Below the pieces are notes generated by a model. The model had not been told where the DNA came from. It did no database searches and saw nothing but the letters and a program-made list of their open reading frames with translations. Of a stretch of DNA of 64,000 nt, positions 1 to 64,000 are shown piece after piece. Numbering within the stretch: the stretch's first letter is position 1; the number at the start of each line of letters is the position of its first letter. The position numbers and the translations under genes were made by a program. Origin of the DNA: Helicobacter kayseriensis (GTDB lineage: Bacteria > Campylobacterota > Campylobacteria > Campylobacterales > Helicobacteraceae); NCBI RefSeq assembly GCF_021300655.1, contig NZ_JAJTNB010000001.1:133770-197769 (forward strand). The letters run 5' to 3'.

Positions 1-3327
<3,327 letters not shown>

Positions 3328-3714
3328 TCAAAATATATCCACTCAACAACCCCAAAAGCTCTTTCCAGTCAATTGCTTCTGAGGATAAAAATAAAAAATA
3401 CAAAATACCAAACCCAAGATAGATCATAAAAACACAAAAAATCTTGATCCAAATTACATGAGAGAAAAAATGCAACATTGGCAAATAAAACAAAAGATAA
3501 GACAATAAAAAATAAAAAAACAATCCACTAAAACCCAAATTCTTTTCAAACTCTATCCAAAACAAGCACAATAAAACCAATAAAAATTGTGCATATTCCC
3601 CCCTCTTAAGATAAAAACAAAAGGCCAAAAACAAAAGACCTAACAAAGGAGGCAAAATGGCATAGATATTCGTCAAAGCGATATAGACAACAAAACATCC
3701 AAAAGCAAGGAGTT

Positions 3715-4170
3715 TTATAAAGATTTTAAAAGTGCCACTTCGTTGCATTGCGGAAAATGCTTGCATTTAATGCAATCTGTCCATATTTTGTGATTGGGAA
3801 TCTCACTCTTTTGGATTGTATAAAAACCTAATTTTTGGAAAAAATGCTCTTTGTAAGTCAAAACAAGAAGAGTTTGTATGCCCAATGCCCTCCCCTCTTG
3901 TTCAATATGCCTTACAAGCTCCTTTCCAATGCCTCTATTATGATATTGCTCATCGACAATCAAGCTACGCACTTCGGCAAGTTCTTGAGTATAAATATAA
4001 AGTGCGCAAAATCCGACAATACGCTCACCATCTCTAGCAACAACATAAGATCTAATTGTATTGGCCATTTCTTCTTCACTTCTAGGAAGAATATTACCTT
4101 TTTGAACTTCTGGCTCAACTAATGCAAGCATTTGCTGTACATCTTTTAATTTGGGTTTTTCATATTTCAC
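3715..4170 (-). CDS. GNAT family N-acetyltransferase
   Basis: 151 aa carrying the acetyl-CoA binding motif VDEQYHNRGIGKELV (Q/RxxGxG/A). Confidence 0.7.
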   Translation of the reverse strand: MKYEKPKLKDVQQMLALVEPEVQKGNILPRSEEEMANTIRSYVVARDGERIVGFCALYIYTQELAEVRSLIVDEQYHNRGIGKELVRHIEQEGRALGIQTLLVLTYKEHFFQKLGFYTIQKSEIPNHKIWTDCIKCKHFPQCNEVALLKSL

Positions 4171-4768
4171 TTTTCTGTCCTAGTGCTATTTTGATAATTT
4201 GCTCTTGCAAAAAATTTAAGGGTGTTATTTTACTTTCATTGGCAAATGTTGAAATTAGATTTTCTTTTTTTGCAATAAAAGCCATTTTTTCTTGATTCTT
4301 GAGCTTATCAGCTTTTGTATAAAGCTTTAAAAATTTTTGATCTCCCTTGCATAATGTCTTTAAAAATTGCTGAACTTCTTGATCAATCGGAAGGTTTGGA
4401 TGACGCGAATCGATTAGATGCAAAAACAACTTAATACTCCTACGTTTTTCCAAAAACTCAAGAAGATTTTTCTCCCAAATTCTTTTTTGCTCTTTTGAAA
4501 CTTTTGCATATCCAAAACCAGGCAAATCAATGATTCTAAACATAATAGGCGCCTCATCTCCACAAAAAGAAGCTTGATAAAAATTAATCAATCTTGTCTT
4601 TCCTGGAGTGGAAGAGCTTTTGGCAAGTCCCTGCTTTCTTAAAAACCAATTAATAAAACTTGATTTTCCCACATTGCTTCTTCCCAAACAAGCAATTTCA
4701 ACGCTCTGAGGTTCTGGGCACTGCGAAAAATGCGAAGCTGAAGTCAAAAAACTCGCATCTTTTATCAT
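4160..4768 (-). CDS. engB: Ribosome biogenesis GTP-binding protein EngB/YihA
   Basis: G1 motif GRSNVGKSSFIN, ~200 aa, and a conserved position downstream of lptA. Confidence 0.85.
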   Translation of the reverse strand: MIKDASFLTSASHFSQCPEPQSVEIACLGRSNVGKSSFINWFLRKQGLAKSSSTPGKTRLINFYQASFCGDEAPIMFRIIDLPGFGYAKVSKEQKRIWEKNLLEFLEKRRSIKLFLHLIDSRHPNLPIDQEVQQFLKTLCKGDQKFLKLYTKADKLKNQEKMAFIAKKENLISTFANESKITPLNFLQEQIIKIALGQKSEI

Positions 4769-5238
4769 GATTGATCCTTATTTTGCTCAAGTGTAAAAAT
4801 AATTTTTGCCGGCTTTTTCTTATCTCCCTCAACACTTGCAGATCCGCTTCTGCGATTAAGAACAATAACTTCCCCTTTGATTGAATTTTTTTTGCCTTGT
4901 TCTTGCACATATGCTTTCCCTATCAAGCGGTATTCTTCTTGAATGGCATCATAAATAATCTGATTTGCATTGCCTTGCATAATACGACCATCATTTGTCT
5001 TTACACGAAATCTCACATTTCCCTTAGCTTGGTAGTTAGAAGGTTTTTTATTGTGATCTGTTTTGACAATCACTTCATTTGCATATAAGATATCTCCCTG
5101 TTTTTCAATCACAACATTTCCACGCATAATCGTCTGTCCCTTTAATTGATCAGACATAATATGATTTGCACTGACTTCAACCGTTTCTGCAACACCCAAA
5201 ACAGTGAGGCATATAAAAATTATTGCTCCTCGAACCAT
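4765..5238 (-). CDS. lptA: LPS transport periplasmic protein LptA (OstA-N fold)
   Basis: 157 aa with a signal peptide and an OstA-like beta-jellyroll sequence. It sits in a kdsC-lptC-lptA-engB arrangement. Confidence 0.65.
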   Translation of the reverse strand: MVRGAIIFICLTVLGVAETVEVSANHIMSDQLKGQTIMRGNVVIEKQGDILYANEVIVKTDHNKKPSNYQAKGNVRFRVKTNDGRIMQGNANQIIYDAIQEEYRLIGKAYVQEQGKKNSIKGEVIVLNRRSGSASVEGDKKKPAKIIFTLEQNKDQS

Positions 5239-5783
5239 ATTTTTCCTCTAGGAAGATTAGCTCTCATTATTTGCTTCTTTGCATCATAAAACAAATCATT
5301 TCCGGCAAACTCCCCCTCCTGTGTTTTCATCCAAAATTCTCCTTCTGTTTGGAAAATTCTATTTTTAAGATAAAAAACCCCTTTTTGCGCCTCAAATTCT
5401 ACACCATCAAGATTGGAATATTTTATCCCTCCATCAAATAAATAGCGGTCATTTTTTTTAATTCCATGAAAAACATAAAATGTCTCTTCATTTTCACGTG
5501 CTTTCAGAGACTTGAGTCCGCCAATCTCAGGATTATAATTTGTCAAAGAAAAGTCCCAAAATTCTTCACGATCCTCAAACTGCAATCCCTTTTTTCCAAT
5601 CACTTTGGCTTCTGGTAGATTATTTGCAACACTAAAGAGGGTAAAGTCATTGACTTCAAGCGTAGCGACTTCTTCATTATTTCTTTGTCGCTCTTGCTTC
5701 CCCTCCGGAGGGAATAAAATAAAAACAATGGAAAAAAATAAAATTCCAAGAAAAAAAGCATACACCCTAGCAAAAGAATTCAA
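5220..5783 (-). CDS. lptC: LPS export protein LptC
   Basis: 187 aa with a single N-terminal TM anchor and a periplasmic domain, lying between kdsC and lptA. Confidence 0.6.
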   Translation of the reverse strand: MNSFARVYAFFLGILFFSIVFILFPPEGKQERQRNNEEVATLEVNDFTLFSVANNLPEAKVIGKKGLQFEDREEFWDFSLTNYNPEIGGLKSLKARENEETFYVFHGIKKNDRYLFDGGIKYSNLDGVEFEAQKGVFYLKNRIFQTEGEFWMKTQEGEFAGNDLFYDAKKQIMRANLPRGKIWFEEQ

Positions 5784-6261
5784 ACCATTGATCCTCTAGA
5801 TTTTCTCTTTTTAAAATTATCTCAATCATCTCTCTTACCGCCCCATTTCCCCCCTTTGAATCTAGGACACAATCCACCTTATCCAAGATTTGTCTTGCTC
5901 CATCACTAGGACAAAAACTCATTCCGCTTTGTGCAAACATCGATAAATCATTTAAGTCATCCCCAATGCTTGCAATTTCATCTTTACTGCATTGAAGCTC
6001 TTCTTGTAAGCGTTGAACAATTTCTCCTTTTTGCTTTACCCCCATAAAAACAAAATCAATCCCCAACTCTTTTGCCCTGCGTTCCACAATAGATGAAGTC
6101 CTACCTGTAATGATTGCGCTTTTCCTTCCCATTTGCTTCCACACCCTCAAAGCAAGTCCATCTTTGATATGAAAAGCTTTGATTTCTTCTCCAGAATCTA
6201 AATAATAAACTCTTCCATCTGTCAATGTTCCATCTACATCTAATAATAACAATCGTATCAT
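5767..6261 (-). CDS. kdsC: 3-deoxy-D-manno-octulosonate 8-phosphate phosphatase KdsC (HAD superfamily)
   Basis: MIRLLLLDVDGTLTDGRVYY is HAD motif I. The protein is 164 aa, the KdsC size. Confidence 0.85.
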   Translation of the reverse strand: MIRLLLLDVDGTLTDGRVYYLDSGEEIKAFHIKDGLALRVWKQMGRKSAIITGRTSSIVERRAKELGIDFVFMGVKQKGEIVQRLQEELQCSKDEIASIGDDLNDLSMFAQSGMSFCPSDGARQILDKVDCVLDSKGGNGAVREMIEIILKRENLEDQWFEFFC

Positions 6262-7163
6262 TCTCTAATAATCACTCTTCCTTTGATATTGGGGTGTCGT
6301 GTCAAAAAGTCATTTGCCTCATCTTCACTTCTAAATCCCTGAATCATGACACGATAAATACTGCCATCATCAAGTTCTTGAGTTTGAATGATGGTTTGGT
6401 AATTTTTCAATTGATCAAATTTTTGCTTAAGCTCTTCTGCACCCTCTTTTCTTCTAAAGGCTCCCACTTGCAAAGCAAATATTCCTCCCTCTACACTCTC
6501 TTGAGTTTGTCCAACCTTAAATTCTTTTTGAAGATCTCCAGTCATTTCTTGAGGTTTGCTCATCCCGCTCCCAATTACCCCCTTAAATCCAATCACTTCA
6601 ATCATCACTCGCGCAGTTCCCTTTTTCACCATATCAATTTCACGCGCAGCAGCATTAGAAAGATCAATAATTCTTCCCTCAACAAATGGACCTCGATCAT
6701 TGATTCTTACAATTGTTGTTTTTCCATTCTCTTTATTATGTACCCGCACAACAGTATTCATTGGGAGAATCTTACTTGCTGCAGTATGGGCATGCATATT
6801 GTAGATTTCTCCATTAGATGTTTTTTTGGCATGAAAATCTGGACCATACCAGCTCGCAATCCCATCAAATCGTTCCCCCAAACTAACTCTTTGAGGATAG
6901 TACCATTTGCCATCAATTTTATAAGGACGCATCGTAGCTCTCTGAATGGCTTTTGATTCCCTCATCCCCCTTACATCAACACTGCCCAAAATCGATGAAA
7001 CTCTTCCATCTTCCACCCCATACTCAGGATCTAAAGGAGTGCCCTTACGATACAAATGCAAATCCTCATAATCACTAAATGCCCCTATTCCTCCACGATA
7101 AGCACTGTTACTCGAACACCCTGCAAGCACAACAAAGACAATCAAAAAATAAAATAGATTCAT
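6258..7163 (-). CDS. rlpA: Septal ring lytic transglycosylase RlpA (DPBB domain + C-terminal SPOR domain), lipoprotein
   Basis: Lipobox (LAGCSS), an RlpA-like double-psi beta barrel region, and a SPOR-like C-terminus (LQVGAFRRKEGAEEL). Confidence 0.8.
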   Translation of the reverse strand: MNLFYFLIVFVVLAGCSSNSAYRGGIGAFSDYEDLHLYRKGTPLDPEYGVEDGRVSSILGSVDVRGMRESKAIQRATMRPYKIDGKWYYPQRVSLGERFDGIASWYGPDFHAKKTSNGEIYNMHAHTAASKILPMNTVVRVHNKENGKTTIVRINDRGPFVEGRIIDLSNAAAREIDMVKKGTARVMIEVIGFKGVIGSGMSKPQEMTGDLQKEFKVGQTQESVEGGIFALQVGAFRRKEGAEELKQKFDQLKNYQTIIQTQELDDGSIYRVMIQGFRSEDEANDFLTRHPNIKGRVIIRE

Positions 7164-8305
7164 TGTTTTTGTGCAACTCTCTTGTTATATTGCTCTTTTA
7201 GGATTGGAATAATCAAAGATTGCTTGATTGAAAGATGGCTACTTTTCACCTCATTGACATTTTGAAGTTCAGCAATACTTGTTTTATATTTTTTGGCAAT
7301 ACTATAGAGCGTCTCACCTTTTTTGACACGATGGAGAACATACATTGCATTTTGATTTTTGACAGGTTGAAAGTTTTGTTTAAAAGCTGAGAGTTTGTTG
7401 TATGGAACATAAACAGTATATTTTCCCTTACCGGGAGGTAAAAAATTATATTTAAAGTGTTTGTTATATTTTTTTAATTCATCTAAGGATAAATCAATTG
7501 ACTTTGCCACCTCAAACAAAGGTGTTCCTGCATCTACTTCCACTCCAATGATTGTGCTTGTCGCTCCTCGATTGAGAAAATACTCTCGATTTTCATTTTT
7601 TAAAACATCAGCATTATTAAAAGCTAAGCTCATCCCCAGTATCATACGAATATAGTGTCGCGTCTCTTTAGGAAGATAAGCCATATCTGGATCAATGAGT
7701 GTTTGTATGTCTTTTGTCCCTGCTTTTTTGATTGCCTTTTGAAGCCTTCCGATTCCACAATTATAGGCCATCGCTGCTAGATACCACTCTCCTGTAGCAC
7801 TTTTAAGATATTTGAGATAACGAATCGCAGCTTTTGTGCTTTTGATAGGATCGCGCCTTTCATCAATATATTCATTGATTTTAAGCCCCAATTCTCGAGC
7901 TGTTTTTGGCATTAATTGCCAAATGCCACTTGCCTTTTTGGGACTATAAGCACGCATTGAAAATTCAGACTCTGCCATAGCTAGAAACAAAAACTCTTGA
8001 GGAATCTCTGCCTCCACCATCATAAGGCGCAAAGTAGGAATAATTTCATAGCCTTGATCAAAGCGTTCAACAAAATATTCCCATCTAGCCTGAACGCTTC
8101 TTTCATAAGTCATATTGGCTTGGTTGAGGGCTGGAAGAAAACTAACATCCAAATCAAAAGAATGCAAAATTCCTCCACTTGAGCGGACCTGAGGCATCTT
8201 AAAATCCACCTTTCCCTCATAATCAATCGCACCAAAAGTCAATAAAGTCGTCGTTCCAAAAGAGATCAAAAATTTTTTCAAATCAAATCCTAATAAGCAA
8301 ATCAC
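7160..8305 (-). CDS. mltD: Membrane-bound lytic murein transglycosylase D-like (SLT domain + C-terminal LysM)
   Basis: SLT catalytic region (MAESEFSMRAYSPKKASGIWQLMP; the ES...GLMQ-type motif) and a C-terminal LysM (YVLHRVKKGETLYSIAKKYKTSIAELQNVN). Confidence 0.8.
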   Translation of the reverse strand: MICLLGFDLKKFLISFGTTTLLTFGAIDYEGKVDFKMPQVRSSGGILHSFDLDVSFLPALNQANMTYERSVQARWEYFVERFDQGYEIIPTLRLMMVEAEIPQEFLFLAMAESEFSMRAYSPKKASGIWQLMPKTARELGLKINEYIDERRDPIKSTKAAIRYLKYLKSATGEWYLAAMAYNCGIGRLQKAIKKAGTKDIQTLIDPDMAYLPKETRHYIRMILGMSLAFNNADVLKNENREYFLNRGATSTIIGVEVDAGTPLFEVAKSIDLSLDELKKYNKHFKYNFLPPGKGKYTVYVPYNKLSAFKQNFQPVKNQNAMYVLHRVKKGETLYSIAKKYKTSIAELQNVNEVKSSHLSIKQSLIIPILKEQYNKRVAQKQ

Positions 8306-8326
8306 TTCAAAACAAAATCTGCCATT

Positions 8327-9088
8327 CTACAAAAATAAATTAAAGAGTTCCTGTGTATTTTGATTGCAAAGTTTTTGTATTTTTTCTACAGGAATCCCTA
8401 ATATCTCAGACATTTTTGACACAATCAAAGGAATGTATTTAGGCTCATTTCTTTCACCTCTAAAAGGATGAGGAGTAAGATAAGGTGCATCTGTTTCTAA
8501 TAAAATCCTATCTTGAGGAATTAAAGGCAAAACTTCCACCAATCTTTTTGCATTTTTAAAAGTTAAAACACCCCCGATTCCATAATAAAAACGATCGCTT
8601 AATTCAAGCAAAATCTTATCTGCATTAAAGCAGTGAAATACTCCTCTTGCATTTGGATATTGCTTAAGAATCTCAAAAACTTCAGCACTTGCTTCCCTTA
8701 CATGCAAAATCAAAGGCTTATCGACTTTAATAGCAAGCTCAATTTGCATCACAAAGCATTCTCTTTGTCTTTTTTTGTATTCCTCTATACCCTCAATTGG
8801 AAGCCTAAAATAATCCAATCCACACTCCCCAATTGCTACACATTTTGGATGATTCTGATTTGCAAAAAGACTATCTAAATCAAAAGTATCCAAATGATAA
8901 GGATGCACCCCACTTGCAAAAAATACATTTTGGTATCGCTGTGCAAGCTCAATTGCTCTAGAGCCATCTTGAGGATCCGCACCTGGAATAATAAAATGAT
9001 CAACACCAACTGCCTGCGCTTCACTTAAAACCAAATCCAAATCTGTTGCAAATACTTCGCTATCTAGATGACAATGTGTATCAACCAT
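8327..9088 (-). CDS. tatD: TatD family metal-dependent DNase/hydrolase
   Basis: MVDTHCHLD...GECGLDY motifs. The start was taken at the internal Met of the 259-aa ORF. Confidence 0.85.
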   Translation of the reverse strand: MVDTHCHLDSEVFATDLDLVLSEAQAVGVDHFIIPGADPQDGSRAIELAQRYQNVFFASGVHPYHLDTFDLDSLFANQNHPKCVAIGECGLDYFRLPIEGIEEYKKRQRECFVMQIELAIKVDKPLILHVREASAEVFEILKQYPNARGVFHCFNADKILLELSDRFYYGIGGVLTFKNAKRLVEVLPLIPQDRILLETDAPYLTPHPFRGERNEPKYIPLIVSKMSEILGIPVEKIQKLCNQNTQELFNLFL

Positions 9089-9123
9089 TTTTTCTCCCAA
9101 TCTCACAAAGCTTTCATCAATTT

Positions 9124-9143
9124 AACTGTAATATTTTACAGTT
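9124..9143. promoter_or_regulatory. Perfect 8-bp inverted repeat AACTGTAA-tatt-TTACAGTT (a CTGT-N8-ACAG core) in the tatD/ribE divergent promoter region
   Basis: Read directly at 9124-9143, between the divergent starts at 9088/9106 and 9167. Confidence 0.5.
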
Positions 9144-9166
9144 AAAAACCACGCCAAAGGAAGAGA

Positions 9167-9778
9167 ATGTTTAGCGGTCTTGTTCGAGAAATCGCACCTA
9201 TCAAACAATTCAAAAATGACAAACTCTATATCCAAAGTACACTTAAACCTTCAATTGGAGACAGTATCGCAGTCAATGGAATGTGTCTCACTGTCATTGA
9301 AAACAAAAGCGATGGATTTATCTTAGAGCTCACTCAACACACACAGGCAAATGTCGCTTGTGAAAATCTAAAAGACAGAGCACATATCGAACCAGCACTG
9401 CAGATCAAAGATCGCTTTGATGGGCATTTTGTTCAGGGCCATATTGATGGAATTGGAGAAATTATCAACATCACACACCATCACAATCAAAGTGATTTTT
9501 TAATCCAAATCCCCTCTAATATCGCTCATCTTTTGATTCCTAAGGGCTCTGTTGCTATTGATGGAATCAGCCTCACTATCTCTGATTGTTATGATCATCT
9601 TTTGCATCTCACACTCATCCCCCACACTCTTCAAAATACTCTTTTTGGGAGCTATCAAATAGGCAGAAGAGTTAATATTGAGACAGATATGCTCGTGCGA
9701 AGTGTGGCGCATATTTTGAAACGACACAAAGTGAGCAAATGGGAGGAATTTGATATGGCTGTTTTGAGCTACTCATGA
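9167..9778 (+). CDS. ribE: Riboflavin synthase alpha subunit
   Basis: MFSGLVREIAPIK start, two lumazine-binding repeats, 203 aa. Confidence 0.85.
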   Translation: MFSGLVREIAPIKQFKNDKLYIQSTLKPSIGDSIAVNGMCLTVIENKSDGFILELTQHTQANVACENLKDRAHIEPALQIKDRFDGHFVQGHIDGIGEIINITHHHNQSDFLIQIPSNIAHLLIPKGSVAIDGISLTISDCYDHLLHLTLIPHTLQNTLFGSYQIGRRVNIETDMLVRSVAHILKRHKVSKWEEFDMAVLSYS

Positions 9779-10038
9779 AAAAAGCTGTTGCCCTTGCCTA
9801 CAAGGCCTACCAAGATCGTGCTCCAAAAGTCATAGCTAGCGGAAAGGGAGAGATTGCTCAAAAAATCATTGCCAAAGCCAAAGAATGGAATGTTCCTCTT
9901 TTTCAAAATAAAGAATTGGTTGATTCAATTATTCATCTGCAAGCCAATGAAGAGATTCCCCAAGAGCTCTATATGGCTTTGGTTGAAGTATTTATATGGC
10001 TCAAAAGATGCGAAGAAAATGCTCAATTGAGCCAATAA
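9775..10038 (+). CDS. FlhB C-terminal domain-like protein (EscU/YscU/HrcU family paralogue)
   Basis: 87 aa with the conserved PxxxAxG context (RAPKVIASGKGEIAQKII...VPLFQNKELVDSI), typical of small FlhB-C homologues. Confidence 0.7.
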   Translation: MKKAVALAYKAYQDRAPKVIASGKGEIAQKIIAKAKEWNVPLFQNKELVDSIIHLQANEEIPQELYMALVEVFIWLKRCEENAQLSQ

Positions 10039-10051
10039 TTAGCACTTATAT

Positions 10052-12232
10052 TTATCGATTGCAAAGAATCTTATAAGGACACGCTCTACAAAGGGAATAG
10101 GAAGTCACTTTCTCAAACTTTTCTTCCTTCCTAATTTCCTCCATCAAACTCTCAAGCTCATCTTCTCCACGCTTCACATCAATTTTAAACATTTCTCCAC
10201 TCTGCAAATAAGAAAGATGAACTTCAATATCTAAATGAGAAAATAAATTTTGCAAATAAAGAAAATAAAGAGTGCCTTGCAGATGATCTTTTTTCTGTCT
10301 ATCTGAGAGCTTATAATCAATCACACGAATTATGCAATCCTTTTGATCTACACGATCAATTCTCCCACCAAAACAATTTCCCCTCCACTCAAAATTAAAT
10401 TGATGCTCTAAAAACAAAATCTCATCGGGCAAGTTTTGCAACTCATATTTCCAAAATTTTTGCATTTGCCTTGCAATGAGAGCTAGTTGCATTTTTATTT
10501 TTGCACGATCAGCTTTTTCTTGCGCATCAAATATTTTTCGTTCAAAAATAGATTTTACTTCTCTTAAATCTTGTGCTTCTTTATAGGTCTCATACAACAG
10601 ATAATGAATCTCACGCCCTATACTCATCGCATCGCTTTGCTCTTCTGACTTAAGCTTCATAAGATATTGAAAATAAAATTTCCTTTTGCATTCTTGAAAA
10701 ATTTTTAAACTTGAGCTTGAAAAAATAAAATCACGATCTATTTTTGCCTTAATTTCATCTTCTAGATAGTTGATTTCTTTTGCTTGAGGAAAGAGTGTGC
10801 GATGGTTGTGATGGATCTTGTATTCCAAACCGATTTCTTGCAAAAATGGAGAGAGCTTATTTTCTAGAAACACAATTTCAACTTCTTTTGAATGCTTAAA
10901 CAATTCTAAATAATAATGCTTTTGAAGATTTTGCTTATCTTTGATTGTTGGCATTCCAACATTCTGACGCACTTGAGTATTCAAAAACATATCTTGATAT
11001 GAAAGCAAGGGAATATTATCTTGATTAAAATCTACGATTAAAACTTTTTCAAATTCCACCCCCCTTGTTTCCAACATCCCCATTACTCTTACTTTTCCAC
11101 CATGACGATCATCTTCTTTGATCTCTTTTGCTTCTGAAAGGAAAAGTTGCAAAATTTCCCTCTTCTCCAAACCTTCCAAAAATGCAAGATTGTGCTCAAA
11201 TGTTGCCAAAATCTCCAATAGCTTCATTTGCGTGCGATGTGTCAAATAAGACTCTTTAATGGTTTGCTTGATGTATCCAAAAATCTCTAGTATCGTCTGA
11301 TGCTCATCTGTAAAAAGTTTTTCAATTTTTTCAAATATCCCACCATCTAAGTCTTTTCCCATTGCATAGTTAAAATTTTTTCCCTCATCACACGCCTGCA
11401 AAAACTCTGCAAAATCCTCTTTAGGCAGAACAACAGCAATCTTTTGGGGATCTACCCCCTCTTTGAGCCACTGCTGAATCTTGTCAATCACAACACTGCA
11501 CTCATCAATGCGCGTCTGACAAGAGGTGAGAGAAATACTTGTAGAAAGAGGATGGGGAGATACTTCCAATATCTTTTGATCTGCAAGAGCAATCAAATAG
11601 GAATGATGAGGAAGAAAATCAGAATCAATAAAAGCAAAATGAGAAAGATTAAAAGTGTCAATATTAACCTGCAAGACAATGGGAATCTTTTGTGCAATTT
11701 GAAGCAAAACATCCCACTCAAAATGCGACAAAAATCCATCAACAAAAAGCCTGATTTCATTAAAACATTTTAAGTAATCCCAAAAAATCTCATATTCTCT
11801 AGGAAAATCATATAAACCACAATCGCGCAGTTTCTCTTGATAAGAGTGATAGATCCGCTCAATCACACCCAAATGATCTTCATATTCTCCATAAATATCA
11901 CTCTGCTTGATTTGTCCTAATTCCACCTTGCTAGCAAACATTTCTTTAAACAACGCAAGCAAAAAAGGAGAAGTTTCTAAAAAACCCAAGAAATTGGATT
12001 CAAAAAACAAAAATGCCCTCTCCCTGCTTTCAAAATCAAAATTTCTTAAGACCTGCATCAAAAGAAATTTTTGCACAACCATTGAAGCTCTACTTCCATT
12101 GGCACTCAAGATACATTGTGAAAAAAATCCCTCAAGTGTCAAACTTGGAGGGACAAATCCCCCCTCTTGTTGAAAAGCAAAATTTTCTAGAGCTCTAGAA
12201 CTTGAAAAGACATATAAAGTTTCTCGCTTCAA
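10052..12232 (-). CDS. addB: AddB-like helicase-nuclease subunit (PD-(D/E)XK nuclease domain with C-terminal Cys cluster)
   Basis: 726 aa. The C-terminus carries GRIDRVDQ...IRVIDYKLS (PD-D/ExK) and Cys residues (CRACPYKILC) like the AddB iron-staple. No addA gene is adjacent. Confidence 0.55.
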   Translation of the reverse strand: MKRETLYVFSSSRALENFAFQQEGGFVPPSLTLEGFFSQCILSANGSRASMVVQKFLLMQVLRNFDFESRERAFLFFESNFLGFLETSPFLLALFKEMFASKVELGQIKQSDIYGEYEDHLGVIERIYHSYQEKLRDCGLYDFPREYEIFWDYLKCFNEIRLFVDGFLSHFEWDVLLQIAQKIPIVLQVNIDTFNLSHFAFIDSDFLPHHSYLIALADQKILEVSPHPLSTSISLTSCQTRIDECSVVIDKIQQWLKEGVDPQKIAVVLPKEDFAEFLQACDEGKNFNYAMGKDLDGGIFEKIEKLFTDEHQTILEIFGYIKQTIKESYLTHRTQMKLLEILATFEHNLAFLEGLEKREILQLFLSEAKEIKEDDRHGGKVRVMGMLETRGVEFEKVLIVDFNQDNIPLLSYQDMFLNTQVRQNVGMPTIKDKQNLQKHYYLELFKHSKEVEIVFLENKLSPFLQEIGLEYKIHHNHRTLFPQAKEINYLEDEIKAKIDRDFIFSSSSLKIFQECKRKFYFQYLMKLKSEEQSDAMSIGREIHYLLYETYKEAQDLREVKSIFERKIFDAQEKADRAKIKMQLALIARQMQKFWKYELQNLPDEILFLEHQFNFEWRGNCFGGRIDRVDQKDCIIRVIDYKLSDRQKKDHLQGTLYFLYLQNLFSHLDIEVHLSYLQSGEMFKIDVKRGEDELESLMEEIRKEEKFEKVTSYSLCRACPYKILCNR

Positions 12233-14127
12233 ATCTCTTGAGCCTTTTTCACGATCTCTTCAACACTAATCTTAAAAAATACAAAAAGATCATCACCCTT
12301 GCCCGAAGCCCCAAAGCTATCCATTCCAATCACAACCTTTGCGTATCGATACCACTCCATTCCCCTTGAAGCTTCAATTGCGATCGTTTTATTGCGATTA
12401 CTAAGAATCGAGTCTTGATATGCTTGATCTTGCTGAGAAAACAATTCCATACACGGCATACTAACCACTCTCACAGATTTTCCCTGATTTTTTAGCATTT
12501 CAGCTCCCTTGAGTGCTAGATTTACCTCTGAACCTGTAGCCAAGAGAATAACATCAGGATTTTCAGATTCCAAAATCACATAAGCTCCCTTTTGCACTTG
12601 ATCTTTAGAAACAGGTGATAAAACTTCAAGATTTTGCCGACTTAGCACAAAAGCACTTGGAGCTTTCATCTCTAAGGCAACCTGCATGCAAGCAATATTT
12701 TCATTTGCATCAGCAGGACGAAATACCAAAAGATTGGGCATTGCTCTAAAATGAGAGAGTTGCTCGATTGGCTGATGTGTTGCCCCATCTTCTCCCACAC
12801 CGATACTATCATGCGTCCAAACATACATCACCTGTGTTTTCATAATAGAAGCAACCCTTACACTTGGAGCCATATAATCACTAAAAACAAAAAATGTCGC
12901 ACAATAAGGCAAGAAAAGTCCATAATTTGCTATTCCATTGCAGATGGCACCCATTGCATGCTCTCTAACACCAAAGTGTAAATTTCTTCCCTTAGGGAAA
13001 TCTCCTTCATTTTTTAAAAGCGTATTGTTTGAAGGCCCCAAATCTGCACTTCCGCCAACCAGTCCAGAATAACTTCTTGCAATTGCATTAAGGATCTCTC
13101 CATTGCTTACGCGTGTGGCAACTTTATCTCCTTGCTTAAATGCAGGATATTGCACTTGAGAAAAATCTGGATTTTGCAACTCTGCAATCTTGCTTTGAAC
13201 CTCTTGGCTAAGAGATTTTTTCCACTTTTCACATTCACTCATTCCCTTGGCAATGCTTGCTTCAAATGCACTTTTGACTTCTTGAGCAATCACAAAAGCT
13301 TGATCTTTCTCAAAGCCCATAAATTCTTTAGAAGCAGCCACAACTTCTGCACCTAAGGGTGCTCCATGAGTTTTATGACTTCCCTCTACTCCCACTGCAT
13401 TTTTCCCAATGACTGTATGTGCGATAATCAAAGCAGGCTTGCAACTCTCTTTGGCGCTTTTGATTGCCAAATCAATCGAATCAAAATTATGCCCATCACA
13501 CTCAAAAACATCAAATCCTTGAGCTTCAAAACGCCTAGCGATGTTTTCACTCAAAGCAATCTCAGTCCCGCCCTCAATTGTGATTTTATTACTATCATAA
13601 ATCAAAATTAAATTTGAAAGCTGATGATGGCCTGCAAGAGAGCAAGCCTCATAGCTAATCCCCTCTTCCAAATCCCCATCCCCACACAAACAATATACAA
13701 AATGAGAAATGACATTTTCTCCCAAGATTCTTTGTGCATATTTGCTAGCCATTGCAAAGCCCACTGCATTTGCCACACCCTGCCCCAATGGACCTGTTGT
13801 AATCTCAACCCCATGCGTATGCCCAAACTCTGGATGCCCTGGGGTTTTGCTGCCCAATTGTCTAAACTGCTTAAGATCCTCAAGACTCACATCAAATCCC
13901 CATAAATGAAGCAAGCTATACACTAACGCTGAACAGTGTCCCCCACTAAACACAAGTCGATCACGATTGAGCCACGAAGAATCTTGAGGGTTAAGATGAA
14001 GATGATGTGAAAGCACAACGGCAATATCTGATAATCCCATAGGAGCACCTGGATGACCGCTATTTGCCTTCTGCACCATATCTGCGCATAAAATTTTAAG
14101 CGTATTTGACATTATCTCTTTTTGCAT
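12229..14127 (-). CDS. tkt: Transketolase
   Basis: GHPGAPMGL TPP motif, 632 aa. Confidence 0.9.
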   Translation of the reverse strand: MQKEIMSNTLKILCADMVQKANSGHPGAPMGLSDIAVVLSHHLHLNPQDSSWLNRDRLVFSGGHCSALVYSLLHLWGFDVSLEDLKQFRQLGSKTPGHPEFGHTHGVEITTGPLGQGVANAVGFAMASKYAQRILGENVISHFVYCLCGDGDLEEGISYEACSLAGHHQLSNLILIYDSNKITIEGGTEIALSENIARRFEAQGFDVFECDGHNFDSIDLAIKSAKESCKPALIIAHTVIGKNAVGVEGSHKTHGAPLGAEVVAASKEFMGFEKDQAFVIAQEVKSAFEASIAKGMSECEKWKKSLSQEVQSKIAELQNPDFSQVQYPAFKQGDKVATRVSNGEILNAIARSYSGLVGGSADLGPSNNTLLKNEGDFPKGRNLHFGVREHAMGAICNGIANYGLFLPYCATFFVFSDYMAPSVRVASIMKTQVMYVWTHDSIGVGEDGATHQPIEQLSHFRAMPNLLVFRPADANENIACMQVALEMKAPSAFVLSRQNLEVLSPVSKDQVQKGAYVILESENPDVILLATGSEVNLALKGAEMLKNQGKSVRVVSMPCMELFSQQDQAYQDSILSNRNKTIAIEASRGMEWYRYAKVVIGMDSFGASGKGDDLFVFFKISVEEIVKKAQEI

Positions 14128-14179
14128 TTTTTCTCCTTGTTTTCTAGGATTTGGATTCTACATTGTCTCTTTGGAAAAC

Positions 14180-14971
14180 TCAACTTTTCTTGCGATGAAT
14201 TCCTTCGCAAACTCGCATTCCAAACAAAACAATCAACCACGAAACATAAATCCAAAGCATTCCAAACAAAACAAACGACACAGATCCATAAATTGTTTCA
14301 TAAGATCGATTGTGTGCCACATAATAAACAAAACTCCATTTAGCAATATTCCAACCCAAAGATGTCAAAAAAGTTGCAAAAAACAAAGCTTGAGGATTGA
14401 GTTTTTTATTGGCTGAAATTTTAAAAAGAAATAAAAACATCATCCATCCCACCATAATCGGGGCTAGTTGCAATAGGTAGGGAAGAAAGATATAAGATTC
14501 CCAAATCTTTCTAAATTGAAAAACAAAATAAAACAAAACACCAAAAAGCAGAGGGAACAGAGACACAATCATCCAATACAAACTTAAAGAATCAAAAAAA
14601 GTCCGAGGAGAACTACCAAAGACTTTGGAAGTGATATATTCATAGTTTCGGAAAAAGAGAATTGAGGTAAAAAGAATATAAATAAATCCCAAGATTCCCA
14701 TTTTGGAGCTTTGAATCAAAAGCGGATCTAAAAAGCGAGCAACAATCTCTGAATGAGTGGGAAGAACATTTGAGAGCACAAAGTCTTTGATTTCTAAAAA
14801 AGTATTTTGAAAATTGGGCAAAAGTAAGAGAATTGACAGCACAATCAAAAGCAAAGGAATAAAAGCAAAAACAGTATAAAAACTCAGTGATGCAGCATAG
14901 ACAAAGAGCTCATCCTCATGGGTCAAAAAACTATAAAGAGCCTTGGCTTTACAATATAAGCGTTTTAACAT
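14180..14971 (-). CDS. YihY/BrkB (ribonuclease BN-like) family inner membrane protein
   Basis: 263 aa, six predicted TM helices, and the YihY-type N-terminus (FLTHEDELFVYAASLSFYTVFAFIPLL). Confidence 0.7.
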   Translation of the reverse strand: MLKRLYCKAKALYSFLTHEDELFVYAASLSFYTVFAFIPLLLIVLSILLLLPNFQNTFLEIKDFVLSNVLPTHSEIVARFLDPLLIQSSKMGILGFIYILFTSILFFRNYEYITSKVFGSSPRTFFDSLSLYWMIVSLFPLLFGVLFYFVFQFRKIWESYIFLPYLLQLAPIMVGWMMFLFLFKISANKKLNPQALFFATFLTSLGWNIAKWSFVYYVAHNRSYETIYGSVSFVLFGMLWIYVSWLIVLFGMRVCEGIHRKKS

Positions 14972-15005
14972 TGATGAGGCCTGTTGCTACTTTGTCTCAT
15001 ATGAT

Positions 15006-15902
15006 TTACCTACATTCTTTGGCAATGCCAAGTCCCTGATGAGACAAAAGCGCTAAACTCTTTTTGATATCCATAATTTGCAAATCATACTTTTCTAACA
15101 TTTCTAAATCTTTTTGTGGTGTTTCTCCAAGCGTTGTAAGATAATTTCCCAAAACAATTGCATTGATTCCATAATCAAACATCTTTTTTTGATCCAAACC
15201 AAAAACACGCTCCCTTCCTCCTGCAATCATTAAGCGTGAATTGGGAAGATATTCCTTGGTCAATACAATACACTCAAGTGCTTCTTCTTTGGATAAAACT
15301 TCACGCTTAAGAGGTAGTGCGGGATGAGGGATGAAAAAATTGATCGGCACAGAATGCGGAGAAAGAGAACGCAAAGCTTTCAAAAGCTCGATTCGATGCT
15401 TCCATTCTTCTCCAAGCCCAAAAATCCCCCCGCTACAAAGTCCAAGCCCTGCCCTAAGAGCATTTTCACAAGTCTCAAACCGCTCTTCCCAAGTATGCGT
15501 CGTGCAGATAGAGCTAAAAAAACTCTGCGCACTTTCAAGATTGTGATTATAAGTATCGATTCCATGAGCCTTGATATGCTTCAAAGATTCTTCATCTGCT
15601 CTCCCACAGCAAGCTATTAGATGAATATCTTCAATCTCTTTTTTGATCGCTTGGGCCAAAGAGGCGACATATTCACATTTTTTAGAATCTAAGCCCCTTC
15701 CAGAGGTAACAAGACAAAACCCCACCATTCCATACTTTTTGAGCTCTCTTGCCTCAGCAATCACATCTTGAGGATTTTTATATTTATAGCGCTGAACATT
15801 CGTCTCATAATGTGCACTTTGCGTGCAATAAGCACAATCCTCACTGCACCCTCCACTACTGACATTGCTAATTGAACACAAAAAAACTTCTTTTTTCATC
15901 AC
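15006..15902 (-). CDS. bioB: Biotin synthase (radical SAM)
   Basis: CSEDCAYC radical-SAM CxxxCxxC motif and BioB length. Its start overlaps the stop of the upstream DUF5131 gene by 4 nt. Confidence 0.9.
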   Translation of the reverse strand: MMKKEVFLCSISNVSSGGCSEDCAYCTQSAHYETNVQRYKYKNPQDVIAEARELKKYGMVGFCLVTSGRGLDSKKCEYVASLAQAIKKEIEDIHLIACCGRADEESLKHIKAHGIDTYNHNLESAQSFFSSICTTHTWEERFETCENALRAGLGLCSGGIFGLGEEWKHRIELLKALRSLSPHSVPINFFIPHPALPLKREVLSKEEALECIVLTKEYLPNSRLMIAGGRERVFGLDQKKMFDYGINAIVLGNYLTTLGETPQKDLEMLEKYDLQIMDIKKSLALLSHQGLGIAKECR

Positions 15903-16645
15903 AAACCTCTCCTCTTAAAATCTTTAGGATATTCTTTCATTTCCTTGCCTTGAAACAAAGATCCATTTTCTTTCTTGCTTCTTCTTTTTCCATCACTTCC
16001 ATAAGCCCCCCATTGTTTGAAGAAGAAAGCGACTTTTTGATCTTGACATTGTTTTTGGATATTTAAAACCCATTGCTCTTGCATTGCTCTTGCATTGTTT
16101 CCGCTCTCTCCCCCTACAATTACCCAATCAATCCCATCTAAATCCAAATTCCCCAAATCATCAAGAAGTGGTTCACAAGAAAGCCATTTGACTTTTGCAG
16201 GTAAATCTGTAATTTCTTTGATTCTATGTTTTACCTTGCTTGATTCTACTGTTGTTCCAAGCCAAGCATTTTGAGGGATAGGATGAGAGAGAAAATATTC
16301 TCTCATTCTTTTTGGGCGTTTGGTGAGAATTTGGTATTGATGTTGAGGGGTATCTGTAATGACCTGCATCACTTGATCTAAAAAAGCAATATCCATTTTT
16401 TCATGAAATAAATCACTCATAGAATTAACAAAATACAAAGTTGGCTTTTTATTCTTTTTTGGTTCATCTAGTCGATGCGGAAGCATCGTGAAAGCAAAAC
16501 CATTTTTATAGTCAGGATTTCCCATCGCTTGCAAGCGTTTTGCCATTACTTCGGCATAGCAATTCTTACAACCATTGCTTACTTTGTTGCATCCAATTGT
16601 GGGATTCCAAACGCTTTCAGTCCATTCAATTTTTGTTTTCTTCAT
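15899..16645 (-). CDS. DUF5131 / phage Gp37Gp68 family three-Cys-motif protein
   Basis: The N-terminus MKKTKIEWTESVWNPTIGCNKVSNGCKNCYAEVMAKRL matches the family hallmark (TKIEWTD-TWNP-GC-x-S-GC-x-CYA) with C-x7-C-x2-C. It is paired with a TcmP gene upstream. Confidence 0.7.
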   Translation of the reverse strand: MKKTKIEWTESVWNPTIGCNKVSNGCKNCYAEVMAKRLQAMGNPDYKNGFAFTMLPHRLDEPKKNKKPTLYFVNSMSDLFHEKMDIAFLDQVMQVITDTPQHQYQILTKRPKRMREYFLSHPIPQNAWLGTTVESSKVKHRIKEITDLPAKVKWLSCEPLLDDLGNLDLDGIDWVIVGGESGNNARAMQEQWVLNIQKQCQDQKVAFFFKQWGAYGSDGKRRSKKENGSLFQGKEMKEYPKDFKRRGL

Positions 16646-17804
16646 AGCGAACCTTGTAGAGAATCTGTCCTTCTTTATAATAGTTGTAACCTAGATAAAA
16701 GGTTGTTTTTTTCTTGCGTTTATCAGAGATAAAATCTAATCTTCCTTCTTCATACCATTCTTGCAGAATTTTTCCACATTCAGAGAGTTTAACTTCTTGC
16801 GTAAGAGAAAATTTAAAAATGTCATTATTGTTCCGATAGGTCTTGAGGAACTCAGACAGATTTTTTTTAAAGTTTGAAAAAAATTGTTCCTTTTTTTCCT
16901 CAATCTCTAAATCAAAAAAAAGATTTCGGTTTTCCTTGTTATACCCTTGTCCCAAATCCTTGTCTAATTTCCATTTGATTTCCACAGCTTTCTCAAGTCC
17001 ATAAATATGTTTTGTGAGATAAAATAATGCATAATACTGTTTCTTTTCGGCTTCAATGTGGTAGCTACAGCTATAAGTATTTTCATCTCTCATTGCTTCT
17101 TTGATGTGTGTGATAAATTCAATTTGATTTTTACACTCTCCCGATCTGATGGGGTGTTCTTTGTTTGAAAAGAAGCTACAAAGGAAATCTTCCAAAGATT
17201 CACACAACAACCTATCATCTTCTGAAGTCTTTTCCTTTGCTTTTGAGAAACGATACATTTGAGCGATTGGTAAAAATAATACTATTTCATTTTTATTTCC
17301 TTCCATAAGTCTATCTATAACATTTTTGTTGATATTCTTATATCCATAAGGGTCAATAAAAATCATAGTCTTGTATCGATTTTGTTTTGTTTTTAGTATT
17401 TGAAGTATCTCTTCAAACATCTCTACATAATCTATTGAATAATAATTAACCTTGATTTTTTGGTTTTTCTCTTTTTTGTCTATATAGGTTTTTATTCTGT
17501 CAATATTCTTTTGTTGTTTATCATTAAAATAAAAACTAATCTGCTTATCTTTTTCTTCTACTAATTTATAAGCAATGTCATAAGAGAGAATAGCACTCCC
17601 CTTTTCTCCATTGTCATAAATCCCCATACCACAGCAAACATCAAATATAATAATCTCATCGCAATATTGTGTTTGAGAAAGGATTTTTAGATAAAGCCTT
17701 AGATAATTCTTATAAAAATCAAGCTTTGCCTTTGAATGATGCAATACATTTTTTTGTGTTGCTTCTTTTTTGCTTTTGTATTTTTTATCATCAATACACG
17801 ACAT
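16626..17804 (-). CDS. tcmP: TcmP family protein ('three-Cys-motif partner protein', TIGR04474-like); Rossmann/methyltransferase-like motifs
   Basis: The region HSKAKLDFYKNYLRLYL...IIIFDVCCGMGIYDNGEKGSAI resembles the TcmP core (..IAYIDLFAGPGRYKDGSKSTP..). There is a downstream IFIDPYGY (DPPY-like) motif. It overlaps the partner DUF5131 gene by 20 nt. Confidence 0.6.
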   Translation of the reverse strand: MSCIDDKKYKSKKEATQKNVLHHSKAKLDFYKNYLRLYLKILSQTQYCDEIIIFDVCCGMGIYDNGEKGSAILSYDIAYKLVEEKDKQISFYFNDKQQKNIDRIKTYIDKKEKNQKIKVNYYSIDYVEMFEEILQILKTKQNRYKTMIFIDPYGYKNINKNVIDRLMEGNKNEIVLFLPIAQMYRFSKAKEKTSEDDRLLCESLEDFLCSFFSNKEHPIRSGECKNQIEFITHIKEAMRDENTYSCSYHIEAEKKQYYALFYLTKHIYGLEKAVEIKWKLDKDLGQGYNKENRNLFFDLEIEEKKEQFFSNFKKNLSEFLKTYRNNNDIFKFSLTQEVKLSECGKILQEWYEEGRLDFISDKRKKKTTFYLGYNYYKEGQILYKVRYEENKN

Positions 17805-19641
17805 TTACACGCTCATCACTGGGGATGTTGAGGTTGAGGAAGGATTCCAAAGTGTAAGTGCCATAGCCATCGATGAAAATAGCTTTGTTTTTATCTTCTA
17901 AAATCTTTAATTCTACTTCTTTATCAATCCCCACCACACAGAGGATATCTTCACATGCAAAAAGCTTATCTTTGACAAGCTCTTCTAGTGGGATATGTAA
18001 AGGCTTGCCTGCAAAGAGTGCAAGATTCCTAGCAATATCAGAAGGAGTGATGTTGGCACTATGGGGGATGATACTTCCCTTATCACTTAGCTTTGCTTTT
18101 TCTCTTAGAGAATACACATGATAGCCTATATCTACGCTAAATTCCTCACCACTTTCATCCCTTAGCTTATCTCCTGCACGATTTACTCTCTCAATCGTAA
18201 TGTCGCTAATCTTTGGTTCACTTCTACCTAGCTTGTTTCTCACAAAATTATAGGCTGTTTTGTTTTTATCTTCTTTGATCTCTTCGGGAAGTTGGACTAG
18301 GATAAATTTACGATTCCCTCCATCTTCTGCATTGAGCTCCATTACTGCTTGTGCTGTTGTCCCACTCCCTGCAAAGAAGTCAAGGATAATGTCATCCTGT
18401 TTTGAGACCATTTCTAAGATTTTATAAACTAATTTTACAGGTTTTGGATTTTGAAAAATCCCTTTGGTTAATATGTTGGACAATTCTTGATTTGATTGAC
18501 GAGTACTTCCGAAATCTTCATATTTCCAAAATGATACTGGGGGCATTCGATCACCTGTTTCACTCCAAAAAGTTTTTCTTTGCGGAGCTTTTTTGCCTTC
18601 AGGATCTAGAAAAATTCTATTGTCATTTTCTAATTCTTTGAGATGCTCTTTTGAATATCTGGGATAAGTTCCACTTGGTGGAGTCCAAATTTGCCCATTG
18701 CCAAATGTGTATTGATAGATTGATTTTTCAGTTCCACTTTTCGCGTGGAGTGGTGTCAATAAATAATCTCCTCGATCGTCACTATCATAGTTCTTATAGT
18801 ATGCTCTTTGCTTTTCTGTTTTTTTGATTCCATGGATTTCTACTAGAAGAATGTTTTTTGCATACACTAAAATATTTTCGTGATTTGTTGAAAAATATTT
18901 AGAATCGTTTTTGATTGTATCAAGGTTTTGCCAGGCAACTTGTGCTACAAAATTCTCTTCTCCAAAAATCTCATCACACAGAATCTTAAGATTGGCTTGT
19001 TCGTTCTCATCAATAGAGACAAATATTACTCCATCCTCACGGAGCAAATCCCTAGCAAGTTTGAGGCGTGGGAGCATAAAGCTAAGCCATCCACTATGAC
19101 TTCTTGAACCCGTGATATTTCTAAAAGTCTGAAGTGTTTTGCTCTCTATTTCATTGCCTTCTTCATCAATCTCAAGTAATCCCACTTCACGCAAGATTTT
19201 TTTGTAGTCTTTTCTAAAATCATCGGGATAGATGAAATTTTCGTTTTTGGTGTTATAGGGTGGGTCGATATAGATCATTTTGATCTTTTCATAGTAGGCA
19301 GATTTGAGGATTTTTAGCACATCAAGATTATCACCGATGATGATTGAGTTCTCTGTAGATTCTCTTTCTTTGCTTCTCTCTACTTCTTCGCTTAGCTCAT
19401 ATTCTACTGGTGTGGTGTAGAGAGTATTGGCTAAGCCTTTGCCTGTGAAAGTGAGCTCATAGCCTTGAGTGTTGGAGTGAGAATCAAGTCCCAAAAGCAT
19501 AGCAAGAGCTTTGAGATTGACTTGCCCCTCGCTGAGAGTGTCAGGGAAGTGTTTTTCTAGTATGGATTTCAAGGGATTATTTTCTTTCGTGCTATCGATG
19601 ATATTTAGTCCTTTTTTTTGGGCTTCTTTTTTATCGATCAT
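17791..19641 (-). CDS. mod: Type III restriction-modification DNA methyltransferase (Mod), beta-class N6/N4 amino-MTase
   Basis: Motif IV IYIDPPYNTKNENFIYPDD precedes motif I ILDFFAGSGTTAQAV (beta permutation). 616 aa, with a 4-nt overlap to res. Confidence 0.85.
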   Translation of the reverse strand: MIDKKEAQKKGLNIIDSTKENNPLKSILEKHFPDTLSEGQVNLKALAMLLGLDSHSNTQGYELTFTGKGLANTLYTTPVEYELSEEVERSKERESTENSIIIGDNLDVLKILKSAYYEKIKMIYIDPPYNTKNENFIYPDDFRKDYKKILREVGLLEIDEEGNEIESKTLQTFRNITGSRSHSGWLSFMLPRLKLARDLLREDGVIFVSIDENEQANLKILCDEIFGEENFVAQVAWQNLDTIKNDSKYFSTNHENILVYAKNILLVEIHGIKKTEKQRAYYKNYDSDDRGDYLLTPLHAKSGTEKSIYQYTFGNGQIWTPPSGTYPRYSKEHLKELENDNRIFLDPEGKKAPQRKTFWSETGDRMPPVSFWKYEDFGSTRQSNQELSNILTKGIFQNPKPVKLVYKILEMVSKQDDIILDFFAGSGTTAQAVMELNAEDGGNRKFILVQLPEEIKEDKNKTAYNFVRNKLGRSEPKISDITIERVNRAGDKLRDESGEEFSVDIGYHVYSLREKAKLSDKGSIIPHSANITPSDIARNLALFAGKPLHIPLEELVKDKLFACEDILCVVGIDKEVELKILEDKNKAIFIDGYGTYTLESFLNLNIPSDERVNVVY

Positions 19642-22598
19642 TTATTCTCTCCTTTCATTTGTTCTCCTTGGATTGTGATATTTTGAAGCAAATTTATAAG
19701 ATCTTGTCTATTGATGCGTGTTTTGAAGCAGATCTTCACACTCTCACCCAAATGCTCTTGAAGTTTTTGGAAAAACTTCTTTGCATAGTCGATCTTTTTT
19801 TGTTCTGTGGGTGGGATATCCCTCTCGCTTTCATAGCCTTTTGTTTCACAAACAAGGAAAATTTTTTGATTATCTTGAGTGTTGATGAGGTAGGCAAAGT
19901 CTGGCTCATAGTTTTTGTAAGGCGTAGGGATAGAGAATTTGGGGAGTTTGGCATAGACTTGAATTGTGAGGTCGTTGATATGTTTAGGATCTTGGGTGAT
20001 GGCCGTAAGCTCAATTTGACTATCATAAACGACCTTATCATAGAGATAGTGCTCTTGTGGCTCACTCTTTTCATCAATATGACGTCCTAGCTTTTCACAA
20101 AGGATACTCTCTTTTGGCTTACCTTGTAAATCATAGAGCAAATCTTCACTGCTAATTTGAGTTTGAATGAAATCATAAGAGATACTTTGAATAATGCTGG
20201 AGTGGATTTCATCTTGGATGATGGTTTTGAGTTCTTGGAAAGATTGCTTAGGGTTTATAAAGAATTTGTTTTTATCAAGGACTTGATAGACTTGAAGCAA
20301 AAAGCTAAGAGGGAGTTTCTCGCTCTTAGCAAACTCAATGAAGTTATTCATCAACAATGACTTATCTGTGTAAAGCTTGGTAGATAGCACTTCTTCTTTA
20401 GTATTTTCGATTTTACTGGTTTGGGAATTATAAGTCTTGGAAATAAGGATGGTAGTTTCTGGGAGAATAGAGAGGGAATTGAAAGCCCTACTGATATTAT
20501 CCATAAGCTCCTTAGTTTGAATATCTTTGTAGATGATTTGTGCTTTTTGATTGATACTTTTCCATAGAGTAAAAAATTCTTCTGCAAGTTCTTTTTTTAT
20601 CCCTGCTGTGAGCTTTTTTCTATTGGCATCATTGGTTTGGTTGCGTTTGTTGGAGGAGGGTTTAAAGAAATCTAGGGCTCTTAAATAGCTTTCCTCTCTT
20701 AGAATTTCTAAAAAGTCTTCTTTTTCATCTCTAAGGATTTCGTGGATTGGTTTTATGCACTTATAAAATTCTCTTGTGGTTGCCTCAATTGCCTTGCTTC
20801 TTTTTCTTAGATGATAGATAAAGTCTTCGGCTTCATCGGGGGTGAAATAAAGTTGAGAGCAAAGAATGTTTTTGTGGAGGGTTTTGTGATTGAAAACAAA
20901 GCTTGTATCTTCAATCTCCTTTTGTAGCTCTTCGATGAACAATCCTTCTTCACCGCTGATAAGTACATCAAGTGCATTGATATCATAGAAGAGATTGTCA
21001 TCTCCATTGCAATAAGTGTAGGTGATTCGTTTTCCCTCTTGATTGACAGCTAATCTCAGCCCTCTTCCAATTTGCTGATGACGACTTGTAGAAGTGGCAG
21101 AGCTTGCAAGTTTAACAAGAGTAAAAATATTGGGGTTATCCCATCCTTCTTGCAAAGCCCAAACGCTAAAAATGAATTTTAGAGGGGTTTTGATAGATAG
21201 AAGCTTTTCTTTTTCTTCTAGAATAAGTTTTACTCCTTCAGCTTCTTTATCATCTTTTGTCCCTTTATCTCCACTAAAATATCCTTCTGCTACGCAGAGT
21301 TCTCCTTTGTCGTTGAAGTCTTGGGCTAGATAGGATTTGTAGTCTTCTGAGAGGTTGGGGTTTGCAAGAATTTGTTCTCGTTTTTGAATATAGAGTTTTT
21401 CAAAGATAGTTTTAATTCTTGGAATTTCTCCTCTAAAATCATCAATATGAGGGATAAAGAACAAACAAAGTGCTTTTATTCCTTTTTTAAAAAGTTTTTC
21501 TTCTTTTTCAAAATGCAAATCTATAGCTTTGGCAATGAGATTTGATAGTTGAGAATCATCTAGCTCATAAGAAGTAGAGAGTTTATGGACTTCTTCACTA
21601 TTACTTAGAATGATAGAATTTGCTTTGCCTCTTAGGATTTCTTTACCCTTCCATTGTGGATAATGCAATTTCTCTCCAATATCCTCCCCAAAAAATACAC
21701 TTGCCTTGCGCGCAATATTCTCAAGCACATAAGAAAAGGTCGCATATTTTTCTTTGGGGTGGCTTGAAATAAGTTTAGGAGTGAGTGTATTTTCATAGAG
21801 AGTATGAACATTGATTTGTTTGACAAGGTATTCTCTAAAAGCACTAATACTATCAAGACAATAAACAAGATTGCTTAGATTGTGGGGTTCTTCTGTGGGG
21901 AATGTTGCACCAAAGCGAAAATAAAGCGTTTGAAAACTTTGAAATACCTTATCAAACTCCTCACCTTTAAGCAAATGAGGCTCATCGATAAAGCAAATAG
22001 GTTTAAGATCAATAATATTGTCCAATATTGTCTTATTGTTAAAAAGTTTTTCATTTTGACGTCGCAAAAGATTTGGCTTGCCTTTTTTCTCCTCGCCCCC
22101 TTTATCAATTGAACTATTCGTGAGAATCAATACAGAGAGCTCATCTTCATTTTTGATATAGCCATTGATGATTTGACTCAAGGATTTCTCATCATTATAA
22201 TAATAAGCTTTGAGATGCTTGGAATATTGAGTATAAAAATACTCTTTTGTAAGATTAATATTTTGCTTAACAGATTCGGCAATGGCCTTACGCGGGACAA
22301 AAATAATAAATTTGTTTTGAAAATAATGCTTGTGGAGTTCAAAAATCGTATTGAGATAGGTAAAAGTTTTGCCCGTCCCTGTTTCCATCAAAACATCAAT
22401 ATTTTTTCTCTCACCAAGAGTTTGGATAGGCTGAGGGTTTTGCGTATAAAAAGCCTTAAAACACTCCTGTAAACTTTGAACGCTATGCGTATCAAAGTCA
22501 AAGTTTTTTAGAAGTGCAATGATATTATTAATACAATCTTGCTGATATTGTTGCGTTTCAAAAATCATTGAAGATCCTACTTGAAAATTAAATCGCAT
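19638..22598 (-). CDS. res: Type III restriction enzyme Res subunit (SF2 helicase + C-terminal PD-(D/E)XK endonuclease)
   Basis: Walker A METGTGKTFT, motif II CFIDEPHLL, the QxxGRGLR context (QQIGRGLRLAV), and a C-terminal nuclease motif YEPDF...LVCETKG. 986 aa. Confidence 0.85.
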   Translation of the reverse strand: MRFNFQVGSSMIFETQQYQQDCINNIIALLKNFDFDTHSVQSLQECFKAFYTQNPQPIQTLGERKNIDVLMETGTGKTFTYLNTIFELHKHYFQNKFIIFVPRKAIAESVKQNINLTKEYFYTQYSKHLKAYYYNDEKSLSQIINGYIKNEDELSVLILTNSSIDKGGEEKKGKPNLLRRQNEKLFNNKTILDNIIDLKPICFIDEPHLLKGEEFDKVFQSFQTLYFRFGATFPTEEPHNLSNLVYCLDSISAFREYLVKQINVHTLYENTLTPKLISSHPKEKYATFSYVLENIARKASVFFGEDIGEKLHYPQWKGKEILRGKANSIILSNSEEVHKLSTSYELDDSQLSNLIAKAIDLHFEKEEKLFKKGIKALCLFFIPHIDDFRGEIPRIKTIFEKLYIQKREQILANPNLSEDYKSYLAQDFNDKGELCVAEGYFSGDKGTKDDKEAEGVKLILEEKEKLLSIKTPLKFIFSVWALQEGWDNPNIFTLVKLASSATSTSRHQQIGRGLRLAVNQEGKRITYTYCNGDDNLFYDINALDVLISGEEGLFIEELQKEIEDTSFVFNHKTLHKNILCSQLYFTPDEAEDFIYHLRKRSKAIEATTREFYKCIKPIHEILRDEKEDFLEILREESYLRALDFFKPSSNKRNQTNDANRKKLTAGIKKELAEEFFTLWKSINQKAQIIYKDIQTKELMDNISRAFNSLSILPETTILISKTYNSQTSKIENTKEEVLSTKLYTDKSLLMNNFIEFAKSEKLPLSFLLQVYQVLDKNKFFINPKQSFQELKTIIQDEIHSSIIQSISYDFIQTQISSEDLLYDLQGKPKESILCEKLGRHIDEKSEPQEHYLYDKVVYDSQIELTAITQDPKHINDLTIQVYAKLPKFSIPTPYKNYEPDFAYLINTQDNQKIFLVCETKGYESERDIPPTEQKKIDYAKKFFQKLQEHLGESVKICFKTRINRQDLINLLQNITIQGEQMKGENK

Positions 22599-22661
22599 TG
22601 TATCTTTTGTTATCTTGATATATTTGCATTTTTTAAAATTATCTATATCTCAAGGATCATT

Positions 22662-23900
22662 ATGCAAAAGCCTCTTAGTGTTTTTGAGCTCAATGCACAA
22701 ATCAAATCCATCTTGGAAGAAACCTTTTTGTCCGTATTTGTTGAGGGTGAGATCAGCAATCTCACTATCCATTCAAGTGGTCACATTTATTTTAGTCTCA
22801 AAGATTCTCAAAGCTCTATTGCTTGCGTCCTCTTTAGGGGCAATGCCCAACACCTCAAACTTGAGCTCAAAGAAGGCCTTCATGTCGAAGTGATAGGAGG
22901 ACTTAGTGTCTATCCTCCAAGGGGGAATTATCAAATTCTCTGCAAGCAAATCCTTTCCTCAAAAATCGGAAATCTCGCACTTGCCTATGAAAATCTCAAG
23001 CAAAAACTCCACTCTCAAGGCTATTTTCAAAACAAAAAACCCCTCCCCCCTTTTCCCAAAAAAGTTGCACTCATTACTTCTGCTACAGGAGCAGCCTTGC
23101 AAGATATGCTCAAAATTGCAAACAAACGCTGGAGATTGACAGAATTTATCATCATCAACACTCTAGTGCAAGGAGAAGGAGCAAAACTCTCTATCGCTCA
23201 AAATATCGCCTTGGCCGATTCTCTAGAGGGCATTGATTGTATTGTATTGGCTCGTGGAGGGGGAAGCCAAGAAGATCTTTGGGCATTCAATGAAGAAATG
23301 GTGGCAGATGCCATTTATCATGCCAAAACCCCCATTATTTCTGCTATTGGGCATGAAAGCGATGTGCTTATTAGCGATTTTGTAGCGGATTGTCGAGCTC
23401 CAACTCCAAGTGGAGCTATGGAGCTTTTACTCCCAGATCAAGTGCAATGGCTCTATGCCCTTGAAGAATTAAGAGAAAAATTTAGCCAAGCTTTTAGGAA
23501 AATTTTGGGGCACAAATCCCTTCTTCTCTCATCCCTTCAAGATCAATATAAATTTGCCAACCATTCTTATAAAATCCAACTTCAAGAAAAAGAATGCCAT
23601 CAAATCAAACAAATGCTTCAGCTCAAAATCCAGACTATCTTAAAAAACAAAACACAAGAATCCCATATGCTCATCTCACAATTTCACTCTTTTCAACTCT
23701 TCCAGCATTTTGAAAAAACGCTTGATTCTCTCCAGCACTCTCTTGCTCTACACAACCCATCACAAAAATGCAAAAATGGCTATGCTCAAATTACAAAAAA
23801 TGGAAAAGTGTTTAATTTGGAAGAAATACAAGAAGAAGAGATTTTTGAGCTTACAAGCCCAAAAATCACCATCAAGGCCCAAAGACTACCAAAGGACTAA
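22662..23900 (+). CDS. xseA: Exodeoxyribonuclease VII large subunit
   Basis: OB-fold N-terminus (MQKPLSVFELNAQIKSILEETFLSVFVEGEISNL) and the catalytic region. The start was taken at the internal Met of the 439-aa ORF. Confidence 0.85.
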   Translation: MQKPLSVFELNAQIKSILEETFLSVFVEGEISNLTIHSSGHIYFSLKDSQSSIACVLFRGNAQHLKLELKEGLHVEVIGGLSVYPPRGNYQILCKQILSSKIGNLALAYENLKQKLHSQGYFQNKKPLPPFPKKVALITSATGAALQDMLKIANKRWRLTEFIIINTLVQGEGAKLSIAQNIALADSLEGIDCIVLARGGGSQEDLWAFNEEMVADAIYHAKTPIISAIGHESDVLISDFVADCRAPTPSGAMELLLPDQVQWLYALEELREKFSQAFRKILGHKSLLLSSLQDQYKFANHSYKIQLQEKECHQIKQMLQLKIQTILKNKTQESHMLISQFHSFQLFQHFEKTLDSLQHSLALHNPSQKCKNGYAQITKNGKVFNLEEIQEEEIFELTSPKITIKAQRLPKD

Positions 23901-24728
23901 TTCGACATTTTTAGAATCTTCAAAGCTTTTTGAAGATCCATCTAAGCTATATTCGATAGCCAACCCATATTTCACATCAGAGCGTCCCTCTTCACTAATT
24001 TTGAAACTCTGATAGATGCTTGTAGGAAGCTTAATCACTCCAACATTTGGCACTGTCGCCCTTGGAGCAATATTTTGATTGACTTGCAACTCCCCTACAA
24101 GCTTTCCATTAAAATAAACTGCAATTTGAGAAACTTTCATAAATTGAGCAGTTTTATTGACAACACCGATTGTGACTGCACTACGCCCAAGCAAAAAAGA
24201 TTGAGCCGATAGCATCAAATCTTCTTTTTCAAAACTCACAGAGGGCATTGACTTTTTGGAAAGAATAAATCTTGCAGGACTATCCCCTCTTTTATTTTTG
24301 ATATACATATCTGCACCATTATCAAGCAAAAGCTTAATCATCTTGCCATTTTTATTCATAATCGCATGATACAAAGGAGTATTGCCTTGAGAATCTTGCA
24401 CATTGACCTTTGCGCCATTACCAAGAAGAATCTTGGCCAATGTCACATCATTGACCTTTCTTCCTGTAACTTTTAACAATGCTGTTTCTCCATAACTCTT
24501 TGCATTGATATCAGCACCACGGCTAATCATAAGCTCCACAATATCTCCCCATCCACTACGACAGGCATTATAAAGAGGAGTCATTCCCCTCCAGCGTGAA
24601 TTGAGATCTCCTCCTAGCTTGATTCCCTGTCTTACAGTCGTATAGTCATCGCTGAACAAATAAGCATCCCAGCGATTTGCCATCAATAGTCCCAATGTCA
24701 CACAACACAAAAACACAATGCGTCTCAT
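23886..24728 (-). CDS. Secreted ankyrin-repeat protein with C-terminal domain of unknown function
   Basis: Signal peptide MRRIVFLCCVTLGLLMA. At least three ANK repeats (GMTPLYNACRSGWGDIVELMISRGADINAK; GNTPLYHAIMNKNGKMIKLLLDNGAD). About 130 aa of non-ANK tail follow. Confidence 0.65.
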   Translation of the reverse strand: MRRIVFLCCVTLGLLMANRWDAYLFSDDYTTVRQGIKLGGDLNSRWRGMTPLYNACRSGWGDIVELMISRGADINAKSYGETALLKVTGRKVNDVTLAKILLGNGAKVNVQDSQGNTPLYHAIMNKNGKMIKLLLDNGADMYIKNKRGDSPARFILSKKSMPSVSFEKEDLMLSAQSFLLGRSAVTIGVVNKTAQFMKVSQIAVYFNGKLVGELQVNQNIAPRATVPNVGVIKLPTSIYQSFKISEEGRSDVKYGLAIEYSLDGSSKSFEDSKNVELVLW

Positions 24729-24738
24729 CTCTTCCTCC

Positions 24739-25230
24739 TTATGATTTCAAGAACACTTTAGATAAATCTTGAATCTTTGTAAAAATTTCATCAAATTGAC
24801 ACCCATAGATTCTTGTTTGGGCTATTGTAGTCATAAAATTCGTATCACGCTCAAATCTTGGCACAAGATGCCAATGAAGATGCTCGGGGATACCTGCTCC
24901 ACCTGCACTTTTGATATTGATCCCCGTATTGATCCCGCGAGCACCAAATGCATATAGCATCTCACAAGATTGTCGCACCAATTTTGAAAGATGATTCCAT
25001 TGCGCTTCTTCCAATAAATGCGGAGAATCTAAATGAAGATGAGGGATAAACATCAAATGCCCAGGAGAGTATGGATACAGATTCATCACTCCAAAGCAAA
25101 TCTCATCACGATAAAACACATAATGCTTTTCATCATTTTGAGCATCTTGTGAAATCGCACAAAAAACACATTGCTCTCTAGCTCCATTCTTGAGATATTC
25201 ACCTCTTGTTGGGGCATATAGGATTTCCAT
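24739..25230 (-). CDS. HIT (histidine triad) family nucleotide hydrolase/transferase
   Basis: HLHWHLVPR histidine-triad motif, 163 aa. Confidence 0.7.
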   Translation of the reverse strand: MEILYAPTRGEYLKNGAREQCVFCAISQDAQNDEKHYVFYRDEICFGVMNLYPYSPGHLMFIPHLHLDSPHLLEEAQWNHLSKLVRQSCEMLYAFGARGINTGINIKSAGGAGIPEHLHWHLVPRFERDTNFMTTIAQTRIYGCQFDEIFTKIQDLSKVFLKS

Positions 25231-25240
25231 TTCTCACTCC

Positions 25241-26695
25241 TTAGATATAGCTTGGAGCATCATTAGCAAAAAGCACCAAATCCCCCTCTTTTAGGGAAGC
25301 TTTGAGTGTATTCTCCATCGCGCTTTTATCTTTTAAAAGTATCTTTTTTGCTCGTTGAATTTCTTGAGACAAAGTTTTGGCATTCAGCTCTCCCGTGATA
25401 ATCACAAGATCAAAAACTTGATCAATCTCTCTTGCAAGCTCACAATTTGCCTCATCCGTGCTCTCAATTACACCAGGTGTAACAATCACCTTGCGCCCCT
25501 GATGACCAGAAGCAATCCGAATCGCTTCTTTCATGCCCTCAAGATTTCCATTGAAACTATCATCTAAAATGATTTTTCCTCCCACTTCGCTTTTATTCAA
25601 TCGATGCTCAACCCCCTGCAGTCGTTTGACACGATTTGTAATCTCAAGAAAATTCATTCCTATTTGGCTTGCCATTTCAACACAAAGGGCAATATTATAT
25701 GCATTAAAACTCCCCAAAACTTGTGTCTCAAAATAATGACGCTCTCCCTTTAATAACATTTCAAATGTAGTTCCACCCAGTGTTGCTTGGATATTCAAAA
25801 GCTTAGCCTCTGCTTGAAAGGCACCCTTGGGAAGCTCTTGAGGGAGTGGATTGCTAGATTCAATGATTGCATAGCGCAAGCGGTTTGATCGCAAAGCCTC
25901 AAACTTTGTCTGAACGATATTATCTAGAGTTTTAAAGTATTCCAAGTGTTGTGGGCCAATCTTTCCAATTACAACATATTGAGGATTGAGAAATTCTGCA
26001 ATTTCGGCAATATCTCCCCTCTGTCTTGCTCCAGCCTCAACGATATAAAAATCACTTTGGGGGTTTAGATTGGTATTGATGTCTGCAATGATTCCTTTGA
26101 GCGTATTAACACTCCTTGGAGTTGCATAAACAGAAAATCGAGCTTTAAGAATCTGAAAAAGATAATTTTTAATGCTTGTTTTTCCATAACTTGCCGTAAT
26201 CAAAATAATCTTAAGTTGCGTCATAGAGGCAAGTTTTTCTTGAGCCATTTTCTTATAGCACTTCAGAAGAAAAAACTCAAAAAGATTAGAAAAAAGAATT
26301 GCAAAAACAAAAATCAAAACAAAAGAAAATTTTAAATCCCCATAAACTATCTTCAAAACACAATCAACACACGCAAACAAAGCAAAGATTCCAAAAAATC
26401 TCCATACCCTTCCTGTCCATTTAAGAGGTTTATCAAGTTTTAAAATCCAATAAATAAAAAGAGGCAAATAGATCAAACAGAATACAAGATAAAACACTTG
26501 AGCTTGATCAAAATACTGACTTAAGGCATAGGCAACAATAGGGAAAACAAAATAAAAGAAATGCCAATGCACTTTATGATGCTTAAATAAAACACGCTTA
26601 AGGCTATAGTGATACCATTGAAGATTGTTCATAAGATAATAAGCCAATACAAACAAAAAAACAAAGTCCAAAATCTGCATCCAAATATTATTCAA
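25241..26695 (-). CDS. murF: UDP-N-acetylmuramoyl-tripeptide--D-alanyl-D-alanine ligase MurF (with N-terminal hydrophobic extension)
   Basis: Mur ligase P-loop (TASYGKTS) and a conserved ddl-(hydrolase)-murF neighbourhood as in H. pylori. Confidence 0.8.
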   Translation of the reverse strand: MNNIWMQILDFVFLFVLAYYLMNNLQWYHYSLKRVLFKHHKVHWHFFYFVFPIVAYALSQYFDQAQVFYLVFCLIYLPLFIYWILKLDKPLKWTGRVWRFFGIFALFACVDCVLKIVYGDLKFSFVLIFVFAILFSNLFEFFLLKCYKKMAQEKLASMTQLKIILITASYGKTSIKNYLFQILKARFSVYATPRSVNTLKGIIADINTNLNPQSDFYIVEAGARQRGDIAEIAEFLNPQYVVIGKIGPQHLEYFKTLDNIVQTKFEALRSNRLRYAIIESSNPLPQELPKGAFQAEAKLLNIQATLGGTTFEMLLKGERHYFETQVLGSFNAYNIALCVEMASQIGMNFLEITNRVKRLQGVEHRLNKSEVGGKIILDDSFNGNLEGMKEAIRIASGHQGRKVIVTPGVIESTDEANCELAREIDQVFDLVIITGELNAKTLSQEIQRAKKILLKDKSAMENTLKASLKEGDLVLFANDAPSYI

Positions 26696-27410
26696 GCCTA
26701 TCTCTCCATTCTAAAATTTGCTGTTGGATTTCCCCTCCATAATGCAAGAAGAAATAATGATCTCCATCAAAACTCTTAAAAGCGCTATTTGAAATCAAGC
26801 GATGCATGATCTGCCCACTTTTTAAGGGTGTAGCACGATCCTGATTGCCCCAAAAAATATAAGTCCTAGAAGAAGAGGTAGAAAACACAGATGTAAAGTC
26901 CTCATCTACCACATTTTTAAAAGTTTGATACATTGCTTCATTTAGGCCATCAGCATCGCTAGAGCGTAAAGCTCTAGAAGATAGACCAAGACGCCTTAGT
27001 GTTTTTGCAATAAAAATTTTGATTTTGACTTTAAGGCTTTTGGGGCAAATAATACCTGCAGAACTTAAAAGCACAAGTTCCTTAGGGGCAAGCAATGTTG
27101 CAATCTTCCCCCCAAAGCTATGTCCTACAATCATTGCATCTTGAATACCTAGGGAATCTAAAAAAATCCGCATCATATCTGCATACTTTTGAGTATCTAA
27201 GATATAAGTATTTTGACTTTGTCCAAATCCAGGAAGATCGATATAAAGATGAGTAAAATCAGCAAAATAACGCCCAAAAGCTTGCTTCATAATTTCTTTA
27301 TTGCTTCCCCATCCATGCAAGAAAACAATGCTTTGAGGCTGATTTGGATTTAAAATTTCATAAGCAATTTCAAAATGTTGCCCATCAATAGTTAAAAATT
27401 TTTTTGCCAA
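26688..27410 (-). CDS. Alpha/beta-fold hydrolase
   Basis: GHSFGG nucleophile elbow, 240 aa, lying between ddl and murF. Confidence 0.7.
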   Translation of the reverse strand: MAKKFLTIDGQHFEIAYEILNPNQPQSIVFLHGWGSNKEIMKQAFGRYFADFTHLYIDLPGFGQSQNTYILDTQKYADMMRIFLDSLGIQDAMIVGHSFGGKIATLLAPKELVLLSSAGIICPKSLKVKIKIFIAKTLRRLGLSSRALRSSDADGLNEAMYQTFKNVVDEDFTSVFSTSSSRTYIFWGNQDRATPLKSGQIMHRLISNSAFKSFDGDHYFFLHYGGEIQQQILEWRDRLE

Positions 27411-27412
27411 TC

Positions 27413-28447
27413 TTATGCCTTTCCTTTTGCCCTTTGAATCTTGTGAATATAGGCATAGCTCCCACTCACATCCCTTATGGCGGGCAAAGAGATATTGGAT
27501 AGGGCATATGCAAAATCCTCAAACAAATAATTAGCCATTGATCCTGGGATAGGATTAATCTCATTCAAATAAACCTCACCATCAATGACAAAGAAATCGC
27601 AACGAATCAGTGCCCCTTCAAAACAATTCTCATAAAGCTTCACAAAATTTTCTTGCAATGCATTTTCAAGTTCTTTTGAAATTTCTGCTTTCAAAACACG
27701 CTCTGTGCGTGAAAAATCCAAATATTTATCTTCAAAATTGAGAAAATCTTTTTTTTGTGGCTCTTCAACGATTGAAAATACCATCTCTCCCTCGTGATTT
27801 TTATATCCTGCAAGATTATATTCTTTCACCCCTTCTTTAAAAGGCTCAACAAGCACCTTTGAATCATACTCAAAGGCACAATCTAAGCTATATGTAAGAT
27901 CACTTTGAGATTTCACAACATTTACACCAATTGAGCTACCCAAACGCGAAGGCTTAAGAATAGCAGGATAATGACTTAAATCGCTTGGCGGATTTTGAAG
28001 AGAAAAAACCTCATAAGGCAAGACCTTCACCCCTCTTGCTTGGGCATAGATTTTGGTCAATTCTTTATCATAACTCAAAACACAAGCTTCTTTGCGTGGA
28101 GCAATAAATGGAATCTTAAAAAACTCAAGCAAAGAAGAGAGTAATCCATCCTCTCCATCTCCTCCATGCACGACACTCAAAACCCTTTGCACTCCAAGTT
28201 TCTTTTCACCCCACAAACTAGAAAGCAAAAAATCTCCATTTGTTGGGGTTAGCTTTTTGCATTGTTTATATACACCAGAACTAAAGGTGCTAGATTTCAT
28301 CTTATCTTTTGGAATCAAAAAAAACTGATGAGCATAATCCAAAAAAATAAAATGCTCTACATCTAAAACCTTGGCAAGAGAAATCGCACTAACAATGCTG
28401 ATTTCATGCTCATAGCTCTTCCCTCCAAATATCAAACTAATTTTCAT
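27413..28447 (-). CDS. ddl: D-alanine--D-alanine ligase
   Basis: MKISLIFGGKSYEHEISIVSA N-terminus and ATP-grasp C-terminus (EINPIPGS). Confidence 0.85.
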   Translation of the reverse strand: MKISLIFGGKSYEHEISIVSAISLAKVLDVEHFIFLDYAHQFFLIPKDKMKSSTFSSGVYKQCKKLTPTNGDFLLSSLWGEKKLGVQRVLSVVHGGDGEDGLLSSLLEFFKIPFIAPRKEACVLSYDKELTKIYAQARGVKVLPYEVFSLQNPPSDLSHYPAILKPSRLGSSIGVNVVKSQSDLTYSLDCAFEYDSKVLVEPFKEGVKEYNLAGYKNHEGEMVFSIVEEPQKKDFLNFEDKYLDFSRTERVLKAEISKELENALQENFVKLYENCFEGALIRCDFFVIDGEVYLNEINPIPGSMANYLFEDFAYALSNISLPAIRDVSGSYAYIHKIQRAKGKA

Positions 28448-30180
28448 TTTCCTTCCTCTTTAAATAAAAATAAAATCTTTTTTGAACCGACATTTTCGCC
28501 TTGTGATACGCATATTTTCTCTATTTTTCCATCCCTTGGAGAGAGAATCTCATTTTCCATTTTCATCGCCTCAATAATTCCTAAAACCTCTCCTGTCTTA
28601 ATCTCTTGATCCACCTGAACAAAAATCTTCGTGCAAATTCCACCCATTGGCGCATAAATCGCATTTTCATTCAAAATCTCTTCTTCTTTCAAGCCTTCAT
28701 CTAAAATAGTAATAGCAACATCTTTTTCCTCTCCATCAACCTTCAAGCGCACACTATTATGCTCAATCTCTAAAATTTCAATCTTATATCTCTCTCCACC
28801 ACTATGCAACTCAAATAAATGTCCCAATTTTTGAGCTAATTCTTCTGTTTTGATTTGAGTATCTTTTGTTTCAAAGAATTTCCTTGCAATCTCTCCAAAA
28901 AGTGCATAAGAGATAACATCACTTTCTCTTTGAGCAAAGTCTTTTGATTCTTCCTTGGCTTTGGGCATCTCTGGAGCAAGCTCTGTTTTGATTTGCCCTA
29001 CTCGTTCAACCAACTCTTGGACAATAGGAGCTGGAGTGTGGCCATAAACACCTGCAATAAGATTTTTGGATTCTGTTGTGAGAGTTTTATAGCGTTCATT
29101 TTGCAAGACATTCAAAACCGCTTGAGTTCCGACAATCTGACTTGTAGGCGTTACAAGAGGAATATATCCAAAATCTTTTCTTACCTCAATAATCTCTTGT
29201 GCAACTTGCGCCATTTTATCCAATGCGTTTTGCTCTCTGAGTTGATTGGCAAGATTAGAAATCATTCCACCTGGGATTTGGGTGCTCAAAATCTCTGTGT
29301 CAATTTGATTGAAACTTGATTCAAATTGTGCGTAGTGATTTCTTACCTCTTTTAAGATTCTAGAAGCCCTCTCCATAGGTTCTAATTCTAGCCCGCAGTC
29401 CCATTGACTTCCTTGCAATGTAGCTACCATTGCTTGAGTGCTTGGATGAGAAGTTCCTCCACTTAATGCACTATTGCTCAAGTCAAGTATATCCACACCC
29501 GCCTCAAGCGCCTTAAGATGCGTACCAAAGGCAAAACCTGTCGTGCTATGCACATGCAATGCAATCTCTGCTCCAGTTTCTTCTTTGATCGCTTTGATTA
29601 ACTCATATCCCTCAAATGGCTTAAGCAATCCTGCCATATCCTTAATCGCCAAACTTTGACACCCCATAGCCAAAAGTTCTTTGGCATAACTCACAAAAAA
29701 TGAACGATGATGCACTGGAGAGGTAGTATAACAAATCGCACCTTGAGCATGCTTTCCACATTTAAGAACAGCTTCAATACTTGTTTTTAGATTTTTTGCA
29801 TCATTAAGCGCATCAAAAATCCTAAAAATATCTACTCCCCCCTCACTGCTCAAACGCACAAACTCCCTCACAACATCATCGGCATAATGACGATATCCTA
29901 CAAGATTCTGTCCTCTTAAAAGCATCTGAATTGGCGTTGTTTTAAAGATTTCCTTAAATGCAAAGAGACGCTCAAAAGGATCCTCTCCCAAATATCTCAA
30001 ACAAGCATCATAAGTCGCTCCACCCCAAACTTCCACACTATGAAATCCAATTTCTTCAAAAATTTTTGCCACTTCAAGCATATCTTGAGTTTTAACTCGT
30101 GTTGCAAGAAGAGATTGAATCCCATCTCTGAGTGAATTTTCAGTAATTCTAATTTTTTTCATGATTGATCCCTTTGCCAA
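28444..30180 (-). CDS. pycB: Pyruvate carboxylase subunit B / oxaloacetate decarboxylase alpha (carboxyltransferase + biotinyl domain)
   Basis: ITENSLRDGIQSL HMGL-like TIM-barrel N-terminus and a C-terminal biotin attachment motif EAMKMENEI. Confidence 0.85.
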   Translation of the reverse strand: MAKGSIMKKIRITENSLRDGIQSLLATRVKTQDMLEVAKIFEEIGFHSVEVWGGATYDACLRYLGEDPFERLFAFKEIFKTTPIQMLLRGQNLVGYRHYADDVVREFVRLSSEGGVDIFRIFDALNDAKNLKTSIEAVLKCGKHAQGAICYTTSPVHHRSFFVSYAKELLAMGCQSLAIKDMAGLLKPFEGYELIKAIKEETGAEIALHVHSTTGFAFGTHLKALEAGVDILDLSNSALSGGTSHPSTQAMVATLQGSQWDCGLELEPMERASRILKEVRNHYAQFESSFNQIDTEILSTQIPGGMISNLANQLREQNALDKMAQVAQEIIEVRKDFGYIPLVTPTSQIVGTQAVLNVLQNERYKTLTTESKNLIAGVYGHTPAPIVQELVERVGQIKTELAPEMPKAKEESKDFAQRESDVISYALFGEIARKFFETKDTQIKTEELAQKLGHLFELHSGGERYKIEILEIEHNSVRLKVDGEEKDVAITILDEGLKEEEILNENAIYAPMGGICTKIFVQVDQEIKTGEVLGIIEAMKMENEILSPRDGKIEKICVSQGENVGSKKILFLFKEEGK

Positions 30181-30215
30181 CTTTACAAGGTTTCAATTTT
30201 ATCAAAGCTTGGTTT

Positions 30216-30908
30216 TCAAATCGCAAAAACAAGCTTTGTGCAATTCATCTTATCTTCACTTCCCAAAAAATGTAACCCCTCTAGATGCTCTTCTATCTTA
30301 TAAATCCCACCATTTTTAGCAATCTCTCTCAAAGCCACCCCTCGATAATATTTTGCATAATGACTGACTCTTTTTCCGTTTTTCAAAAATTCAAAAGTAA
30401 AGTAATGCGACTTTGGAACATAAAGCTTCTGATAAAACTCTGCCCTCAAATCAATAATGCATTCACCCTGAAGCATCTCATCCAATTCTTTTTCCAACTC
30501 CTGATAAAGCGTTTTTGTTTTGAAATGAGCAAACCCCTCACCCTGCTTGAGTTTATAAAATGGAAGATTCTCTTTTGCACTGATTGGCCCAAAAAGATTG
30601 CTAAAGATCACAACAGAATCCAAAATAACTTTTCTTGCCTCACAATCTAGTGATGAAAACCCCAATGCTTCATAAGCCACTCCACTATAACACTCAATAG
30701 CAGGTAAAACACCATAATGCATTGATTGTTGTCTGACTTTTTGAATCTCTTCTAGCTTTTTTAGACCCCAGATTTTTTGAAGCTCCCCAACTTCAGCATT
30801 TTGCACAAAATCTAAATATGCTTGATGGATTATCTTCACCCTATTTGCAAGAGGAGATTGAGAAGAGGTATAAACCTTTCCTTCACTTGGGGAGAATAAA
30901 ATCTTCAT
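30216..30908 (-). CDS. yaaA: Peroxide stress protein YaaA (DUF328/UPF0246)
   Basis: MKILFSPSEGK start, 230 aa. Confidence 0.7.
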   Translation of the reverse strand: MKILFSPSEGKVYTSSQSPLANRVKIIHQAYLDFVQNAEVGELQKIWGLKKLEEIQKVRQQSMHYGVLPAIECYSGVAYEALGFSSLDCEARKVILDSVVIFSNLFGPISAKENLPFYKLKQGEGFAHFKTKTLYQELEKELDEMLQGECIIDLRAEFYQKLYVPKSHYFTFEFLKNGKRVSHYAKYYRGVALREIAKNGGIYKIEEHLEGLHFLGSEDKMNCTKLVFAI

Positions 30909-31457
30909 CTATTTCCCACCATAGCAATTGATTTTCATTTGATATGTTTGATACGGAAATTGATTGATCGTCTTTTGAAATGTAACAGATTCCCCTACCT
31001 GAATCCCTTGAGAAATTTTATATTTATATCTTTTATAAGGCAAAAGCATATTAAGCATTTGATTTTTGAGAGTATTGGAAGAGCGCAAAACATCTAGCAC
31101 AAAATAACAATGCCCTATTTTTAGCTTTCCCTGATTATAAATTTTGGCATCGACATAAAAGGTGGGGCTATATTCTAGGCGTTTTGCCATTATGTACTCC
31201 ACCCTATTTTTATAAAAAATATTTTGATTGATCCAAAAAACAATCACAGGCGTTGCCAGCAAAACCATATAAGCCAGAATACTTAAAATTTGCGGGATAA
31301 AAAAACGCACTCGACTAAAAATACAACTCAAAAAATAAAATAAGACAAAAACAAGAAAACAACCCCCAAAAACCAAAAGGTCAAAATAGCTCAAAAGAGA
31401 GAAGGTATCTACAATCACCTCTTTTGCGCTATGCACCCAATGATTTAAACTCCCCAT
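30909..31457 (-). CDS. Hypothetical membrane protein
   Basis: 182 aa with two predicted TM helices near the N-terminus. No recognisable motifs. Confidence 0.4.
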   Translation of the reverse strand: MGSLNHWVHSAKEVIVDTFSLLSYFDLLVFGGCFLVFVLFYFLSCIFSRVRFFIPQILSILAYMVLLATPVIVFWINQNIFYKNRVEYIMAKRLEYSPTFYVDAKIYNQGKLKIGHCYFVLDVLRSSNTLKNQMLNMLLPYKRYKYKISQGIQVGESVTFQKTINQFPYQTYQMKINCYGGK

Positions 31458-31460
31458 TGC

Positions 31461-32540
31461 CTACCTTGAAATACTTGAAGAGTGTTGCTTGTTTTTAGAA
31501 TCTAGCCAAATATTAGGAACAGCCCCACCAGGAGTTAAGAAAATTTGAGCATCTCTATTGACCTTAAGCGCTTCATTGAATTTCCCTTGCATCTCAATTT
31601 GACGCAATTCTAAGAGTCTTGGCGTTAGGCTATCTGCTATTGTCTTATTAGCCTTACTTTGGGCATTTGCTTCAATCAAAATTGCATCAGCCACCCCTTG
31701 AGCTTTGACACGATTGGCCTCTGCCTCACCACGAGCAAGAGCTGCAACTTTTTCGGCCTCTTGCTTAGCCTTCTCAACCTCATATTTTACACGCTCTGAT
31801 TCTTGACGAGCAATTTGGACTTTTTCAATTTGTTCTTTGATATTGTTGGGTAGAACAATCTCTCTTAATTGAATCGAATCAAGTCTTACAGGAGAATTGG
31901 CAAGTTTTGAAATCTCATCAGCAATATTGGTGCTAATAAGCTGAGCAATCTCATTTCTCTTGATAGGAAGTTCTTCTGCTGGATATCTTCCCACAACACT
32001 TCGCACAACATCACGCACTACAGGATTGATGATTTTTTGTTCCCATGAAAGTCCATAGGTCGCAATCGTTTGGGGAACTTTTTCTGGGTTTAGAGAATAC
32101 TGCACTGTGAGCTCAATGCTTACAGAAAGTCCCCTTGCATCCATCACAGAAATTGCATCATTACGGAAGATTCCTTGGTTTTTCCCCATTACCCCCATAT
32201 CCTCCGTCCGAGAAAAGTTAATAATCCTTACGCGCGTATCCACCACAATCACATTTTGCAAAATCGGCACGAAGAAATGAAACCCAGGCTGAAGCGGAGT
32301 GTTATCATACTTTCCTGCTGTGACCTTAATCCCTACTTCACCAGAATTAATCACTACAAATGGTCGCGCCACAATCAAAAGCAACACAATCACAGCTCCT
32401 ACAATCAAAAAGCCCAGTTTCTTTCCACCAAAATCAAAATTGGGTGTTTTTGAGGGAGTTTCTTTTCTGCGTGGCTCTTGAGAAGGTTCTTCTCGATTCA
32501 TATTTTTTTTCTTTAAATGTTCATTGAGATCAATGGGCAT
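31461..32540 (-). CDS. SPFH/band-7 (HflK/HflC/stomatin-like) membrane protein
   Basis: A charged N-terminus, one TM helix, and an SPFH domain with a coiled-coil tail (QIARQESERVKYEVEKAKQEAEKVAALARGEAEA). Confidence 0.7.
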   Translation of the reverse strand: MPIDLNEHLKKKNMNREEPSQEPRRKETPSKTPNFDFGGKKLGFLIVGAVIVLLLIVARPFVVINSGEVGIKVTAGKYDNTPLQPGFHFFVPILQNVIVVDTRVRIINFSRTEDMGVMGKNQGIFRNDAISVMDARGLSVSIELTVQYSLNPEKVPQTIATYGLSWEQKIINPVVRDVVRSVVGRYPAEELPIKRNEIAQLISTNIADEISKLANSPVRLDSIQLREIVLPNNIKEQIEKVQIARQESERVKYEVEKAKQEAEKVAALARGEAEANRVKAQGVADAILIEANAQSKANKTIADSLTPRLLELRQIEMQGKFNEALKVNRDAQIFLTPGGAVPNIWLDSKNKQHSSSISR

Positions 32541-32587
32541 TCTAACTCCTCACTTAGTTGTAATAAGATGGGTAATTCTATCTAATC

Positions 32588-34528
32588 TCACTTTAATGCC
32601 TCGCTTTTTTCAAGCACTTCAAAATATTCCTGCATCTTTTTTTCATAGATCTCTTTGAGTTCTTCCAGCTCTTTGGCAATCGTAGAAATTCCTCGCTTTT
32701 CATACATTTCTGGATCACTAAGTTCATTTTCCAAAGCCTTAATTTTCTCCTCAAGTTTTTCAATCTCACTAGGTAAAATTTCCAAGGCTCTTTGATCCTT
32801 ATAGCTTAGCTTTGTAGGCTTTTTCTCCTCTTGTTGCTTTACTTGCTTGCGCTCTTGTTCTTCAAGCTCTTTTTGATATTTATCATAGTGCATTAGCTCT
32901 TTTTTGTCTTCTAAATATTCACTATAGCTTCCATATCGCTCTACAACCCTGCCATTCCCCTCAAAAACAAACAAACGATCTGTGATCTTATCTACAAAAT
33001 AACGATCATGGCTGACTAGCAAAACACATCCATCAAACAAAGCCAAATTTTCTTCTAAGATATTGATCGTTGCGATATCCAAATCATTTGTAGGTTCATC
33101 TAAAATCAAACAATCATATTCTTTAGTAAAAAGAAGGGCAAGAGCAAGGCGATTTTTTTCTCCTCCGCTTAGGTTTGCAATTTTTTGATTCAAAAACTCT
33201 TTAGGGAAAAGAAAATTCTTCAGATAACCAAAAACATGCATATTCTTTCCCCTCACATCTACCCGATCTCCCCCAAATGGACAAAAGGTTTCCAAGATAT
33301 TCTTATCCTCATCTAAACTTGTGCGATGTTGATCAAAATACCCTATTCTCACTTCACCTCTTTTAAGCTCACCACTCTGAAGAGGTTCTATACCCAACAA
33401 CACTTTTAAAAGACTGCTTTTCCCGCCTCCATTTCTGCCAACAATAGCAATCTTATCTCTTTGTAAAATTCTAAAACTCAGATTTTCAAAAAGGACCTTA
33501 TCTCCTATCTTTTGAGAAATTTGATGAGCCTCAAAAAGCATCTTTTTATTATTTTTCCCCTCTGTTTGATTGAAAGATTTTTGCTCTCTTTGGAGTTCTA
33601 GCTTCATTTTATGTATGACAGATGGATTGGCCTTGGCTTTTTCTCGCATCTCAAAAAGTCTCTTTTTGCGCCCTTCATTGCGTTTCAACCTCGCTTTGAC
33701 CCCTCTTCTTAGCCACTCCTCTTCATTTTTAAGAAGCTTTAGAAGGACTTCATGCTCCTTACTCAATGCGCGCAACATCTCTTCTTTTTGCGACAAATAG
33801 CTCATATATCCACCCTCAAAACTTGTCAGTTTTCCATTCTCAATCTCAAGCACACGCGTTGCTAGATTCTCAATAAAGTAGCGATCATGGCTTATCAAAA
33901 CAAGAGTAGTTTTGAGTGAAAGCAATTTTTGCTCTAAAAATTCAACCATCTCCACATCAAGATGATTTGTTGGCTCATCAAGAAGCAAAATATCACATTG
34001 CTGAAAAAGGATCTGAGAAAGTGCAACACGCTTTTGTTCTCCTCCGCTTAATGAGCCAATCCTGCGATCTTTAAAAGCATGCAAAGAAAAAGCATCAATC
34101 ACTTCTTCAACTTTAGATTCTAAATCCCAAGCATTTAATCGATCCATCAATAAGCTTAATGTCTCATATTCTCTCAACAAGCTTTGATCTTTTGGAGAAT
34201 CTTGTAACAAATGATTAACCTCATTTAGACGCTGATGAGAAGACTTAAGATCGCTTAAACTATTTTCTATTGCTTCCTTCACGCTAAGATTTGGATCAAA
34301 AGAAGGAATTTGTGGCAAATAAGAAATTTTCAAATCATTTTGGAAGATTCTCTCACCTTCATCTAAATCGCAATCCCCCAAAATAATTTTCAAAAGAGTG
34401 GATTTTCCTCCTCCGTTTTTACCCACAATCGCGATGCGCTCACCTTCACGAATCGACAATGAAACACAAGATAAAATAACCTTTAAATCAAAGGCCTTAG
34501 AAGCCTCTTGAAGAGAAAGCAACGCCAT
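32588..34528 (-). CDS. ABC-F family ATPase (tandem ABC domains, no TMD; Uup/EttA-like translation factor)
   Basis: Two Walker A motifs (GKNGGGKST, GRNGGGKSS) and two signatures (LSGGEQKRVAL, LSGGEKNRLALA), plus a C-terminal coiled coil. Confidence 0.85.
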   Translation of the reverse strand: MALLSLQEASKAFDLKVILSCVSLSIREGERIAIVGKNGGGKSTLLKIILGDCDLDEGERIFQNDLKISYLPQIPSFDPNLSVKEAIENSLSDLKSSHQRLNEVNHLLQDSPKDQSLLREYETLSLLMDRLNAWDLESKVEEVIDAFSLHAFKDRRIGSLSGGEQKRVALSQILFQQCDILLLDEPTNHLDVEMVEFLEQKLLSLKTTLVLISHDRYFIENLATRVLEIENGKLTSFEGGYMSYLSQKEEMLRALSKEHEVLLKLLKNEEEWLRRGVKARLKRNEGRKKRLFEMREKAKANPSVIHKMKLELQREQKSFNQTEGKNNKKMLFEAHQISQKIGDKVLFENLSFRILQRDKIAIVGRNGGGKSSLLKVLLGIEPLQSGELKRGEVRIGYFDQHRTSLDEDKNILETFCPFGGDRVDVRGKNMHVFGYLKNFLFPKEFLNQKIANLSGGEKNRLALALLFTKEYDCLILDEPTNDLDIATINILEENLALFDGCVLLVSHDRYFVDKITDRLFVFEGNGRVVERYGSYSEYLEDKKELMHYDKYQKELEEQERKQVKQQEEKKPTKLSYKDQRALEILPSEIEKLEEKIKALENELSDPEMYEKRGISTIAKELEELKEIYEKKMQEYFEVLEKSEALK

Positions 34529-35229
34529 TAGTGATTGAGCTCGTTGAAATGCTTGTGATAAACCTCTTGCATCTGCACTTCCAGTCTTTCATACCAATCT
34601 TCTCCAACCTCTGAAGGGATAAAGGATTTGAGCGCCACAATACGCGCTTTGCTCCCTCTACTTTCCATAGGAGAACTATTATAAATGCGACTTGAATTGA
34701 CAAGAACAATGGGCTGAACTCTAAGTTTAAGCTTTTCAGCAATCATCTTTGCTCCATTCTTAAAGGGCAAAAATTGGCTTTCATCCTTACATCGTGTCCC
34801 TTCTGGAAAAATCACAAGAGGCCTACCTTGACTTAAGGCTGTTTTTGCTTCTTTGAAAATATAAATCAAGCTTGCCCGATCTTCCCTATCGATCAAAATC
34901 ATCTTGGGCCCCTTAAGTGCATAACCATAAAATGGAATCTCTCCAAGTTGCTTTTTTGCAATCCAGCACAAATTTCTTGGATGCAATCCCTCTAAAAAAA
35001 TAATATCAACAGCAGATTGGTGATTGAGCATCAATAAATCTGCTTCTTCATCAAAGGCTCCAAAAATTTCAAGCTCAAATCGATTAAAAGGAAAAAAGAT
35101 CCTGCACCATGTGCGTGCAAAACGAGAATTATTCTTCTTTTCTGAAAATTTCATAAAAAACATAATAATGGCCAAACCAATTGCAATACTCAATGTTGCA
35201 ATAAGACCTTTAATTTTACTGACACTCAT
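34528..35229 (-). CDS. plsC: 1-acyl-sn-glycerol-3-phosphate acyltransferase
   Basis: HX4D motif NHQSAVDI and an FPEGTR motif. Confidence 0.8.
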   Translation of the reverse strand: MSVSKIKGLIATLSIAIGLAIIMFFMKFSEKKNNSRFARTWCRIFFPFNRFELEIFGAFDEEADLLMLNHQSAVDIIFLEGLHPRNLCWIAKKQLGEIPFYGYALKGPKMILIDREDRASLIYIFKEAKTALSQGRPLVIFPEGTRCKDESQFLPFKNGAKMIAEKLKLRVQPIVLVNSSRIYNSSPMESRGSKARIVALKSFIPSEVGEDWYERLEVQMQEVYHKHFNELNH

Positions 35230-36307
35230 TTTCTCTCACCCATCCAATCTTAGAATCTTCAAACTTGATCTTATAAAACTCTCCATGTCGACCAATGACT
35301 TCTACACGCACTGGAAATGTTATATTTTGCATCGGAGTAGAATTTTTGGTCGGCAAAATGGTAATTTGCGCATTGGGTTTTAATACAACTTCTTTTGTAT
35401 TGAAAATTTCATAAAGCCATATCCCAAAAAGCACAATTCCCAAAACAAACAAAAATCTAGAAAGCCGTTTTTGCCTTCTTAGATAAAATGCTAATACCCA
35501 AAGAAGAACGACCAACGCAACCAACACGACATTACTTAAGATTAAGAAATTATTCTTAGGTTCCAAATCACTTTGTGTGCTTACGCGATCATCTTGCAAG
35601 ACAATTGGAACAATCTTCTCTTCATAACGCAAAGTTTGGAGATTAAAAAAAGTAAATTTGATTTCTTTAAGATGAGAGGAGATGACCGCATAATACAACC
35701 CACTACTCTCTCCATTTTTTTGAGTAAGCTCTTCATTAAATCCTTGCTTATCAATTGCTTTGAGCTTAAAATCTTCCAAATTTCCTCCCTTAGATCTCAA
35801 CTCAAAGATAACAATATTATTCCACTCATCATATTTTTTAGACTTTGCACTCAAAACTCGTAGCTCATCGCTCAAAACCCCACAATACTCTTCCCCGTCC
35901 AAAACAATTGCCTCATATTTTTTCCCTAGCACTTCATCGCTATCTGTATAGCTTCCATCTTGAGAAATTGCAACAACTTTTAGTGTTGGAAGAGCAAAAT
36001 TTGCGGATTTGATTTTATAGACAAAAGTATTCTCATAACTTTCATCCTCTTTTTTTATCCAACTTGAATGGGGATTGAGTAGCTCCACTCCTTCTGCAAG
36101 CTTTTTATTTTCATCTGCAATAAACTCAACATCCATTAAGGAAGCGCCAGAAAAAAGCAAAAGACTATATTTGAGTTCAATCTTCTGACCGACATAAAAC
36201 TCTCGCTCAGAATCTAAGGGGGTCAATAAACGCAAATAAGCAATCTTTGAATTTTGTGCCCCCAACAATGAAAGCACCCATATCAATAAACAACATATTC
36301 TTTTCAT
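35216..36307 (-). CDS. Hypothetical exported/membrane-anchored protein with C-terminal SH3b-like domain (BatD-like architecture)
   Basis: Signal peptide, a large periplasmic region, a single TM helix (VVLVALVVLLWVLAFYL), then a ~70-aa beta-rich tail (GEFYKIKFEDSKIGWVREN). Confidence 0.4.
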   Translation of the reverse strand: MKRICCLLIWVLSLLGAQNSKIAYLRLLTPLDSEREFYVGQKIELKYSLLLFSGASLMDVEFIADENKKLAEGVELLNPHSSWIKKEDESYENTFVYKIKSANFALPTLKVVAISQDGSYTDSDEVLGKKYEAIVLDGEEYCGVLSDELRVLSAKSKKYDEWNNIVIFELRSKGGNLEDFKLKAIDKQGFNEELTQKNGESSGLYYAVISSHLKEIKFTFFNLQTLRYEEKIVPIVLQDDRVSTQSDLEPKNNFLILSNVVLVALVVLLWVLAFYLRRQKRLSRFLFVLGIVLFGIWLYEIFNTKEVVLKPNAQITILPTKNSTPMQNITFPVRVEVIGRHGEFYKIKFEDSKIGWVRENECQ

Positions 36308-36321
36308 CAATTCTAACTTTG

Positions 36322-37668
36322 TTATTGTTTTTGTTCTTTCTGCACAACGCCCCACGCCTTCAAAACATCAATTCCAACTTTGAGTTGATTGTCCTTCATA
36401 ACCATTTCTTGGGTGATTGTTTTTTCCTTGGTTTTATTTTTTTTCACTTCTTTGGTTTTTTTGTCTTTGGGGTCATCTATCTTCTCAAGTTCTCCCTCCA
36501 AATGCTTACGAAGATCAGCTTCTTTGATCTCAAATCCATTCTTGTTTCCCTGAGGCACATCTCCATAAAAAGCTTCAATATCTGGCTTGATTCCCACAGC
36601 TTGAATTGTTCTTCCGCTTGGGAGATAATATTTGGCTGTTGTAAGCTTTAGTCCATCTGTTTTCCCTAAGGGAATCACCACCTGCACACTTCCCTTGCCA
36701 AAGCTCTGTTCTCCAACAAGCACAGCTCTTTTGTGATCTTGCATCGCTCCTGCCACAATTTCACTGGCACTAGCACTTCCTCCATTGATCAAAACAACCA
36801 TGGGAATCGAAGAAAAAGGAGCCTTACCATTGACACTAAAGGCGATATTATCCTCTTTGGAGCGCCCCTTTTGAGATACTACTACACCTTTTTTGATAAA
36901 TAGTTCAGAAAGCTCAACAGCTTGATTGAGTAACCCTCCAGGATTGTTACGTAAATCCAAAATAATTCCTTTGACTTTTCCAGCCTTTTCAAGCAAACTT
37001 TTAACCGCACTAGAGACATTTTTATCAAATGAGCTTACGCGGATATAATAGTAATCTGTCCCATCGATTTTGCGACCAAAAACAGAATCAACCTTAATCA
37101 TATCTCTCTTCAAATCAAAAACCAAAGGCTTTGCCTCTCCTTTGCGATAAATCGTAAGTTGCAATGGAGTGCCCTTTTTCCCCCTCATAAGATTAACTGC
37201 ATCATCAATCCCCATATTGAGCGTACTTTTGTCATTGATTTTTAAAATCACATCTCCAGCTTTCATTCCTGCCTTATCTGCTGGAGAATCATCAAGAGGA
37301 GCAATCACGGTCAAAGCTCCATCTTTCATGCCAAGCGTGATCCCAATTCCTCCAAATTCTCCATCGGTTTGCGCTTTAAGATCTTTAAATTTTTTTTCAC
37401 TTAAATATGCTGAATGAGCATCAAGATTTGCCAAAAGCCCCTCAATGGCCTTATCCACAATTTCATTGATTTCTACTTCATCAACATAATTATTTTCAAC
37501 TAAATTGATCACCTTGCGGAGTTTTTTGTAGGGCTCAAGACGATTTTGAGCATTTTCTTTTTTCTCTTGTTTGTCTTGTTGTGTATTAGTCACTGCTAAA
37601 GCCATGCCAAAAATAAGAGATATCACAACAAAAACTTTAATCAAAGATGCAATTTTTCGATTTTTCAC
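36322..37668 (-). CDS. ctpA: Carboxyl-terminal processing protease (S41, PDZ domain)
   Basis: PDZ region plus the catalytic GGSASASEIVAGA context, 448 aa. Confidence 0.85.
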   Translation of the reverse strand: MKNRKIASLIKVFVVISLIFGMALAVTNTQQDKQEKKENAQNRLEPYKKLRKVINLVENNYVDEVEINEIVDKAIEGLLANLDAHSAYLSEKKFKDLKAQTDGEFGGIGITLGMKDGALTVIAPLDDSPADKAGMKAGDVILKINDKSTLNMGIDDAVNLMRGKKGTPLQLTIYRKGEAKPLVFDLKRDMIKVDSVFGRKIDGTDYYYIRVSSFDKNVSSAVKSLLEKAGKVKGIILDLRNNPGGLLNQAVELSELFIKKGVVVSQKGRSKEDNIAFSVNGKAPFSSIPMVVLINGGSASASEIVAGAMQDHKRAVLVGEQSFGKGSVQVVIPLGKTDGLKLTTAKYYLPSGRTIQAVGIKPDIEAFYGDVPQGNKNGFEIKEADLRKHLEGELEKIDDPKDKKTKEVKKNKTKEKTITQEMVMKDNQLKVGIDVLKAWGVVQKEQKQ

Positions 37669-37721
37669 AACGCTATCCTTCCTCTAAATATCTTATTCAG
37701 TGTTATTGCAGGGAGATTTTA

Positions 37722-38849
37722 TCACTTTATGCCCAATCTCCTAAGGGAGAAAAGTTTATAAATCAGGCATTTTACAAAAACCCCTATTCTTCGGCTTCTA
37801 ACTATAAGAAAAGACTTGATTATGTAAAAAATAGGAGGAAGTATTGGCACATAACCATACTGCCTAATTTGATGATAAAGCTCAAGACAATGCCTTGGGT
37901 CATTGTTCTTTTTAATTTTATAAAAATAGGGAATCAAAAAATGAAAAACTCTCCATCTTAACCGTCTTTTGAGCTCCAATTCAAGCCCCTCTTCAAGCTT
38001 TTGCTCTTGCAAATCTTGATGTGCTCTTAAAATATTAATGCAATCAGAATAGAAAAGATTATAAAACTTGGCATCCCAAAAAGAAAGGAACTTCCCCTCT
38101 AAATCTTTCATATATGAAGGATAAGAAACCTTATGAGGATTTGTAATAGATCCTTTTCTGATTCTATAGCACAATAACTGTTCATGCAAAATGCCAATTT
38201 TTACAGAGCGTGAAAAAAGCATAAAAGCAAATGCCACATCCTCATACTCAATCCCCTCAACAAAACGCAAATTTTTCAAAAGTCCTGACCTAATCACTCC
38301 ATGCCAAGCGAAATTTAGATGCTGTGTTGTCATACTCTGAAACATTTCTTCAACCAAAAGAATGCTTGGAGCTTCTTTTTTAAAAGGAAAATAACTCAAA
38401 TAGCTATACTCTGCCTTTTCTTGAAAAAACAGATAATAATCATGCCAAAGGCAATCAATCCCCTGATGGGCACTCAAAAAATCAACACATTTTTCAATGC
38501 AATGAGGCTCAAGATAATCATCGCTATCCAAAAAATGAATATAGTCAGGGACAAACGGATCAGAATGAGCATAGACTTTGCAATCTTTGGGTATTGAGGA
38601 CATTAAATAGTCCATACCGACATTTCTTGCTTGACTCAATCCTCCATTTGGCTTTTGTATTAAGGTCACTCTTGAGTCTTTCTGAAAATATTGATAAGCA
38701 ATTTCAGAGCTTCCATCAAAACTTCCATCATCAACCAAAACAATTTGCATATGCTTATAGGTTTGACAAATCACAGAATCTAGGCATTCTTGAAGGTATT
38801 CTTTTACATTATAAATAGGGATAATGATTCCAAAATTAATTTCTTTCAA
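37722..38849 (-). CDS. Family 2 glycosyltransferase (intact paralogue of the phase-variable GT2 at 45212-46323)
   Basis: GIIIPIYNVKEYLQECLDSVICQTY...VDDGS...DSDD motifs, 375 aa. Confidence 0.8.
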   Translation of the reverse strand: MKEINFGIIIPIYNVKEYLQECLDSVICQTYKHMQIVLVDDGSFDGSSEIAYQYFQKDSRVTLIQKPNGGLSQARNVGMDYLMSSIPKDCKVYAHSDPFVPDYIHFLDSDDYLEPHCIEKCVDFLSAHQGIDCLWHDYYLFFQEKAEYSYLSYFPFKKEAPSILLVEEMFQSMTTQHLNFAWHGVIRSGLLKNLRFVEGIEYEDVAFAFMLFSRSVKIGILHEQLLCYRIRKGSITNPHKVSYPSYMKDLEGKFLSFWDAKFYNLFYSDCINILRAHQDLQEQKLEEGLELELKRRLRWRVFHFLIPYFYKIKKNNDPRHCLELYHQIRQYGYVPILPPIFYIIKSFLIVRSRRIGVFVKCLIYKLFSLRRLGIK

Positions 38850-39063
38850 AAATTTTCCTTACATTATTAAAAATATCTATTGAAATTTTATTGCAGATTC
38901 CCCTTATCTACAAATTCTCTCTATCCAAAACATGAAATTCATCAACTTTTATAAAAATAAACATAAAAAACTTTATAGTAAATGACTAAATTTATATAAT
39001 TGATTTGTTATTAAACTTTGTATTTTTTAGCATTTAGAGATATAAAGTGATAAAGGAGATAAT

Positions 39064-64000: not shown

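What the first reader, a model, noticed from the sequence alone, without database searches (positions are those of the whole stretch)
15899..22598. Type III R-M (res-mod) fused in one operon with a TcmP / DUF5131 (Gp37Gp68) gene pair, inserted between bioB and xseA
Four minus-strand genes lie between bioB and xseA. They are res (986 aa; SF2 helicase plus PD-ExK), mod (616 aa; DPPY then FxGxG), a 392-aa TcmP-family protein and a 248-aa DUF5131/Gp37Gp68 three-Cys protein. Each gene overlaps the next by 4-20 nt, which points to one transcript from a promoter in the 60-nt gap shared with xseA. The TcmP/Gp37Gp68 pair is a conserved two-gene module of unknown function. Finding it co-translated with a type III restriction-modification pair suggests it is an accessory module of the R-M system. 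It could add a DNA modification, modify the Mod/Res proteins, or act as an independent anti-phage effector. The res-before-mod order is also atypical for type III systems.
Basis: partly seen in the sequence, partly recalled or inferred. Interest (0 to 1): 0.85.

Follow-up and report, generated by a model that had tools for sequence, protein, structure and literature searches.

The report
Restriction system with radical-SAM add-on pair
A strain-variable island in Helicobacter kayseriensis couples a type III restriction-modification system, in one overlapping gene array, to an uncharacterised pair of SAM-using enzymes that turns up behind restriction systems of every type in many bacteria, so the pair is probably a portable add-on to DNA-based immunity.

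Summary
Four overlapping minus-strand genes lie between xseA and bioB: res, mod, tcmP and DUF5131. All four pass family tests. The organism is Helicobacter kayseriensis.

The island varies between strains. Two related strains carry a SLFN/AlbA_2 gene at the same site. They still keep the first 69 codons of res and the last ~150 nt of DUF5131.

The same four-gene cassette, in the same order, occurs in Campylobacter fetus.

In 76 of 80 species-level loci DUF5131 directly follows TcmP. In 12 of the 58 loci with more than 3 kb of upstream sequence, an R-M gene (type I, IIG or III) lies within four genes upstream on the same strand. A type II case was found separately.

By structure prediction, TcmP is an RlmJ/Trm1-like amino-methyltransferase. 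DUF5131 is a radical-SAM enzyme closest to spore photoproduct lyase.

PADLOC already lists the pair as candidate defence system PDC-M30. In about three quarters of the sampled loci no R-M gene was detected nearby, so it is an autonomous module that often docks onto R-M operons. Functional coupling is plausible but unproven.

Novelty: new variant of a known kind. Interest: about 0.6.

The parts
19638..22598 (-). res, the type III restriction subunit (986-aa ORF; probable true start is the ATG at 22568, giving 976 aa). SF2 helicase with a C-terminal PD-(D/E)xK nuclease.
   Evidence: Matches PF04851, PF00270 and PF19778. NF012027 scores 412 bits, below its equivalog cut-off of 564. PADLOC REase_III E 4e-107. 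GTGKT at 22365-22379 and PD..ExK at 19839-19904.
17791..19641 (-). mod, the type III beta-class amino-methyltransferase (616 aa). Overlaps the res stop by 4 nt.
   Evidence: PF01555 E 4e-42. PADLOC MTase_III E 1.4e-156. DPPY at 19255-19266 precedes FAGSG at 18361-18375. No homopolymer or simple-repeat tract.
16626..17804 (-). tcmP (392 aa). Predicted SAM-dependent amino-methyltransferase fold with a C-terminal winged-helix-like part. Overlaps mod by 14 nt.
15899..16645 (-). DUF5131 / Gp37-Gp68 three-Cys protein (248 aa). Radical-SAM fold. Overlaps tcmP by 20 nt.
16055..22391 (.). The strain-variable segment: most of res, all of mod and tcmP, and the 5' four-fifths of DUF5131. Strains L081 and L083 carry a 1.65-kb SLFN_AlbA_2 cassette in its place.
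   Evidence: blastn of the window against L081 and L083 loses homology at 16054 and 22392.
22569..22661 (.). Divergent res / xseA intergenic region and presumed operon promoter. Conserved at 98-99% in strains that lost the island.
   Evidence: Sequence, alignment. A promoter is not demonstrated.
15006..15899 (-). bioB (297 aa), a core gene abutting the island. Its ATG overlaps the DUF5131 stop, and its ribosome-binding site lies inside DUF5131.
   Evidence: NF006308 444 bits. Junction sequence. About 100% identical to H. kayseriensis BioB.
22662..23900 (+). xseA (exonuclease VII large subunit), the core gene flanking the island on the other side.
   Evidence: TIGR00237 414 bits. Start read.

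Best explanation
The region is a 6.7-kb, strain-variable defence island. A type III restriction-modification system (res then mod) is translationally coupled to a TcmP/DUF5131 pair.

The pair is a self-contained, horizontally mobile, two-enzyme module. TcmP is an RlmJ/Trm1-like amino-methyltransferase with an intact SAM-binding site and a DNA-binding-type C-terminal domain. It most likely selects and N-methylates, or at least positions, a base in nucleic acid, probably DNA. DUF5131 is a compact radical-SAM enzyme closest to the DNA-acting spore photoproduct lyase. It most likely performs hydrogen-abstraction chemistry on that same site.

The module repeatedly docks at the 3' end of R-M operons of every type. 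There it would be co-expressed and co-transferred with the R-M system. It would supply a second, R-M-independent layer: an additional DNA mark or lesion-type effector.

Shown here: the gene identities, the overlaps, the recurrent docking, the strain variability and the folds. Inferred: the substrate, the two-step chemistry and any defence phenotype.
For: - Family membership and overlaps are established.
- DUF5131 lies directly downstream of TcmP on the same strand in 76 of 80 species-level loci. Three of the four exceptions stop at a contig end; the fourth, L030, was not followed up.
- The same res-mod-tcmP-DUF5131 cassette is in C. fetus subsp. venerealis, with amino-acid identity of 50, 50, 26 and 68%.
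- A strain at 86% nucleotide identity keeps the 14-nt mod/tcmP overlap.
- R-M genes lie immediately upstream in the same orientation in these loci: type IIG in L001, L004, L012, L033, L037, L058 and L074, and four genes upstream in L046 and L047; type I in L069 and L065; type III in L073. Mod-like methyltransferases of unconfirmed type sit at -1 in L022 and -3 in L005.
- A type II M.CfrBI-like/R.CfrBI pair precedes the module in L172-L175.
- In 12 of the 58 loci with more than 3 kb of upstream sequence, R-M lies within four genes upstream on the same strand.
- RadicalSAM.org lists DUF5131 as a radical-SAM subgroup in Megacluster-5-2, next to spore photoproduct lyase in 5-3 (PMC9477430).
- PADLOC carries both proteins as candidate system PDC-M30.
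- In Gordonia phage Easley the pair sits between the immunity repressor and the integrase, where prophage-expressed defence genes usually lie.
- The island is dispensable and exchangeable in H. kayseriensis.
Against: - No experiment on this pair was found in the searchable literature.
- In 61 of the 80 sampled loci no R-M component was detected in the retrieved flanks. The pair therefore does not need an adjacent R-M system.
- The partner R-M types share no protein architecture. A physical complex with Res/Mod is not implied.
- The closest solved relatives of TcmP methylate RNA, not DNA.
- DUF5131 lacks the canonical CX3CX2C spacing.
- H. macacae has a DUF5131 at 75% identity with no TcmP beside it. 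The two proteins are therefore not strictly obligate neighbours.
- Operon transcription is inferred from overlaps only.
Confidence: 0.45

Rival explanations
1. The pair is a guard or back-up effector rather than a DNA-marking module. It would act like the anticodon nuclease PrrC embedded in the EcoprrI type I locus. It stays silent while the R-M system works. When a phage disables restriction, it modifies or damages tRNA or rRNA, or makes an antiviral nucleotide, and so aborts the infection.
For: - TcmP's best structural matches are RNA methyltransferases: RlmJ and Trm1.
- In L069 the pair sits between a type I restriction gene and a methyltransferase gene, much as prrC sits inside an hsd locus (the PrrC comparison is from established knowledge).
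- The pair associates with R-M of any type, as expected for something that monitors restriction in general.
- TcmP evolves much faster than DUF5131: median pairwise identity 35.5% against 54.6%, with DUF5131 the more conserved in 98.7% of 2485 comparisons. This fits a component that contacts phage or partner proteins.
Against: - No sensor or R-M-binding domain was identified.
- No R-M gene was detected near most copies of the pair.
- Homologues of TcmP carry a wHTH domain (PF22560), which suggests duplex DNA binding.
- No toxin/antitoxin-like or nuclease domain is present.
Confidence: 0.2
2. There is no functional link. The pair is an independent mobile or defence cargo that ends up behind R-M genes only because defence genes cluster. 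Recombination in naturally transformable Campylobacterota would compact such cargo into tight arrays. The highly conserved DUF5131 gene would serve as a recombination anchor for cassette exchange.
For: - No R-M gene was detected near most pair loci. Other neighbours are unrelated genes or other candidate defence genes: UvrD/RecD-like helicases, T5orf172, PDC-S05.
- The recombination breakpoints of the H. kayseriensis cassette swap lie inside res and inside DUF5131.
- At one chromosomal site in the H. macacae group, different R-M genes are found upstream of an 88%-identical DUF5131.
- The window's pair looks chimeric. Its TcmP is of the PDLC04566 type, with nearest relatives at 42-43%. Its DUF5131 is 75-78% identical to Helicobacter copies; in the two partners examined (C. 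fetus, a 68% DUF5131, and L172) TcmP is of the C. fetus PDLC04568 type.
Against: - Position and orientation are not random. The pair lies downstream on the same strand, usually within 0-50 nt of the R-M gene or overlapping it.
- The four-gene order has survived divergence to 50% protein identity between Helicobacter and Campylobacter.
- The association recurs with four R-M types in at least five phyla.
Confidence: 0.25
3. The pair is core metabolism linked to biotin synthesis. DUF5131 would be a radical-SAM helper of BioB, since the bioB start overlaps its stop.
For: bioB is translationally abutted to DUF5131, and both are radical-SAM folds.
Against: - Strains with about 99-100% identical BioB lack the pair and keep only a 150-nt remnant.
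- Relatives at 83-86% BioB identity have unrelated genes upstream of bioB.
- None of the 80 pair loci was selected by, or noted for, a bioB neighbour.
Confidence: 0.02

Closest known systems
Type III restriction-modification systems (EcoP15I / StyLTI paradigm)
   Same: Res has SF2 helicase motifs plus a C-terminal PD-(D/E)xK nuclease. Mod is a beta-class amino-methyltransferase with DPPY before FxGxG. The genes are adjacent and overlapping.
   Different: The gene order is res then mod. Two extra SAM-enzyme genes are fused in the same overlapping array. Res scores below the NF012027 equivalog cut-off, 412 against 564 bits. There is no phase-variation repeat tract.
PADLOC candidate system PDC-M30 (= TIGR04474 TcmP + PF07505 DUF5131 pair)
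   Same: Both proteins hit the M30A and M30B models strongly. They are adjacent in the canonical TcmP-then-DUF5131 order.
   Different: PDC-M30 is defined as a stand-alone two-gene candidate with no tested function. Here it is the tail of a type III R-M operon. The recurrent docking behind type I, II, IIG and III systems is, as far as the searched literature shows, not described.
PrrC anticodon nuclease embedded in the EcoprrI type I R-M locus (established knowledge)
   Same: An accessory gene is encoded inside or next to an R-M operon and co-inherited with it. In locus L069 the pair lies between a type I R gene and an M gene.
   Different: The proteins are unrelated. PrrC is an ABC-ATPase-like nuclease. 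This pair has no nuclease domain and no known physical link to the R-M proteins.
Spore photoproduct lyase and viperin (radical-SAM enzymes acting on DNA / nucleotides)
   Different: Identity is about 9-11%. The Cys spacing is CX6CX2C instead of CX3CX2C. The protein is much shorter, 248 aa. The substrate is unknown.
RlmJ (23S rRNA m6A2030) and Trm1 (tRNA m2,2G26) amino-methyltransferases
   Different: No sequence-level family hit was found: Pfam gives none and the PDB profile search gives nothing relevant. TcmP has an extra C-terminal wHTH-like domain and an obligate radical-SAM neighbour.
Trm5 then TYW1 in wybutosine synthesis (methyltransferase followed by radical-SAM on the same base; established knowledge)
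   Same: This is a precedent for the proposed two-step logic: an N-methyltransferase installs a methyl group that a radical-SAM enzyme then elaborates. TYW1 and TYW4 appear among the fold hits.

Membership tests
Type III R-M | Mod is an amino-methyltransferase with motif IV (DPPY) N-terminal to motif I (FxGxG) | tested here: met
   DPPY at aa 126 and FAGSG at aa 423. PF01555. PADLOC MTase_III E 1.4e-156.
Type III R-M | Res has SF2 helicase motifs plus a C-terminal PD-(D/E)xK endonuclease | tested here: met
   PF04851, PF00270 and PF19778. GTGKT, DEPH and PD..ExK motifs. PADLOC REase_III E 4e-107.
Type III R-M | Equivalog-level match to the curated type III endonuclease model NF012027 | tested here: not met
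   412.4 bits against a cut-off of 564. It is a divergent subfamily, shared with C. fetus.
Type III R-M | Canonical mod-then-res gene order | tested here: not met
   res is upstream of mod here and in C. fetus. Locus L073 has mod then res.
Type III R-M | ATP-dependent cleavage requiring two inversely oriented unmethylated sites; hemimethylation by Mod | not testable with these tools
   This is a biochemical property.
TcmP (TIGR04474) | Score above the curated cut-off | tested here: met
   118.5 bits against 53.
TcmP (TIGR04474) | Encoded next to a three-Cys PF07505 protein | tested here: met
   20-nt overlap in the window. The same adjacency holds in 76 of 80 loci.
DUF5131 / Gp37-Gp68 (PF07505) | Pfam gathering score and three invariant Cys | tested here: met
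   339.5 bits against 28.9. C19, C26 and C29 are invariant in 29 sequences.
Radical SAM superfamily | Partial TIM-barrel radical-SAM fold with a cluster-binding Cys triad and a GGE SAM-binding motif | tested here: met
   [not shown]
Radical SAM superfamily | Canonical CX3CX2C spacing | tested here: not met
   The spacing is CX6CX2C (CNKVSNGCKNC).
Radical SAM superfamily | [4Fe-4S] binding and reductive SAM cleavage | not testable with these tools
   Needs anaerobic biochemistry.
Radical SAM mobile pair protein A (TIGR04471) | Score above the curated cut-off | tested here: not met
   108.4 bits against 355. Related, but not a member.
PADLOC PDC-M30 candidate defence system | Both component models hit and the genes are adjacent | tested here: met
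   M30A E 3.6e-88 and M30B E 1.1e-114.
PADLOC PDC-M30 candidate defence system | Protection against phage | not testable with these tools
   No experimental report was found.
RlmJ / Trm1-type amino-methyltransferases | Class I SAM methyltransferase fold with motif I GxG and motif IV D-P-[PYF]-[YG] | tested here: met
   [not shown]
RlmJ / Trm1-type amino-methyltransferases | Sequence-level family membership | tested here: not met
   No Pfam family even at E 10. No relevant PDB sequence hit.

The most novel reading that the evidence does not exclude
TcmP and DUF5131 together install a previously unknown, radical-SAM-dependent hypermodification on DNA bases. One possibility is elaboration of an N-methylated adenine, cytosine or guanine. 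This chemistry would be a general, portable upgrade of restriction-modification systems of all types. It would either harden self-DNA marking against phage-borne methyltransferases or add a second discrimination layer.
Probability: 0.25. Interest if true: 0.85.

Novelty: new variant of a known kind. Interest (0 to 1): 0.6.

Why it matters
R-M systems are the most common bacterial immune systems and are usually treated as closed two- or three-gene units.

This analysis finds a conserved methyltransferase-like plus radical-SAM pair, already flagged only as a computational defence candidate. The pair is repeatedly welded to the 3' end of type I, II, IIG and III operons in distant phyla. That gives a concrete, testable hypothesis for a family of thousands of uncharacterised proteins.

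If the pair writes a new DNA mark, it would add a new chemistry to epigenetic self/non-self discrimination. It would also matter for methylome interpretation and for transformation barriers in Helicobacter and Campylobacter.

If it is a guard effector, it would be a second example of the PrrC principle.

The C. fetus and H. kayseriensis cassettes offer natural with-and-without comparisons for experiments.

Tried and rejected
- Exact-sequence look-ups of the window's BioB and TcmP, and of P0121, found nothing. Context had to come from near-identical homologues.
- The sigma-70 promoter and intrinsic-terminator scan gave no more sites than shuffled sequence. It therefore says nothing about the operon.
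- No homopolymer or simple-sequence tract that would indicate phase variation of mod or res was found.
- Rfam gave no hit in 14000-24500.
- No att-like direct repeats or terminal inverted repeats flank the island. Only short chance-level repeats were found, so a transposon or integrase origin is not supported.
- A peptide-pattern scan of IMG/VR for TcmP found none. This was a sensitivity artefact. A TcmP profile run on viral DUF5131 loci found 19 candidate partners at E < 1, nine of them at E <= 4e-10. tblastn also found Gordonia phage copies.
- The H. macacae 366-aa neighbour of DUF5131 was tested as a divergent TcmP and rejected: hmmsearch E 0.19, hhalign probability 0.1%.
- The biotin-linked housekeeping reading was rejected by strain comparison.
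- Literature searches for DUF5131, TcmP, PDC-M30, PF07505, PF22560 and radical-SAM-with-R-M gave no functional study.
- The CarolAnn prophage defence paper concerns unrelated RexAB-like genes.


Full report
**1. Observation**

- The 248-aa protein is a full-length PF07505/DUF5131 member, E 1.4e-101.
- The 392-aa protein passes the curated TIGR04474 TcmP cut-off, 118.5 against 53 bits.
- Mod is a PF01555 methyltransferase. DPPY at aa 126 precedes FAGSG at aa 423.
- Res carries GTGKT, DEPH and a C-terminal PD...ExK in the PF19778 endonuclease domain.
- PADLOC classes Mod and Res as MTase_III (E 1.4e-156) and REase_III (E 4e-107).
- The junctions read ATGA (4 nt), a 14-nt overlap and a 20-nt overlap.

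- res probably starts at the second ATG, 22568.
- xseA starts at 22662, so the divergent gap is about 93 nt.
- The array continues into bioB. The bioB ATG shares a base with the DUF5131 stop, and its AGGAG lies inside DUF5131.
- A consensus promoter/terminator scan was uninformative.
- No Rfam family, no phase-variation tract and no flanking repeats were found.

**2. Organism and island status**

BioB is about 100% identical to that of Helicobacter kayseriensis.

Two assemblies have BioB at about 99-100% identity: L081, with flanks 91-95% identical to the window, and L083, at 97%. Between xseA and bioB both carry a 497-aa SLFN_AlbA_2 protein, and L081 also shows a 107-aa ORF (the L083 contig ends before that point).

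The border alignments are decisive.

- L081 keeps the res promoter region and the first 69 codons of res at 98-99% identity, up to just before the Walker A motif.
- L081 and L083 both keep the last ~150 nt of DUF5131, with the bioB ribosome-binding site. The breakpoint is at window 16054 in both.

So the four-gene island was ancestral at this site. Its interior, 16055-22391, was later swapped for another cassette.

A more distant strain, L085 at 86% nucleotide identity, retains mod-tcmP with the same overlap. In relatives with 83-86% BioB identity, xseA is not next to bioB at all.

The tcmP gene has the lowest GC, 29.3% against 36% for the window.

**3. The pair elsewhere**

A scan of one genome per species returned 80 TcmP loci from many phyla. 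The best was only 39% identical to the window's protein.

- In 76 of the 80 loci DUF5131 lies immediately downstream on the same strand, abutting or overlapping. Three of the four exceptions stop at a contig end; the fourth (L030) was not examined further.
- No third gene is universal.
- In 41 loci the pair ends a co-oriented gene chain.
- In those chains the commonest families are R-M methyltransferases: N6_Mtase, Eco57I, MmeI and type I.

Individual scans showed the following neighbours.

- Type IIG enzymes lie directly upstream in L001, L004, L012, L033, L037, L058 and L074, and four genes upstream in L046 and L047.
- A type I R subunit is upstream in L069, with a methyltransferase just downstream of the pair.
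- A canonical type III mod-res is upstream in a Pseudomonadales genome, L073.
- In L046 and L047 a Fic-like PDC-S05 protein, a DEAD/ResIII helicase and a T5orf172 protein lie between the type IIG gene and the pair.

With profile seeds, 19 of 80 loci have an R-M component in the retrieved flanks. In 12 of the 58 loci with more than 3 kb of upstream sequence, an R-M gene lies within four genes upstream on the same strand. R-M genes make up well under 1% of typical genomes (general knowledge), so this is a strong enrichment. I could not run a matched control.

**4. Campylobacterota relatives**

DUF5131 homologues at 66-78% identity are common in Helicobacter and Campylobacter.

- In C. fetus subsp. 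venerealis the whole cassette recurs in the same order: res 962 aa, mod 619 aa, tcmP 362 aa, DUF5131 251 aa. Identities to the window are 50, 50, 26 and 68%.
- In a gut-metagenome Helicobacter, an orthodox type II pair (M.CfrBI-like MTase and RE_CfrBI) is followed by a TcmP (E 2.5e-32 to my profile) and DUF5131.
- At the same chromosomal site in H. macacae, a D12 methyltransferase and an unknown 366-aa protein precede an 88%-identical DUF5131 with no TcmP.

The pair therefore follows R-M of types I, II, IIG and III.

Across 71 pairs, DUF5131 is more conserved than TcmP in 98.7% of 2485 comparisons. Median pairwise identity is 54.6% against 35.5%.

The window's pair looks chimeric. Its TcmP is of the PDLC04566 type, with nearest relatives at 42-43% (one named source is Sulfuricurvum). 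Its DUF5131 groups with the Helicobacter and Campylobacter copies; of those, the two whose partner was examined (C. fetus and L172) have a C. fetus-type (PDLC04568) TcmP.

**5. Mobile elements**

TcmP relatives occur on plasmids. On a Hymenobacter plasmid the annotated tcmP/Gp37-Gp68 pair sits between an integrase and an IS4 transposase.

In Gordonia phage Easley, gene 39 is TcmP-like with the motif FVDPFGY, and gene 38 is DUF5131 (E 5e-89). They lie between the immunity repressor and the integrase. That is the position typical of lysogenically expressed defence genes; this is an inference.

DUF5131 is abundant in viral contigs, with at least 590 matches. In 34 of 69 such loci it has an adjacent partner from one protein cluster, many of which are detected by the TcmP profile.

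The TcmP family has 3239 representatives at 50% clustering among 1.84 billion proteins.

**6. What the proteins are**

TcmP:

- The model is confident, pLDDT 88.
- The invariant residues are those of an active amino-methyltransferase: D55, G59 and G61 in motif I, N94-D95 at the end of strand 2, and D151-P-Y-G-Y155 as motif IV.
- Homologues carry a PF22560 wHTH domain at the C-terminus.

DUF5131:

- The model has pLDDT 85.
- It has an invariant CX6CX2C triad and a GGESG (GGE) motif.
- RadicalSAM.org lists DUF5131 as a radical-SAM subgroup in the same megacluster as spore photoproduct lyase (PMC9477430).

**7. Mechanism**

Shown here: a mobile two-gene module encoding an apparently active amino-methyltransferase and a radical-SAM enzyme. 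It is translationally coupled to a type III R-M system here and repeatedly placed behind R-M genes elsewhere.

Inferred: TcmP recognises and methylates or positions a base, and DUF5131 performs radical chemistry at the same site. The logic is that of Trm5 followed by TYW1. The result would be an extra mark or lesion that acts with, but does not require, the R-M system.

I give this 0.45. The rivals are:

- a PrrC-like guard or abortive effector acting on RNA or nucleotides (0.2);
- pure co-localisation, with the conserved DUF5131 serving as a recombination anchor (0.25);
- a biotin-related housekeeping role (0.02), which the strain comparison effectively excludes.

**8. Known or new**

The R-M system is an ordinary, if divergent, type III member. 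The pair is already catalogued: TIGR04474/PF07505, and PADLOC PDC-M30. No functional study was found.

One paper lists S. meliloti TcmP (SMa2243) alongside the Hna defence gene among genes upregulated in a nolR+ strain (PMC12445080).

What appears new is the composite. A conserved res-mod-tcmP-DUF5131 cassette occurs in Campylobacterota, and the pair docks behind all R-M types in general. The fold-level assignments of both proteins are also new here.

I class this as a new variant of a known kind, with interest about 0.6.

Noticed in passing
window 15891-15960: The bioB start codon overlaps the DUF5131 stop (tgATG), and the bioB ribosome-binding site lies inside DUF5131. Strains that lost the island keep exactly this last ~150 nt of DUF5131. 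bioB expression may depend on island sequence.
   Followed up: partly
L081 7987-9817 (same xseA-bioB site in another H. kayseriensis-like strain; 3' part also in L083 1-278): The alternate cargo is a 497-aa SLFN_AlbA_2-domain protein with no PADLOC hit. In L081 it is accompanied by a 107-aa ORF made of the first 69 codons of res fused to foreign sequence; the L083 contig ends before that ORF. The site behaves as a cassette-exchange hotspot.
   Followed up: partly
[not shown]
   Followed up: partly
L170 4959-6826 (Gordonia phage Easley genes 39 and 38): A TcmP-like gene (annotated 'methyltransferase', motif FVDPFGY) and a DUF5131 gene lie convergently between the immunity repressor and the integrase of a temperate phage.
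   Followed up: partly
L011, L045, L051, L067, L068 (upstream of the pair): Several Bacteroidales loci carry a second TcmP paralogue (PADLOC PDC-M41A, ~308 aa) directly upstream of the PDC-M30-type pair. In some of them conserved ORFs of ~214 aa and ~180 aa with no Pfam family lie further upstream. This may be a larger system.
   Followed up: no
window 16626-17804 versus 15899-16645: The pair looks chimeric. tcmP has 29.3% GC, and its nearest relatives outside close strains are only 42-43% identical (one is named Sulfuricurvum; more distant ones include Bacteroidales). The adjacent DUF5131 is 75-78% identical to other Helicobacter copies; in the two partners examined (C. fetus and L172) TcmP is of the C. 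fetus type.
   Followed up: partly
window 23886-24728 (-): A 280-aa ankyrin-repeat protein is encoded next to xseA. It is conserved at the same place in L081. Its weak best matches are Legionella Ank effectors.
   Followed up: no
L046 2920-9925 and L047: The pair follows a five-gene co-oriented array: MmeI-type IIG enzyme, PDC-S05 (Fic-like candidate), a DEAD/ResIII helicase and a T5orf172/MUG113 protein. This looks like a composite defence operon.
   Followed up: no
literature: PMC12445080, Table 1: In Sinorhizobium meliloti, TcmP (SMa2243) is listed alongside the Hna defence helicase gene (SMa2245) among genes upregulated in a nolR+ strain.
   Followed up: no
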